DNA of 64,000 nt, from positions 32,001-96,000 of the forward strand of contig CAZALK010000007.1 of the NCBI GenBank assembly GCA_964486045.1. Reading direction: 5' to 3'. Shown here piece after piece: positions 1 through 64,000 of this stretch. Both the position numbers and the translations under genes were made by a program. Position 1 is the stretch's first letter. Every line of letters begins with the position of its first letter. Under the pieces are notes generated by a model. The model saw only the letters and a program-made list of their open reading frames with translations. It was not told the DNA's origin and ran no database searches. Origin of the DNA: an uncultured archaeon. Lineage in GTDB: Archaea > Asgardarchaeota > Lokiarchaeia > Sigyniarchaeales > SOKP01.

Positions 1-331
1 TTTCGGGAGAATCGATTTTTGGATTTATAGTAACATCAATTTTCTTTACCCGTACAAATCCTTTTGCATTTTTAAAGATCGTGACTATTGCTTTTGCTTC
101 TAAATCTTTAACTGTAAAATCTCTCTTACTAAAACAAAATACATAACTTGAGCTTAAACACCCTAACACAGCCATGGCTAGTAAGTGAGCAGCATTAGGA
201 CCTAGCATATCAGACTCAATTTTGTTTGTTTCGTCAATAAGACAATCTCCTAGTGTGATTTCACCTAAGTCGCATTTAAAAATCATATCTCTTTCTAACT
301 TTACTTTTACTTTAATCATTCTTTCTTTCAA
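1..331 (-). CDS. OsmC/Ohr-family protein (3' end outside window)
   Basis: Manual translation: ...MIFKCDLGEITLGDCLIDETNKIESDMLGPNAAHLLAMAVLGCLSSSYVFC..., with the OsmC-type GPxxxxLLxxAxxGC motif. Start uncertain (319 ATG, 331 TTG or 340 GTG). Confidence 0.7.
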   Translation of the reverse strand, partial: MKERMIKVKVKLERDMIFKCDLGEITLGDCLIDETNKIESDMLGPNAAHLLAMAVLGCLSSSYVFCFSKRDFTVKDLEAKAIVTIFKNAKGFVRVKKIDVTINPKIDSPE

Positions 332-425
332 TTCTTTCACTTCCAACAAAAATAGCTACTTGAGTTTATTCTAAACATATTGTTTATCATTAAATTACTT
401 TGAATAAATTATACACTTTTATTTT

Positions 426-1016
426 TTATAAAGATTCAATTTTTTTTAATCTAAAATGACGATATACATGGAATCCAAGAAAAAGGAAATAAATCATCAC
501 AACTAAAAAGTACTCAAGGGCAAGGAATGTTATGAATAATATCATTAGTATAAAAATTAACGTTTCTAATATTAAACACGCACTACATCCGTAATATTTT
601 TCATCAAAAAAGGATTGTTTTTTTTTATATTGTGATAAATAATTAGATATATTATTGAATTCTTCCTTTGAAATTAATAATCTAAGACCTACTAGTTTTT
701 TTTGAAAGTAAAAGAAGTTTGTTCCCCAGTCAAAGGTATCAATAATAATATGAAGAAAATAGCTAAGACCACCAATGATAACAGAAATTGTATTAAATAA
801 CAACCCTAGAATAATAATTATAACCCCAGGAATAATTGAATGTGTGATTAACATCCTGTGATTATTATTGAGGGCATATTTAGAGAGAAAAACATCAAAA
901 TCACACAAAAATGAAAATAGTATTACTAAAAAAAATTCAATAAAACTAAAATCGAAATAATACTTAAAAATTGATGCAATTATAACTCCGACTCCATAAT
1001 GAGTGTTAATATGAAT
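426..1016 (-). CDS. YdjM-like membrane metal-dependent hydrolase
   Basis: Motifs CDFD, HRMLITHS and LHIIID plus hydrophobic segments. The frame stays open upstream of the listed 908 start to an ATT at 1016 (IHINTHYGVG), behind an AGGTG RBS. Confidence 0.65.
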   Translation of the reverse strand: MHINTHYGVGVIIASIFKYYFDFSFIEFFLVILFSFLCDFDVFLSKYALNNNHRMLITHSIIPGVIIIILGLLFNTISVIIGGLSYFLHIIIDTFDWGTNFFYFQKKLVGLRLLISKEEFNNISNYLSQYKKKQSFFDEKYYGCSACLILETLIFILMILFITFLALEYFLVVMIYFLFLGFHVYRHFRLKKIESL

Positions 1017-1031
1017 TAATCTACACCTTTT

Positions 1032-2015
1032 TTATTTAATATAATCCTTCTTAGCAATCCTTTTCAATACCTTCTTTTTTACAGCACATCCATCTAACCC
1101 TTTTTTTTCTACTAAGAAAGAGGCAGCCGCAGAAGCTAAATTAGCAGATTTTTCAATTGCGATCCATGATTTATCAGAACAGAGAAATTCATATAAAAAT
1201 ATGGAAATATAAACATCTCCTGCACCTGTTTCATCTATGACTTTTTTCGGTTTAAATGCAGGTATTTTCAACATTTTATTTCCTTTCTGATAAACTAATG
1301 ACCCATTTTCTCCCATTGTCATAATGAATATTCCATTTGTTCCAAATTTCTCAAAAAAATTCATAATTTTGTGGTGATCATTATATTCGTTTGAAAGTAA
1401 TTTCATTTCATCTTCAGATCCTTTAAGAATTAACTTATCTCCAATTAATTCTATTATTTTAACCATATTAGAGATAAGTTTTTCATCATGATTATAGGAA
1501 ACTATCCCATAATCATCAATATTTCTGACGAATCCTTGTAAATCTATTCCTATGTAGATCTCGGGATAATATTTGGAGATTTGTGAGATATATTCAAAAG
1601 AAATTTCATTGCACAACGGTACTAATACAATTACATCAGGAGGATTATCTAGATACTCTTGTGGAAAATTTCTAAACATGAGTGGGGGACTTTTAGACTT
1701 CAGAGTTAAAACCCTCGAATGGTTAAAATAGTCTAGGACAAAGCTCGTATTATTTACATCTGAATATTTAATTCCTTTCAAATTAATATTTTTATCATTA
1801 ATAAAATTAAAGAGGGACTTATCAAAATTTAAGTTCCCCACATGGGAGATAATACTTATATCAACGTATCGAGCATAAGTTCTTAAAGCTAAAGAACAAT
1901 AAGAAACACTCCCCCCTAATGTGGGTTTGCTTAAACGTTTAAACCTAACAACAGTATCGACAGCAAAATGTCCAACAAATAATAAAGAGGTATTGTTTTT
2001 ATTTTGATTACTCAT
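1032..2015 (-). CDS. PfkB-family carbohydrate kinase
   Basis: N-terminal GHFAVD...LGG and C-terminal DETGAGD PfkB signature. Confidence 0.85.
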   Translation of the reverse strand: MSNQNKNNTSLLFVGHFAVDTVVRFKRLSKPTLGGSVSYCSLALRTYARYVDISIISHVGNLNFDKSLFNFINDKNINLKGIKYSDVNNTSFVLDYFNHSRVLTLKSKSPPLMFRNFPQEYLDNPPDVIVLVPLCNEISFEYISQISKYYPEIYIGIDLQGFVRNIDDYGIVSYNHDEKLISNMVKIIELIGDKLILKGSEDEMKLLSNEYNDHHKIMNFFEKFGTNGIFIMTMGENGSLVYQKGNKMLKIPAFKPKKVIDETGAGDVYISIFLYEFLCSDKSWIAIEKSANLASAAASFLVEKKGLDGCAVKKKVLKRIAKKDYIK

Positions 2016-2018
2016 TTA

Positions 2019-3185
2019 TTATGATTTTAATTTTTCAATTATAATATTCTTTTCTTCTAAGGCTATTTTTAGTTTGTTTATGTTATTTTGTAATTCTCTA
2101 ACTAAACCAGACATTGGACCTGTAGGTGCTATTATTTGAGTTTGTGGTGATGTTTTCAATTCGGTTACTAATTTATCTTTAAGTTTAAGTTGTTCTTTAA
2201 GATCTTCAATTAACCTTTCTGCTTCTATAAGGGAAAGAGTTTGAGGGGTGACTTTAGTTTTTTCGTGTAAAATTTCCTGCAATTGAGAGAGTTCAGTTCT
2301 TATTTCTTCATTTTCTTTTTTAAGTTCCTTTATCTCTTCTGGTTCAAGTTTAAAACCACCACTTTCAATAGTTTCTTTAAGTTCAGATTTTTCTCTACTC
2401 AAATTTTCTACAATGCGTTTATATTTATTTAGATCTGCTTGAAGGTCTTGGCATAAAATTTCTAAAGTATCAGACGGTGTTTGAGAGGGTTGAGGTTTTA
2501 TCACAGGTGGTTCTGGTTTGTCAACAGGAATAACAGAATCAACTGGTGATTTGGGACCTTTTTCAATTAGTTGCTCATTTAATACTCTTATTTTTGCTTT
2601 TAAATCTTCAATTTTACCTTCTAATTCTCCAACTTGGGATTTATTTTTTAATAGCTTTGATTGTAAATCCTCAATTAAAGCTTTAGACACTTCAGGGTTA
2701 TCTTTAGGGGGTATATCCTCCTTAAATTCTAAGGCAGACTTTGCTTCGCTCAATTTAATTGTCAATTCAGATATTTCGCTCTCTTTAATAGCTATTTCAT
2801 TCTCTTTAATAGATAATTTATTATCTTTGAGAGAGATATCATTGTCTTTTTCCGTTAGGCTATTTATTAAACTTTTAATCCTATTGGACAGATCAAGATT
2901 TTTGTTTTGAAGTTCTTTAACTTGATTTTCTCTTATTAGAGACCCTTGTTTTCTCTCCTCTTTTAGTCTTTTATTTTCTTCAATAGTATTCCTAACAATT
3001 TCCTCTGTTTTGCTAATTAATTCTATGTTTTCCGCAATTTTATTCCTCAAAATCTCATTTTCATTTTCTACTTCTTTAATATGATCCAACGTTCCTCCTA
3101 TGACATCTGGTTTTTTAGGGTCATCTATCATCTTTTTACGCCACAAACTTATAAAATCTTCTACTTTTTCCTCTTCTTCTGGCAT
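2019..3185 (-). CDS. long coiled-coil protein of unknown function
   Basis: 388-aa ORF, heptad-rich in E/K/L with Pro-rich linkers, within an operon. Confidence 0.7.
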   Translation of the reverse strand: MPEEEEKVEDFISLWRKKMIDDPKKPDVIGGTLDHIKEVENENEILRNKIAENIELISKTEEIVRNTIEENKRLKEERKQGSLIRENQVKELQNKNLDLSNRIKSLINSLTEKDNDISLKDNKLSIKENEIAIKESEISELTIKLSEAKSALEFKEDIPPKDNPEVSKALIEDLQSKLLKNKSQVGELEGKIEDLKAKIRVLNEQLIEKGPKSPVDSVIPVDKPEPPVIKPQPSQTPSDTLEILCQDLQADLNKYKRIVENLSREKSELKETIESGGFKLEPEEIKELKKENEEIRTELSQLQEILHEKTKVTPQTLSLIEAERLIEDLKEQLKLKDKLVTELKTSPQTQIIAPTGPMSGLVRELQNNINKLKIALEEKNIIIEKLKS

Positions 3186-3251
3186 TTTTCTTTCACTTGC
3201 TTTATTATTTTATTAATATTAAATTATTATTTTCATTTCTGTGATAAAAAA

Positions 3252-4154
3252 TTATTTAATCAAAACTCCTGAAAAGTATCCTACGCAATATCCACCGATA
3301 CTTCCACTTTTTTCAGAACTAGTATAATATTTCAATAATTCACCCTTTGTTGCGTTTAAATTTTCTGAAATTAACATAAGTGTAGTAATCGTTTGAGGTC
3401 CACACACTGTGGTTTTTAGCGCGTTTTCAAGAGTGTTTCTTGAACTTAAGTTTTCAAATTCTTGAATCACTGCCAAATCGATCTCTTTAAACATATTCAA
3501 TTGGTTAGAGCTGTTTACTTGTTTATGCGACATATCTGACGATGCTAGAATAACTACGTCCTTTTCTATTGAATTTATTGCCTCAGTTATATCTTTTGCT
3601 ATTTGATTAAGTATTTTGAAATCTTTAGTACCCGCGATTTTAATTGTGACAATTTTCACTTCTTTATCGAAAGAGCAGTACTTAATAAAGGGTAGTTGAA
3701 TTTCGATGTTATGTTCTTGTTCAGCTTTTAATCCAATAAAAAGAGCATTATCATCTTCAATTATATTACTATTATCTAAAATTAGTTTTGACAACCTGTC
3801 ATCTATCCTCAAATTACCTAAAGGTGTTTCCCATTCTCCTTTTTCCATCAATGCGATTTTGTGATACCCTACATGATCAGTTCCTAGTATTATAACTGTA
3901 TCCGGTATTCTTTCTTTAAACAAGTTTAAATATGTAAAAGCAGCACAGGGTCCTGAATATGTCATTCCGGCATGTGGAGAGACTCCCCCTATAATGGTTC
4001 TCTCAGCTTTATTCAACGGAGAGGGCAATTCATTAGGTCCAAATTCTTTATCCATGAAATATCCTTTCAATGCTTCAAGCAAACCCTTCTCTGAGCCGGG
4101 ATACCAGCTTCCCGCATGAGATGCTTTTCTAAGGACCATTTTATTAATCACCAA
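3252..4154 (-). CDS. MEMO1-family protein (AmmeMemoRadiSam system protein B)
   Basis: HAGSWYP, SPHAG..YSG, EHNIEIQLPF, ASSDMSH, TVCG and final VGY motifs. Confidence 0.9.
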   Translation of the reverse strand: MVINKMVLRKASHAGSWYPGSEKGLLEALKGYFMDKEFGPNELPSPLNKAERTIIGGVSPHAGMTYSGPCAAFTYLNLFKERIPDTVIILGTDHVGYHKIALMEKGEWETPLGNLRIDDRLSKLILDNSNIIEDDNALFIGLKAEQEHNIEIQLPFIKYCSFDKEVKIVTIKIAGTKDFKILNQIAKDITEAINSIEKDVVILASSDMSHKQVNSSNQLNMFKEIDLAVIQEFENLSSRNTLENALKTTVCGPQTITTLMLISENLNATKGELLKYYTSSEKSGSIGGYCVGYFSGVLIK

Positions 4155-4261
4155 TCAAAAATATCTCAATATTAAAATTATTATTTTCTAAGCTTAAATA
4201 ATTTAATCTAATCGTCGAGGATTGTAAGAATTATTAAGTTAGTGTTAATACCTCTTAAATA

Positions 4262-4867
4262 ATGAATGAAGTAAAGGAAAATCAAATCTCTCTTGATGAC
4301 ATTGATTTACCAGAAAAAATCCCTACAAAATTTATAAATAATCGAGTTATTGTTTTTAATCCACTTTTTGCATCATATTTATACGTAAAAGGTGTAAAGG
4401 GTCAACGTTTTTTTGGCTCACCATTAGGAATTAATAAGCCACGTTTAGAATATTTTTCGAAACCTTCGGAATTATCTCTCATTGAAGGCCTTTATCTACT
4501 AGAGGAAGAACATATCACCATTTTTGACGTAAAAGAAAATAAATATTTAGACTCAGAAGAATTCCATGAAATAGCAAAAGCTGTTCATAGCAAGTTTGAG
4601 GAAAAATACATAATTTACAGAGACTTGAGAGAAAAGGGATACATTCCGAGGCCAGGCCTTAAGTTTGGAGCAGATTTTGTTACGTATAAAAAAGGCCCCG
4701 GATTAGAACATTCCCTCTTTATGGTTCATGTTTTACCTCATGATTCTGAAATTACTGCAATAGATATGGTTAGAGCGGGTAGGCTCGCAACTTCTGTGAG
4801 GAAAAAGTTTGTAATCGCAAATCCATTGACGAAATCATATTATTTCTTTGAATGGTTCAAACCGTGA
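4262..4867 (+). CDS. endA: tRNA-intron endonuclease (EndA) catalytic subunit
   Basis: LSLIEGLYL, YRDLREKGY, GLKFGADFVTY..GPG.EHS and R.A.SVRKK; the Tyr/His/Lys catalytic triad is present. Confidence 0.93.
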   Translation: MNEVKENQISLDDIDLPEKIPTKFINNRVIVFNPLFASYLYVKGVKGQRFFGSPLGINKPRLEYFSKPSELSLIEGLYLLEEEHITIFDVKENKYLDSEEFHEIAKAVHSKFEEKYIIYRDLREKGYIPRPGLKFGADFVTYKKGPGLEHSLFMVHVLPHDSEITAIDMVRAGRLATSVRKKFVIANPLTKSYYFFEWFKP

Positions 4868-5354
4868 GGGTATTAGGCGAGATTTCGTATTAGGAGCAAG
4901 ATCAAAAGCAACCTATTAACTATGTCTAATAAAATTATGAGTATCAGTAATTTAAGGCATTTTAATTCTTAAAGTCTTTACAAATTTGCTAAAAAAATCT
5001 TTCGACTGTCAATAATTTTCTAGATAGAATTTTGCAGTTGTAGGGTCATTGAAATTATCTAAAAAAGACCGAACGATATCATTTGGAGTAACTTCACCAT
5101 TGGGACCAGAGCCAGGATTCTGAATTAAATATTGGATAATGTTTAATAATGTCTTTTGATCACCGACAGGAACTTTGCTATCATATTCTTTATGTTGGCT
5201 AGAATAAGTTAAAATAAGGTCTTGCAAATATACCGCGAATTTTCTTCTAGGGTCAATATGGTGACGATTAAATGACTAAGTCCCTTTACAAATTTAACTG
5301 AGGTTCTCTTTAACTAGTATGACAACTAAAATTTTTGAATGGTTTAAGCCTTAA
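4847..5354 (+). repeat. duplicated 3' end of endA (4847-4867 and 5334-5354) flanking ~470 bp of inserted DNA
   Basis: tttgaatggttcaaaccgtga vs tttgaatggtttaagccttaa; both encode FEWFKP* and differ only at synonymous positions. Confidence 0.75.
5009..5227 (-). CDS. small hypothetical ORF or gene fragment inside the endA-flanked insert
   Basis: 72-aa ORF with no recognisable motif; probably 5'-truncated. Confidence 0.35.
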   Translation of the reverse strand: MQDLILTYSSQHKEYDSKVPVGDQKTLLNIIQYLIQNPGSGPNGEVTPNDIVRSFLDNFNDPTTAKFYLENY

Positions 5355-5404
5355 TGGGAATGAAACCTAATACGAAAAGTCTTTCTGGTTAACTTTACAA
5401 GTTT

Positions 5405-6967
5405 CTAATAAATTGGTTCTCCTGTTATTCTATCAATCCTAGTATGCTTAAATCTTGCTCTTGACCTTGACTCAATATCACTAGCTTGTATTTTATCTAC
5501 GACTTCTTGCGGAAACATAAACTTAGCTAAATGTATAATCATCTCCTTAGTTTCAATACAATTGAATAGTCTTAGAGATTCGCAAGAATAGAAAACCTCG
5601 CTGATGAGATCATGACTCATATCAATTGAAAAATCAAGGATTTCAATATTTCTATAAATTCTTGATATTATAGAATTAAGAATATCATAGTTTTTGAGTT
5701 TATCAAGAGAATCGTTCATATAAAGATAAAATAAAACATAGTATGTTGCTTCAGAAGATACAAATCCATCACGATTTTGTTTTATACCATTAACAGTAAT
5801 TCTGCTTTCTATTTCATCTTTTAGAGCTTTAATATTTTGAGGGTCAATCCGGTTGAGAATTCCAAGAAGACTATAGATTTTTAATATAATCACTAGTTGA
5901 GAAGTTTCTAATTCTCTTAAATAGGTAGGTTTAAAAAATCTTTTCTCGGCTTTTAATATATCATTAATTAATTGATCCGAGACTTTTAGGTTTGCCATTT
6001 TTACTGATTTAAAGTAGTAATACAATCCATCTGTTGCTTCCAATATTGGAGCTTCAAATTCGTCTCTTTGATCTTCATAAATATCTTCAAGGAATTGCTT
6101 TATCTTTTCTCTGTCAATATCAATTTTTAAATGTTGCGAGAGGTATATACCGCAAAAACATAAATCAGGATTCTTTAATGTGATCAATGGAATATCTTCG
6201 AGACAATCTTCAAAGTGTTCCTTTAGATATTGTGTGATATGAGAAAAATCAAAATAAGATTGTATTTCATAAAAATCTATAATCCTATAAATTAAATATA
6301 ATAATTGTAATTTATCTTGAGAATTTGTTAAATCCTCTAGACTTTCTATATTAGTCTTATTACTACGGAATTTTTTGATAATATTATCTCTTATCTTTAC
6401 ATATTTTCTTAAATTTTCCATTTTCTCAGGTGATTTTTCAAAAAGCGTCCTCAAATTTCTTAACTCAATCATAAATTCAAGTAGAAGAAATCCTCCACCA
6501 CCATTCTGCTCTCCTTGATGTCTATTACCTCTAAAATTTAACAAAATAGACGCTGCCATTGGATCTACTAGATAATAGACAATTTGTTCTAATAAGATTT
6601 CATAAATAAACGGAGCAAGTTTGATTCTGTATAAATCATTTAAGGTAGAAATTTGTTTTCTCTCGTTATCATTGAGTTCTACTAAATGGCTTGAAAATCT
6701 ATTTTCAACATTTGATTTTTCTAATCCAAATCCTTGTAACCGTTCTATAAGGAATGATACAACATCTTGAAGAACTTTGTCTATATTATCCGAGGTGATT
6801 CCACTTATTCCTAATGATTTGGAAATTTCCTTCTGTAAATGAAAATGAAAAAATCGATCTACATCATTGTAGAATAGTTCTGTTTCGGTCAAGAACAAAT
6901 CGAGAATATTAAAAATTCCTTGAAGAATCATTGTAAAATAGAAAATATTACTTAATATAAATAACAA
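5405..6967 (-). CDS. hypothetical protein with C-terminal prenyltransferase-like alpha-helical repeats
   Basis: 520-aa ORF with repeated ATxY/LYYY-type helices (GFVSSEATYYVL). The real start is probably the internal Met (MILQG). Confidence 0.55.
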   Translation of the reverse strand: MLFILSNIFYFTMILQGIFNILDLFLTETELFYNDVDRFFHFHLQKEISKSLGISGITSDNIDKVLQDVVSFLIERLQGFGLEKSNVENRFSSHLVELNDNERKQISTLNDLYRIKLAPFIYEILLEQIVYYLVDPMAASILLNFRGNRHQGEQNGGGGFLLLEFMIELRNLRTLFEKSPEKMENLRKYVKIRDNIIKKFRSNKTNIESLEDLTNSQDKLQLLYLIYRIIDFYEIQSYFDFSHITQYLKEHFEDCLEDIPLITLKNPDLCFCGIYLSQHLKIDIDREKIKQFLEDIYEDQRDEFEAPILEATDGLYYYFKSVKMANLKVSDQLINDILKAEKRFFKPTYLRELETSQLVIILKIYSLLGILNRIDPQNIKALKDEIESRITVNGIKQNRDGFVSSEATYYVLFYLYMNDSLDKLKNYDILNSIISRIYRNIEILDFSIDMSHDLISEVFYSCESLRLFNCIETKEMIIHLAKFMFPQEVVDKIQASDIESRSRARFKHTRIDRITGEPIY

Positions 6968-7017
6968 ATTTAAAAATTAATATTTTTTGATTTACTAAAA
7001 CTAGTAAAATATCTTGT

Positions 7018-7470
7018 TTAAGGAACTACAAGGACAGGTTTTTTTGAGGAATTTGCTACTCTTTCAGTAATGTTTTCAAGCAAAATTTCAGAAGTATGTT
7101 CACTATCTCTTAATTTTATTATAATCAAATCGTAGTAGGCAGCCATCTTAATTATCTCTTCTTCTGGAGTGCCAACTATCATTTTACTTTCAAGATTAAA
7201 ATCGAGACAACCGCATTTTTTTGCTTCTCTAATTGCTTTTAGGCAATTTTTTTCACATTCCTCAAGATATTTAACATAACGTGAATCTACTTTCTTTCCT
7301 TGGTGGAAAAAAAACCGATCTAAATTTTTCTTATTCACAACATAAAGTATCATTATGGGACAATCTTCAAAGATCTTTGAAACTTTAGAAGCATATCTTA
7401 CCGCATCATAACTTTTAGGAGAACCATCGATTGGTACCAATATCGATCTAAAGCTTAATTCTTCTAACAT
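7018..7470 (-). CDS. universal stress protein (UspA family)
   Basis: ILVPIDGS, G.PEEEII..A, DLII and terminal PVLVVP. Confidence 0.9.
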   Translation of the reverse strand: MLEELSFRSILVPIDGSPKSYDAVRYASKVSKIFEDCPIMILYVVNKKNLDRFFFHQGKKVDSRYVKYLEECEKNCLKAIREAKKCGCLDFNLESKMIVGTPEEEIIKMAAYYDLIIIKLRDSEHTSEILLENITERVANSSKKPVLVVP

Positions 7471-7593
7471 ATAAACATACCAAAAATATAATTTGTACCC
7501 AATAAATAATAGAGTAAGTTCAATATTTAAACTTTTATCTTAATAATTGCTTCGATTTTGAACTAAAATTAAAGATAGAGTTTAGAAGTAAAA

Positions 7594-9405
7594 TCATTGA
7601 TTAATTTTTAATCTTTGCATGAGATTGTTTTTTATATTTTCAATTTGTTCAAAATCTTCATTTGGAACTGTTCGGCTTATTCGCATTATCCGTGTTATAA
7701 ATTCTGTATCCAAGAGTGATTCAATTAGTTTTCCACGGTTTAGAAGTTTTTTACCTTCATTATATATTAAAAGGATCAATTTCACTAATCCGAGTAGTTT
7801 TTTTGGATCAGTAAAACTGTCGATCTCATCAAAAGCACTCTGAACCAAAAATCCATTTTTAATTATTTTGGCAGTAAAAAGCAGTAGTTGTTGGTCATCA
7901 GGGAGATTTTTTTCACCTAAAAGCTGTGTAATATATTTTAACTCTTGTTCTTGTGAAAGTATTTCGTTTATTTTTTTTCTACACACTGACCAATCAAGAT
8001 CAATCTCAGGCCATTCTATATCTCTTTCACTCCACCAATCTTTGAGAGATCCTGGATAGTTAGAATAAGAATTAAGCCAACTGATAGCAGGATAATGTTT
8101 TAAATAAGCTAAATTAGAATCTAAAGCCCAAAATACCTGAACAACGCGTTTTGTTGTTGCAGTAACTGGTTCACTAAAATCTCCTGCAGGAGGGGATATT
8201 GAACCAACAATAGTTAAAGAACCCGTTCGAATTTTTCCTAAATTATCACTTCCAAGTGGTTCTACCACACCAGCCCTTTCATAGAAACTAGATAATTTTG
8301 AAGGTAAATATGCGGGATATCCTTCCTCTGCGGGCATTTCCTCCAACAGCCCAGATATTTCTCTCAAGGATTCTGCCCACCTAGAAGTGCTATCTGCTAA
8401 AACAGTGACATCATAACCCATATCTCGATAATATTCAGCTATAGTAACTCCTGAAAACAAGCTTGCCTCTCTAGCAGATACGGGCATATTAGATGTGTTT
8501 GCGATTACAACGATATGATCTAATAAAGGTCGTCCATTTTTACGATTTTTTATTTCCGTAAATTGTTTTAATATATTTGCAACCTCGGACCCCGGCTCGC
8601 CGCAACAGATATACACAATAATATCGGCATCACAAAATTTTGCTAGAGATTGTTGTATAATTGTTTTTCCAGTTCCAAAACCACCAGGAATTGCAATAGT
8701 TCCTCCCCGAGCTATAGGAAATAATAAATCTATAACACGTATACCTGTGATCAACGGTTTTTCTGGATTTTTCTTCTTACCAAAAGGTCTGCTCTTAGTG
8801 ATTGGCCATTTTTGTAACATCGAGAAGGGTTTTTCACTCCCATTCGTTGATAAGGTATAAACTTCCTCTATAATAGTATAATCTCCTTCGGGAGCAATTT
8901 TTGATATTTTTCCTGATGCTTTAGGGGGTACCATAATTTTATGTTCTAAGGACAATGTTTCTTGAACAGTTCCAATTATATCACCACCACTTACATCATC
9001 GTGAAGTTTTCTTAAAGGAATAAAATGCCATTTTTTAATTCTTGATAAAGGTTCAATTTCAACACCTCGTTCTAACCCACCGGATGTGAACTTCTGAAAA
9101 ACTTTTTCTAAGGGTCGTTGAATTCCATCAAATACATTAGAAAGTAACCCAGGACCTAATTCCATTGAAAGGGGTTCATTTAAACTTATAACCTCTCCAT
9201 ATAATCTTAGATTTTTGGTATCTTCAAAGCATTGAGCGACGATATAATCAGAATATATTTGGATAACTTCTCCTAAAATTTTAAAATCAGATATCTTTAT
9301 TAAATCGTGAAGGTGGACAAAATTTTCTAAACCTTTTATTTTGACTAGAGATCCAACAATCTCAGTTATGTATCCACGTTCAACCTCTCTCGTTGATTCT
9401 ATCAT
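7594..9405 (-). CDS. atpA: A/V-type ATP synthase subunit A, second paralog with altered catalytic motif
   Basis: Walker A GGFGTGKT, ANTSNMPV, ADSTSRWAE and EEGYPAYL; GERGNE is replaced by GEPGSE. Confidence 0.9.
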   Translation of the reverse strand: MIESTREVERGYITEIVGSLVKIKGLENFVHLHDLIKISDFKILGEVIQIYSDYIVAQCFEDTKNLRLYGEVISLNEPLSMELGPGLLSNVFDGIQRPLEKVFQKFTSGGLERGVEIEPLSRIKKWHFIPLRKLHDDVSGGDIIGTVQETLSLEHKIMVPPKASGKISKIAPEGDYTIIEEVYTLSTNGSEKPFSMLQKWPITKSRPFGKKKNPEKPLITGIRVIDLLFPIARGGTIAIPGGFGTGKTIIQQSLAKFCDADIIVYICCGEPGSEVANILKQFTEIKNRKNGRPLLDHIVVIANTSNMPVSAREASLFSGVTIAEYYRDMGYDVTVLADSTSRWAESLREISGLLEEMPAEEGYPAYLPSKLSSFYERAGVVEPLGSDNLGKIRTGSLTIVGSISPPAGDFSEPVTATTKRVVQVFWALDSNLAYLKHYPAISWLNSYSNYPGSLKDWWSERDIEWPEIDLDWSVCRKKINEILSQEQELKYITQLLGEKNLPDDQQLLLFTAKIIKNGFLVQSAFDEIDSFTDPKKLLGLVKLILLIYNEGKKLLNRGKLIESLLDTEFITRIMRISRTVPNEDFEQIENIKNNLMQRLKINQ

Positions 9406-9441
9406 TAATCTTTCAACTATTGTTTTTATTTCATTTCCATA

Positions 9442-9879
9442 TTATTTCATAGCTTGCTTACCACAAAAAAGACACTTTTTTACAAATTTGGGCATTATAT
9501 TTCCACAGTTTTCACATTTACCTATTAGTGGTGTAGAATAATTAAAATCAAGGCTTATGTGCTTAAAAACTTTTGGTTGGGGCTGTCTTGGTTCTTTTAT
9601 TTTAAATTTATCTTTTCTCCTTTGAGTATTAAGAGCTATCCTTTTCTTTTTATCTGGAAACATCCTAGAATAAAGAGATTTTTTACGGTGTTTTAAAAAG
9701 GGACCCGCAGATATTAAAAATAGAAACACAAGTATAATTATTACAACAAAAGGATTTACATCAAATCTATTTATTATTGTAAAAATAATTATAAAAGCAG
9801 ATAAGTAAATAATTAAAATAATAAATTTGAATATAATCCTTTTAGGAGTTGGTTCTTTAGGTTCATTATCATTAGTCAT
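9442..9879 (-). CDS. two-TM membrane protein with C-terminal zinc ribbon
   Basis: Two hydrophobic helices, a basic linker and CxxC-x10-CxxC. Confidence 0.7.
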   Translation of the reverse strand: MTNDNEPKEPTPKRIIFKFIILIIYLSAFIIIFTIINRFDVNPFVVIIILVFLFLISAGPFLKHRKKSLYSRMFPDKKKRIALNTQRRKDKFKIKEPRQPQPKVFKHISLDFNYSTPLIGKCENCGNIMPKFVKKCLFCGKQAMK

Positions 9880-9917
9880 TTATCGAGTTTTATAGCTTTA
9901 ATTTAATTCGAATTATT

Positions 9918-12212
9918 TCATCTATAGGTTTTCGAAATATAGTCAACAGCCTTATTCACATCCTCCTTTCCGGACTTTACCTCAAATTCCTTATCAATTT
10001 CCTCGGAAATAATATCTCTTTCAGCTCCAACTCTAAAGGAAATTGTGGAGTAATCGTCATCTAAATAAAAAGGAAAAAAATCTATGCCAGAACCCTGATA
10101 AAATTTTCCTAAAAACTCATAAAAATGTAACCTCATTGCATTTAAAAAGACTAATAATCCCTCTAACAAAATAACAATCAAGTTCCCAAAAATCGACCCT
10201 ATAAGTTGTACAATCTCTATACCTATTCCTTCTCCTTCAACAATATTGACCATGGCGTTGATAGAGGTCAAGAGAGCAATATGAGCAAGTGCTAGAGCTA
10301 ATAATCTAATATATGAAGCTACATTGCTCATAACGGATAATACTGTATCAAATGCCTCGATTGATCCTTCACCTATTAAACTTCCGATAGATTCTTCTTG
10401 TAGGTATGAAATCTTGAATATTTTTCCTAGAGGTTTTAATAACAATAATAAAAGCCCTGGTATCACCGTTAATAAGATCGGAAAAGGAGGTGCAATCCAT
10501 ACATAAATGTCAAAACCAATTCCTAAAATCAAAACTGCCCCACCAACTAGTAAAAGAATCTTAATGAGAGAATCACTAAATGCTAGATATTTCCTTTTTT
10601 GTTTCCAATAATTCAGGAATTGAACGAACCACCCCAAGCAAATGTGAAAAATACCAATTATTACAGTAAATTTGAATACAGTCATAATTTCATTTAAGGG
10701 ATTAACCCACAATGGTTCAATGTGAAATAATGTAATTCCGAAAAATTCTATCTCCCCATGCAAACCAAAAAACTCTCCGTATAAAAATCCTACTAAGAAA
10801 GCCGCAATGCCGCAATAAAAAATAATCCAACACATATTACGAGTATCTCTGCTTCGCTTCCTTAAAATAATGGTCCCTAATAATCCAGAAATGATGAGGA
10901 CTAAACCATGCCCAATATCGCCAAACATCAAACCAAACAATATTGGAAATGTAATAGCTAAGAACGGTGTAGGATCAATCTCAGAATAGGTTGGGGTTCC
11001 ATACAATTTTAATATTGTTTCAAAAGGTCTAAAGAAAAATGCGTTTTTCATAACGGTCGGAGTTTCATTTCTTAAATCTTCCTCTTCCTCGTGTTCCTCA
11101 GATGATTCATCATTGTCTTTATCTAAAATTTCTCCTTTTTTTATTCCTTTTTTTAATCCTTTTTTTAATCCTTTTTTTAATCCCGATTTTTTTAAATCAG
11201 TTTCATATATGGGTTTATTTTTATGGATATCTAACGTTTCTATTACTATGTTATCTTTGAAATTCGTAAATAGAATTTGCTCAATTTTCTTCTTTTTTGA
11301 TGATGGTACAAAAAAATTAAGTATTAAACGATTGGATAATGTTCTTTCAAATTGATGATCTGCCCAGTTGTATTCCTCAATATTTTGTACGATTTCATTA
11401 ATTCCTGCGAATTTCAGCATATTTATATCTATAATTCTCTGTAGTTCCTTTCGATATCTAGATAATTCTTGTTCTCGAAAAGATAGTTCACCTTCAATTC
11501 GTGTAAAATTGATCCCTTCTTTTGACAAATATCTTCTCATTATTGAGACTTCTTCAGAATGTATTAAGCGGATTCTCCCATTAAACTCATCTTCTTTATC
11601 TTTAGGGTAAAAAATATAAAATCCAATACGATCCTCAGCAACCTCGAATGTTTCATAAAAGTTAGGGAATTCAGAGAAATCAAAAAGATTGGTTAAATTG
11701 TTTAAATTCTTGGAAAACGTTGTAAATACTCTAAAATTAAAGTGATTTAAATTTGAGATATTTTCTCTATTTAGCATTATTTTTTCTAAATATAGGTAAC
11801 TGGTTTTGATAACATGTAGCTTTTCTAAATCAATTAATTCTTTTGAAATGTACCTATTTAATTCAGTAGAGCGATTGGTATAAAACTCAATATCCTCTAA
11901 GATATGGTTAATTAAGTCGTTAATATCGTTTGCGACAAACTCAGCTCTATCTTTTTTATCAACTTTTAAATCTACAAAATCATATGGGTTAATGTTAAGC
12001 TTCTTGAATAAGTCATCCAAATTTTCTCTTAATTTTTTAATTTTTTCTAAAAGTGGCTCTTTTTCCTCAAGGTTTTCTTTAATTTTTGGCTTTTTTTTTT
12101 CCTTGATATGAACAGAATTTATATTTGAGAGCTCAATCAATAGTTTATCCTTTAGATTATTACTTATCTCTGCTTTCATTAAAGTAAATATTTTTTCACT
12201 ACTTTTTCCCAA
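9918..12212 (-). CDS. atpI: A/V-type ATP synthase subunit I (a)
   Basis: YGTP.YSEIDPT, FGLMFGDIGHG, SNVASYIRLLAL and RLHFYEF..KFY.G motifs. Confidence 0.95.
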   Translation of the reverse strand: MGKSSEKIFTLMKAEISNNLKDKLLIELSNINSVHIKEKKKPKIKENLEEKEPLLEKIKKLRENLDDLFKKLNINPYDFVDLKVDKKDRAEFVANDINDLINHILEDIEFYTNRSTELNRYISKELIDLEKLHVIKTSYLYLEKIMLNRENISNLNHFNFRVFTTFSKNLNNLTNLFDFSEFPNFYETFEVAEDRIGFYIFYPKDKEDEFNGRIRLIHSEEVSIMRRYLSKEGINFTRIEGELSFREQELSRYRKELQRIIDINMLKFAGINEIVQNIEEYNWADHQFERTLSNRLILNFFVPSSKKKKIEQILFTNFKDNIVIETLDIHKNKPIYETDLKKSGLKKGLKKGLKKGIKKGEILDKDNDESSEEHEEEEDLRNETPTVMKNAFFFRPFETILKLYGTPTYSEIDPTPFLAITFPILFGLMFGDIGHGLVLIISGLLGTIILRKRSRDTRNMCWIIFYCGIAAFLVGFLYGEFFGLHGEIEFFGITLFHIEPLWVNPLNEIMTVFKFTVIIGIFHICLGWFVQFLNYWKQKRKYLAFSDSLIKILLLVGGAVLILGIGFDIYVWIAPPFPILLTVIPGLLLLLLKPLGKIFKISYLQEESIGSLIGEGSIEAFDTVLSVMSNVASYIRLLALALAHIALLTSINAMVNIVEGEGIGIEIVQLIGSIFGNLIVILLEGLLVFLNAMRLHFYEFLGKFYQGSGIDFFPFYLDDDYSTISFRVGAERDIISEEIDKEFEVKSGKEDVNKAVDYISKTYR
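11133..11183 (-). repeat. 12-nt tandem repeat encoding (KKGL/I)n in atpI
   Basis: About four tccttttttta(a/t) units, read as GLKKGLKKGLKKGIKKG. Confidence 0.85.
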
Positions 12213-12260
12213 TATAATAGCCTCTTATTGTAAGTGTTTACTATCTAATTTCTAATATTA

Positions 12261-12899
12261 TTATTTATGTTCGATTATTATATCTTTAATCTTTTTTAAG
12301 CGAACAAAGTTTTCTCGGTCCACTTCTTCAAGTATTGCCTTTATGTGTTTGACGTTTAACTTCAATCTAGGTATGATTACATTTTTCAATCCACTTATCC
12401 TCCTGTTAATTTTCTTAAAGTTAAGAGCATGCTTCAACATTAAGTCTTCGATTTCAGAGAAATGGAAAAGATTAATGAAGAGATCTTTTAACATCCTATT
12501 TAAATCATCAACATAATGACTGGTATTTTCGAAAGTATAAGCGGGAAGTTTTTCTTCTTGCTTAAGTTCGTATGTTATTTCTGGTACAACAATCCCGATT
12601 TTCTTTACATATTGAATATTTATGGTTGGCGTAAATTGTAATTTACTTAATTTACTTATTAAAGTTAAATTTCTTTTACCCATTTCTTTATAGGTTTGAT
12701 ATAATTTTTTTAAAGCTTCTGTGTAAACTTTGATGAATTCTTTTCTATAACCTAAATAATCTTTATATAACTTTTTAATCTGAAATATTAATTGTTCTCT
12801 TTTGAATTCTAAAAAATTTTCCCCTTTTTCAGCGAAAACCAATCTTTTTCGCAATGTCATTAAATTTGTTTTAGTTGGCTTAATATCTCTGAAACTTAT
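12261..12899 (-). CDS. atpD: A/V-type ATP synthase subunit D
   Basis: LEFKREQL, RRISGLKNVIIP and EEVDRENFVRLK. The conserved N-terminal KPTKTNL lies upstream of the first ATG (12860), implying an ATA start at 12899. Confidence 0.9.
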   Translation of the reverse strand: MSFRDIKPTKTNLMTLRKRLVFAEKGENFLEFKREQLIFQIKKLYKDYLGYRKEFIKVYTEALKKLYQTYKEMGKRNLTLISKLSKLQFTPTINIQYVKKIGIVVPEITYELKQEEKLPAYTFENTSHYVDDLNRMLKDLFINLFHFSEIEDLMLKHALNFKKINRRISGLKNVIIPRLKLNVKHIKAILEEVDRENFVRLKKIKDIIIEHK

Positions 12900-12902
12900 A
12901 TC

Positions 12903-14294
12903 TTACACCTTTGAATGATAATGTTTATCGATATAATACTGATGAATTCGAAGTAATTGATTTTTATTTAAGTTAGAGAGTACGTCCCAAGCAAGATTCA
13001 ATGTACTGTTAAAATCTCTATTTTCGTTTGATTTTTGATCCATGAATTTTTGTTCAAAATCATTACTAAATTTTAGTAACTTTCTTTGATCAAAATTAAG
13101 ACCATCCTCTCCTACGATTGAAATAAGGTCTCTCACTTCAAGAGAGTTAGAATATGAAGCTAATAATTGGGAACTCACATCAGCATGATCCTCGCGAGTA
13201 TTTTCTTTTCCAATTGCATCTTTCATTAATCGTGAAATAGAAGCTAAAACCTCAAACGGTGGGTATACTCCTTTCTTATGTAAATTACGACTTAGAACTA
13301 GCTGCCCTTCTGTAATGTAGCCAGAGGTGTCTGGAATAGGGTGAGAAATATCATCGTTGGGCATCGTGAGAATCGGGATTTGAGTTATCGACCCTTTCTT
13401 CCCTTTAATTTTTCCTGTACGCTCGTAAATTGAAGCAAAATCAGAATATAGATAACCGGGATATCCTTTCCTACTAGGAATTTCTTCTTTCGCTGAACTC
13501 AATTCTCTTAGAGCTTCCGCATAATTAGTCATATCAATTAAAATCACAAGTACGTGCATGCCTTTCTCAAAAGCAAAATATTCTGCAGTGGTTAGTGCCA
13601 CCCTTGGAATTATTATCCGTTCTATAATTGGATCATCGGCGAAATTTATGAAAGAAATGATATTTTGGAGGTTCCCACTCTCTTGAAAACGATTCATGAA
13701 ATAAATTGCTTCATCTTGAATAATCCCAATCCCACAAAAAATGATCGCAAAAGGTTCTTCCGACATAACCTTAGCTTGAGTAACAATTTGAGCAGCAAGT
13801 TTGTTATGGGGCATCCCTTGTCCGCTGAAGATTGGGAGTTTTTGGCCTCTAATCAATGTAAACAAACCGTCAATTACAGAAATCCCCGTTTGGATTACAT
13901 CAACAGGATACTCTCGTGCAAAGGGATTAATTGGCACTCCATTTATGTCTCTCTGAACATCAGTTAAAATTTCAGAGTTAGATATTGCTTTAGTCTTAAT
14001 ATCAATTGGTTTTCCCATTGAGTTAAAAGTTTGCCCAAACATATCTTTTGAAATTTTTACATTGAAAGTTTCATCAGTAAATGTAATTTCAGCATTTTCA
14101 GAAGAGATTCCAGTTGTGTCTTCAAAAACTTCAACCACTATTACATCTTCAGTCATTTTTATGACTTGTCCAGTCCGATTTTGGCCATCGGTCGTTTTAA
14201 TTTGGACAATTTCCCCATATTGAACATCATGTAAATTTTCTAAAAATAATAACGGTCCAATAATTTGGTTAATTTTATTATATATTACGCTCAT
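12903..14294 (-). CDS. atpB: A/V-type ATP synthase subunit B
   Basis: RGQKLPIFSG, DMTNYAEALRE, GYPGYLYSD and HPIPD.SGYITEGQ. Confidence 0.96.
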   Translation of the reverse strand: MSVIYNKINQIIGPLLFLENLHDVQYGEIVQIKTTDGQNRTGQVIKMTEDVIVVEVFEDTTGISSENAEITFTDETFNVKISKDMFGQTFNSMGKPIDIKTKAISNSEILTDVQRDINGVPINPFAREYPVDVIQTGISVIDGLFTLIRGQKLPIFSGQGMPHNKLAAQIVTQAKVMSEEPFAIIFCGIGIIQDEAIYFMNRFQESGNLQNIISFINFADDPIIERIIIPRVALTTAEYFAFEKGMHVLVILIDMTNYAEALRELSSAKEEIPSRKGYPGYLYSDFASIYERTGKIKGKKGSITQIPILTMPNDDISHPIPDTSGYITEGQLVLSRNLHKKGVYPPFEVLASISRLMKDAIGKENTREDHADVSSQLLASYSNSLEVRDLISIVGEDGLNFDQRKLLKFSNDFEQKFMDQKSNENRDFNSTLNLAWDVLSNLNKNQLLRIHQYYIDKHYHSKV

Positions 14295-16135
14295 TTTCCT
14301 TTAAAAGCTCCATGTAATAATTTTAAAGTTTCAATTTCATTGAGTAAATTCTTCTTTAAAGTTTCAATTAAATAAAAATCTTCATTTCGAATAACATGAT
14401 TTATTCTTAAAATACCATTAACTATTTCTAAATCTTTGACATCATCCATTAAAAAGCCTTGTTTAAAAAGTTCTTTTCCTTCTTTGAACAACAATAAAAT
14501 AAGTTTAATTATACCTAATAATTTTTTAGTATCTGTATAATTATCAATATCATCAAAAGCGCTTTGTATTAGAAAACCATTTTTAATCAACTTTGCTATA
14601 AATAAAATTAATTGTTGTTCGTCTGGTAAATTTTCTTCCCCAATTAACTGAGTAATATAGTGTAATTCATGATCATAAGATAAGATTTCATTTACTTGCT
14701 TTCTACACCGAGACCAGTCAAGATCTATTTCAGGCCAATCAAAATTTCTCTCAAGCCACCATTCTGTAATGTATTCTGGATAATTGGAATATGAGTTAAG
14801 CCAGTTTATTGCTGGATAGTGCTTCGAATATGCCAAGTTTGAATCCAGAGCCCAAATTCCTTGAACAAAATTTTTGGTTGTGGCTGTCACAGGTTCGCTA
14901 AAATCTCCAGCGGGCGGAGATATTGAACCAATTATAGTTAATGACCCTGATTTTTCATTACCTAGCTCGTCAGTTCCAAGTAATTTAACCACACCAGCTC
15001 TTTCATAAAAACTCGAGAGTTTAGAGGGTAAATAAGCAGGATACCCTTCTTCTGCTGGCATTTCTTCTAATAATCCGGAAATTTCTCTCAAAGATTCTGC
15101 CCATCTTGAAGTGCTATCTGCCATAACAGCAACATCATATCCCATATCCCTGTAATATTCAGCGATGGTGACTCCTGAAAAAATATTTGCTTCCCGTGCG
15201 GAAACAGGCATATTTGAGGTATTTGCAAAAAGAATGATACGTTCCAGCAATGGACGGCCAGTTTTGGGATCAATAATTTCGGTAAATTGTTTTAAAACGT
15301 CTGCTATTTCATTTCCTCGCTCCCCACACCCAATAAACACGATTACATCAGCGTCGCACCATTTTGCCAAAGATTGCTGAATCACAGTTTTTCCGGTTCC
15401 AAATCCTCCTGGAACACCGCAAGTACCTCCCTTTGTTATGGGAAATAATAAGTCGATGACTCTCATCCCCGTTATTAGTGGTTCATTCGGTAAATATCTC
15501 TCCTTAAATGGTCGAGATTTGGTTATTGGCCATTTTTGTAGCATTGAAAAAGATCTTTTATCATCTCCCACTTTTACTTGATAAATATCATCGATTATTG
15601 TATAATCTCCCTCTTCTACTATATGAATTAATTCTCCTGAAATCCCAGGAGGAATCATAATTTTATGAGAGATAACCTGAGTTTCTTGGATTATTCCAAC
15701 TACATCTCCACTATTTATGGTTACTTTTACCTTTTTTGAGGGAATAAAATGCCATTTTTTTGTTCTTGATAATGATGGTATCTCAAGCCCTCTTTTTAAT
15801 CCACCGTCTTTGAAAATTTCAAAAGCTTCTTGAAGAGGTCTTTGGATTCCATCAAAAATGTTTCCCAATAACCCTGGAGCTAATTCCATTGAAAGTGGTT
15901 CGTTTAATCCTTCTACCTTATCACGAATTCTTAAATTTATAGTATTTTCAAAACATTGAGCAACTACGTGATCGGAATAGATTTGAATGACTTCTCCTAG
16001 GATATTATGATTAATAATTTTAATTAGATTATGTAGTTTTATTGAGTTTTCAATCCCCCTGATATGGATTAAAGATCCGTTGATAGCTGAAATATAACCT
16101 TCCTGCAAGGTTGAATCAGATTTGGATTTGATCAT
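14291..16135 (-). CDS. atpA: A/V-type ATP synthase subunit A (canonical catalytic copy)
   Basis: GGFGTGKT, GCGERGNE and ADSTSRWAE..RE; directly upstream of atpB. Confidence 0.96.
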   Translation of the reverse strand: MIKSKSDSTLQEGYISAINGSLIHIRGIENSIKLHNLIKIINHNILGEVIQIYSDHVVAQCFENTINLRIRDKVEGLNEPLSMELAPGLLGNIFDGIQRPLQEAFEIFKDGGLKRGLEIPSLSRTKKWHFIPSKKVKVTINSGDVVGIIQETQVISHKIMIPPGISGELIHIVEEGDYTIIDDIYQVKVGDDKRSFSMLQKWPITKSRPFKERYLPNEPLITGMRVIDLLFPITKGGTCGVPGGFGTGKTVIQQSLAKWCDADVIVFIGCGERGNEIADVLKQFTEIIDPKTGRPLLERIILFANTSNMPVSAREANIFSGVTIAEYYRDMGYDVAVMADSTSRWAESLREISGLLEEMPAEEGYPAYLPSKLSSFYERAGVVKLLGTDELGNEKSGSLTIIGSISPPAGDFSEPVTATTKNFVQGIWALDSNLAYSKHYPAINWLNSYSNYPEYITEWWLERNFDWPEIDLDWSRCRKQVNEILSYDHELHYITQLIGEENLPDEQQLILFIAKLIKNGFLIQSAFDDIDNYTDTKKLLGIIKLILLLFKEGKELFKQGFLMDDVKDLEIVNGILRINHVIRNEDFYLIETLKKNLLNEIETLKLLHGAFKGK

Positions 16136-16793
16136 ATTTTCTTAGAACTTCTGTTATTTTATTTTTCTGAATCTGAATAAAATTATCTAACTTATTTTCT
16201 ATTGATTTCATCTCGATATTGTCAATAATCTTCGAGATTTCCATCTGTATATACACAGAGTTTTTGTCTATTAAATTCTTAATTGTGTAATCATAAGATA
16301 TCAGCCCTCCACTGATCCTAACTTTAAACCCTCCAATAAACTCTTGTTTATCTTCGTGAATTTCGACCGGAACATCAAAAATCTTTTCTAATTTACTATA
16401 ATTCTTCATAAAGTAATCAAAATCTTTAGAATTAAGAAGAAGTTCAATATCTTGATGTCTTTTAATGTTAGGATTGACTTTTTTTGTTAAGTCTATTAAA
16501 TATTTGATATAATTTTCGTAATTTTTTTTTATTTTCTCACTTATCAAAGAATTTAACGTTATTTTTAGATTGCTAATTAATTCATTTTTTGTATTCAAAG
16601 CGATTTCTTTTCCTTTCAACAGGGTAGAAGATAGAGATTGATTTAAATAATTCGTATAGTTTTTTGCGAATCGTTTTCTAATTTTTGAAGACCTTTCTAA
16701 AGTCTTATCAATGTATCTTTTTTTAATTTCAGCTTTTTGAAACAAGGTTTGTTGATTAAGATCTTTAATTTCTTTCTGCGCTTTTTCAATCAT
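16116..16793 (-). CDS. atpE: A/V-type ATP synthase subunit E
   Basis: Operon position, N-terminal coiled coil and FIGGFKV...YDYTI motif. The frame is open upstream to an ATA at 16841. Confidence 0.8.
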   Translation of the reverse strand: MIEKAQKEIKDLNQQTLFQKAEIKKRYIDKTLERSSKIRKRFAKNYTNYLNQSLSSTLLKGKEIALNTKNELISNLKITLNSLISEKIKKNYENYIKYLIDLTKKVNPNIKRHQDIELLLNSKDFDYFMKNYSKLEKIFDVPVEIHEDKQEFIGGFKVRISGGLISYDYTIKNLIDKNSVYIQMEISKIIDNIEMKSIENKLDNFIQIQKNKITEVLRKYDQIQI

Positions 16794-16857
16794 AAATAAT
16801 CCTAAATTTCCAATTTTCCCTTTCTCTTCAGAAATATTTATTCAACTCACTATTTAT

Positions 16858-17175
16858 TTATATAATATCTGATACTGCGCCTAGAATTTTATTTAAAATT
16901 AAATCCTCTTTGTCTACATCAGTTTTAAATAAATCAGGCATGATGAATATGAATGGTCTTCTATTATTTATCTTAAAATCAATTATATAATTCGAAATAT
17001 CCTTTGGCAATTCAAGAGCGATGAGAATCATTCCGATGGATGGCCTTTTTATTAGATCTCTAAATAATTTTAAAAATTCTTCACTTTTTTCAACTATAAT
17101 GCCTTCTATTCCCAACATTGCGAGCATTAGCACATGCTCTTCGCTCCCTATAATAATTACTTTTTGATCAGCCAC
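16858..17175 (-). CDS. atpF: A/V-type ATP synthase subunit F
   Basis: 105 aa, VIIIGSEEHV..LAMLGI, P.IFIMPD; operon position. Confidence 0.85.
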   Translation of the reverse strand: MADQKVIIIGSEEHVLMLAMLGIEGIIVEKSEEFLKLFRDLIKRPSIGMILIALELPKDISNYIIDFKINNRRPFIFIMPDLFKTDVDKEDLILNKILGAVSDII

Positions 17176-17486
17176 TAAAAATCAGTACCTAATTTACCTA
17201 TTATAAGCTTCTTTAAATCATCAACATTTTCTTGATACGAGCTTTTGATCTCCTTAATCGCGCTTTTCAGTTCCTTTTCAAATGATTTGATGTTAGAACT
17301 AACCTCATCTGAAAGTACAAGGAGAGTGTCATTTACTAGCTTTTTTTTAAGATCAAGCAACTCTCCTAACACCTTTTCTTGTGAATCACGAAATTCTTCA
17401 ATTTCTTTTAGATTTGCTTCTCTTGCTTTATTAATTAAATCGTCATAAACCTTTTCGATGTCCTTTATCCAGTTAAAAATTTCCAT
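17175..17486 (-). CDS. A/V-type ATP synthase subunit H/G (peripheral stalk)
   Basis: 103-aa coiled coil starting IKDIE...A, within the ATPase operon. Confidence 0.65.
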   Translation of the reverse strand: MEIFNWIKDIEKVYDDLINKAREANLKEIEEFRDSQEKVLGELLDLKKKLVNDTLLVLSDEVSSNIKSFEKELKSAIKEIKSSYQENVDDLKKLIIGKLGTDF

Positions 17487-17500
17487 GATTTCCCTCTTTT

Positions 17501-18553
17501 TTATTTTTTCAATAATTTGAATTTACGCTGCAGTAATTTCACTACTTGTGGTAACACATACAAACGAATTTCATCGTCTTTTTTAATAAGGACTTCTAAG
17601 ATCCTGTAAATAGTCTGATAATCAATGTCATCAATTTTAATTTTAAAAGATTTAAAATAATAATTTACATATATTTTTTCAATCGACCAAATTAAATGTT
17701 TTGGATCCAGTGTTGAAGATATAAAATAAAGTCTAATATCCTTGATTTTCCTATAATATTGGGTTAGATGTAAAATAAAATCGTCAATGTTTGTTAAATT
17801 AATTAAATTCTCCAATTTATCTTTGTCTAAAAATAAAAAATTATCAACCAAAAATTGGGATAACAATTTTGGATCAATCTTGTTAATGATGCCTCTATAT
17901 ATCGTATTTAAATTATATATTTCTGTAGTATATTTGACATATAAAGAGATCATCTTTTTTTCTTTTTTGTCCAATACCTTTATTTCCTTCTTTAAATTTT
18001 CGTAGTATAATTGATCTAAAAATGCTTCTAATACAAAAACTTCATTTTCATTTTTAAAGTAAAGAATTCCTTCTCTTATTGCTCTATTATACTTAGTGTC
18101 TTTCAAATATAGTTGAATTTCATCTAATGAGGAAATTTCAGTTAATCTTTTAATAAAATCCGAATTATTCAAGTATTTCTCTGCAGTTTGGTTAACCATT
18201 GATAACTTTTCATCTGCATTCATCTCTAATATAGTCCCTAAAATGATATTCTTAATATTCCTAATTTCATATTTCAGTAAATAATTTCTTAGAAACCTCT
18301 TCATGTTTATTGGAGTATATGATAAAATTCTTCCTATTAATTTAATATACATTTCAACTAGAGCAACTTCGATATCTTCGATAGTGTATGTATTAATGCT
18401 TAATCCTGGGTAATACATTCTAATAAACTCAATAAGTTGTTTGATTTCAGTAATTTGTTTTAACTTTTGAAGAGTTAAATCATCTATAATTAATTGTTTT
18501 AGAAAAACAATTTTAATGTAAGTAAAAGCGTAAGAATTTACAACAACACTCAT
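17501..18553 (-). CDS. atpC: A/V-type ATP synthase subunit C (d)
   Basis: 350 aa, YEIRNIK, LEAFLDQLYY and EIYNL..IYRG; operon position. Confidence 0.85.
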   Translation of the reverse strand: MSVVVNSYAFTYIKIVFLKQLIIDDLTLQKLKQITEIKQLIEFIRMYYPGLSINTYTIEDIEVALVEMYIKLIGRILSYTPINMKRFLRNYLLKYEIRNIKNIILGTILEMNADEKLSMVNQTAEKYLNNSDFIKRLTEISSLDEIQLYLKDTKYNRAIREGILYFKNENEVFVLEAFLDQLYYENLKKEIKVLDKKEKKMISLYVKYTTEIYNLNTIYRGIINKIDPKLLSQFLVDNFLFLDKDKLENLINLTNIDDFILHLTQYYRKIKDIRLYFISSTLDPKHLIWSIEKIYVNYYFKSFKIKIDDIDYQTIYRILEVLIKKDDEIRLYVLPQVVKLLQRKFKLLKK

Positions 18554-18672
18554 TTAAGAATTCACCAATGCGAAGGGATAAATTGAAGATAAACTTTAAG
18601 AATACTCATCACTCCGATATCTGCATCCTAGATAAATCTTTTTGAATAATCAAGTATAAAGATTTTTGCATT

Positions 18673-19038
18673 TTACGCTGGACTCGGTATTTTAGTCCAT
18701 AATAAAATCGCTACGATTAATCCGTATACCGCTAATGCCTCACATAATGCCACAACTAAAAAAGCCTTAAAAAAAGCTTCTTCTCGTTCGGATAGAGAAG
18801 AAATTGCGGCAGTACCAACAGTTCTGATAGCCCAAGCGCTTCCTAATACTGCTGAACTTACCGAAATCGCAGTAGCTATCGCTAAAGATATCGTTGTCGC
18901 AGTATCATAGTATGCTAAATTGGGGTCTGTTTGAGCGGCTACAAATGAAATGATCCCGTTAGATGTAAAAATTACTAACAAAATCAAAACGATTTGGAAT
19001 GATCCGAGTAATACATAAAATTTCTGTTTACCTTTCAT
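18673..19038 (-). CDS. atpK: A/V-type ATP synthase proteolipid subunit K (c)
   Basis: Hairpin with ion-binding Glu in ALCEALAVYGLIVAILL, preceded by an N-terminal leader. Confidence 0.9.
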   Translation of the reverse strand: MKGKQKFYVLLGSFQIVLILLVIFTSNGIISFVAAQTDPNLAYYDTATTISLAIATAISVSSAVLGSAWAIRTVGTAAISSLSEREEAFFKAFLVVALCEALAVYGLIVAILLWTKIPSPA

Positions 19039-19176
19039 ACTTCTTACATCCTTGTTTAAGTTTAATTTAATTTATAATTTTAAATTTGAATAATATAATT
19101 TAGCGTATAAATTTTCTCATTTCAAGAGAAAAAATGTAGAACCAATACTTAGCTCTAAAAATTAGTAAAAAAAATT

Positions 19177-19821
19177 CTATTGGTACAATAAAATTCTTAT
19201 TAAATCAGCAATATCATGGATTTTGTCGCACATACTCTCCAGTAAAACGATACTGTCTCTAATTCTGAGAAGCTTTCGTATATCTAAGCTCTCGTCAGAG
19301 TATAAGTGTTCTAGAAACTGTCGATATATTATATCAACTTCATTTTCAATCTCGTGAATCATTGTAGTGTTGTTAAAAACAATTTCGGGATTACCTGAAT
19401 CTCTAAGGCTTTTTATTGTAGATTTTAAGACGTCACCCATATTAATGGTCTTATTAATTAATTTTTCATACCTATTCTTTATATCATCATCCTTTCTGTC
19501 GTCTAATTTAATTTTAGGCAGCATATCAACAAACTCAAGTGGATAATTTATCACGTTGTCCATTCGGAGAATCAGAGCAACATAGTCTCCTAGTCCATGA
19601 GCACCAGCTTCAGCATAATTCTGGATCAATTGAATTTTAATACCATCTGCATCCTCTTCACGTAATTGCATTTTTATTTTTTTCTTATCTAAGCTCTCTT
19701 TGTTAGATTCATAGTCTTTCGCCCAGGTTGAATAATAAACACCCATATCTGATATCGTAGAGTACAATATTCTAGAATGCTCAATGAGCATCGAAACAAT
19801 TTCGTCTTTAATTTTGTTCAT
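19177..19821 (-). CDS. DUF47/PhoU-like phosphate transport regulator
   Basis: EEDADGIK, IENEVD..YR and LESMCDKIHD repeated motifs. Confidence 0.8.
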   Translation of the reverse strand: MNKIKDEIVSMLIEHSRILYSTISDMGVYYSTWAKDYESNKESLDKKKIKMQLREEDADGIKIQLIQNYAEAGAHGLGDYVALILRMDNVINYPLEFVDMLPKIKLDDRKDDDIKNRYEKLINKTINMGDVLKSTIKSLRDSGNPEIVFNNTTMIHEIENEVDIIYRQFLEHLYSDESLDIRKLLRIRDSIVLLESMCDKIHDIADLIRILLYQ

Positions 19822-19988
19822 AAGAAATTTGCAACTATATTTAATTTTCTTCTATTAACCTAAATGATTAGATAAATAAAAATATAGGTTTGTTGAAAAT
19901 AAACGGTAATAAGCCCATTATTGCGCCTCACCATCAATTTTCTAATTAGTATTTGAATGATAAATGATTTTTAAACATAAAATTACCT

Positions 19989-20810
19989 TTGATTTTAGAA
20001 TTTAATAAATTAATGTGGATAAATATGGAATATAAGCATCTTTTGATTGAAAAGCGTGATGATCATATAGCTATAGTTACACTTAACCGTCCAGATCAGC
20101 TCAACGCACTCAATTCAACTTTAATGCGTGAAATTGAACAAGTAACAGGAGAATTTCAAAGAGATACAGAAACTCGTGTAGTAATCTTTACCGGTGCGGG
20201 TAAGTATTTTAGTGTGGGAGCAGATTTAAAAGAACAAAGAAGTCCTTCTACATTACTTGAACAAACAAGGGCCAAACAAATAGGACCAAGAATGATACGT
20301 AAAATATTTATGATTGACCAAATTACGATAGCTGCCATTAACGGTGGGGCTCTGGGCGGTGGAGCATGTATTGTTTCCGCATGTGATTTTCGAATTGGGG
20401 CTGAAGGTTGTATGTCAGGTTTTCCAGAATCTAGGTTAGGGATGAATTTATCATGGGTTTCTGTCCCTCTAGTGGTTCATTTAATAGGACCTACGTTTGC
20501 AAAAGAAATGATTATATTGGGTAAAAATAATGATGCCCAAACACTTCTTAAGTGGGGATTCATAAGTGAGATAGTACCAAGGGAGGGATTGTTAGAAAGG
20601 GCTATAGAGATTGCAAGAAACTATGTAGAAATGCCACCTATTCCTGCTCAGATGATAAAAAAAAGCATTAACCACATCATTGGTGCTCTAGATCAAGCAA
20701 TAATGCACATGGATGCGGATCAACATTCATTGACAATGAAAACAGAGGATTTAAGAGAAGGGATTGCTGCATTCTTTGGCAAGCGTAAAGGCAATTATAA
20801 AGGAAATTAA
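19989..20810 (+). CDS. enoyl-CoA hydratase/isomerase family protein
   Basis: TLNRPDQLNAL, FSVGADL, AAINGGALGGG, PESRLG and EGIAAF. The start may be the later Met (MEYKH). Confidence 0.92.
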   Translation: MILEFNKLMWINMEYKHLLIEKRDDHIAIVTLNRPDQLNALNSTLMREIEQVTGEFQRDTETRVVIFTGAGKYFSVGADLKEQRSPSTLLEQTRAKQIGPRMIRKIFMIDQITIAAINGGALGGGACIVSACDFRIGAEGCMSGFPESRLGMNLSWVSVPLVVHLIGPTFAKEMIILGKNNDAQTLLKWGFISEIVPREGLLERAIEIARNYVEMPPIPAQMIKKSINHIIGALDQAIMHMDADQHSLTMKTEDLREGIAAFFGKRKGNYKGN

Positions 20811-21035
20811 GAAGAATTATAGTTACAATATATTTTCCTTATTTTTTTTATTATATTACTTCAATTAGAAATCGATTATTCAAATTAAGAGACAAAAAAC
20901 ATGAAATTTTATATTTGAGAATAAAATATATTTAAAATAAAGAAATTATATAAATAATTAAATTGTTAATGTGATTTGAATAATCTTAACCAGAACATTT
21001 CTACCTAAATTACAATTTATTTTCGGAGAGGAAAA

Positions 21036-21695
21036 TTGAAGAGCATCCGGAAAACTATAAGGAATTGGAAACAATATGGAGAACTTTCAGATTTAGGTGA
21101 AATTTCTCGTCGTAAGTTTTTTAACAATTGCTTTGATGGAGCATTAACTTGTGCTGGTATTGTTAGTGGTATATTTATAATATTTCTGGGTCCAAAATCA
21201 GATCTATTTACCCCTCAAAATGTCTTGATTACAGGCATTATGACGACCATTGCGATTGGTCTCTCTGGGTTGTGGGGGGCTTTCCTGTCTGAGGAGGCTG
21301 AGCGTAGGAAAAAGTTATCAGATATGAAAAGAGATATGGCAATCATTGAGGATACAATTGAGGTTGCTGAAGAAGGTAACGGTAAGAAGAAAAATAAAGT
21401 TCCCAAAACGCTCCTCGAAAAAGCTGAGAGTTTTGCTACTATTGTTGCATCTCTGGTAGATGGGGGTGCTCCTGCCGTCGGTAGTCTGCTTCCACTAATT
21501 CCATTTTTCTTTGGGGCGACGTTAACGATTATGCATTTTATGTTTTCCTATGTTATTCTTGCGGGGTTACTCGTATATTTAGGAATATTTTTAGGAAATA
21601 TTTCGGGGGGAGGAAAATTAAGATATGCACTCCACTTAGTAACTGCTGGGGTAGTAACATTGTTAATTAGTTTATTGCTTGGTCAAATAACTTAA
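21036..21695 (+). CDS. VIT1/CCC1-like membrane transporter
   Basis: RRKFFNNCFDG, SGLWGAFLSEEAER and LPLIPF with TM segments. Confidence 0.8.
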   Translation: MKSIRKTIRNWKQYGELSDLGEISRRKFFNNCFDGALTCAGIVSGIFIIFLGPKSDLFTPQNVLITGIMTTIAIGLSGLWGAFLSEEAERRKKLSDMKRDMAIIEDTIEVAEEGNGKKKNKVPKTLLEKAESFATIVASLVDGGAPAVGSLLPLIPFFFGATLTIMHFMFSYVILAGLLVYLGIFLGNISGGGKLRYALHLVTAGVVTLLISLLLGQIT

Positions 21696-21751
21696 AAATA
21701 CCCCATGTAAGATTTTTTATTTTATTATTATATTTGTGAATAAAAGGAACG

Positions 21752-22321
21752 GTGGATATAATGGACAGAGGGATACTCTTCTTGGCTAATGAAGTAGCAT
21801 TAGACGTATATAGGGGAGCTATGAACGGTCTAAAGAGAAGTTATTTAAAACGGGGGTTTGTTTTAGTAGAATTGTTTGATACATTGGTATTTCGTGGGGA
21901 TTTAAGCGTATTAGGGAACTTTACGGAGGATCATATGCAATCTTTTGATGAGAAACAGGCTCTTGGGAGAGAGTTCCTATTCGTAATTGGAGGTTCTCTT
22001 GATGATGCGTTAAGAGAAGAACTTAATAAATTTCCTATGTTTAATTATGGATATTGGAAGATCTATGATATACCAGCACTCATATTATTAATTCATAAAG
22101 GTTCCAAAACACAAGACTATAATAACATATTAAGACAATCTGGGGCCAAAGAAATATTTGAATCGTCATATATAATTAATAGCAATGTTTTAGAATTTAT
22201 AAACCAGCAGTTTGAGGTAGAGGAAGATTCAAATACATGTTTTACAACATTCAGATGCTATCCTATAGGTGGAGTAGTTTCTGTAGATACATGGAAAAAC
22301 TCTTTCTATAAAGTTTATTAG
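21752..22321 (+). CDS. hypothetical protein
   Basis: 189-aa ORF, no recognised motif. Confidence 0.55.
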   Translation: MDIMDRGILFLANEVALDVYRGAMNGLKRSYLKRGFVLVELFDTLVFRGDLSVLGNFTEDHMQSFDEKQALGREFLFVIGGSLDDALREELNKFPMFNYGYWKIYDIPALILLIHKGSKTQDYNNILRQSGAKEIFESSYIINSNVLEFINQQFEVEEDSNTCFTTFRCYPIGGVVSVDTWKNSFYKVY

Positions 22322-22434
22322 ATTATTTAGACTCTACATAAATTTTTAGATGGTTCTTAGCTTTTTTTATTTGGTAAATTTTATCTTTTAAGTTTCATTT
22401 TTATTATCATAATTAAAGAACGACGAGATTAGAT

Positions 22435-23241
22435 TTGAAAGCATTTATAGGAATAGATATTGGCTCATTAGCAACCAAGATTGCTTTACTTGATAATGAA
22501 AATTTGTTGGATTTCCGAACAGAGAGATCTACCTACGACTTTAAGAGAATAGGGCTCAATTTGTTTAATGATATCCTAGAAGCAAACAATCTAAGCAGAG
22601 ATGAAGTTTTTGTTATGTCGACTGGCTACGGTCGGAACACAATCGAATTCGCTGATGATCGAATTACTGAAATAACAGCCCACGCAAGAGGAGTACAGTT
22701 CTTCTTTCCAAAGACTCACTCTGTGATAGACATTGGCGGTCAAGATAGTAAAGCCATTTTGATATCAGAAAAGACGGGGAATGTGATTGACTTTCAGATG
22801 AATGATAAATTTAGAATTTAAATTTTAAAGTCAAAATGCGCTGCCGGCACAGGCAGGTTTTTGGAAGTCATGGCAAATGCCCTTGAAGTCCCCATTGAGG
22901 ATATTGGAGGATTAGGTCTACAATCAAATAACCCAGCGTCAATAAGTTCTACATGTACAGTTTTTGCTGAATCTGAAGTTATTTCACTTTTTGCAAAAGG
23001 AACCAAGAAAGAAAATATAGCCTCAGGGATTCATAAATCCATTGCAAGAAGAGTTGCAGGCATGGCTAAACGTATAGGTGTAGCTCCTTTACTAGTTTTT
23101 TGTGGAGGTGTAGCCAAGAATATAGCTGTTAAAAAATTCCTAGAAGATGAGTTAGGATTTGAAATAGTTACTCCTGATCAACCAGAACTGACTGGAGCCA
23201 TCGGAGCAGCCTTAATTGCTCAAAAAAATAATGGTGACTAA
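22435..23241 (+). CDS. 2-hydroxyacyl-CoA dehydratase activator (HgdC/BadFG ATPase), split by a 27-nt intervening sequence
   Basis: GIDIGS, STGYGR, EITAHARG, IDIGGQDSK, DFQMNDK-[27 nt]-CAAGTGRFLE, ISSTCTVFAESE, GGVAKN and GAIGAA. Both halves are in the same frame; the joined product is 259 aa. Confidence 0.92.
22809..22835 (+). other. candidate bulge-helix-bulge (tRNA-type) intron in mRNA
   Basis: UGAU/GUCA 4-bp central helix, two AAA bulges, 8-bp inner stem UUUAGAAU/AUUUUAAA with a UUAA loop. It contains an in-frame TAA, and its removal gives GAT AAA TGC (D-K-C). Confidence 0.8.
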
Positions 23242-23326
23242 ATTTTTTTTGCATTTATTCTTTATATCAAGAAATTTTATGAGCAATTAACTCCTTTTTG
23301 ATTATTAATTCAACATTATTTTATTT

Positions 23327-24463
23327 ATGAAAATGGCCAATTCTGAGCTCTTATCGGAATATTATATATACCTTAAGGAAAAGAAGGAAAAGGGTAAAAA
23401 AATTGTAGCTTTTATGTCTCATGATAATATTCCTGAAGAATTAATAGACGCTGCGGGATTTGTTCCCTTAAGGATGATTTTTGCGGGAAATGATGAATTA
23501 ATGGATGCTAGTCATGATTTCCTCTCTCCGTCAACTTGTGCATTCGCTCAATCTTGTATAGGGGCGTTTTCCATTAAACCAGACAAATATAAGTTTGTAG
23601 AATTAATTGATTATTTTATTGTCTCAAATCATTGTGTTTCAGATATATGTGCTTCTGAAGTTATAGCCAAATACTTTAACATACCCCGCTTAAATTTTTA
23701 TGTTTCATACACTAACACTGAGAGTAGTTTAAAATATTTTAAAATTGAGTTATTAGAATTAAAAGCACAACTTGAAGAGATAAAAGAAACCAAAATAGAT
23801 GCTCAAGATTTAATAAATAGTATTAAGAATTATAATAGTCTTAAGCAAAAGTTATTAGAATTAAGCAATTTAGCAGTGGAGGGGTCTCAGAAGTTAAAGA
23901 TTTTACAAAAAGCGATGTTATACGGACCAGATATCCTTCCTGAATTAGAAACACTTATTCAAGAAAAGAAAAATATCCATAAACCAAGCCATTCCAAAGA
24001 TATTTTACTTACTGGTTGTTCTATTTTCATTGATGATTACTTAAATGAATTAATTGAAGAGGGTGGTGGCAACGTGATCTTTTTTGATACATGGGTTGGC
24101 TTTAATTATTATTCCCAAATCTTTGAAGAAAATGTGCTAGATTCTTCAAAAGATCCGATTGACTTAATAACCCATCGATTTAAGAGAAATATTTATGGAG
24201 ATCATTCAGTTCCTAACTTTTTGGAGAGTAAGATTTCACAAATAGAAACATATTCGAAGAACTATACAAATAAAACGGGAAAGAAAATAGGTGTTATAAA
24301 TCACATTATTAAGTTTTGTGACCATATGTCTATTATGTCCTCACATTTAAAAAACCTATTACAGGAAAAGGGTATTTCAGTATTGAACCTTGAACGAGAT
24401 TATTCTAGAGCCAATAGAGGACAGTTATCAACAAGAATAGAAGCATTTATAGAGATGTTGTGA
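23327..24463 (+). CDS. 2-hydroxyacyl-CoA dehydratase subunit (HgdB/BcrC-like)
   Basis: PEELIDAAGFVP, TCAF, KFCD and GQLSTRIEAFIEML. Confidence 0.88.
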   Translation: MKMANSELLSEYYIYLKEKKEKGKKIVAFMSHDNIPEELIDAAGFVPLRMIFAGNDELMDASHDFLSPSTCAFAQSCIGAFSIKPDKYKFVELIDYFIVSNHCVSDICASEVIAKYFNIPRLNFYVSYTNTESSLKYFKIELLELKAQLEEIKETKIDAQDLINSIKNYNSLKQKLLELSNLAVEGSQKLKILQKAMLYGPDILPELETLIQEKKNIHKPSHSKDILLTGCSIFIDDYLNELIEEGGGNVIFFDTWVGFNYYSQIFEENVLDSSKDPIDLITHRFKRNIYGDHSVPNFLESKISQIETYSKNYTNKTGKKIGVINHIIKFCDHMSIMSSHLKNLLQEKGISVLNLERDYSRANRGQLSTRIEAFIEML

Positions 24464-25827
24464 AAAAGATGAGTTTAGTAGCGGATGAATTGATAAGATT
24501 TTCCTCTGTTTTAAAGATAACCCATAATCTTTTAATGGGAAGAGATTACCTTAAGAAAAAAAAGTTTAGAGAGAAAAAGAAGTTAATAGCCGTAGCCTTA
24601 CCTCTTTCGGACTTAGTTTATTCTTTCCCAGATTTAATTCCAATATTACCAATACGAATGCATGAATTTGATGTTCAAAAATATTTCAAATATTTAGGTT
24701 CTGCTTCAAATATTGTTGGGTGGGACGGTGTTTCTAGCCTTTTAGGTTTTTTGAAAAAACTAGGTTTAAAAAATGTCAGCCAAACCATCGATGATACAAT
24801 TGAAAATGTAATCGATGCCATAACCAACAAATATAATGAAATGTATGACTTAGGTGAAGAAAGTGGAATCCCCACGGATTTTTGTTACGGTGTTAAAACG
24901 CTCTACGGAATGAATGTATCAAAAGGAAAGAACTGTGCTGCGAATTTAAATTATACTATACGATGTAGTGCTTGGAATAAATATTTAGAATCATTAAAAA
25001 CAATTGGAAATCATTCTAAGCAAATTTGGATTGAAATTCCTCCAAGGAATATAGGAAATACATTAGAACTTTTTATTGATAACATAAACAATGGGATAAA
25101 TGAGTTAGAGAAAATTAGCGATCACGGTTATAGTGATAAAGTCTTTAGAGATCATCTACAAACTGCCAATCAAATACGTCAGTCTTACAAAGATATTATT
25201 TATGAAATAAGTACTTCGGATTTTTATCCATGCAATCCAGCAACCTTTAGTGAAATTCTCGCGTTATTAAATATTAGCTTTCATGATTACAATTCAAATG
25301 CTACTCGATTTAAAGATAATATTGCTTCTTTATTAAATGAGATGAGAGGGAGGGTAAGAAAAGGCATTGGGATGGATGTTTCCGGAATGCCCAAAATATT
25401 AATTACACCCATGTTCGGTGGTTGGGAACCGAAGACGCATCGGATAATCGCGGAGAAGAATGGGAGAGCTTTGTACGGAGACTGGGATATGTTAGGTTTC
25501 TTAGACCATGTCCCGATAACAAATCGTGTTGATCCTGTTGAGGCTTATGCGAGATTTTTGATGGATATTACTGCAAACGGAATAGGCTGTGACAATAACA
25601 CGCTTACAGATTCATATGTAAGATTAGCTAAGAACCTAAATGTAGATGGATTGGTTTTTGTGCAGGTCTTTGGGTGTCACTCTATATCAAATTGCTATCC
25701 CATGCTAAAACAAAAAATTCATTCAGAATTGGAGATACCAACAATATCCTTGACTTTTAATAAAATGGGGGAAAATTTAGAGCAAGTTCGTACCAGACTC
25801 GGTGCATTCATGGAGATGTACAAATAA
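24460..25827 (+). CDS. 2-hydroxyacyl-CoA dehydratase subunit (HgdA/B family)
   Basis: DFCY, RC, VDGLVF...GCHS and QVRTRLGAFMEM; overlaps the previous gene (GTGA). Confidence 0.82.
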   Translation: MKKMSLVADELIRFSSVLKITHNLLMGRDYLKKKKFREKKKLIAVALPLSDLVYSFPDLIPILPIRMHEFDVQKYFKYLGSASNIVGWDGVSSLLGFLKKLGLKNVSQTIDDTIENVIDAITNKYNEMYDLGEESGIPTDFCYGVKTLYGMNVSKGKNCAANLNYTIRCSAWNKYLESLKTIGNHSKQIWIEIPPRNIGNTLELFIDNINNGINELEKISDHGYSDKVFRDHLQTANQIRQSYKDIIYEISTSDFYPCNPATFSEILALLNISFHDYNSNATRFKDNIASLLNEMRGRVRKGIGMDVSGMPKILITPMFGGWEPKTHRIIAEKNGRALYGDWDMLGFLDHVPITNRVDPVEAYARFLMDITANGIGCDNNTLTDSYVRLAKNLNVDGLVFVQVFGCHSISNCYPMLKQKIHSELEIPTISLTFNKMGENLEQVRTRLGAFMEMYK

Positions 25828-26264
25828 ATCTCTACCATATTTACAAATTTATTCCGGAGTGAATCAGCAATAATAGAGATTAAAGCATTTTTTCACTTTA
25901 TATAACTTCAGTTTGTAGTGAACTTTGGCTCAAGATTTCTTAAAGACATAAAGGTCTATAAGAATTTCACTCTTCTTCAAATCTCTTTCTTTTTCAGAAA
26001 ATTAGTTTCCAAGAAAATAAGTATAATCCTTGATGAACTTACTTTTTAATGAAATAAGCCGTTAATTAGCTTTCAGAATTTTGGCTATATAATTTAAATA
26101 AATCTATAATACCCTAAAGAATAGTAAAGATTTGTAATACTCATAAAAATATAACTAATTGCAACTAGATAATTTAAAGGAAAAATTTATCATTAACTCT
26201 TGAAGTTAACTAAAAAAGATATGAGCCTCCTAAAGACTTATTGATTAAATAGACAATACTTGGG

Positions 26265-26681
26265 CTAAGGAGCAATTATATGAGAACTAATTAAAATTAA
26301 TTCATCCCCAACTAATTTAATACTCTTATCAGATACTCGATATTTATAGTGAAAAAATCGATAGAACGAATCTTCTAATAACTCCTCCTCTTCTGGAGCC
26401 GGTTTCTCCCAACTACTTGAATCATAAAATAACACATCACCCTTTACGATAGTATAATCTTCTATTAAATCTTTAACGTCTATACCATAATGATCATTCC
26501 AGTATTTAGCATCTTGTTCTGGGATTGAGAATAATCTTGCATTGCTCTCATCGATACCAAGGTCATCAAATAAATATTCTAGACGAGATATTATATAATT
26601 TTCCAAAAACTCTCTATTTTCAATCTCAGGAGTGACTTTTTTTAATGCTAAAATAACGGACGACGACAATTCGACGGGCAA
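26265..26681 (-). CDS. acidic hypothetical protein in inserted segment
   Basis: 138-aa ORF on the opposite strand, between the duplicated dehydratase 3' ends. Confidence 0.5.
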   Translation of the reverse strand: MPVELSSSVILALKKVTPEIENREFLENYIISRLEYLFDDLGIDESNARLFSIPEQDAKYWNDHYGIDVKDLIEDYTIVKGDVLFYDSSSWEKPAPEEEELLEDSFYRFFHYKYRVSDKSIKLVGDELILISSHIIAP

Positions 26682-26985
26682 GATAATTATTTTTCAGTCA
26701 ACTTTTCTATTTTGCTTTATAGGGGGTATAATAGTATTATAACTTTTAAATTATATGAAATAGAACAATTTACCTTTAAAAAGATTTTCTTTAATTTTTA
26801 ATACTTGTCATTTACTTTTTCTTAAGTTCACTAAATAGTGAATCAAATTTTATTAAAAAATTATGAAAAAATTCTAAACTTTAACTACTTTTATAATGAT
26901 TAAAAAAGACTAAAAATAGTTTTGCTTTATACTCTTTGATGACTTGAATTTTAGAATGGACAATATAACTAATGACTTTAGAAAA

Positions 26986-27351
26986 GGAAGAGCCTTGTAC
27001 GGTGACTGGGATATGCTACGATTTTTGGATAATATTCCAATTTCAAACAGAACCGACCCAGTTGAAGAATACGCTAAATTCTTAATGAACATAACTGCAA
27101 ATGGAATTGGGTGTGACAACGATACATTAACTGATTCATACGTAAGATTAGCTAAGAATTTAAAGGTTGATGGGCTTGTATTTGTACAAGTATTTGGATG
27201 TCATTCTGTATCAAATTGTTATCCTATGTTAAAAGAAAAGATACGTAATGAATTAGAGATACCAAGTATATCCCTTACTTTTAATAAAATGGGAGAAAAT
27301 GTGGAACAAATTAGCACAAGGCTCGGTGCATTCATGGAAATGTACAGATAA
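26986..27351 (+). pseudogene. 3' fragment duplicate of the 24460-25827 dehydratase subunit
   Basis: 121 codons colinear with 25462-25827, about 84% aa identity by manual count; no N-terminal part. Confidence 0.85.
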
Positions 27352-27399
27352 ATTATTCTTTGGTTAATTAGGCACATAAAAGCTTGAAAATGGAGAATT

Positions 27400-28116
27400 A
27401 TGACAAATGAAATAAAAAGAAACAAAAAGAATAATCCCATCTATATAATTGATAATTTTTCAGTTAACTTTCAAACAGATCGATTAAGAAGCTTGGTGGA
27501 AATTTTTAGTCAAAAGATCCCTGATACTAGTGTGAAGGTTATCCATTATTCTCAAGTCAATATGGATATTTTGAAGTCTAGCAGTGGGATAATTCTCACA
27601 GGCTCAGAAATCAATGTATCTGAGTTTTATGACAATAAAACCTTACGAAACAAATTTAAATTAGTGCTAAAACTAATTAAAAAAGCTAAAAACATACCAA
27701 TATTAGCAATTTGTTTTGGTTTCCATTTAACTGGCTTTGCCTTTAATGGGAAAGTATATCGAATGAGTAACCCCCACGATGGTGGAAGAATCATCCCACT
27801 TTTGTTAAACAAAACTGATAAGTTGATTGGGCATAAAAAAATATGTGTAGATATTCAACACCGAGACTTTATACCCCCAGATGACCGTCAAATACTAAAG
27901 AAATTTGAAATAATTACAACTAAAGTTCTTTATGGTTATAATACAATCCAATATATGCGTCATATAATTAGACCAATTTATTCAGTTCAATTTCATCCTG
28001 AAACTCACCTTGTAAATCATACCTATAGAAATCAAGAGGATGTAGAAATTATTGAAAAAGCACAACAACACGGGGCAGAAATTATAATAAATTTTGTAAA
28101 TATCTGTAATCAATAA
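27400..28116 (+). CDS. class I glutamine amidotransferase (GuaA-like)
   Basis: IIDNF, GIILTGS, PILAICFGFH and VQFHPE (Cys-His-Glu triad). Confidence 0.88.
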   Translation: MTNEIKRNKKNNPIYIIDNFSVNFQTDRLRSLVEIFSQKIPDTSVKVIHYSQVNMDILKSSSGIILTGSEINVSEFYDNKTLRNKFKLVLKLIKKAKNIPILAICFGFHLTGFAFNGKVYRMSNPHDGGRIIPLLLNKTDKLIGHKKICVDIQHRDFIPPDDRQILKKFEIITTKVLYGYNTIQYMRHIIRPIYSVQFHPETHLVNHTYRNQEDVEIIEKAQQHGAEIIINFVNICNQ

Positions 28117-28243
28117 AATATAGCAAAAACTAATGTTTTATTGGCACGATTCTCAAAAATTTTAATACCAACATATGATTTATAAACCAATGTAGAATCT
28201 TAAAAAACAGTATAATCTGAACCTTTTTGGAGATTTTTATAGA

Positions 28244-29599
28244 ATGAGCATATATGCCGATGATGTTGTAAGTTTTACTTCAGTGTTGAAAATTGCTTAT
28301 AATTTCTTAACAGGAAGAGACTATTTACAAAAAAAAAGGAATAATGAAAAAAAAAAGTTAATTTCGGTGGCTTTAGGCTTGCCAGACCTAGTTTTTGCGG
28401 CAGATTCCATTCCCGTATTTCCAATTCGATTGGAGAAATTTAAACTTAATTTATATCTAATAGCCCTGAATACGGCAAAAAACTTATTTGGGTGGGATAT
28501 AACAACAAACCTCTTAGGTATTGCGCGTCAACTTGATTTCTTAAAAATAGTTGATACGATAATAAATGATGTAATAAGCACCATAAATGTTAAATACAAT
28601 AAAATGTATGAGTTAGGAATAAAGGATAGCAAAGCTTCTGAATTATGTTATGGCGTGCACTCTATTTATGGAATGCATAAATCTCAATATGAGAATTTAG
28701 ATGCAAACTTAAATTTTACATTGCGGTGTGATGAATGTAATACTTATTCTGGATCTTTGAAAACTATGATACCAAATCAAATTTGGGTTAATATTCCACA
28801 AGAGAGAGATGGAAAAGTTTTAGATATAATGAAGAATAATATTGAACAGGCTATAGTTGAATTAGAGCTTACTACAGGCAATATTGTGACTGACAACAGT
28901 TTAAAAAAACAATTCCGTATTGGAAACCAAGTTAAGAGATATTATAGAACAATTCTACATGAAATTGGTGAATCAGACTTTTATCCTTGTAACCCTGCGA
29001 CATTCGCTGAAATTCTAGGGCTTCTTACAATTTCATTTCAGGATTATAATTCTAATGCTCAGAGATATTTAGAAAACTTAAGTCAATTAGTAAAAGAGAT
29101 GAGAGAAAGAATAAAGAAGGGCATAGGTATGGATGTTTCAAACACCCCTCGACTGCTCATCTCCCCAATATTTAATGGATGGGAGCCAGCAATTCATGAA
29201 ATTATATATAAATTTGGTGGTAGATCCATTTATGCTGATTGGGATGTTTTAGGATTACTGGATGAGATTCAAGTTTCGAAAGATTCAGATCCCATAGAAG
29301 ACTATGCTCGATATCTTTTAAATGCTTCATATAAGGGAATTCAATGTTTAAAAAATTGCGCTACACTAGCTAATTCATATTCAGGATACATTAAAAAACG
29401 AGGGTTTGATGGAGTCATTTTCAATCAAGTCTCGGACTGTTATTCAAATTACTCAAGCTGTTATGAATTATTAAAAAATAAAATAAGGAATGAATTGAGA
29501 AAACCGACAGTTGTAGTAAAGTTTAAGAAAATAGGGGAAAATATAGAAGAAGTAAAGACTAAATTGACTCCTTTTATGAATAGGTTTACAAAACCTTAA
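28244..29599 (+). CDS. 2-hydroxyacyl-CoA dehydratase subunit paralog
   Basis: Full-length paralog of 24460-25827 (shared DFYPCNPATF and KGIGMDVS). Confidence 0.8.
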   Translation: MSIYADDVVSFTSVLKIAYNFLTGRDYLQKKRNNEKKKLISVALGLPDLVFAADSIPVFPIRLEKFKLNLYLIALNTAKNLFGWDITTNLLGIARQLDFLKIVDTIINDVISTINVKYNKMYELGIKDSKASELCYGVHSIYGMHKSQYENLDANLNFTLRCDECNTYSGSLKTMIPNQIWVNIPQERDGKVLDIMKNNIEQAIVELELTTGNIVTDNSLKKQFRIGNQVKRYYRTILHEIGESDFYPCNPATFAEILGLLTISFQDYNSNAQRYLENLSQLVKEMRERIKKGIGMDVSNTPRLLISPIFNGWEPAIHEIIYKFGGRSIYADWDVLGLLDEIQVSKDSDPIEDYARYLLNASYKGIQCLKNCATLANSYSGYIKKRGFDGVIFNQVSDCYSNYSSCYELLKNKIRNELRKPTVVVKFKKIGENIEEVKTKLTPFMNRFTKP

Positions 29600-30212
29600 T
29601 TACATGCCAAAGAAATCTGATGGTTTTAACAGATGTTGACCCTCTTCCTCTTCCTTTTTTCTTTTATCTATTTCTGCTTGGTCACTGGGATCAACCCATT
29701 CTTCCTCACTACCTGCTGCCTTTGCACCACCAGGACGTTTAAGACCTGGGGGATTTAAGTTGGTACCTGCGGAAATTTGTTCAGGTTGTTGTGCAACAGA
29801 TCCAGCTTGAGTAGGTACATAAGTTATTCCTCCAGATTTCAAGAATTTTAATTCACTCATAACTTTTTCTAAATTCATTGTTTGTACACTTTTATTCATC
29901 GTATCCATTATTTCTTTTAAGGATTTTGACGTTTCTCGTAGACCTTTTGGGTTAATTCCTGTTAATAATGAATCTAAATTCGCAGTGATACTTTCATTTA
30001 ACTCACCTAACGATTCCAATACAGTGCTCCAATGTTTATTCATCTGAGATTCAATGGCGCTAATCATCTTGATAGTTTCATTCATGAAATTCGCGGGATC
30101 ACGAAATCAGGCGTAACCCTTTCACGTGCGCCTCGTATCTCTCCTCGTCCTTCGCACGTAAATCTGATATCAACATTATCAGTTTACGTAAAGCATCTTT
30201 CTCTTCACTCAT
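29600..30212 (-). CDS. hypothetical helical protein, frame-broken near 30100
   Basis: Upstream ORF MSEEKDALRK...KGLRLIS* (30212-30099) continues in the +1 frame into ORF 30085-29600. Confidence 0.6.
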
Positions 30213-30450
30213 AAATATTCACTTTTTATCATTTCTAATAATAGTAATAACAATTTTATAATTTATATTTATGTACTTCTATAGATTCTTTACTAGTGCA
30301 TTGGGTAGTGAAGAAATGAAGAGGGCTTGAATATCAAATATTAAATTTTAGACCATGATATATGTCTAAAGAAATATGTTCTGAAATCTGGGCTTTGCTA
30401 AATAAACTCAAGAAATTATAAATTAATCAATATTTTGCTTATTTGATACT

Positions 30451-30744
30451 TTAAAACTCACGTCTATTAGAGTTTAATTCTTTTTTAATTATATTTATTT
30501 TTTCTAACAGCTCCTTAGTGATTACTTCTGTCTCTATGACTTCTTTCAATTTATTAAGATTCTTTAGCGATTCTGGCAATTTGTCTATTGGGTTAAAGCG
30601 AATATTAAGAATTTCAAGTGACTCTAGCGTCCCAACTGAGATTGGTAATTCAGAAATATTGTTTAGAGATAAATCCAGTTCTTTTAAAATACTCCCCATA
30701 ATAGGAGCATTAATTGCTTTAATTTCAATATTCACACCAGCCAC
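30451..30744 (-). pseudogene. leucine-rich-repeat protein fragment
   Basis: LKELDLSLNNISELPISVGTLESLEILNIRFNPIDKLPESL (2-3 LRRs); the N-terminus is unrelated or broken. Confidence 0.6.
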
Positions 30745-31011
30745 ATTAAATATTAGTGGTGATAGGACGGTTTATATATGGATGACTCAGTTAGCTGTGG
30801 AAGTTATATAATTGATCATATTTCCCCTAGGATGAGTATTGACGTCAAGCCTCATTCTTTAACAATTTTCAAGTTTAAAAAAGAGTAAATTAGCAATTTC
30901 AACTATTTATTTCGAGGAGCGAATTAAGATCTTTCCAAATTTAACAGAACAAAAAGAATTTATTTTATAAGCTAAGAAATCTAATTTCTATTCATCAGTT
31001 TAACAAATTAA

Positions 31012-32523
31012 ATGAGAGCCCAATGGAAAATGTCTATAAAACACCAGCCATGGCAACCCAATCCAAAAATATATGAGATTAACACTTGGCCATGGCTTAA
31101 ATACCTATCAGAAATATATAATAAGCCTGTTACTCTACAAAACATCCCAGAAGAGATTTACCGTAAAAATATTAATTTATTTGACGCGATATGGTTAATG
31201 GGGGTATGGGAGAGAAGCCCAGCAAGCAAGAAAATTGCTTTTGAAAATCCTGATTTACAGAATGAGTACCATAAAGCTTTACACGAATTTCGGGATGAAG
31301 ATGTAATTGGTTCACCCTATTCTGTTTATTATTACCATGTAGATAAGAGTATAGGCGGATTTGAAGGCTTGAAAAAAGTACGACATCAATTATCTGAACA
31401 AATTATTAAGCTATTACTTGATTATGTTCCTAATCATATATCTATTGATTCACTCTGGACATTAGAATCTAATCTATTTATCCAAGGAACATTGGAGGAT
31501 CTTATGAGAAGACCGAATGATTTTTTTAGTCTTTCAGGAAAGATTTTTGCTAATGGACGAGATCCCAATTTTCCTGGTTGGTCCGACACTATTCAAATTA
31601 ATGCCTTTTCAAAAGAAGCACGGCAAAAGACGATTAACACATTATTAAGTATTGCTGAAATATGTGATGGGGTTCGTTGTGACATGGCAATGCTAATGAT
31701 AAACAAAATTTTTAGTAAAACTTGGGGTGAAAAAGCAGGACCCATACCCGAAAAAGAGTTTTGGGAGGAGATCATAACAGCTGTTAAGAATAAATATCCG
31801 GATTTTTTATTTATTGCTGAAGTCTATTGGGATATGGAATGGGAACTACAACAACAAGGTTTTGATTTTTGCTATGATAAACGTTTGTATGAAAGGTTTG
31901 CTCATGATAATGTAAATAGCATAACAGAACATCTTAAGGCGGATATAAGCTATCAAAATAAACTCGTTCGGTTTATTGAAAATCATGATGAGATTAGAGC
32001 AGTGGAAAAATATGGAGCAGATAGATCACGTGCAGCAGCACTTATCACACTAACACTTCCAGGAGCACGATTAATTCATGAAGGACAAATGGAGGGTTTT
32101 AAAATAAAATTACCTGTTCAATTAGGAAGGCGTCAAACTGAAGAAATTAATCAAAGTCTCCTTGAATTTTATCAAAAATTATTGGAGCTCATTCCTGGTA
32201 ATGAATTTTCGAAGGCTATATGGTCACTAAGTAGATTAGAGTCTGTTGATTCTGAGGATCACTCCTTTAATAATTTAATTTCTTATCTTTGGTGGGTAAA
32301 TGAAAAATATCGATTAATTGTAGTTAATTTCAGTCCATATTTCTCAAGAGCTCATATACGACTGGATCCTTTAGATTACGGTTCAGTTGAATGGGCTTTC
32401 AAAGATTTGCTTTCTGGAAAGGAATTTCATTTTGAAGGAAAAAATTTAGCTAAACACGGACTTTATGTTGAATTAGAAGCATGGAAGGGGCATGTTTTTA
32501 ATATTCAAAAAATATATAATTAA
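31012..32523 (+). CDS. GH13 alpha-amylase family glycoside hydrolase
   Basis: YEINT, LDYVPNH, DGVRCDMAM, AEVYW and FIENHDE catalytic regions. Confidence 0.9.
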   Translation: MRAQWKMSIKHQPWQPNPKIYEINTWPWLKYLSEIYNKPVTLQNIPEEIYRKNINLFDAIWLMGVWERSPASKKIAFENPDLQNEYHKALHEFRDEDVIGSPYSVYYYHVDKSIGGFEGLKKVRHQLSEQIIKLLLDYVPNHISIDSLWTLESNLFIQGTLEDLMRRPNDFFSLSGKIFANGRDPNFPGWSDTIQINAFSKEARQKTINTLLSIAEICDGVRCDMAMLMINKIFSKTWGEKAGPIPEKEFWEEIITAVKNKYPDFLFIAEVYWDMEWELQQQGFDFCYDKRLYERFAHDNVNSITEHLKADISYQNKLVRFIENHDEIRAVEKYGADRSRAAALITLTLPGARLIHEGQMEGFKIKLPVQLGRRQTEEINQSLLEFYQKLLELIPGNEFSKAIWSLSRLESVDSEDHSFNNLISYLWWVNEKYRLIVVNFSPYFSRAHIRLDPLDYGSVEWAFKDLLSGKEFHFEGKNLAKHGLYVELEAWKGHVFNIQKIYN

Positions 32524-32547
32524 TACATGAGAATGAGTGTATGAATT

Positions 32548-33249
32548 ATGATAGACTATAGCTTAATTAAAACAATTGTAGCAAGTATTTCAGTAATAAT
32601 CGCTTTAATTGCAGGATTTTTTGAATTACGTTTAAATCCAAAAAATTGGTTAAACAGATGGTTTGCTTTGTTTTTTATCTCGACAGCTATGGCATTTTTT
32701 ATTTATGCGTTCTATCATTTAATATACAATACGGATTTTTACATTACTCAGGCAATTGTTATCCCGATGTTGATAACAGCCCATTTTTTATTTAGTTTTG
32801 CCACTATATGCTTGGTGATGACAGTATTCATATTAGAAAAGTATAAAAAGATTGCTTTTAATTATAAACATCTTGGACTAATGATGGTTTTGTTAATAAT
32901 TATGAGTATTGGTTATTTTTTACCTGGCTTAAGACCAATATTGCTCCTAGATCAACATCTCCTTGGGTTTATTGACACTTACACACCTAGTGCGCTGTTT
33001 TGGTTTGTAAATATTATCCGGTTAGGATTATTATTTTATGTTCTATTCAAATATGCTATGATTACCAGAAAAGTTGAGGAAGCCACCAAAAAAAGAATAC
33101 AATGGTTTATTGCAGGAATAATTAGTATTATCGTTGGGATTGTTATCAACTTACTCGGGGGATTTGTTATGCAACCATTAATTGAAATATTTGCATTAAT
33201 TCTATTGGATATTGGCATAATTCTAATAGTTAAAGGTTTTTTGATTTAA
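32548..33249 (+). CDS. multi-pass membrane protein (HisKA_7TM-like sensor domain)
   Basis: About 7 TM helices with NPKNWLNRWF after TM1; no cytoplasmic output domain. Confidence 0.6.
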   Translation: MIDYSLIKTIVASISVIIALIAGFFELRLNPKNWLNRWFALFFISTAMAFFIYAFYHLIYNTDFYITQAIVIPMLITAHFLFSFATICLVMTVFILEKYKKIAFNYKHLGLMMVLLIIMSIGYFLPGLRPILLLDQHLLGFIDTYTPSALFWFVNIIRLGLLFYVLFKYAMITRKVEEATKKRIQWFIAGIISIIVGIVINLLGGFVMQPLIEIFALILLDIGIILIVKGFLI

Positions 33250-33385
33250 CTGAGTATCATTACAATCTCTTTGTTTTTAACAATTAAGAGTAATTTTATG
33301 TAAATTCCTTAAATCAGGGTAATTGAGTAAAAATTACTTTCAATTCTTAAGTACTTTTTAATATAATCATCAACTAATATCTAAT

Positions 33386-34681
33386 ATGAAAGCGGTTATA
33401 TTAGCAGCTGGAAAGGGAAAAAGGTTAATGCCAATAACTTCCTCTCGTCCTAAACCGATGATTCCTCTCGCTGGCAAACCGTTGTTAGAACATACAATCT
33501 TAGGGCTAAGGGATGCGGGAATTGATAAAATTCTATTAATAGTTGGATATAAAGAGGAAAATATTAATAACTATTTCGGGGATGGGCAAAATAAGTTTAA
33601 TATAAAAATAGAGTATATTACACAAGAGGAACAGTTAGGAACAGGTCATGCTGTTAGCTACGCTAAAGATTTTGTAAAAGATGAACCCTTCTTGTTAATT
33701 TATGGTGATCTAGTTACAGAGCCTCTAATTTTTAAGGAAATTATAGAGAAATTTAATGAAACTAAACCTAAAGGCATTATTTCTTTATTAAAGGTTCAAA
33801 ATCCTCAGGATTATGGAATAATTTCACTTAATTCAGATGGTTTTGTAGAAAAAGTTACTGAAAAACCTGCTCCGGAATTAAAGTTAGGTAATTTGGCAAA
33901 TGCGGGGATATACGTTTTTGATCCTTTAATATTTGAAGCTATTGAAAAAACAGAGAAATCCATTAGAGATGAATATGAATTTACAGATTCAATGGAAATT
34001 TTAATCTCTCAATTAAACGGCAGTATACTGGGATATAACATAAAAAATTATTTTTGGAACGACATTGGTTTGCCATGGCAATTGTTTGAAGCAAATCGAT
34101 TTTTGTTAGATCGATTAGAAGGGAAGATATTAGGTAATGTTGAGCAGAATGTTCAAATTATCGGAAAAGTTTTTATTGGAAAAGATTCAAATATCCGATC
34201 AGGAAGTTTAATTGAGGGACCGTGTTATATTGGGGAAAATTCTTTGATTGGGCCCAATGCATTTATAAGACCTTATAGTTCTGTTGGAGATAATTGTCAT
34301 GTAGGGTTAAGTGAAATCAAAAATTCCATAATTTTTTCTAATTCAAAAATTCCACATTTCAATTATGTAGGAGATTCTATTTTATGTGAAAATATTAACT
34401 TTGGTGCAGGTTCAAAAACCTCAAACTTACGTTTTGATAACAAGAACGTGTGGGTCACGATAAATGGTACGCGAGTAGATTCAAGTCGTAGAAAGTTAGG
34501 ATCCATTATTGGTCCGAATGTTCAAACAGGGATCAATGCAAGTATTATGTGTGGGAAAATTATCGGGGAAAATTCAGTTATTGGTGCTCACACATTAGTA
34601 ATGGAAGATGTACCGCCTAACACACTTTATTATTATGACCCATTTGAAGGGATAAAAAAGAAGGATAACTTTTTTTCTTAA
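33386..34681 (+). CDS. glmU: bifunctional sugar-1-phosphate nucleotidylyltransferase/acetyltransferase (archaeal GlmU)
   Basis: AVILAAGKGKRL.P.T..RPKP, QLGTGHA, left-handed beta-helix repeats and HFNYVGDS. Confidence 0.88.
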   Translation: MKAVILAAGKGKRLMPITSSRPKPMIPLAGKPLLEHTILGLRDAGIDKILLIVGYKEENINNYFGDGQNKFNIKIEYITQEEQLGTGHAVSYAKDFVKDEPFLLIYGDLVTEPLIFKEIIEKFNETKPKGIISLLKVQNPQDYGIISLNSDGFVEKVTEKPAPELKLGNLANAGIYVFDPLIFEAIEKTEKSIRDEYEFTDSMEILISQLNGSILGYNIKNYFWNDIGLPWQLFEANRFLLDRLEGKILGNVEQNVQIIGKVFIGKDSNIRSGSLIEGPCYIGENSLIGPNAFIRPYSSVGDNCHVGLSEIKNSIIFSNSKIPHFNYVGDSILCENINFGAGSKTSNLRFDNKNVWVTINGTRVDSSRRKLGSIIGPNVQTGINASIMCGKIIGENSVIGAHTLVMEDVPPNTLYYYDPFEGIKKKDNFFS

Positions 34682-34684
34682 AAT

Positions 34685-36544
34685 TTAATGAACTGTTACA
34701 GTTTTAGCGAGATTTAAAGGTTGGTCAGGATTTAAATTATGTTTTATGGCGGCATAATATGATAAAAGTTGTAACGCCGGAATAAAAGTTATTGGGCTAA
34801 ATAGACTAAAATATTTTTCTGAGGGTTGGGGTATTCTAATAGTTAAATCACTTAAATTAGTGATTATTTCATCATCTTCAGCGACGACTGAGATAATTTT
34901 CCCCCCTCTTGCCTTAAATTCCATAACATTACCAACAAGACGTTTGTAAGTCTCATCTGGAGGTGCAATAAAAATGATTGGAAATCCTTCTCTCACCAAA
35001 GAAATTGGTCCATGTTTAGCATGAGCAGCAGAATAACCTTCTATAAAACGGCAGGCAACTTCCTTCAATTTCAAACCCCCTTCTTTAGCGGTTGCAATTG
35101 AGATCCCCCGTGCTAAGAAGAAAAAATTATGACTCGAATTCAAGCTGTTAACAATTTTTTTTATCAGATCAATATTATGATCTAAAAATTTCTCAATAAT
35201 ATCTGGAGTGGAAACCAATGCTTCGTTGTATTTATGGATTTCATTTTCAGAAAGAATTTTATTGAATTTGGCAATTTCTAACCCTATTAAGCCCATTGTA
35301 AGAACTTGGGTGCAGTAAGTTTTAGTAGCTGCTACTCCTATTTCAGGACCTGCTTGGGTGACAATAACGTGATCAGAAATTCTAGTAAGAGAAGATTCTA
35401 CTACATTTGTTATGCATAAGACTGTTATTCTATTATTCAATTTCTCTTTTGCCCATTTTATAGCCTCCACCAAGTCAATCGTTTCACCTGATTGACTTAC
35501 AGCTATAATAACAGAATCTTCCGGGAGTGAATTTCCTAGTTGGATTTGAAATTCTGAACATTCTATGGCTTCTACATATTTTTCTAAAAATCGAGTAATC
35601 ATGAATTTACCTGCTAGGCAGGCATAAAATGAAGTACCTGCTGCAGTTATAAATATATTGTTAGCGTCATATAGTACTCTTGAGAAATCCTTAATAATAT
35701 CAGTTGATATTTTTAGAGTTCGTCGTAAAGCTGCAGGTTCTTCATAAATTTCTTTTAACATGAAATGTTCATATCCACCTTTTTCTGCAGCATCGATACT
35801 CCATTCTATATGCTTCAATTCCTTCTCAATTGGAGCTGAATTATTTTTGATATTTAAAAATTCAACTTCACCTGGTTTTAACACAGCCATTTCGTCATCG
35901 TTTAATATATAACAATTACGAGTATATGGCAAAAAAGCAGGGATGTCAGATGCGCAATAAGTTGTTTTACCCTCTTCAATCCCGACGATCAAGGGAGACT
36001 CCTTTCTAACAACGATAATCGTATCAGGATAATCAGCATGGCATATCGCAACACCATAAGCGCCCACACATTTATTCATCGCATTTGCTACAGCATTTTC
36101 AAAATTGAGCCCATTTTTCATATTTTCTTCAATTAAATGTGATATAATTTCTGTATCTGTCTCAGATTTGAAAATATGCCCTTGTAAAGTTAAAATTGTT
36201 TTTAATTCAATGAAATTTTCAAGAATACCATTATGAATGACAGCTATCTTATCGGAACAATCTAAATGGGGATGGCTGTTAATCATTGTCGGTGCGCCAT
36301 GGGTTGCCCAACGAGTGTGGGCAAGAATGAGCTTTGAACCGAGTGGAAATTCATCTAATTGTAATTTTTTGTGGATTTCTTCAATTTTCCCAGCATCTTT
36401 CTTAACATATAATTTCGACTTGTATTGTGATACCATACCACAAGAATCATAACCTCGATATTCTAAACGCCTAATTGCCTCAAGTGCTATTTTTCCTATA
36501 CTTACATCATCTTGATTTGTAACAATCCCAAATATCCCACACAT
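34685..36544 (-). CDS. glmS: glutamine--fructose-6-phosphate transaminase
   Basis: MCGIFG, LEYRGYDS, HTRWATHG, SQSGET and NLAKTVTV. Confidence 0.97.
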   Translation of the reverse strand: MCGIFGIVTNQDDVSIGKIALEAIRRLEYRGYDSCGMVSQYKSKLYVKKDAGKIEEIHKKLQLDEFPLGSKLILAHTRWATHGAPTMINSHPHLDCSDKIAVIHNGILENFIELKTILTLQGHIFKSETDTEIISHLIEENMKNGLNFENAVANAMNKCVGAYGVAICHADYPDTIIVVRKESPLIVGIEEGKTTYCASDIPAFLPYTRNCYILNDDEMAVLKPGEVEFLNIKNNSAPIEKELKHIEWSIDAAEKGGYEHFMLKEIYEEPAALRRTLKISTDIIKDFSRVLYDANNIFITAAGTSFYACLAGKFMITRFLEKYVEAIECSEFQIQLGNSLPEDSVIIAVSQSGETIDLVEAIKWAKEKLNNRITVLCITNVVESSLTRISDHVIVTQAGPEIGVAATKTYCTQVLTMGLIGLEIAKFNKILSENEIHKYNEALVSTPDIIEKFLDHNIDLIKKIVNSLNSSHNFFFLARGISIATAKEGGLKLKEVACRFIEGYSAAHAKHGPISLVREGFPIIFIAPPDETYKRLVGNVMEFKARGGKIISVVAEDDEIITNLSDLTIRIPQPSEKYFSLFSPITFIPALQLLSYYAAIKHNLNPDQPLNLAKTVTVH

Positions 36545-36649
36545 ATATAATTTCCTGCTTATTGTTTATTCTTTTTAAATTTAGACTCAATTTTACTTAA
36601 TTAATTAAAAAGTAAAAATTTTATGTAATTTTTAGAAAAAACTATTTTC

Positions 36650-38071
36650 CTAGATTAGATTCAGATCTCTCATTTTCTCTTCTGCTAATTTATTTACCTT
36701 TTTGGTGGATTCTAAGTTAATACTTGATTCTCCTGAAATTCGTAAATAAGGGCTTGTCCCTGAGCGTCTTATTAAAAGCCATCCGCCATCGTAATCAATT
36801 CTACATCCATCTAATCGATTAATATTTTTTACATCTTTACCGAGTGTTTCAAAAACATTTTTCATTGTGAGAATAATATCATTATAATCATCATCAGTAA
36901 ACGGTATATCTAATTTTAATCTAAATTTATTAGCATAGTATGGGTAATTAGGAATATCTTCTAATAGTTCCGTTAAATTTTTTCCAGTAGTAGTGATCAT
37001 CCGTAGTACACTGGCTATCGTTACTATTGAATCTGGTCCTAAATGAAATTTAGGCCAAATGTAAGTACCAGAAGTTTCTCCCCCCAAAAATCCACCATAT
37101 TTCTGTAGAGCAAGAGCCACTTTAATATCTCCCACTTCGGTTCTTATAACTTCGCAACCAAGAGGATTTAGTACATCATCAATTAAACTAGAAGAATTAA
37201 CTGGTGTGACTACTTTCATTTCTTCTTTTTCGACTTCATTTTCTGTAATGTATTTTTTTGCCATCAATGCAAGTAGACGAATCGGGTCGATAATTTCACC
37301 ATCTTCCTTAAGGAATATAACACGGTCAGCATCACCATCTAAAGCGATCCCAATATCTTCTCGATCAGAATTCTTGAGAAATTTTGAAATTTGAATTAAG
37401 TTTTCCTTATTTGGTTCAGAATGGCGTCCTGGAAATCGACCATCCATCTGAGCATTTATAGTCATTATTTTACAACCATATTGACTTAGAAGTTGAGGTA
37501 CTATATCTGAAGCCGTGCCATTACCCGGGTCCACAATCAAATTTAGTCCACTCCCATCAAAATCTATTTTATTTGTTATTTCAGATATATGAATATCATT
37601 CATGTCATTTATCTGAGTAACTTTTCCAATCATATCATATTTAATATTGAGAAAACTTTTTTCTTCATAAACTCTTGAGATCTCATCTTCTTGTTTGGGT
37701 GAGAATCCGATACCGGATCGGTTCCATAACTTCAATCCTATGTATTCAGGAGTGTTATGGGAGGCAGTAATCATTACAGCAGCATCAGCATCAATCTTAT
37801 TTGATGACATGGCTAAGGTGGGAGTAGTTACAACTCCAAGAGCCTTTACATTACAGCCAGTGCTGATTATTCCAGAAATTAAGGCATACTCTATAGGTAA
37901 GGCAGACATTCTAATATCTTTTCCGATAGCCACACTACCCTTACCTTTTAAATACGTTCCTAATGATAAACCAACATCTAAAGCCATTCGTGGTGTAAAC
38001 ATAAGATTGGATTCTGAGTAGCTACGAAATACTCGTCTAATACCAGAAGTTCCGAAAATCGAATTAGTCAT
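36650..38071 (-). CDS. glmM: phosphoglucosamine mutase / phosphohexomutase
   Basis: FGTSGIR, ITASHN, DGDADR, GGETSG and RRSGT; adjacent to glmS. Confidence 0.88.
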   Translation of the reverse strand: MTNSIFGTSGIRRVFRSYSESNLMFTPRMALDVGLSLGTYLKGKGSVAIGKDIRMSALPIEYALISGIISTGCNVKALGVVTTPTLAMSSNKIDADAAVMITASHNTPEYIGLKLWNRSGIGFSPKQEDEISRVYEEKSFLNIKYDMIGKVTQINDMNDIHISEITNKIDFDGSGLNLIVDPGNGTASDIVPQLLSQYGCKIMTINAQMDGRFPGRHSEPNKENLIQISKFLKNSDREDIGIALDGDADRVIFLKEDGEIIDPIRLLALMAKKYITENEVEKEEMKVVTPVNSSSLIDDVLNPLGCEVIRTEVGDIKVALALQKYGGFLGGETSGTYIWPKFHLGPDSIVTIASVLRMITTTGKNLTELLEDIPNYPYYANKFRLKLDIPFTDDDYNDIILTMKNVFETLGKDVKNINRLDGCRIDYDGGWLLIRRSGTSPYLRISGESSINLESTKKVNKLAEEKMRDLNLI

Positions 38072-38323
38072 TGGTAATTTAGAAAGATCAGTAGTTATTT
38101 GAATAATTACTTAGTTAAGCAATATAAGAATAAGAAGATTTTCTACTTTTTATACTTATTTTCTGATTTTCTTCAATCTCTTGATATATTTGGATGATAA
38201 ATAATATGACAAATCATGGTGTGTGATTGGAAGAAGATAATAACTTTAATTTTAATCTTAGAAACTAAAAATTATAAATTAAATCTCAACATTTTACTAT
38301 GATAATAAAAGAAACTTCTGATT

Positions 38324-39805
38324 TTGATGAATTTAAAAGATTTTGAACTTATCTATAAGGAAAACCGTATCAAAATTAAAGATAAATCGAAAATTGAATC
38401 TGAACTGGTAGGAATTTTAGGTGAAAACAATGTTTCAACAAAAAAAATTGATCTTCTCGCATATACAAAAGGCTCAACTCTTATTGGTTTTAATTGGGAT
38501 ATAGAGGGTAAGCTTGCTGGATTTGCTGATTTTATCACGTGGCCTGAAACGAGTGAACACATTAGTGAGATTTTAAAGTTAGCAAACTTGGAAAAAATTC
38601 CGATAATCCCTTATGGTGAGGGTTCCGGTGTAGTTGGAGGCGCAATTCCACTATTTGGTGGAATAGTCCTTGATATGAAAAAGTTTAATAAAGTAATTGG
38701 GATAAACGACAAGAATTTAACTGTAACCGCCGAAGCAGGTATTAACGGTATGAATTTGGAACGTTATTTAAATGCCAGAGGATATACTTCTGGTCACATC
38801 CCCCAATCATTATATTTTTCATCTTTAGGCGGTTGGATTGCACATCGAGGAGCGGGACAATTCAGCACAAAATATGGGAAAATTGAAGATATCGTTTTAG
38901 GAATGGAGTTATTATTACCACAAGGCGAAAAAATTAAGTTTAAAACAATTGCAGGGGCATCAACAGGACCACAATTTGATAAACTATTTATGGGAGGAGA
39001 AGGGACTCTTGGTATAGTTACTAAGGCAACTTTAAAGATATGGCCAGTGCCAGAGAAAAAATCCCTAATTTCATATGGGTTTCCAACAATTGAAGATTCA
39101 CTGGATGCAGTACGGAATATTTTAAGAGAAAACATTTATCCTGCCGTGATCAGAATTTATGATAAATTTGAAACCACTCGACATTTTCCTAATATCGACA
39201 GCTCTCAGAATAAAGTTATGGCAATATTCATCTGTGAAGGAAATGCAAAGCTTGTGGAATTAGAAGAATCAATTACGAAGGAAAAATGTGAAGCGAATTT
39301 AGGAGTAGAATGTGGTGAATCTCCAGTAAAGCATTGGTTAGAGACAAGATTTCGAGTAACTGAAACTTCTTCAATGCCACCTTACAAAATTGTGTTTGAT
39401 ACACTTGAAGTAGCTTCTTTATGGGATAATGTGTTGGATATCTATTACTTAGTGTTAGAATCAATGAAAAAAGTTAAAGGAATCTTAATGATTACAGCCC
39501 ATGTCTCTCATTTTTACCCAAATGGGGTGGGAATCTATTTTTCATTCGGTGGTGTACCCCCAAGGGGAATATCTAATTTAAAATTTTATCAAAAGTGCTG
39601 GGATACTACGATAAAAGCTGTTTTGGAAGCAGGTGGTTCAATTGGTCACCATCATGGAATCGGTATTAATCGATCACACTGGATGGATGAAGAATGGGGT
39701 AGGGGTATGAGTACTTTAAGAAAAATTAAGAAATTGCTTGATCCAAACAATATTTTAAATCCAGGTAAAATTTATGTAAATATTTGGAAACGCGGTGATA
39801 ATTAA
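38324..39805 (+). CDS. FAD-binding oxidoreductase, alkyl-DHAP synthase-like
   Basis: IPYGEGSGVVGG, GHIPQS, STKYGKIED, GGEGTLG, HHHGIG and DPNNILNPGK. Confidence 0.85.
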   Translation: MMNLKDFELIYKENRIKIKDKSKIESELVGILGENNVSTKKIDLLAYTKGSTLIGFNWDIEGKLAGFADFITWPETSEHISEILKLANLEKIPIIPYGEGSGVVGGAIPLFGGIVLDMKKFNKVIGINDKNLTVTAEAGINGMNLERYLNARGYTSGHIPQSLYFSSLGGWIAHRGAGQFSTKYGKIEDIVLGMELLLPQGEKIKFKTIAGASTGPQFDKLFMGGEGTLGIVTKATLKIWPVPEKKSLISYGFPTIEDSLDAVRNILRENIYPAVIRIYDKFETTRHFPNIDSSQNKVMAIFICEGNAKLVELEESITKEKCEANLGVECGESPVKHWLETRFRVTETSSMPPYKIVFDTLEVASLWDNVLDIYYLVLESMKKVKGILMITAHVSHFYPNGVGIYFSFGGVPPRGISNLKFYQKCWDTTIKAVLEAGGSIGHHHGIGINRSHWMDEEWGRGMSTLRKIKKLLDPNNILNPGKIYVNIWKRGDN

Positions 39806-41080
39806 ATGGGTATTGAAGAAACCTTAAAAAAGTATTCCTGGCTAGCACCTTTGCTTCAAAAAGCGGATAGAGAAACTAGATCCACATTAATGAAGAATCT
39901 AAGACGAAGAAAGAAGAATTTTTTCCCTCAAGGTGATTTTAAAGCTGATATTGATAGTTTGATAAAATGTATGTTATGCCCAAATTTGTGTAGATTCGAT
40001 TGTGGAAGTCTTGTAGCTGCGAGTACTGAAAGTATGAGTCCTGCATATAAATCAAGAATTGGTTATTATCTTTCAGTAGGTAAACTAGATCCTACTGACC
40101 CTACTAATAAAGAATTCATTGATTTAATGTACAAATGCTCAAATGAGGAAAGTTGTAAAACTTGGTGTCCTTTTAATTTTTCAGTTGTGTCTCTCCTTGA
40201 AACTGTAAGAGATGATTTAAACGCAAAAGGTCTAATGCCAGATTATGTAAAACCAATTTTGGCAAATCTTCACAAAACTAATACAGTTGAAGAATTTGAT
40301 GTTTTCAAAACCTTTAAAGAGAAGGGAATTGATAATATTGAAACGGATGGTAATGATGATGTATTTTTTCACATTGGTTGTATATCCATGAGGTTCCCAT
40401 CGATGATTCAATCTTATATTGATATATTAAAAAAAGCTAAGGTTAAATTCTCAACAAATTTAGAACAAAAAGCATGTTGTGGGGCACCTGCATTCACGAT
40501 GAGAGATTTAAACACTGCGAAAATCTTAGCTGAAAAAAATGGGGACTTAATCGAAAAATCTGGTGCTAATCTCGTAGTAGCAGACTGTCCGGGGTGTGCT
40601 TCAACAATGATCGAAAAATATGATGAGATTGGAGTTAAAATTAAACCAAAAATTATTCATATAGTGAATTATATTGCACAGCTCATCGAGGAAGGGAAAT
40701 TAAAGTTTGAAAATGAAATTCCTACAGAACTCAGTAAGGTAGCTGTTCATGATCCATGTCACCTTTCAAGAAACTTGGGTGATTTAACATCCTTAAGAGC
40801 AATTTTCAAAAGCATTAAAGGTCTAACTTTGTTGGAACCTATATATAACAATGAATATACACATTGCTGTGGGTGGAGTGGAGCGTTACATTGGGCAGAT
40901 AAGAATATAGCACTTACGGAAGCATCTAATAGAGTTAACGAACTAAAAGATACAGGAGCAAGTGTTTTTGTATCAGCTTGTCCTTTATGTGAAGTAGGTT
41001 TAGATAAAGGCCTTGGAAAAAATGAAAAAAACAAAATAAAAATATTAGATATATCTGAATTATTAATTAAAGTACTGTAA
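39806..41080 (+). CDS. Fe-S oxidoreductase (GlpC/HdrD-like, CCG domains)
   Basis: CxxCxxxCxxxC, two CCG motifs, HDPCHL and ACPLC. Confidence 0.88.
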   Translation: MGIEETLKKYSWLAPLLQKADRETRSTLMKNLRRRKKNFFPQGDFKADIDSLIKCMLCPNLCRFDCGSLVAASTESMSPAYKSRIGYYLSVGKLDPTDPTNKEFIDLMYKCSNEESCKTWCPFNFSVVSLLETVRDDLNAKGLMPDYVKPILANLHKTNTVEEFDVFKTFKEKGIDNIETDGNDDVFFHIGCISMRFPSMIQSYIDILKKAKVKFSTNLEQKACCGAPAFTMRDLNTAKILAEKNGDLIEKSGANLVVADCPGCASTMIEKYDEIGVKIKPKIIHIVNYIAQLIEEGKLKFENEIPTELSKVAVHDPCHLSRNLGDLTSLRAIFKSIKGLTLLEPIYNNEYTHCCGWSGALHWADKNIALTEASNRVNELKDTGASVFVSACPLCEVGLDKGLGKNEKNKIKILDISELLIKVL

Positions 41081-41102
41081 TTAGCAATTAAAAAGTGATT
41101 TT

Positions 41103-42563
41103 ATGGGTGATTTAATATGTGTATTTGATGTTGGAACAACTGGAGCGAGGACTATTATCTTTGACATCAATGGAAAAGAAATTGCGAGAGATTATTTAGA
41201 ATATCGAATACCTAAACAAGCAGTTGGCATTTCTGAGCAGGATCCTCTTATTTGGTGGAATGCAATTAAGAAAACTTGTAATATGGTTTCACAAAAAGTA
41301 AATGTGAATGATATTGTGGGTATTTCAGCTGCTTTTTTAAGAGGAACACTGACATTTTTAGACGATAAAGGAGATGCTTTACATCCAGCATTAACATGGA
41401 TGGATGAAAGGGGAGAATCAAGTGCGAATGAATGGGTTGAGCAAGAAGGTGCATTCAGAAGGGCAATGCCTAAGATTTTATGGATCAAAAAAAATAAACC
41501 AGAAATATTTGAAAAAACTTCAAAAATTGCATTTGTAGACACTTTTATCTTGAATAAATTGTGTGAAATATTTGTGACCGATCATACTAATGCATATTGG
41601 GGAATACTTGATTTGGAAACGTTAAACTGGGATCTAGAGTTAGCAGAAGCATATGGTGTTCCATTAGATTTATGGCCAGACATAAAATTCCCTGGAGAAG
41701 TTATTGGTGAGTTAAGTGGCACTGCTGCTAAAGATCTAAATTTACCAAATAATATACCAATAATTATGGGTAGCGGAGATCAGCAATGTTCAGCTTTAGG
41801 ATTAGGTGTAATTGAAACGGGTCAAGCAAAAATAACAATGGGAACCGGAACTTTTGTTGACTATGTTGTTGATAAACCTGTAAAACCAGCGGGAGGAATT
41901 CCTATATTTTCTATCCCAACACCTATCAAGGGAAAATGGAATATTGAAGCTACTATGCCTGGTACAGGAACAGCCATGAAATGGTTTAAAGATAATTTTT
42001 CTCAATTACAAATCCAAGAAAGTATTGAGAAACAGATAAACGTTTATGATATCCTAACAAGAGAGGCATCAACAATATCACCAGGTAGTGAAGGTTTACT
42101 TGTTCTTCCTTTATATATGTTTAGAAAAGGAACAATTCACGGCTTAGGATGGAATCACACGAGAGCTCACTTGATTCGGGCAATAATGGAGTCTGCAGCT
42201 TTAAGTGCTCAGATGTATCTCAATATTATTGAAACTTTAGGTGGAGCAAAAGTCTCAGAAGTTAAAGCAGATGGAGGTGCAATGAAAAGTCCTCTATGGG
42301 CACAAATCCTTGCAGACATAACATTAAAGAAAATTCTTTTACCTGAAGAAAAGGACGGTGCTGCCATGGGTGCTGCAATCCTTGGGTTTTATGGTACAAA
42401 AATATATGACAGTTTTGAAAAAGCTATTTCTAATATGGTCAGATTTATCGATACAAAAGAACCTATCAAACAGAATGTGAGAACCTATAAAAAATTAAAA
42501 AGGATTTTTATGCCAGCATTATTAGATCTATATGAAAAAAAAAGGCTAACTAAAGATCTATAA
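41103..42563 (+). CDS. FGGY-family carbohydrate kinase
   Basis: DVGTTGAR, EQDP..WW, TWMDER, GDQQCSALG and QILADI. Confidence 0.92.
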   Translation: MGDLICVFDVGTTGARTIIFDINGKEIARDYLEYRIPKQAVGISEQDPLIWWNAIKKTCNMVSQKVNVNDIVGISAAFLRGTLTFLDDKGDALHPALTWMDERGESSANEWVEQEGAFRRAMPKILWIKKNKPEIFEKTSKIAFVDTFILNKLCEIFVTDHTNAYWGILDLETLNWDLELAEAYGVPLDLWPDIKFPGEVIGELSGTAAKDLNLPNNIPIIMGSGDQQCSALGLGVIETGQAKITMGTGTFVDYVVDKPVKPAGGIPIFSIPTPIKGKWNIEATMPGTGTAMKWFKDNFSQLQIQESIEKQINVYDILTREASTISPGSEGLLVLPLYMFRKGTIHGLGWNHTRAHLIRAIMESAALSAQMYLNIIETLGGAKVSEVKADGGAMKSPLWAQILADITLKKILLPEEKDGAAMGAAILGFYGTKIYDSFEKAISNMVRFIDTKEPIKQNVRTYKKLKRIFMPALLDLYEKKRLTKDL

Positions 42564-42682
42564 TTCATATCTTTATTTTTGTTTATGTTCAAATTTAATT
42601 TGGGTCACTACTTTGATTTAGAAAAGTATTTTTTGAATCTTTTATTTCAAACATTATAAAATGGAATAATATCTATGGTCAC

Positions 42683-43528
42683 ATGCCTTATTTCAGAAAC
42701 CAAGAGGGTTATAATCTATATTATGAGAACATCAACCCTGATTTAGCGGGGTGTACCATCATTTTACTTCACGGATTTGCCTCATCTGCTTCATTCTTCA
42801 AATCACAAATAAAGATGTTAAAGAAAAATTATCGTATACTAGCTTTTGACGCATTAGGACATGGAAGAAGCGATCACCCAAAAGATTTGAACCTTTCTAA
42901 GAATTTAAGGTATGAAATAATCAGAGATTTAGAAGATCTACTAAAACATTTGGATATCAACGACCATTACGGAATTATAGGTCATTCTCTGGTTGGGGGG
43001 ATGATAGGTCAGCTATTTACAATGAAACATCCTGAGAAGATTGATTTCCTCATTTTAATGAATTCAGGATTTATAATTATTGACAATGTAATAAGGAATA
43101 TCTTCTATAATTTGCTTCCGTACGACGTTCGTATGAATTTTCTTGATATTGTTGCAAATTCAATCGAGTATATCTTAGATAAAACAATTCCATTTATAAT
43201 TACTGCTTTATCAGATTCCCTAGAAGGTATCAAATTAACTAAAGACGAATTATTCATGAAAATTGAAGAACAAATCTTCAATATGATAAATGAGATAAAT
43301 GAATATGATCCTTCGCATATCAATTGTCCAACTCTGATAATAGGAGGAAGGTTAGACAATTTCGCTCCTCAACAAATGTCTGAAGAGTTACATAAAAAAA
43401 TACCTAATTCCATATTGAAGATCATCGACATGGCTGGGCATTTCGCCCCAAATCAACGTTCCGAGAAGGTTAACGCGTTTATCGCAGACTTCATCAACGA
43501 CATTGACGGGTTTAAGATAATCTCTTGA
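42683..43528 (+). CDS. alpha/beta hydrolase
   Basis: LHGF, DALGHGRS, GHSLVGG, GRLD and AGH. Confidence 0.88.
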   Translation: MPYFRNQEGYNLYYENINPDLAGCTIILLHGFASSASFFKSQIKMLKKNYRILAFDALGHGRSDHPKDLNLSKNLRYEIIRDLEDLLKHLDINDHYGIIGHSLVGGMIGQLFTMKHPEKIDFLILMNSGFIIIDNVIRNIFYNLLPYDVRMNFLDIVANSIEYILDKTIPFIITALSDSLEGIKLTKDELFMKIEEQIFNMINEINEYDPSHINCPTLIIGGRLDNFAPQQMSEELHKKIPNSILKIIDMAGHFAPNQRSEKVNAFIADFINDIDGFKIIS

Positions 43529-43622
43529 TTAAGTCAAAATAATATTAATTTAGGAACTCTGGATTGATAAAAATTTATATTTATTATATTTGTATTGTTA
43601 TAATACTTAATAGACAATTAAA

Positions 43623-44001
43623 AATGAAAAGAAAGAAGACTATCACACTTAAGGATACACGCTTAAGAAAAGTACGTACAGAGCTTAGGTCTTTATTAAT
43701 TCTAGCTAAGGAAGGAAGAATCTCTGAGTTGTATGACCAGATAGAGGCGATAGGACAAGATAGATCTTTAGACCTCGAGACCAAGATCCGTAGGAAGAAT
43801 CGTGTTACTCAGAAAATTAATTCTCTTGACTTTGCCTTCAACCATTCTACTCTTAGATGCCGCTTATGTAAAGGGGTAGACCTCGACTTGACATATAATC
43901 CTGGGGATGATTTATGGTATTGTGAAGAATGCTACGAGTTTAATCAGTCCTACTATAAACAACATCCAAATGAAGCTGATTGGAAAAAACTCTACCCTTA
44001 A
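43623..44001 (+). CDS. zinc-finger protein, paralog of 53926-54492
   Basis: MKRKKTITLKDTRLRKVR N-terminus and CxxC...WYCxxC; likely start at the internal Met. Confidence 0.65.
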
Positions 44002-44531
44002 CCTTTTTTCCATGGTTGAGAAAATTATTCAAAATTTATCCTAAAAAATAGGTTAAATTTATTTGTGTGGACAAGTAAAATAACTTTACTTTATTTCTTT
44101 TCTTGCAAGTTCATCACATTATGAAGTTTTTAAAATTAATATAAAATTAATGAGGTATTATAGGGATGTTGATTTCTTTTCAGATCCCATTTTTCTTTTT
44201 TTTTTTTTTGATATTAAACTTATCTTTTACACAAGAAAATGATAATCCAGACACTCAGAACTAGGTTGTAGTAATGAGTCCACTATCTAATGAACTTACC
44301 ATTATTATTATCTCAAATTATTCTCCGCAAAAATATTAGATTTTATTTCAGAATTAGTTTTGTAGTAACTTATTTTACAGTTTATCTTACAGCAATCACG
44401 AATGAGACTCCCTTTTGATTTAATATATTCTCCTAAAAATTGTTATTAACAATTTAATATACTAGTTAATTAGAAATTTAAAGAGAATACTACATATTAA
44501 TAATTTAAAGCAATACTGGTTTGGAAATATA

Positions 44532-44897
44532 ATGAACGAAAATCATGATAAAAATACAGCAATTTCATTTTTCAAAGAAGATGTAAAAGAATTTACCAAA
44601 GGACGGGATTGGGTCAAATACCATACTCCTAAGAATTTAGTACAAGCAATAAATTGTGAGGCAGGAGAGCTTTCTCATTTATTACTTTTTAAGGATTATT
44701 CTAAGAATGATATTTGGGGTAATAAAAACCTCATTAATAACATTTCTGATGAAATTGCAGATGTATTTATATACCTCATTGGGCTTATTAATGCTTTAGA
44801 TCTGGATTTAACCCAAGTTTTCATGAATAAAATGAAAAAAAACAAAAAAAAATATCCAACTAAAGAGTTTAACAGCGGGATTTATTATAAAAAATAA
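44532..44897 (+). CDS. MazG-like nucleotide pyrophosphohydrolase
   Basis: RDWVKYHTPKNL, EAGEL, DEIADVFIYL and KM.KN.KKYP. Confidence 0.9.
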   Translation: MNENHDKNTAISFFKEDVKEFTKGRDWVKYHTPKNLVQAINCEAGELSHLLLFKDYSKNDIWGNKNLINNISDEIADVFIYLIGLINALDLDLTQVFMNKMKKNKKKYPTKEFNSGIYYKK

Positions 44898-45091
44898 GAC
44901 TTTCTTTTTTTAATTTTAATAAATCACTCCCTTTGGCACTATGTGGTCTTTATTGCAGTATATGGATCATAAATATTTTTAGAAATAAAAACTATAATAG
45001 CTGTAAGATTCCCCTTGATGTAGTTTGTACAATTCAATATTATTTCATTAATAAAAAGATTATTTAGGATTTTTTCTACTATAATAAAATC

Positions 45092-46069
45092 ATGGTAGCA
45101 AAAAATATTGATGATATAATCAAAAAACAATTAAGTCATACACTAAGCGAAACCAACTTTACTCAATTAGGAAAATTATATAAAGGGAAGGTTCGCGATA
45201 ATTACATAAAAGAAAATAAAAGGATAATTATTTCAACTGACCGATTATCCTCTTTTGATCGTGTTATTACCACTATTCCCTTCAAAGGTCAGTTGTTAAA
45301 TCAAATTTCTTCCTTCTGGTTTGAAAAAACAAAAAACTTAGTAAAGAATCATATTATAAGTATACCAGATCCAAACGTCTCAGTGGTTCATCAATGTAAA
45401 ACCCTCCCTGTTGAAATTATTGTTCGAGCTTATATTACAGGTACTGCATGGCGCAATTACTTAAAAGGAGAACCTACTTCTGGAATAGTGCTACCGAAAG
45501 GATTAGAGAAAAACCAGAAATTAGAGGAAGTTCTTGTTACTCCCTCGTCCAAAGCAGAATCTGGACATGACATATATCTTTCTAAAGAACATATTATGAG
45601 GAATAAAATGGTGGAAAAAGATATCTATGAAGACATGGAGGAAGCAGCATTAAAATTGTTTAGATTTGGTCAAAAATACTGTAAGAAAAACGGTCTAATT
45701 ATGGTAGATACTAAGTATGAATTTGGGATAAAAGAGGGAGAACTTATGCTGATTGATGAGCTCCATACACAAGATTCTTCGAGATTCTGGATTGCAGAAA
45801 CTTACGATGAGAAAATAGGTAAAGGAGAAGAACCCGAGATTTTAGACAAAGAAATATTTAGAGGATGGCTCATGAAAACCTATCCCGATATTTTTCCTGA
45901 TATTAAACCTGAAGACGACATACCACCAATATCAAATGATATTAAAATTGAATTAGCAAAAAGATACATGAAAAGTTATGAAAAAATTACGGGATTTGAA
46001 TTTAAAGCTAATGTTATGGATGTTAGCCAAAGGATTCTCGAAAATTTAAAGGAAGCAAATTACTTATAG
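45092..46069 (+). CDS. purC: SAICAR synthetase
   Basis: YKGKVRD, TDRLSSFD, VDTKYEFG and DELHTQDSSRFW. Confidence 0.95.
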   Translation: MVAKNIDDIIKKQLSHTLSETNFTQLGKLYKGKVRDNYIKENKRIIISTDRLSSFDRVITTIPFKGQLLNQISSFWFEKTKNLVKNHIISIPDPNVSVVHQCKTLPVEIIVRAYITGTAWRNYLKGEPTSGIVLPKGLEKNQKLEEVLVTPSSKAESGHDIYLSKEHIMRNKMVEKDIYEDMEEAALKLFRFGQKYCKKNGLIMVDTKYEFGIKEGELMLIDELHTQDSSRFWIAETYDEKIGKGEEPEILDKEIFRGWLMKTYPDIFPDIKPEDDIPPISNDIKIELAKRYMKSYEKITGFEFKANVMDVSQRILENLKEANYL

Positions 46070-46115
46070 GAAGGGAGAAAAATTTAAATAAGAAACAAAT
46101 GTATTTTATTGTATC

Positions 46116-46310
46116 ATGCTAGATTTAATTCTATTATTTCTTAATTTTCCGTTGTTTATGTTTAGCTTTATATTTTTAATACTTGATATGAAAAATTATA
46201 AGGAGAATAAGTATAAAGATCTAGCAACGAATAAATTACCGAAACGAAGTTCTTACAGCCTATTATTTGGTCTTTTAGCATTGATATTAGCCGTAATTAT
46301 TAGTTTATAA
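46116..46310 (+). CDS. small two-TM membrane protein
   Basis: 64 aa with two hydrophobic helices. Confidence 0.45.
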   Translation: MLDLILLFLNFPLFMFSFIFLILDMKNYKENKYKDLATNKLPKRSSYSLLFGLLALILAVIISL

Positions 46311-46539
46311 GAGTGATTTCAAGCATTCCTATAATTTCCTAAGCCTATAACTAGATTCTAATTCCGTAATTTTAAGGATAATTAAATCCTACTTATCTTC
46401 CTTAAATTATTCAGAATAAATTTGGTAGAATAGCTCGAAAAATTTAAAATAACAGCCCGTTCTTATCGTTTTTGTCGAGGGCAATTATTTTTAAGTTAAT
46501 AAGAACTAATAAAAATATATACACCTTCCTTACTCACAA

Positions 46540-46809
46540 ATGGATCCCTTAGATTTTATTGTGGAAGTTGTTCTTGAAAATAAACCAGCCGCGCGCGATC
46601 CCGTCGGACAAACCATTCAAAAAGATCTTTTAGCAAAAAAAGGATATGATATGGTAACTAAAGTTCGGTCCGGGCAATATTTACGAATTTACTTAAAATC
46701 TGCTGGAGAAATAGAAGCTAGAGAAATTGTAGATAAAATGTGTAATGAGCTTCGAATTTTTAATCCTGTTACTCAAAATTTAACTATATTAAAAGTAACA
46801 AAATCATGA
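46540..46809 (+). CDS. purS: FGAM synthase subunit PurS
   Basis: DPVGQTI, VRSGQY and MCNEL..NPV; upstream of purQ. Confidence 0.92.
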   Translation: MDPLDFIVEVVLENKPAARDPVGQTIQKDLLAKKGYDMVTKVRSGQYLRIYLKSAGEIEAREIVDKMCNELRIFNPVTQNLTILKVTKS

Positions 46810-47516
46810 GTATAAAAGTTGCCGTTATTGATTTTCCTGCGAGTAACTGTAATTTAGACGCTATACATGTTTTAAATAATGTTGTTAACGTGAAAGCAGA
46901 TTTAGTATGGCACAATCATTTTAAGGAATCTAATTATGATGGTGTTATTCTGCCAGGGGGTTTTTCCTTTGGAGATTATTTAAGAGCGGGGATTATTGCT
47001 GCTCATAGTCCTGCAATTGAAGAAGCAAGAATTATGCTAAATGATGGAAGACCGGTAATAGGAATTTGTAATGGTTTTCAGATTCTAACAGAAGCCCAAT
47101 TTCTCCCAGGTGCCTTATTGCGTAATGAATCCCTTAAGTTTATTTGTAAATGGGTGAATCTTAAAGTAGAAAATAATAAAACTGCCTTTACAAATAAATT
47201 GAAAGTAGGAGATGTGATTGATATTCCTATAGCTCATGGAGAAGGACGTTATTATACTGATGATTTAAAGGAATTAGAAGAGAATGAACAAATTGTATTT
47301 AGATATTCTAATGAGAATGGGGAATTCAGAAAAGATACTAATCCTAATGGTTCCCTAGATAATATTGCAGGAATTTGTAATTTAAACCAGAATTGTATTG
47401 GATTGATGCCCCATCCAGAACGCGCTTCAGAACCTATTTTAAGCCCCAAAAAAACAGATCATGGGAAGTTAATATTTGAATCTATGGTTGAATTTATAAA
47501 AGGGAGGTTATCATAA
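46806..47516 (+). CDS. purQ: FGAM synthase subunit PurQ
   Basis: PGGFSFGDYLRAG, GICNGFQ, AHGEG and MPHPER. Confidence 0.96.
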   Translation: MSIKVAVIDFPASNCNLDAIHVLNNVVNVKADLVWHNHFKESNYDGVILPGGFSFGDYLRAGIIAAHSPAIEEARIMLNDGRPVIGICNGFQILTEAQFLPGALLRNESLKFICKWVNLKVENNKTAFTNKLKVGDVIDIPIAHGEGRYYTDDLKELEENEQIVFRYSNENGEFRKDTNPNGSLDNIAGICNLNQNCIGLMPHPERASEPILSPKKTDHGKLIFESMVEFIKGRLS

Positions 47517-49762
47517 TGACGAAGGTAAGCCTTGACGGTGAAGAGATTAGTGTTGAAATGACCAATGAAGAATTTAAAAAGGTTAAGGAGTTATTAAATA
47601 GAGAGCCAAACATCACGGAATTAGGGATGTTTGATGTGATGTGGAGTGAACATTGTTCCTATAAATCATCACGCCCAAAATTAAAACTATTCGAAAATGC
47701 CGAAGAAAATTATGATTATGTTTTAGCTGGCCCTGGTCAGGACGCGGGTGTGATTGATATCGGTGAAGGTTATGCATTAGCATTCAGAATTGAGTCTCAT
47801 AATCACCCTTCAGCCATTGAGCCTTATCATGGCGCTGCTACGGGGGTTGGCGGCATCCTTCGCGATATTCTGAGCATGGGCGTTCGCCCAATCGCGCTAT
47901 TGGACCCGTTAAGATTTGGGTGTTTAAGAAACAATCCACATTCACAGTGGTTATTTAAATATGTTGTGAAAGGTATTGCTGATTATGGAAATTGTACAGG
48001 AATTCCCACTATTGGAGGAGAGGTTGAGTTTGATGATAGTTTTGAAAGTAATTGTATTGTAAATGTAGCCTGTATAGGTTTGGGAACAATAGAAGATTTC
48101 AAACACGCCCCAAGCAGAGCTTATAATCCTGGTGATTATGTAGTTTTAATGGGAGGATCAACAGGGAGAGATGGAATCCATGGGGTAACCTTCGCTTCTC
48201 GTGCGCTGACAGAGATGTCTGAAGCGGATAGACCCGCTGTTCAAATTGGTGATCCTTTTACAAAGAAGATGATCATTGAAGCTACTCTAGAAGCTGTTAA
48301 ATCTGGATATGTAAGAGGCTTAAAGGATCTTGGGGGAGGGGGTTTGACCTGTGCAACAAGCGAATTGACTGGTGATGGGAACACTGGGGCAAAGGTGGAT
48401 TTAAGGAAAGTATTTACCAGAGAACCCGATATGAATTCTTATGAAATTATGCTTTCTGAATCACAGGAGCGAATGACTTTTATAGTCAAACCTGAAGGAT
48501 TAGAAAAAATTATTGATATCTTTAGAAAATATGAAACAACTTTTGCTGTAATTGGTAGAACAGATGATTCAAAAGTTCTGAAGGTTTTTGACGAGGAAGA
48601 ACTGGTTGTAAATATTCCTGCAAAGGCACTTTCAGAGTCCCCGACTTTTAAACGTGAGGAAAAACGACCATCCTACCTAAATGAATTATTGACTCAAAAA
48701 ACTCCTGAAACAAATTTGAGTTTAGAAGCAATAATTTATAGGTTAATCGCATCAGAAAATATTTGTAGTAAAGAATGGGTTTATCGACAATATGATCATG
48801 AAGTTGGAGTAAGATCAGTAGTTAAGTGTGGGGAAGGAGATTCCGGCGTTCTAAGGATCATCGGAACGAATAAATTTATTGCTGCTAGTGTAGGAGTGAA
48901 TTCAAAACATTGCTTTTTGGATCCTTATGAAGGAGCAAAAGGTGGACTAGTTGAAGAATGCGGGAATATTATCTCAAATGGAGCAAAACCAATGGCAATG
49001 GTAAACTGTTGTAATTTTGGAAACCCTGAAATTCCCGAATCGTTTTGGTATTTTTCTAAAGCTGTCCAAGGTATGGATGACTTTTGTAGAGCTCTAAAAA
49101 TACCTATTGTAGGAGGAAATGTATCATTCTATAATGAGGACGATGTAAAAAAGATCGCGATCAAAGCTACACCAGTGATTATGATTGTTGGAATTATTGA
49201 AGGTGAGAATAATATTATAACGCTTCCATTTAAAGATTCCGGCAATGAAATTTTTCTAATTGGAGAAACTAAAGCGGAGTTAGGAGGATCTGAATTCCAT
49301 TCTGTTATTCATAACTTGGAAGGTGGTAAACCTCCAACTGTAGATAATGAGAAAATAAAAGCTAAGTGGGATTTCCTATTTGAATTATATGATAGAAAAA
49401 TTGTGAAAGCTAACCATGATGTAAATAAAGGAGGAATTATTATTACTGTTTCAGAAATGGGCTTCAAAAATAAATTAGGAGCGGATCTTGACTTTAGAAA
49501 TTGTTATGATGAAAATTTAAGGGATGATGAATTTCTATTTAGTGAATCAGTTGGTAGATTTATTATTGAAACAAGCCCAAAAGATCATGGTTTAATACTC
49601 GATCTTGCCAAACAATTTAGTGTAGTTATTAACAAAATTGGGGTAGTAAATTCAAATCCGATAATTAAGATAAGTGGGTTAAAATCAGAAAATTTTAAAC
49701 TTGATGTAGAAAATATGAAGGAGTTATACGAATCTACAATTCCAAATTTAATGGAAATTTAG
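47516..49762 (+). CDS. purL: FGAM synthase subunit PurL
   Basis: WSEHCSYKSS, ESHNHPS, SESQERM and GGNVSFYNE. Confidence 0.97.
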   Translation: MTKVSLDGEEISVEMTNEEFKKVKELLNREPNITELGMFDVMWSEHCSYKSSRPKLKLFENAEENYDYVLAGPGQDAGVIDIGEGYALAFRIESHNHPSAIEPYHGAATGVGGILRDILSMGVRPIALLDPLRFGCLRNNPHSQWLFKYVVKGIADYGNCTGIPTIGGEVEFDDSFESNCIVNVACIGLGTIEDFKHAPSRAYNPGDYVVLMGGSTGRDGIHGVTFASRALTEMSEADRPAVQIGDPFTKKMIIEATLEAVKSGYVRGLKDLGGGGLTCATSELTGDGNTGAKVDLRKVFTREPDMNSYEIMLSESQERMTFIVKPEGLEKIIDIFRKYETTFAVIGRTDDSKVLKVFDEEELVVNIPAKALSESPTFKREEKRPSYLNELLTQKTPETNLSLEAIIYRLIASENICSKEWVYRQYDHEVGVRSVVKCGEGDSGVLRIIGTNKFIAASVGVNSKHCFLDPYEGAKGGLVEECGNIISNGAKPMAMVNCCNFGNPEIPESFWYFSKAVQGMDDFCRALKIPIVGGNVSFYNEDDVKKIAIKATPVIMIVGIIEGENNIITLPFKDSGNEIFLIGETKAELGGSEFHSVIHNLEGGKPPTVDNEKIKAKWDFLFELYDRKIVKANHDVNKGGIIITVSEMGFKNKLGADLDFRNCYDENLRDDEFLFSESVGRFIIETSPKDHGLILDLAKQFSVVINKIGVVNSNPIIKISGLKSENFKLDVENMKELYESTIPNLMEI

Positions 49763-49843
49763 TTAAGGTTTATTTGCATGAATATTATCGAATTTCATTG
49801 ACTTTTAATCAAAAATTGTTCATTTTAAAACTTTATTTCAATA

Positions 49844-49864
49844 TTGTTCGTCCCTCACGAACAA
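49844..49864. promoter_or_regulatory. perfect inverted repeat TTGTTCGT-n5-ACGAACAA upstream of small Zn-binding gene
   Basis: 8-bp perfect arms read directly; function inferred. Confidence 0.4.
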
Positions 49865-49914
49865 ATTAAAATAAAAACCAAAACTTTGAAATAATTTCCA
49901 AGTTTAAAATAATA

Positions 49915-50148
49915 TTGAAGGATAAATTAGAGATAGGAATTATGAGTCTTCGTTGTCGTGCTTGTATCAAATGCAAAACATATTTAGTTATTCATGCTGA
50001 TAATCCCATAAATCAAGTTGAAATAAAAAATTTCGAAAGAAAGCACACAAGCCATATGATTATGACAGTTGAATTAAATGAAGTGAAAGGAGTTTACAGC
50101 CCATTTACAAATAATGGTGGTACTAAGACAACTGAAGAAAAGGATTAA
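49915..50148 (+). CDS. small zinc-binding protein
   Basis: CxxC...HxxH (CIKC, HTSH). Confidence 0.6.
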   Translation: MKDKLEIGIMSLRCRACIKCKTYLVIHADNPINQVEIKNFERKHTSHMIMTVELNEVKGVYSPFTNNGGTKTTEEKD

Positions 50149-50304
50149 TATTCTTTAGATGTTATCAATTTCACGCCTATTTTTATATAGATGTTAATTT
50201 TTCTAAAATTGATTAAATTTTAATATGAAAATCATCATGGGGATCTAGAAAATAATTAAATCTAATTTGAGCGATAATTATACTTTGTAAAAATCTCTTT
50301 CAAA

Positions 50305-50925
50305 ATGAGAATAGGTACCCAATTCAAAAAATTACACAAAAAGATTGAAACTGGAAAGGAGTTTAAGCAAAAATCATATAAAAAAAGATCAGGAGGATAT
50401 TTATATACTGATTCAAGAAGAAGGAAACCTAATGAAAATAAAATGGGGAAATTAATAGAAAAACTAAATTTTTTAAAACTCTTAATGAATATTATAAATG
50501 AAGGAGCCACTGGATTTGAATTAGCTTATGAAGTTGAGAAAAATCAAGAAGTAAAGAATTTAATTTACGACGGTATTTTGTTTTACAACACTTTTATAGA
50601 AATTGGTAATAAGAAATTTTTAGATGCTCCTGATAAAGTCAAAGTAGATTATCGATCTTTTAAAACAATTGAAGATACTGAAAAGTATATATTTATGATA
50701 TGGTTGAAAGATAAAATCACCTCACTTGAGAAGAGATTTCAACCTAAAGAGAATTATGCGAAATTTGTTGTGGCTAAAAAAACTCATGAGATAAAGGAAG
50801 CATTGAAGAAATTACGCGAAAAACTGACTCATTGTAAAAATTGTGGGGCACGGATACAAAGTATAGAACAAATATTATGTGAGGAATGTGGAAAAAACCT
50901 TATGGAGAGTATTTCACAAAAATAA
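50305..50925 (+). CDS. hypothetical protein with C-terminal zinc ribbon
   Basis: CKNCG...CEECG. Confidence 0.65.
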   Translation: MRIGTQFKKLHKKIETGKEFKQKSYKKRSGGYLYTDSRRRKPNENKMGKLIEKLNFLKLLMNIINEGATGFELAYEVEKNQEVKNLIYDGILFYNTFIEIGNKKFLDAPDKVKVDYRSFKTIEDTEKYIFMIWLKDKITSLEKRFQPKENYAKFVVAKKTHEIKEALKKLREKLTHCKNCGARIQSIEQILCEECGKNLMESISQK

Positions 50926-51012
50926 AAATCAGACTTCGGGATTAAGAAACTCAGTTTTGCTCAGCAATTAATTACATAAAAAGAAAAAAAAAATTATTTA
51001 AGTTGGAATGTT

Positions 51013-52503
51013 TTAATTTTCAATCTTAGTACCACACCATTTACAAAATTTATCATTTCCAGTAAGTTTACTGCCACATAATGAACAAGTTTTTGAGTTT
51101 GTCGGAGTAATTATTTTGGAGCTAACCGTTTGTCTTCCTTCTACCTTCCCCCCACATTTAGAACAAAACTTTGAATCACTGTGTAGTGCAGCTCCGCATC
51201 TTATACATTTTAGTTCCGTAGTTGGAACTTTCTTGTAAGGGGATCCTTTAGTTCCTTTAGATGGGGTTTTCTCAGGTTCCTTGAGCTTGAGCTTTTTCTG
51301 GCCTATTCTTGATATAACTGCTGCGATTAGGACAATCATCGCGACTACTAAGATAATAATCAATATCCATTGTATATCAAGCCATCTATCACGAGCGCTT
51401 ATACCTGTATTATAGGTCACATCAAAGGTAATCGTAGTAGATTCTTCTGGGGCATCCATTGGATCAAAGTAGACAAAGAAATACCAGTTTCCTGAATGAG
51501 GAACCGACCAAGAATTCACAATATCTGTTTCAGGGGATGAAATTATTCCATCAACCCCATCTGTTATGACACTAAAATCTGTTACATCTGCAGCAGTATA
51601 ATTTATAGTGTAGTCAATAGTTACTGGTGAACCTCCATCATTGTACCACACAAGATTATAGTCGGCGGCTGAAGTGATTGATTCTAAACCACTACTTTGA
51701 TTTGTGCTTATTTCACCCGTAAAGAAAGTTCCTGGATTCCACCAGTAAAAATCATAACCATCAGCTATAAAGAAATGAATCTGACCACTTGCATTAAACT
51801 CATATTCTATTGATGATCCTGGTCTTAGGAACAACCATTCAGTCCAATATTCATTATTTGGTAAAACTTTTGAACCGACAACCGGTACATCAACTGTAGT
51901 TGTAGGAAGAGATTCAAAAGGACGATCCCATATAGCAAATGTGATTACACTAGACGTAGAATGGATTGAATAAGTGATTTCATTTAATGCGTCAACATTT
52001 TCATATTCATACCAGAATTCATTAAAGTAAAGAGTCTCTGTTGATCGGTAGTTGACAGTTCCGTCTACGTCAGCATCACTGAATGGGTACCAAAATGATA
52101 TACCTACAATAGGAAGTAGTATCAATGCAAACATTATAAAAAATAGGATCCCTCCACCCATATAGACAGGGCTATAATACCAAGGGCGATTCCAGCGACC
52201 TGCCCAATATGGGGAGTACCACCATCGGTAATACCAAGGTCTATGATAATACCACCATGGTCTATAATATCTATGATGCGGCCTATGATAACCATGTGAA
52301 TAGGGTCCCCTTCTAGATCCTGAAGTTGTACGTGTAGAACCAGTTCTTCCAAAAGGTCTTCCACTACTACGTCCTCCGCTGCGATATCCACCGCCACCTC
52401 TGAATCCGCCACCAAAACCCCCGCCACCTCTGAATCCACCGCCACCTCTGAATCCGCCACCAAAACCCCCACCACCGCGGAATCCACCGCCACCGCGAGG
52501 CAT
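51013..52503 (-). CDS. membrane protein with RGG-rich N-terminus, extracytoplasmic domain and C-terminal zinc ribbons
   Basis: Gly/Arg/Phe repeats, W/Y/R/P-rich stretch, two TM helices and four CxxC motifs. Confidence 0.75.
   Translation of the reverse strand: MPRGGGGFRGGGGFGGGFRGGGGFRGGGGFGGGFRGGGGYRSGGRSSGRPFGRTGSTRTTSGSRRGPYSHGYHRPHHRYYRPWWYYHRPWYYRWWYSPYWAGRWNRPWYYSPVYMGGGILFFIMFALILLPIVGISFWYPFSDADVDGTVNYRSTETLYFNEFWYEYENVDALNEITYSIHSTSSVITFAIWDRPFESLPTTTVDVPVVGSKVLPNNEYWTEWLFLRPGSSIEYEFNASGQIHFFIADGYDFYWWNPGTFFTGEISTNQSSGLESITSAADYNLVWYNDGGSPVTIDYTINYTAADVTDFSVITDGVDGIISSPETDIVNSWSVPHSGNWYFFVYFDPMDAPEESTTITFDVTYNTGISARDRWLDIQWILIIILVVAMIVLIAAVISRIGQKKLKLKEPEKTPSKGTKGSPYKKVPTTELKCIRCGAALHSDSKFCSKCGGKVEGRQTVSSKIITPTNSKTCSLCGSKLTGNDKFCKWCGTKIEN
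52388..52500 (-). repeat. GC-rich tandem repeat encoding (GGGFRG/GGGFG)n
   Basis: Repeated ccgccacctctgaat and ccgccaccaaaaccc units. Confidence 0.85.
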
Positions 52504-52506
52504 TTT

Positions 52507-53517
52507 CTATCTAGTCACCTCAGGGGTTTTAGCTTCAGAAACAGATTTTCCGCGAAACATATAATCTCGGCTGATTGCTAATAGAAATAGTATCATCGAA
52601 ATGATAGACATCGTTAATCCAACGGGATCAATTGTAATACCAGGCTGAGGAACTTCAAGGGCAAAAGCTATCCCGAATAAAATCCAAACAAAAGACATAA
52701 AGAAAACAGCTAGTCCTGGTATAATAGTTCTTATGATCCATCCTGTTTGCAAATTCCTTGTGTCGGAAAAACTTGTATACACAATTGAGAACAATCCTAC
52801 TACTCCAAATATCAGTGTCAAAATACTAAATATGTCGATAATAAGCCAAATCGGTCCACTTTTTGCAAATAAGTTAAGGAAAGGTACCATTACCCCTAAA
52901 CCGCTTGCATCAAACAAACCAAATGTCACTATTGGATCTCCTACGACAGGCGCGATACCAAGTAAACTTAGAAGTCCACTTTGATTACCCGTGAAAAATC
53001 CAAAAATTCCCGCAAGAGGTAAAATTATACCCAATGTAAATCCTAAAATTACACAAACACTTGCAAACCAGAATTCAGCTGCTTTTGTGTTTTTTACAGG
53101 AATAAGGCCGATTTCATCTACAGTTTGATCGGGGATGAAACTCCAACAGTCTTGAATAGTACATACTCCCACAAGTTTTTTATCCTTAATCACAGGTACT
53201 ACATTTACATTTAAATCTCGCATTCTGTTAAATGCATCAGTAACAGGTGTTTCTAATGTGACTGGGCTAATTTTATACATTGTTGATAGAACCTTTTCAG
53301 TTTTTGTATCAGTGCCTTCAGCAACATCATTCTTAACGATATCAAAATCAGCTATAACACCAAGCACTTCTTGAGTTGATTCTTCAATAACAACCAAATC
53401 TGGTACCCCTATTTCTTTCATTTTCTTAGCGGCTTCTTGAATTGTTGCATTTGAGTCAATTACACCATATTCATCGTCGATGACAAGATCTTTTACTATA
53501 TACTCTTTTATTGTCAT
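52507..53517 (-). CDS. CBS-domain membrane protein
   Basis: N-terminal CBS pair followed by several TM helices. Confidence 0.8.
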   Translation of the reverse strand: MTIKEYIVKDLVIDDEYGVIDSNATIQEAAKKMKEIGVPDLVVIEESTQEVLGVIADFDIVKNDVAEGTDTKTEKVLSTMYKISPVTLETPVTDAFNRMRDLNVNVVPVIKDKKLVGVCTIQDCWSFIPDQTVDEIGLIPVKNTKAAEFWFASVCVILGFTLGIILPLAGIFGFFTGNQSGLLSLLGIAPVVGDPIVTFGLFDASGLGVMVPFLNLFAKSGPIWLIIDIFSILTLIFGVVGLFSIVYTSFSDTRNLQTGWIIRTIIPGLAVFFMSFVWILFGIAFALEVPQPGITIDPVGLTMSIISMILFLLAISRDYMFRGKSVSEAKTPEVTR

Positions 53518-53925
53518 GTATTATGCATCTCATTTTTTTTTTTTTGTTAAATCATTTTCTATGAATCATACACAATATAATATATATAAATGTTTTTGTT
53601 AATCTGAATGACTCAAGGAAAAAATAAGTTTCTTAAAAATTGGTCTATATATCCTTTAAATAATCCATTTAGTAACTTAGTTATTCTACTTTAAAAATTG
53701 AAGTATTTATTTGTGTTGCTAATCCAAAAGTGTATAAAAAAAGAAAGTTAAAAGAATCTTTTAGGGACTTAAAAAAAGAAATTTTTGCTTTATGTTGAAG
53801 AATAAATATATAAAATCATTAAAAACCCCGTTTTTTCGATACTTAGAATAGATTTTTAATTCTACTTTTATAGTTTCCAAGATAATAGTTTTAGTTCACT
53901 ATTTAATGCACTTAGCTAATTTCTT

Positions 53926-54492
53926 TTAAGATTTGAAAAAATGAGGTTTAACATTCAAGATTATCTCACAATCACAGTGTCCACCTAAATGCTCACATAA
54001 TTCAAGAAATTGTTTCTGAGTCTTTTTGTCAACACCTAAATGTGCTAAAATCCTTTTAGACGATTCATGCCCATGGCAATTTGACCCAAAACGAGTTAAA
54101 TTAATGCCATATTCCCCCTCTAATAAGTTAAAGAATTGGTTAATCTCAACTCTCGTTAGTTCTAAATTTTCTTCCAATTTTCTGAAGTAGACCCGAGTAT
54201 GATTACAACCTATGCATATCCACTGTTCTAAATCAGGGATGAAAATCATGTCTCTATCGCTCCTTCCGCAAAATGAACATGTGCAAATCGACCTGCGATT
54301 TAACAATTTTAATTGCGTAATTTTTTTTTTGACTTCATCAAACTTCTTATCATCTCTACCAAAATAGTAATCACGTTCATCCACAAGAGAAATGTGAATG
54401 TCAGTAAGCCATAGTTTTAAAATGGTCCCCAATGCGTTCCTAGTCTTTCTAAGCCGAGGATCTTTTATTATGATAGCCCGTTCTTTCTTCAT
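53926..54492 (-). CDS. zinc-finger protein with C-terminal DUF2695-like domain
   Basis: IKDPRLRK N-terminus, CxxC..WICxxC and GGHCDCEIILN. Confidence 0.65.
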   Translation of the reverse strand: MKKERAIIIKDPRLRKTRNALGTILKLWLTDIHISLVDERDYYFGRDDKKFDEVKKKITQLKLLNRRSICTCSFCGRSDRDMIFIPDLEQWICIGCNHTRVYFRKLEENLELTRVEINQFFNLLEGEYGINLTRFGSNCHGHESSKRILAHLGVDKKTQKQFLELCEHLGGHCDCEIILNVKPHFFKS

Positions 54493-54643
54493 AACTTATC
54501 TAAAAATAAAAAAATTGATTAATATTTAAAGTTTAACCGTATCCTTTAAATTACCTAGTCTCTAATTTAGTTATTCCTCTTAGCTTTTAGCTTCTCAATT
54601 CAGAAAAGAGAATAGAAGACTAGGTTATAACTCAGAAATACAA

Positions 54644-55441
54644 TTAGAATAAATCTAATAAAGAGCTAAAGGAATCAACTACCATAGAGGGCTTAATTCG
54701 AGATTTATCGGATTTATAATATTGCCCTTTCCCCGTCCTTACTAATATCCCTTTAATACCCGCATTAATAGCTCCATGAATATCAGATTCAGGATCATCA
54801 CCAATTACAAGTACTTCGTCTGACTTAAGACCGATTTTTTTTAAAGCTTGTAGGAAATATTCTTTTGAAGGTTTACCAACAATTTTAGGATCGACATTTG
54901 CTGCATAGGCAATCAACTGGACAAATGATCCTGTATCCATTACAGGTTCTCCATCGCGATCAAGGTAATATTTATTACCCTGAGTTCCAATGAGCGTCGC
55001 CCCTTTTAAAACATATTTAAATGCTTGATTTAACCGATTCATATCCCAATTGTCATGAAAATCTCCTATTATGACAAAATCGGGTATTTCTGAATCATCA
55101 TTTTTAATTTTAGGAAAATTTTTAAATTCTTTTTCAACTTCTGCGGTTGTAACAAAGAATGATTGCTTTTCTCGGTGTTTGTTTAAAAATTCTTTTAATG
55201 TTATGATTGGAGTGAAAATCTCGTCCTTGTTTATTGTAAATCCATAATCCAATAAAATTTTTAGAACTGTTTGGGGAGATTTACTGTCTGTATTTGTGAA
55301 AAAAAGAAATTTTAAACCTAATTGGCGTAGTTTTTTGAGTGTTTCGACAGCTCCAGGAATAGGATTTCCTTTGAAATAAAGAGTTCCGTCTATATCTGCT
55401 AATATTCCCTTAATATTGGAAAATTTAATTACCTTAACCAT
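54644..55441 (-). CDS. HAD-IIA family hydrolase
   Basis: DIDGTL, TNT, GKPS, GDD.ESDI.GA and VRTGK. Confidence 0.92.
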   Translation of the reverse strand: MVKVIKFSNIKGILADIDGTLYFKGNPIPGAVETLKKLRQLGLKFLFFTNTDSKSPQTVLKILLDYGFTINKDEIFTPIITLKEFLNKHREKQSFFVTTAEVEKEFKNFPKIKNDDSEIPDFVIIGDFHDNWDMNRLNQAFKYVLKGATLIGTQGNKYYLDRDGEPVMDTGSFVQLIAYAANVDPKIVGKPSKEYFLQALKKIGLKSDEVLVIGDDPESDIHGAINAGIKGILVRTGKGQYYKSDKSRIKPSMVVDSFSSLLDLF

Positions 55442-55477
55442 TATTCCATATTAAAAAACTGTATTTTGATATCTTCT

Positions 55478-56332
55478 CTAATTATTTGAAGAAAATAAAC
55501 GTTTCAAATTTATAAAACTTTCATAAGCTTTCTCTCGTGGACGAACTTCAATACATAAATCCATAACTTTAGATATATTCAATTTCCTTAAGAAATACTC
55601 AAAATCAATAATGCCAGAACCAATTACCTTATGAGATTTTCCATAAGAGTCAATATCATGCAGATGAATTTGCTTTATTGAATTTATGTTAGAAACAAAA
55701 AAGTTCTCTATTTTATCATCTTTTTGAAGAGAGGGATTATAGGTTTTTGCTAAATCCCAACAAAGATATATCTTCTGCTGTTTTAAATAGGGCTGCAAAA
55801 CTTCAAATACTAATGATTCAAAGCGATAATTTTCTATACAAATAACAAATCTATTACTAGCGTGGGTTAAAAGATTCTCTAAATTTTTTTTTAGTGTATT
55901 TTTATAGATAGTGAGATCTTCTTGGGGTAAATTTGATACATAATCGTTATCAGTTGAAAATTTAGTGATATTACCAAGATGGATGGTGATTAATTTTGAC
56001 CCAATTTTCTCAGCAAAACTAAAAAGTTCTCTGTAATATGCAAAAATTCCCTTTTTTAGGTGTTTATTGATCGTAAATAATGAAGTTATTGCGTCAGGTC
56101 CATGAATTGAGATGAATAACTTATGTTTCTTACAAAACTGCTTTACTTCAGAACATAACCTATCAGAGTAGTGCTCAAATGATAAGTGGGGTGTTTCAAT
56201 AGCTAATTGAATTCCAGCAAATCCACTGTTTTTAGCATAATTTAACGCTTCTAAAATAGTATTATCGTAGACGGCATGAAAACTGATTTTTTTTATAATT
56301 TCATTCAAAATTTGTACTTTCATGCAAATCAA
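55478..56332 (-). CDS. sugar phosphate isomerase/epimerase (AP endonuclease 2 TIM barrel)
   Basis: IHGP, TIHLG, IEN, CWD, IHLHD and H..IGSGIIDF. Confidence 0.8.
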   Translation of the reverse strand: MICMKVQILNEIIKKISFHAVYDNTILEALNYAKNSGFAGIQLAIETPHLSFEHYSDRLCSEVKQFCKKHKLFISIHGPDAITSLFTINKHLKKGIFAYYRELFSFAEKIGSKLITIHLGNITKFSTDNDYVSNLPQEDLTIYKNTLKKNLENLLTHASNRFVICIENYRFESLVFEVLQPYLKQQKIYLCWDLAKTYNPSLQKDDKIENFFVSNINSIKQIHLHDIDSYGKSHKVIGSGIIDFEYFLRKLNISKVMDLCIEVRPREKAYESFINLKRLFSSNN

Positions 56333-56348
56333 TCCAACTCCTATAATT

Positions 56349-56888
56349 TTATGAGACTTTAGATATGATATCTTCTACATTTATGAGGTTATGAACTTTT
56401 ATTGAATGTTCCTTCTCAAATTCTTCCAGGTTATCTGAAGTTCTGTCAATAAAAACAAAAAGGTTTTCCACATTTGCACCTTCTTCTCTCAGAGCATTTA
56501 TTGCAAAGAGTTTACTAAAACCACTCGATATTAAATCATCAACTAATAAAATTTTTTGGCCCTTTTTGATTTCTCCTTCAATCAATTTTTTGAGCCCATG
56601 CTTCTTTGGTTCTTTTCTTAAAATATAGAAGGGTTTGTGAAGTTGATTGGCAATTAAAATGCCAAAAGGGATGCCAGCAAGTGGGATCGCAACCACACCT
56701 TCAATTTCAGGGCAATTTTTATGTAAATATTTAACTGCAAATCTAATTATTTCTTCAAATGCTCCGGGAAAATTAGGAATGACTCGTAAATCAATATAAT
56801 ATTTTGATTTTTCTCCTGAAGCTAATGTAAAATCACCAAATTTTAGCGCACCTGTCTCTTCTAGAATTTTAATTATTCTTTGCTTAAT
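56349..56888 (-). CDS. pyrE: orotate phosphoribosyltransferase
   Basis: The frame extends upstream of the listed start: LKFGDFTLASGEKSKYYIDLR, then RKEPKKHG and LVDDLISSG. There is no in-frame ATG; the ATG at 56929 is out of frame. Confidence 0.9.
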   Translation of the reverse strand: MKQRIIKILEETGALKFGDFTLASGEKSKYYIDLRVIPNFPGAFEEIIRFAVKYLHKNCPEIEGVVAIPLAGIPFGILIANQLHKPFYILRKEPKKHGLKKLIEGEIKKGQKILLVDDLISSGFSKLFAINALREEGANVENLFVFIDRTSDNLEEFEKEHSIKVHNLINVEDIISKVS

Positions 56889-56998
56889 TTTGCTTTAACC
56901 TTCAAATTGAATTTATCAAGTTTTTTCATCTATTATGGGTATTTAGTATCATTTCTTATTAAAAATTATCAAATCTAACAATAAAAAATGGATAAATC

Positions 56999-57022
56999 TT
57001 CGTGAAAGACTTGTTTCACGAA
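56999..57022. promoter_or_regulatory. perfect 9-bp hairpin upstream of pyrE
   Basis: TTCGTGAAA-gacttg-TTTCACGAA. Confidence 0.4.
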
Positions 57023-57075
57023 TCTGTTTTAGAATAAATGTTCCTTCCCAAAGATAAGAATGAAGGTTATTTAAT

Positions 57076-57870
57076 CTATTTCTCAATATTTCTTACTTTT
57101 AAAGGAGGTCTGGGAGGAGCTCGAGGATAATTTACAGCAGGATATCCGAGGGTCATAACACCTAATATGTAGCTTTTAATCCCGGTTAGTTTAACTCGGA
57201 TTTCGGAATTTTCCATAAGAACACCATGAGCATAACCTATCCAACAACTACCTAATCCCAAAGATTGAGCGCTTAGCATTCCAAATGTCATGGCAATAGT
57301 CGCATTCCTTGTATTCCATTGATTATTTGAGTAGAAGATCACTACAATAGGGGCATTGTAAAATATCGGATCAATTCCCAAGTTTCTTTTTGTAACTAAA
57401 TTAATATTAGGATTTTCTTGGGCAATGAAGTCAATAATAGAATCGGATAATATTTTTATTCTCGTATCATCTGAGATTATTAAACATTTTAAAGTTCGAA
57501 TATTAGCACCTGTACAAGCATATCGCATGGACTCCAGGACTTTATCGATTACATCCTTAGGAACTTTTTTGTTTTTATATTGACGAATTGATCTTTTTGC
57601 TCTTAAAAATGGATGTAAACTTTCATAAGATATCAATGTGGTTGGATCTTGATTTTTCTCAAAATCTAATGCTTCACCTTTCATATTTTGATATAAAATC
57701 GCATCTACAGGACAAACAGCTATGCAATGACCGCATAAGATACAACCTTTAGAATTATCGAACGAGATTTTATTCAACTGCTTATCCTCTCCAAAACATA
57801 AAGCAGGACAGTCTCTTATACATAGTTTGCATTGGGTGCATAAATCTAGATCTATTCCTGAAATAGGCAT
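57076..57870 (-). CDS. nitroreductase with N-terminal 2x[4Fe-4S] domain
   Basis: Two CxxCxxCxxxCP motifs, KRSIRQY and GLGSCWIG. Confidence 0.92.
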   Translation of the reverse strand: MPISGIDLDLCTQCKLCIRDCPALCFGEDKQLNKISFDNSKGCILCGHCIAVCPVDAILYQNMKGEALDFEKNQDPTTLISYESLHPFLRAKRSIRQYKNKKVPKDVIDKVLESMRYACTGANIRTLKCLIISDDTRIKILSDSIIDFIAQENPNINLVTKRNLGIDPIFYNAPIVVIFYSNNQWNTRNATIAMTFGMLSAQSLGLGSCWIGYAHGVLMENSEIRVKLTGIKSYILGVMTLGYPAVNYPRAPPRPPLKVRNIEK

Positions 57871-57886
57871 AATTTTCTCTCTTTAT

Positions 57887-58663
57887 TTAAAAAATCTTTA
57901 ATTTTAAAGGTGGACGGGGTGCTGACCTCTTAAATGTGACTGTTGGATATCCTATAGTCATAATACCAGAAATTTTTGTTGATACACCAAGAATCTTTTT
58001 GGTTTTCTCTTTATTAGCAGCTAAAAATTTCTGTATACCCCCGATCCAACAAGACCCTAAACCCATTGTTTCAGCATATAACATTGCATATGTAATTGCT
58101 ATTGTAGCGTCAATTTCGCTAAATAAGCCCCTCGAATGGAGAATTATTAGATGAGGAGCGTTATGAAAAAAAGGATCTACACCGATTTCCCTACCTTTTT
58201 TAAGATTGTTTCTCTCTTCTCCAGAATATATTTCATCAATAAGAGAATCGATAAATTCTCCCATTTTCTGTTCACCGGAGATCAATATACATTTGAGAAT
58301 CCTCAGATTTATCGCAGTTGGTGCATATCTCACACTTTCAATTACTTTCTTAAGTGTTTCAATCGGAACTTCTTCCTTCTTATATTGTCTGATAGATCTT
58401 TTAGAAAGTATTAATTTAAACAGAGATTCAGGGGACACAGAATCATTGGGGTCTTCAAAGTCTATTGCAATATCTTTAAAACCATCATAATTTATTGCAT
58501 TTTCAGGACACACGGCTATACAATGACCGCACAAGATACATCTAGACCCTACAAAGCGAGTTTGGCCTAGTTCTTTATCCATAATATAGTTTCCAGTAGT
58601 GCACTCTTTAATACAAGCTTGACAGTTTGAGCATTTGTCAACGTTTATTCCTTTAATGGGCAT
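57887..58663 (-). CDS. nitroreductase with N-terminal 2x[4Fe-4S] domain (tandem paralog)
   Basis: Same motifs as the neighbour; likely start MPIKG. Confidence 0.92.
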   Translation of the reverse strand: MPIKGINVDKCSNCQACIKECTTGNYIMDKELGQTRFVGSRCILCGHCIAVCPENAINYDGFKDIAIDFEDPNDSVSPESLFKLILSKRSIRQYKKEEVPIETLKKVIESVRYAPTAINLRILKCILISGEQKMGEFIDSLIDEIYSGEERNNLKKGREIGVDPFFHNAPHLIILHSRGLFSEIDATIAITYAMLYAETMGLGSCWIGGIQKFLAANKEKTKKILGVSTKISGIMTIGYPTVTFKRSAPRPPLKLKIF

Positions 58664-58757
58664 GATATTACTGAAAAACAAGAAATCTATTTTTATTTTA
58701 TGGTTTGAGGGTTTTTATCGGAATTACCTAATTTTCACCCATAAGTTTAAAAAGGTG

Positions 58758-58797
58758 TATCGATTTCGATATATTAGAATATATCGATTTCGATATA
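58758..58797. promoter_or_regulatory. tandem palindromic operator (2x TATCGA-TT-TCGATA), likely PadR sites
   Basis: Two copies (58758-58771 and 58782-58795) just downstream of a TTTAAAAA box, between divergent nitroreductase and padR genes. Confidence 0.7.
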
Positions 58798-58814
58798 GTA
58801 ACATTATTTTGGTG

Positions 58815-59442
58815 ATGAATTATTTTTAGTACATATAGAAAAGGTACTCGAACGGGTTTAGAGATTTTAGTCTTAAAGATTATCCAAAATAATGGATCAG
58901 GAATTACTGGATATGATATTATTCAAAAGATAACTAGTAAACCCAGAGGTTTATGGAGAGGAACAGCAGGATCGATATACCCATTACTTAAAAATTTAGC
59001 AGATAAAAGTCTAGTGAGGATTGAGGAAATCTTTGATAATAAACGAGTTAAAAAGGAGTATTATATAACTGAAAAAGGTTCTAATGCACTTAAAGATGCT
59101 TTGAGTAAGAATATTTATCCCAGCATGCATTCATTTATGGATTCTATATTCACTCTTATTGGAGATATCCCGAGAGTCAAAAGAAATGTTGAAACAATGT
59201 TTTGTAGTTTCCCTCATCACAGACACATGGAAATTGATGAGAGTGATTTATCCCTGGATAATATTCAACACATACAAAACTTTATTAAAAGATTAGAAGC
59301 TTCAAAGAAAGAACTTAAACAAAGAATAGAAAGATTAGATGAGCAAATCGTAACACATCAGTCTTTATTAGTTAAACTTGAAAAAGAGCGCGAAAAAAAT
59401 TCTAAACCTATTGATATATTCGGTGAAGATATGTATTCTTGA
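58815..59442 (+). CDS. PadR-family transcriptional regulator
   Basis: The frame is open from 58819: LEILVLKII...TGYDIIQKI...GSIYPLLKNL...KKEYYITEKG. The ATG at 58815 is one base out of frame. Confidence 0.85.
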
Positions 59443-59496
59443 TTTAAACCAAAAATTAATTTATAAAATTTTAAAAAAAAAGGAGGAAATAAAAAC

Positions 59497-60000
59497 ATGA
59501 GTAGTGAAGGTCCTCATGGACACGGTCAAGGTCATGGTCGTGGACATGGGGGAAGAGGAATGGCCGGTTGTTTTCCATTCAACCCTCAACAAATTCAAAA
59601 AATGAAAAGTATGGCTCATCATTTTATGAGGGGGTTTATGGGTAACCAAATACCTCACAATATAGAAGATCTTGGTGAGAGTTATTTAATAACTGTCCCA
59701 TTAGCAGGTCGGACTAAGGAAGAAGTTAAGGTTTCTTTAATTAATAAAAATCTTAATATTAAAGCTGAAAAACCAAAGATTCCTGAGAAAGAGAGTATAA
59801 AAGAAAAAGCAGAAGAAGAACAGTCTGCTAATGAATGTTGTACTCCAAATTTCGGGAAAGGTTTTACATTTATTGATGTAAACATGGATATTCCTTTACC
59901 GGCTGATGCAGACACAGATACAATTGTGTCTAAAATGGCTAATGGACTCTTAAAGATAACATTTGGTAAAAAACCAGCCAAAAATATTGACGTGAGTTAA
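59497..60000 (+). CDS. Hsp20/alpha-crystallin small heat-shock protein
   Basis: YLITVPLAG..KEEVKVS, IPLP.DAD and NGLLKITFGK; His/Gly-rich N-terminus. Confidence 0.85.
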   Translation: MSSEGPHGHGQGHGRGHGGRGMAGCFPFNPQQIQKMKSMAHHFMRGFMGNQIPHNIEDLGESYLITVPLAGRTKEEVKVSLINKNLNIKAEKPKIPEKESIKEKAEEEQSANECCTPNFGKGFTFIDVNMDIPLPADADTDTIVSKMANGLLKITFGKKPAKNIDVS

Positions 60001-60029
60001 TGTAAATTCAAAGTTTAGAATTTAAAAAC

Positions 60030-60098
60030 AGGCGCTTAGGATTTACAGCAATATTTTCCCACTCGGAGCAATATTGTATAAAATATGTCTAAGCACCC
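60030..60098 (-). other. long imperfect RNA stem-loop between convergent genes
   Basis: Minus-strand arms GGGUGCUUAG/CUAAGCGCCU, UUUAUA/UGUAAA and CAAUAUU/AAUAUUG; G-U wobbles favour the minus strand. Confidence 0.55.
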
Positions 60099-60158
60099 TA
60101 ATAACTAATTATTTTTTTTTATTTTTTAATTTATGCATTTTGCTGATTTGTTTATTTA

Positions 60159-60584
60159 TTAATACTCAAGAACTCCTGTGTGCATGATCAATTTCCAATC
60201 TTTACCGATCTTAGAATAAACTTTACAAGTTCTTCCCTTCCAATGATTTTGAATTCCATCTTTATCAATCCATAAGGTATCAATATCAACTACAGCAAAA
60301 GCCCCATCTTTTTCTTTTGAAATTTCAATTTTTTTAATTTCTCTATGATTATGTTCTAACCTATGTGTATTAAATAGGTCTAACCACCCTTCCTTCCAAC
60401 GATTATAATCATATCTGCCCCATTCTAAAACCCAATCCATCGGATCATGAGAATGAGGGGTTTTTGGCCAAGGTCATACCATATCCGGATGGAATATTGT
60501 CATCAACAAATCGACATCCTGAGTATCCCAGGCTTTGGTTTCCCTATTCACTATTTCCTCAATTTGGTTTTTTATTTCTTCCAT
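60159..60584 (-). pseudogene. SnoaL/NTF2-like protein with in-frame TGA (nonsense mutation or readthrough)
   Basis: MEEIKNQIEEIVNRETKAWDTQDVDLLMTIFHPDMV*PWPKTPHSHDPMDW...WKLIMHTG; TGA at 60476-60474. Confidence 0.65.
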
Positions 60585-60643
60585 TTTGCTTACTTCATTT
60601 GTTGTATTTTCTGTTAAAATCCAAGCTTTTAGATGATAACTTT

Positions 60644-61459
60644 TCAGCTTTTAGAAAACCCTCCGTGATGAAATTCAATTTTAAAGTGAAGCTTCAATTT
60701 TTCACAATAAATTTTAATCTCTTCTTCAAGGACATCCCAATAACTTCTATCTTTTTGAATTTCTTTATATTTTGAAAGAAAATCGGGGTAATATTCTTTT
60801 ATTATTCTCATAATTCTATGAATATTATGAGGTCTGAAATTTAAGTTTTCAAAGCTATATTTATTTGTATAGTCAACCGTTTCTCTAATTATAGCTTTAA
60901 AGTCTGTAATTTCAGGAAAAAAAGGTGAAATAAAAATATACGTTTGAATACCACTTTCGTATATTTCTTTTATAGCTACAAATCGGTCCGAAGGTTTCGA
61001 TGCCCCCCGCTCTAAAATCCGGGCAAAATCATCATTTAATGTGCTGATTGAAATTCCTACTTCGATATTTTTGAATTTCTTAAATAAATCAATGTCCCTT
61101 ACTACTAACTTAGATTTAGTGAGAATTATAACTTCAGCACCAGTTCCAATAAGTTTTTCTAATATTTTTCGAGTGTTTTGATATTTTTTTTCCAAGGGTA
61201 GATATGGATCTGTTACAGAACTTAGTAAAATCCTCTTATCGTTATACCTTTGAGGTTTAATTTTATCTAACTCAAATTGTTTAATGTCTAAAAATTCCCC
61301 CCATTTGTCCCCTTTATGATTCGTAAATCTAATCATAAATTCAGCGTAACAATAGACGCAACCATGTTGACATCCTGTATATGGATTAATAACATAATCA
61401 ATCTGAGGAATATTACTTTTTGTTATAATACTCTTCGCTTCTCGAAAGTTTATTTTCAT
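60644..61459 (-). CDS. radical SAM protein (spore photoproduct lyase-like family)
   Basis: INPYTGCQHGCVYCYA, SSVTDPY and ILTKS.LV.RD. Confidence 0.9.
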   Translation of the reverse strand: MKINFREAKSIITKSNIPQIDYVINPYTGCQHGCVYCYAEFMIRFTNHKGDKWGEFLDIKQFELDKIKPQRYNDKRILLSSVTDPYLPLEKKYQNTRKILEKLIGTGAEVIILTKSKLVVRDIDLFKKFKNIEVGISISTLNDDFARILERGASKPSDRFVAIKEIYESGIQTYIFISPFFPEITDFKAIIRETVDYTNKYSFENLNFRPHNIHRIMRIIKEYYPDFLSKYKEIQKDRSYWDVLEEEIKIYCEKLKLHFKIEFHHGGFSKS

Positions 61460-61483
61460 CTTTTATTTTCTAAATTTCTTTAA

Positions 61484-62254
61484 TTAAACAGAATTCAAAG
61501 TATTTACAGCGATTTTAAATAGCGTTTGGAGATGTTCATCTGTTAAGTGAAAGTAAGGTTGCCACTCTCTTTCTCCTACATAATCACTTATTGTAAAAAT
61601 CGCCCCAACATCAACATCTAAAGTACTAGCTACTGTAAATACTGCTGAAGCTTCCATATCCACTGTTAACACCCCTTCTCTTTTATAATGGTCTATTTCT
61701 TTAAGTGTCTCTCGATAAGGGGCATCAGTTGTCCATGATGTACCTAAATTATATTCTACTCCCATTTTTTTAATTGTTTGCATAATTTTTTGATTTAAAA
61801 TTTGAGAAGGATAAGAATATTTCTCACACTGAAAATAATGATGAGAAGTCCCTTCGTCTCGAATAGCTCGTTCACAGAGGACAACATTCCCTATTTTTAA
61901 GTTTTTTTGTAGAGCTCCTGCGGTTCCAATAGAAATAAAAAATTTCACATCAAAAGCCGAAAGTTCCTCCAACAAGATTGCTGCGATGGGTGCGCCTATA
62001 CCAAAATTACCACATATCCCAATATTTCCTTGAGTTTGTTCCAATATGTAGAATTCTCCAAAAACATCCTTTATTTTTTGTACGGGATAATTTTTTATTA
62101 TGTGAGTCATTAAACTAGGTTGAAAAGTAAAAATTACTCCTTTAGGAGGGGTGATTTCGGGATATCTTCCAATTTCTTTTTTATATTTCCAAAAATCCTT
62201 TCCATTGATTATCGAAGTTTCATCATATTTATCTGGAAAATTTGGGAAAGTCAT
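61484..62254 (-). CDS. nucleoside phosphorylase (PNP/UDP family)
   Basis: GIGAP, GTAGAL, RDEGTSHHY, WTTDAPYRET and VDMEAS. Confidence 0.92.
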   Translation of the reverse strand: MTFPNFPDKYDETSIINGKDFWKYKKEIGRYPEITPPKGVIFTFQPSLMTHIIKNYPVQKIKDVFGEFYILEQTQGNIGICGNFGIGAPIAAILLEELSAFDVKFFISIGTAGALQKNLKIGNVVLCERAIRDEGTSHHYFQCEKYSYPSQILNQKIMQTIKKMGVEYNLGTSWTTDAPYRETLKEIDHYKREGVLTVDMEASAVFTVASTLDVDVGAIFTISDYVGEREWQPYFHLTDEHLQTLFKIAVNTLNSV

Positions 62255-62356
62255 GTTATATAATTTTGCTTATTATTTTTAAAACTTTTAGAAATTGATT
62301 TAGGAAGGGTAAATGACTAATAAATAAAATCTAAAATAAAAAAAAATATAGAAAAC

Positions 62357-63313
62357 TTATTTTTTGGATTTTCTTCTCTTAACAATCATATAAGTGATTA
62401 ATCCAGCTCCGCATGTCGCTAATATTATTAAAATAATGAAAAATATCCACTCTGAGTTCGAGCTTATAATTTGAAAGATTATGCTCTCACTAACGTCTTT
62501 TACCGTAAAAGAAGATATGGTTCCTTCTTCCCCATATGATAATTCAACAGTGTAATTTGTTTCACCGGATCTTTCAAAGATAAGAGTTCTTCCGCGTGAA
62601 GAAGCATTTTCACATCCAAGTTCGTTTATCAGATCAGTTAAATATGTGGTCTGTGGTGCTGCAACTGCAAGTCCATTTAGAGCAAGTTGCCATAAAAAGT
62701 CATCTGAGGTTACATTAGCAAAGCTATAGTTCATTAGCATTATTGAAGGAATGATGTTAAGAGCAGCTACTATGGTATTAAAATCGTCCAGAATGGTTTT
62801 TAAATCTAAAGGATCTTTAAATACCAAAATACCTTCATTATAACTTGGTTGTTCTAGATGAGCGCCTGCAGTAAAATTCCATACTGCTCCTACACCATAC
62901 CACAGCCTATAACTATCTGTATAATTTGCATTAATAGTAGTTTCATTGTATCCAACACTATTCATAATTACCAGATCTTCAAAACTAATGTATTTTGTCA
63001 AAAATAGAGATGTGAAAACATCCCATGTTTGCCATACAATATCATTCCAACCTAATATAGTAGTTTTGCTCTTCGCACCTGTGATGTTCGCATCTCCTTC
63101 AAACCAGTAGCTAGGATTTGTAGAAGTATTAACCGTAGTTTTCCAAGCAGCATCATTGTAATGATTCACTAATAAATCGTCTGTCCCTTTCGCTAGAGTT
63201 AATTGATAGTTTGGACTCGCGGATACCGTTGTAGCAAACATCCCACAAATAATTATCCCAAATAATATTAGACTCAACATGTTGGTCTTGGATTTGTTCT
63301 TAAGTAATTTCAT
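62357..63313 (-). CDS. secreted, C-terminally membrane-anchored protein
   Basis: Signal peptide (VSA-S), many N-x-S/T sites, C-terminal TM and basic tail. Confidence 0.7.
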   Translation of the reverse strand: MKLLKNKSKTNMLSLILFGIIICGMFATTVSASPNYQLTLAKGTDDLLVNHYNDAAWKTTVNTSTNPSYWFEGDANITGAKSKTTILGWNDIVWQTWDVFTSLFLTKYISFEDLVIMNSVGYNETTINANYTDSYRLWYGVGAVWNFTAGAHLEQPSYNEGILVFKDPLDLKTILDDFNTIVAALNIIPSIMLMNYSFANVTSDDFLWQLALNGLAVAAPQTTYLTDLINELGCENASSRGRTLIFERSGETNYTVELSYGEEGTISSFTVKDVSESIIFQIISSNSEWIFFIILIILATCGAGLITYMIVKRRKSKK

Positions 63314-63314
63314 C

Positions 63315-64000
63315 TTACAATTGCCTCCGTTTGAATAAATAAGCTGCTAAGATAAAGAAAACGACTATATTTATCAGTAACAACGTAATTCCCATACCAA
63401 TTGTTGGCGTTACCCACTGTCCAAAAGTAAAATCTCCTCCGGGACCAAATGGACCGCCACCCCCACTAAATGAGAATTCAACAAACCTTGGATTTGGAAA
63501 GGGATTACTAAGAATTTCAGAGATAAGGGACCCTAAGTAAGCTAGGGAGTATAAAGGCTCAAAAGCGTCTGCAAATATGATTGTAACGATTTGATCTGCA
63601 ATATTAAATCCAATAAGAAGAAGTACTAAAGTAGAGATGATAGTCAGGTTTACACTTCTCATAAATGAGCTAAAGAATGTAACAAAGCTACTTAAAGCAA
63701 TAACGTATAGTATAGCAATACCATATGAATGAAACAATCGGATATTAATTGGTCCACCATAATAGAAAAAGCCTAGAAGCCCCAGTATAAAATAATAGAT
63801 TGAAACAATTGAAATAACTAAAACTAGATTTCCGATGTATTTTCCTAAGATCAATTTGTATTTGTTGATTTTAGGAAAAACAATAAATCCTGTTTTTTTA
63901 TCAAATTCAGAACAAATAATTCCCGAGAAAAATAAACAAGCGGCAAATAAAGTTAAAAATGATATAAATTGTAATCCTGAGCTAAAATACTCTGCTTGTG
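63315..64000 (-). CDS. ABC-2 type transporter permease (5' end outside window)
   Basis: The frame extends upstream (GIICSEFDKKTG...PKINKYKLILGKY); multiple TM helices. Confidence 0.8.
   Translation of the reverse strand, partial: QAEYFSSGLQFISFLTLFAACLFFSGIICSEFDKKTGFIVFPKINKYKLILGKYIGNLVLVISIVSIYYFILGLLGFFYYGGPINIRLFHSYGIAILYVIALSSFVTFFSSFMRSVNLTIISTLVLLLIGFNIADQIVTIIFADAFEPLYSLAYLGSLISEILSNPFPNPRFVEFSFSGGGGPFGPGGDFTFGQWVTPTIGMGITLLLINIVVFFILAAYLFKRRQL

What the first reader, a model, noticed from the sequence alone, without database searches (positions are those of the whole stretch)
22809..22835. Candidate bulge-helix-bulge mRNA intron in a metabolic gene (HgdC activator) of a probable Asgard archaeon
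Seen: the activator gene reads DFQMNDK, then 27 extra nt containing TAA, then CAAGTGRFLE in the same frame. The RNA folds as UGAU(22803-06) AAA UUUAGAAU-uuaa-AUUUUAAA GUCA(22830-33) AAA: a 4-bp helix flanked by two 3-nt bulges, an 8-bp inner stem, and an imperfect exon-exon stem (CAGAUGAA/UGCGCUG). Established: EndA cuts after the second nucleotide of each bulge. Applying that rule removes exactly 22809-22835 and regenerates GAT-AAA-TGC, restoring the MNDKCAAG motif whose Cys ligates the [4Fe-4S] cluster (259-aa product). BHB introns in protein genes are known mainly from crenarchaeal cbf5. Inference: tRNA-type splicing of a metabolic mRNA, possibly gating dehydratase activation, and conceptually similar to non-spliceosomal HAC1/XBP1 splicing. 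I know of no such report for Asgard archaea but cannot search.
Basis: partly seen in the sequence, partly recalled or inferred. Interest (0 to 1): 0.95.

Follow-up and report, generated by a model that had tools for sequence, protein, structure and literature searches.

The report
tRNA-type mini-intron in Asgard activase gene
A 27-base insert with a stop codon in an iron-sulfur "activator" enzyme gene of a Loki-type Asgard archaeon is very probably a tRNA-style intron cut out of the messenger RNA, a kind of protein-gene splicing that the papers I could search document only for one gene (cbf5) of Crenarchaeota.

Summary
At 22809-22835 a 27-nt insert with TAA splits MNDK|CAAGTG of a BcrAD/HgdC-type activase (Pfam 7e-57; PDB 1HUX 3.5e-61), one codon before the residue aligned to 1HUX Cys127.

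The reading as a bulge-helix-bulge (BHB) intron is strongly supported by comparison, although no RNA data exist. Six congeneric genomes and 11 metagenome contigs carry inserts at the same nucleotide, giving 15 distinct variants of 27-38 nt. Eight of the 15 are not multiples of three. All have exon UGAU paired to intron GUCA, 3-nt bulges and an end-to-end hairpin whose sequence turns over with compensatory changes. Cutting after the second bulge nucleotide restores Asp-Lys-Cys and, wherever the contig is complete, an intact 259-263-aa ORF in the genome copies.

Both exons are under strong purifying selection (dN/dS 0.03-0.10, as in intronless orthologs). The genome encodes two EndA paralogs and RtcB. 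Single-copy rpoA1, EF-2 and uS10 of this genome carry similar inserts, so mRNA splicing must operate.

The outer exon helix is weak, so this is a relaxed BHB. The proposed "gating" role is unsupported: the nearest relatives lack the intron.

This scan has already noted such introns in many other Asgard genomes.

The parts
22435..22808 (+). Exon 1 of the BcrAD/HgdC-type activase gene. It starts at TTG and ends with the first two nucleotides (AA) of the Lys codon.
   Evidence: ORF list. Pfam PF01869 spans residues 5-262 of the read-through product. The spliced ORF is 259 aa.
22809..22835 (+). 27-nt BHB-type intron (phase 2, inside the Lys codon) with an in-frame TAA at 22819-22821.
   Evidence: A 9-residue gap falls exactly here in the alignment to 1HUX.
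22836..23241 (+). Exon 2. It begins with the third nucleotide of the Lys codon, then CAAGTGRF..., and runs to the stop at 23239-23241.
   Evidence: The segment directly after the intron encodes CAAGTGRF in all seven genome copies despite synonymous differences.
22803..22806 (+). 5' strand of the central 4-bp helix H (UGAU, exon; from the Asn-Asp codons).
   Evidence: It pairs with GUCA 22830-33. The same pairs U-A, G-C, A-U, U.G occur in all 7 genome copies.
22807..22809 (+). 5' bulge AAA. The predicted cut lies between 22808 and 22809.
   Evidence: Rule from PMC2738675. In relatives the third bulge nucleotide is A, C, U or G, while the first two stay AA.
22810..22829 (+). Inner intron hairpin h' (UUUAGAAU-UUAA-AUUUUAAA, 8 bp).
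   Evidence: Every one of 9 aligned pair positions shows 2-3 standard pair types across the 7 genome copies. All 15 variants fold end to end.
22830..22833 (+). 3' strand of the central helix H' (GUCA, intron).
22834..22836 (+). 3' bulge AAA. The predicted cut lies between 22835 and 22836. It is only loosely closed by a weak outer helix.
   Evidence: The bulges in relatives are AAA, AUA or AAG, and the last nucleotide is always A or G, which completes the Lys codon.
4262..4867 (+). EndA catalytic-type subunit (tRNA-splicing endonuclease), the presumed enzyme that cuts the intron.
   Evidence: PF01974 1.4e-29 and PF02778 2e-05. The best solved relative is the Aeropyrum pernix EndA chain 3P1Z_B, 1.4e-33. 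A second paralog lies on another contig.
23327..25827 (+). Two HGD-D family genes (23327-24463 and 24460-25827), the presumed dehydratase or reductase subunits served by the activase.
   Evidence: PF06050 1.9e-53 and 2.4e-34.

Best explanation
The 27 nt at 22809-22835 are an archaeal bulge-helix-bulge (tRNA-type) intron inside the coding sequence of an HgdC/BcrAD-family activase gene of a Loki-type (Promethearchaeota) Asgard archaeon.

Proposed mechanism: in the pre-mRNA, the exon nucleotides UGAU (Asn-Asp codons) pair with GUCA near the intron's 3' end. This forms the 4-bp central helix. It is flanked by a 3-nt bulge on each strand and closed on the inside by an 8-bp intron hairpin. The outer exon-exon helix is weak, so the motif is of the relaxed kind. 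The two-subunit splicing endonuclease EndA (one subunit lies in this window) cuts after the second nucleotide of each bulge. RtcB joins the exons. This regenerates GAU-AAA-UGC and yields a 259-aa activase with both cluster-binding cysteines.

Unspliced RNA could give only a 128-aa fragment without them, so splicing is obligatory for function. Splicing is most likely constitutive. The intron is one of a population of ~30-nt mini-introns in protein genes of this genome, rather than a switch specific to this gene.

Shown: the anatomy, conservation of the shape at this site in 15 variants, restoration of the frame, purifying selection on both exons, and presence of the enzymes. Inferred: the cleavage and ligation themselves.
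For: 1. Same-site inserts in relatives. Of about 45 congeneric orthologs, seven carry an insert at exactly this nucleotide: 27, 30, 30, 32, 32, 32 and 35 nt. Eleven metagenome contigs add eight more variants of 29-38 nt. Eight of the 15 lengths are not multiples of three, so these cannot be tolerated coding inserts.
2. One rule, cutting after bulge nucleotide 2, restores an intact 259-263-aa ORF in all seven genomes. It also restores an intact ORF of 260-309 aa (stop to stop) in every metagenome contig that is complete.
3. The 5' bulge is AAA, AAC, AAU or AAG and the 3' bulge is AAA, AUA or AAG. The junction codon is always AAA or AAG, which encode Lys. For AAC...AUA a cut one nucleotide earlier in each bulge would give AUA, which encodes Ile.
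4. The inner helix keeps pairing while its sequence changes. There are 2-3 standard pair types at each of 9 positions and only 5 non-standard cells. Hairpin z-scores run from -1.9 to -9.3 against shuffles.
5. The BHB-constrained fold equals the local minimum-energy fold, or lies within 2.8 kcal/mol of it, in all seven.
6. dN/dS is 0.03-0.10 in pairs that include intron-bearing genes, in both exons. Intronless pairs give 0.03-0.07. dS ranges from 0.5 to above 1.
7. The codons directly after the intron vary synonymously yet always encode CAAGTGRF.
8. The machinery is present: two EndA paralogs, with the A. pernix heterotetramer subunit as best PDB match, and RtcB. Asgard EndA is reported as the (alpha-beta)2 type with the loop that confers broad specificity (PMC5829648).
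9. Single-copy rpoA1 carries a 30-nt strict BHB insert with TAA. EF-2 carries a 30-nt insert. The only uS10 match in the genome carries a 31-nt insert.
10. The insert is present in the assemblies of two runs.
11. The cut positions and the use of relaxed BHBs by hetero-oligomeric EndA are documented for cbf5 (PMC2738675).
Against: - There is no RNA evidence. No spliced read, circular intron or cDNA is available for this organism.
- The outer exon-exon helix is weak, so the 3' cut site lies in a loosely defined bulge.
- The G000 hairpin is the shortest and weakest of the 15 (-1.2 kcal/mol, z -1.9).
- A competing 8-bp helix between exon 22787-94 and the intron 3' part appears in the minimum-energy fold of a longer context.
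- Four intact paralogs exist in the genome, so loss of this copy would not necessarily be lethal.
- The G000 terminal branch is longer than that of its intronless sister.
- The eleven metagenome variants were found with a pattern that fixed GUCAA and the A/G at the junction. Those two features are not independent evidence in that set.
- My decoy-controlled genome scan did not show a global excess of ORF-fusing BHB motifs.
Confidence: 0.88

Rival explanations
1. The intron is real, but its removal is conditional. Splicing would act as a switch that gates production of the oxygen-sensitive activase, analogous to HAC1/XBP1 unconventional splicing.
For: Unspliced RNA ends at TAA before both cluster cysteines, so the splicing level would set the protein level. 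A competing helix in the longer fold could in principle modulate BHB formation. RtcB, the ligase of XBP1 splicing, is present.
Against: Most orthologs lack the intron, including the nearest at 90% and 88% identity. Similar mini-introns sit in rpoA1, EF-2, uS10 and other unrelated genes. The hairpin sequence is free to vary, so there is no conserved sensor-like element. No Ire1-type twin 7-nt loops are present.
Confidence: 0.07
2. The gene is a decaying pseudogene. A small palindromic insertion (a MITE- or repeat-like hairpin) broke it, and the BHB likeness is fortuitous.
For: Four intact paralogs could cover the function. The insert is an AT-rich hairpin in a 31% GC genome, where such hairpins are common: about 600,000 loose BHB-like hits. 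The G000 branch is somewhat long.
Against: Fifteen different inserts sit at the identical nucleotide, and each is removable by one rule that restores the frame. No other stop or frameshift occurs in any of the seven genes. dN/dS is 0.03-0.10 in both exons over dS of 0.5 to above 1. All catalytic motifs are intact.
Confidence: 0.04
3. The insert is skipped by the ribosome through programmed translational bypassing, as in T4 gene 60 or mitochondrial 'byp' elements, rather than being removed from the RNA.
For: In G000 the insert is short, begins after AAA and ends before AAA (matching take-off and landing codons), holds a stop soon after take-off, and forms a hairpin.
Against: In G004 the flanks are AAC...AUA and in G052 they are AAU...AAA. 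No matching take-off and landing pair there would yield the conserved Lys. The conserved exon-intron helix UGAU/GUCA and the 3-nt bulges have no role in bypassing. EndA-type geometry explains all 15 variants.
Confidence: 0.03
4. The gene is expressed as two separate polypeptides, an N-terminal 128 aa and a C-terminal part from an internal start such as TTG 22861, which assemble into a split activase.
For: A 126-aa ORF starts at 22861.
Against: The stretch between the intron and that start (KCAAGTGRFL) holds the first cluster cysteine. It is conserved at the amino-acid level with synonymous changes in all copies. It must therefore be translated in continuity with something upstream. The frameshifting variants leave no start in the right place.
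Confidence: 0.02

Closest known systems
BHB intron of the cbf5 (pseudouridine synthase) pre-mRNA in Crenarchaeota (Watanabe 2002; Yoshinari 2006; Yokobori 2009, PMC2738675)
   Same: Both are short introns inside a protein-coding sequence. Both have a relaxed bulge-helix-bulge motif with cuts between the second and third bulge nucleotides. Both occur in hosts with a hetero-oligomeric EndA. Both lie next to a catalytic-site codon and show lineage-specific presence and absence.
   Different: The gene differs (a metabolic Fe-S activase rather than an RNA-modification enzyme). The phylum differs (Asgard/Promethearchaeota). Here the intron is one of several such introns in one genome, including rpoA1, EF-2 and uS10. 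The cbf5 introns have cDNA and in-vitro cleavage proof, and this one has none.
Non-canonical tRNA introns of Asgard and TACK archaea (PMC5829648; bioRxiv 10.64898/2026.10.13.758758)
   Same: The same motif and the same enzymes (EndA, RtcB). Sizes are similar. Gains and losses are similarly patchy. Part of the motif must be supplied by exon sequence.
   Different: [quoted passage not shown]
HAC1/XBP1 unconventional mRNA splicing (Ire1 plus tRNA ligase/RtcB)
   Same: Both are non-spliceosomal, protein-catalysed cut-and-ligate reactions on an mRNA, with RtcB-type ligation in metazoa. In both, removal changes the protein that is produced.
   Different: The nuclease is unrelated (Ire1 rather than EndA). 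The cut sites there lie in 7-nt loops of twin stem-loops, not in 3-nt bulges. That system is stress-regulated, and no sign of regulation is seen here.
HgdC, activator of (R)-2-hydroxyglutaryl-CoA dehydratase (PDB 1HUX), and the BcrAD/BadFG ATPases
   Same: The spliced product aligns over its full length to 1HUX (E 3.5e-61). It has Cys residues at the positions aligned to Cys127 and Cys166 of 1HUX, and the gene sits next to two HGD-D subunit genes.
   Different: The substrate of the downstream enzyme is unknown. The genome holds several paralogous activases.

Membership tests
Archaeal EndA-dependent BHB intron (pre-mRNA type) | [quoted passage not shown] | tested here: met
   UGAU/GUCA with AAA bulges in G000. 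The same helix and 3-nt bulges occur in all 7 genome copies. Two copies have one extra unpaired nucleotide next to a bulge.
Archaeal EndA-dependent BHB intron (pre-mRNA type) | Flanking helices on both sides (strict hBHBh'). | tested here: inconclusive
   The inner helix h' is strong and covaries. The outer exon-exon helix is weak or absent in most copies. The motif is therefore the relaxed HBh'-like form, as in most cbf5 introns (PMC2738675).
Archaeal EndA-dependent BHB intron (pre-mRNA type) | Cuts between bulge nucleotides 2 and 3 give a functional mature RNA. | tested here: met
   This rule restores D-K-C and an intact ORF in 7 of 7 genomes (259-263 aa). It also does so in every complete metagenome contig (260-309 aa, stop to stop).
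Archaeal EndA-dependent BHB intron (pre-mRNA type) | The structure is maintained by compensatory change among homologous introns. | tested here: met
   There are 2-3 standard pair types at each of 9 inner-helix positions, and 15 distinct hairpins.
Archaeal EndA-dependent BHB intron (pre-mRNA type) | The host encodes a broad-specificity (two-subunit) EndA and an RtcB ligase. | tested here: met
   Two PF01974 genes, with the A. pernix EndA subunit as best PDB match. RtcB scores 557 bits. The specificity loop L1 itself was not examined.
Archaeal EndA-dependent BHB intron (pre-mRNA type) | Spliced mRNA, excised or circular intron, or in-vitro cleavage has been observed. | not testable with these tools
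   No RNA run holds this DNA. A metagenome scan for the G000 junction found nothing.
BcrAD_BadFG / HgdC-type activase | Full-length match to the family, with the two cysteines that bind the bridging [4Fe-4S] cluster. | tested here: met
   PF01869 6.7e-57, profile positions 1-271 of 271. 1HUX 3.5e-61, with Cys aligned to chain positions 127 and 166. That these two are the cluster ligands is from my knowledge of the 1HUX paper and was not checked here.
BcrAD_BadFG / HgdC-type activase | Genomic association with HgdA/B-type (HGD-D) subunits. | tested here: met
   Two PF06050 genes lie directly downstream.
Translational bypass element (T4 gene 60 / byp) | Matching take-off and landing codons flank the skipped stretch. 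| tested here: not met
   The G004 flanks are AAC...AUA and the G052 flanks are AAU...AAA. Neither can give the conserved Lys by hopping.
HAC1/XBP1-type unconventional splicing | Cut sites in 7-nt loops of twin stem-loops recognised by Ire1. | tested here: not met
   The cut sites here lie in 3-nt bulges around a 4-bp helix. I did not search for Ire1.

The most novel reading that the evidence does not exclude
The activase intron belongs to a population of ~30-nt mini-introns that colonise protein-coding genes across Loki-type Asgard genomes. These include essential single-copy genes such as rpoA1, EF-2 and uS10. The introns would be gained repeatedly, or transferred between lineages, at sites where codons can supply the exon half of the BHB motif. 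Routine, obligatory pre-mRNA splicing by the tRNA-splicing machinery would then exist in the closest archaeal relatives of eukaryotes. The patchy tree at this one site would reflect ongoing intron mobility, not only loss.
Probability: 0.3. Interest if true: 0.9.

Novelty: new member of a known kind. Interest (0 to 1): 0.78.

Why it matters
In the papers I could search, splicing of archaeal protein-coding transcripts by the tRNA-splicing endonuclease is documented for one gene family, cbf5 of Crenarchaeota. This case differs in three ways:
- It is in a metabolic gene.
- It is in the archaeal group closest to eukaryotes.
- It sits beside similar introns in RNA polymerase, EF-2 and ribosomal protein genes of the same genome.

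If confirmed by RNA data, three things follow:
- Asgard gene calls that treat such loci as pseudogenes or split genes are wrong.
- Protein-catalysed mRNA splicing is a routine step of gene expression in these organisms.
- Intron gain and loss in protein genes can be studied in a prokaryotic relative of eukaryotes.

The 15 same-site variants give a ready natural mutagenesis series for what a two-subunit EndA accepts.

Tried and rejected
- **RNA evidence.** The look-up of sequencing runs listed no RNA holder. Only DNA contigs could be laid.
- **Metagenome scan for the G000 junction.** I scanned for the G000-specific junction, spliced or unspliced. There were no matches.
- **Genome-wide BHB scan.** About 600,000 loose BHB-like hits were filtered for fusing open frames of at least 50 codons on each side. 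I compared these with decoy cut positions and found no clear excess (about 2,700 in every geometry; 23 against 10-18 under the strictest filter). Adjacent same-strand genes swamp the signal, and introns near gene starts are missed. The number of mRNA introns in the genome is therefore not established, and only individual cases were verified.
- **One scan hit rejected.** A hit in an HdrA-like gene is more likely an in-frame TGA (selenocysteine) than an intron.
- **Whole-region fold.** The fold gave z -1.3 and an alternative helix, so folding energy alone does not single out the BHB.
- **Exon codon bias.** Intron-bearing copies are 7 of 7 AAT GAT, against 26 of 39 in intronless ones. This is suggestive only (about 0.06 if independent, which relatives are not).
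- **Readings rejected.** Pseudogene, ribosomal bypass, split protein, tolerated in-frame insert with read-through, and assembly artefact. Reasons are given under the rivals and in the observation check.

Full report
**What is there**

The window is G000:C7:32001-96000 of a 5.18-Mb, 31% GC genome. An ORF starting at TTG 22435 encodes the first 128 residues of a BcrAD/BadFG-family ATPase and stops at TAA 22819-21. The same frame continues after 22836 to the stop at 23241.

Read through, the product matches PF01869 end to end (6.7e-57). It also matches the solved HgdC activator 1HUX (3.5e-61). A 9-residue gap lies exactly between ...QMND and KCAAGTG, one codon before the residue aligned to Cys127. 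The second cysteine aligns to Cys166. That these two cysteines bind the bridging [4Fe-4S] cluster is my recollection of the 1HUX work, not a result obtained here.

Two HGD-D genes follow directly. An EndA gene lies at 4262-4867.

**The motif**
- Exon UGAU (22803-06) pairs with GUCA (22830-33).
- AAA bulges follow each strand of that helix.
- The 20 nt between them form an 8-bp hairpin.
- With 14 and 10 nt of flank, the BHB-constrained fold (-4.3 kcal/mol) is essentially the minimum-energy fold (-4.4).
- The outer exon-exon helix is poor, so this is a relaxed HBh'-like motif rather than a strict hBHBh'.
- In a 71-nt context the minimum-energy fold instead pairs 22787-94 with 22827-34, and the stability is unremarkable (z -1.3).

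On this sequence alone the case would be suggestive only.

**Comparative evidence**

This is what decides the matter. The genus holds 54 species genomes, and about 45 have an ortholog of roughly 80% identity. Most read MNDKCAAGTG without interruption, including the nearest relatives G049 (90%) and G062 (88%).

Six other genomes have an insert at exactly the same nucleotide: G004 (30 nt), G052 (30), G013 second copy (32), G045 (32), G042 (32) and G005 (35). A pattern scan of metagenome contigs found 11 more carriers with eight further sequences of 29-38 nt. That pattern fixed GUCAA and the purine at the junction, so only the other features of this second set are independent.

Across the 15 distinct variants:
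- Eight lengths are not multiples of three.
- Every variant folds into an end-to-end hairpin. Z-scores against shuffles run from -1.9 to -9.3, and G000 is the weakest.
- In the seven genome copies, each of nine inner-helix positions shows two or three different standard pairs, with only five non-standard cells.
- The helix UGAU/GUCA is invariant in those seven.

The cut positions are fixed by the bulges. The 5' bulges are AAA, AAC, AAU and AAG. The 3' bulges are AAA, AUA and AAG. Cutting after the second nucleotide of each is the rule documented for cbf5 (PMC2738675). It always yields AAA or AAG, which encode Lys. For the AAC/AUA pair, a cut one nucleotide earlier in each bulge would give Ile.

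With that one rule all seven genes become intact ORFs of 259-263 aa. Every complete metagenome contig likewise gives an intact ORF of 260-309 aa, stop to stop.

**The genes are not decaying**

Pairwise dN/dS for pairs that include intron-bearing genes is 0.03-0.10, in both exons. This equals the intronless pairs (0.03-0.07), at dS from 0.5 to above 1. The codons immediately after the intron differ synonymously between copies yet always encode CAAGTGRF. This excludes a split protein restarting at the next start codon.

Ribosomal hopping is excluded by the copies whose flanking codons do not match (AAC...AUA and AAU...AAA).

An assembly artefact is excluded. The insert is present without indels in Logan assemblies of two runs: one at depth 272, which may be the source of this DNA, and one at depth 81, which carries two SNPs elsewhere.

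**Machinery and context**
- The genome has two EndA-family genes. The one in the window is closest to the Aeropyrum pernix heterotetramer subunit 3P1Z_B.
- This fits the report that Asgard archaea carry (alpha-beta)2 EndA with the loop that gives broad substrate range (PMC5829648).
- It also fits a recent preprint finding two paralogs in 44 of 60 Asgard genomes, together with heavily interrupted tRNA genes (10.64898/2026.10.13.758758).
- RtcB is present.
- ARAGORN finds only 31 tRNAs here, 20 of them with introns. This is in line with many interrupted tRNA genes.
- Titles of related records place the genus in Promethearchaeota/Promethearchaeia. Promethearchaeum syntrophicum MK-D1 is a relative of the same order, with 60% identity.

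**Other mRNA introns in the same genome**

Earlier first-reader notes of this scan listed further candidates in this genome. I checked three essential genes myself:
- **rpoA1.** It is single-copy and holds a 30-nt strict BHB insert with TAA at C13:44101-44130. Removal restores ...CMGHFGH|IELARPV. The Rpb1 domain-1 profile aligns straight across the insert.
- **EF-2.** It holds a 30-nt insert at C13:92018-92047 with helix GCGC/GCGU. Removal restores the P-loop AH|IDHGKTT.
- **uS10.** The only uS10 match in the genome lies in two frames. These are joined by removing a 31-nt BHB-flanked stretch at C9:148818-148848.

An abundant organism cannot live without these genes. The economical inference is that it splices BHB introns out of mRNAs as a matter of course. 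That in turn makes splicing of the activase intron very likely.

Follow-up notes on other Asgard genomes report exactly spliced messages in public RNA data. I did not test those and they do not count as support here. They do mean that the scan has met this phenomenon before on other DNA.

**Evolution**

On a maximum-likelihood tree of 46 orthologs the seven intron-bearing genes are scattered. Well-supported branches force at least five changes. Either an old intron was precisely lost many times, or it was gained or transferred repeatedly at one site. The shared 3' end ...GUCAA and the related hairpins in some pairs favour common descent with loss. This is not resolved.

Intron-bearing copies all keep AAU GAU, whereas a third of the intronless ones use AAC or GAC. 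This is a weak hint that the intron constrains the exon codons.

**What is not supported**

The idea that the intron gates activase production, HAC1/XBP1-like, has no support. The intron is dispensable in close relatives, its sequence is free apart from its shape, and similar introns sit in unrelated genes.

**Limits**
- No RNA data exist for this organism.
- The junction scan of metagenomes was empty.
- My genome-wide decoy test was uninformative.

**Verdict**

This is a real feature and very probably an EndA/RtcB-spliced mini-intron (confidence about 0.88). It is a new member of the rare class of archaeal pre-mRNA BHB introns. I found no paper describing such introns in Asgard protein genes.

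Noticed in passing
G000 contig C13:44101-44130 (outside the window; locus L117:802-831): The single-copy RNA polymerase subunit A' gene (rpoA1) carries a 30-nt strict BHB insert with TAA. Removal restores ...CMGHFGH|IELARPV, and the Pfam Rpb1 domain 1 profile aligns across the insert.
   Followed up: yes
G000 contig C13:92018-92047 (locus L137): The EF-2 gene carries a 30-nt BHB insert (helix GCGC/GCGU) inside the P-loop codons. Removal restores AH|IDHGKTT.
   Followed up: partly
G000 contig C9:148818-148848 (locus L134): The uS10 gene lies in two frames. Removing a 31-nt stretch flanked by helix UGCA/UGCG and bulges AAA/ACU joins ...SVCK to SQGIRKNGPIPLPTK. The Pfam S10 profile matches only positions 22-98 in one frame.
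   Followed up: partly
G000 contigs C5:195271-195300, C1:759271-759300, C18:43552-43581 (loci L118-L120): Three more 30-nt strict BHB inserts with in-frame stops. Two are in AIR-synthase-related genes and one is in a LOR/scramblase-like gene. Only the first clearly lies inside a Pfam domain match.
   Followed up: partly
G000 contig C17, about 4666-4704: An HdrA-like gene is flagged by my scan, but excision would delete conserved residues. An in-frame TGA (selenocysteine) is the likelier explanation.
   Followed up: no
G013 contigs C40:1058-1819 and C56:55096-55904: One genome bin holds two orthologs of the activase, one intronless and one with the 32-nt intron. This could be two strains in one bin (contamination about 7%) or a true duplication.
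   Followed up: no
G006 contig C1:2476425-2477180 (locus L029): A paralogous activase in a congeneric complete genome has one in-frame TAA somewhere other than the MN(D/R)KCAAG site. It may be another intron.
   Followed up: no
whole genome G000: ARAGORN calls only 31 tRNA genes, 20 of them with introns and several with odd anticodon calls. This suggests that many heavily interrupted tRNA genes are missed by standard tools.
   Followed up: no
window 22787-22794 with 22827-22834: A perfect 8-bp complement lies between the exon codons (I-D-F) and the 3' part of the intron. It competes with the BHB central helix in longer folds. Weaker versions exist in some relatives.
   Followed up: partly
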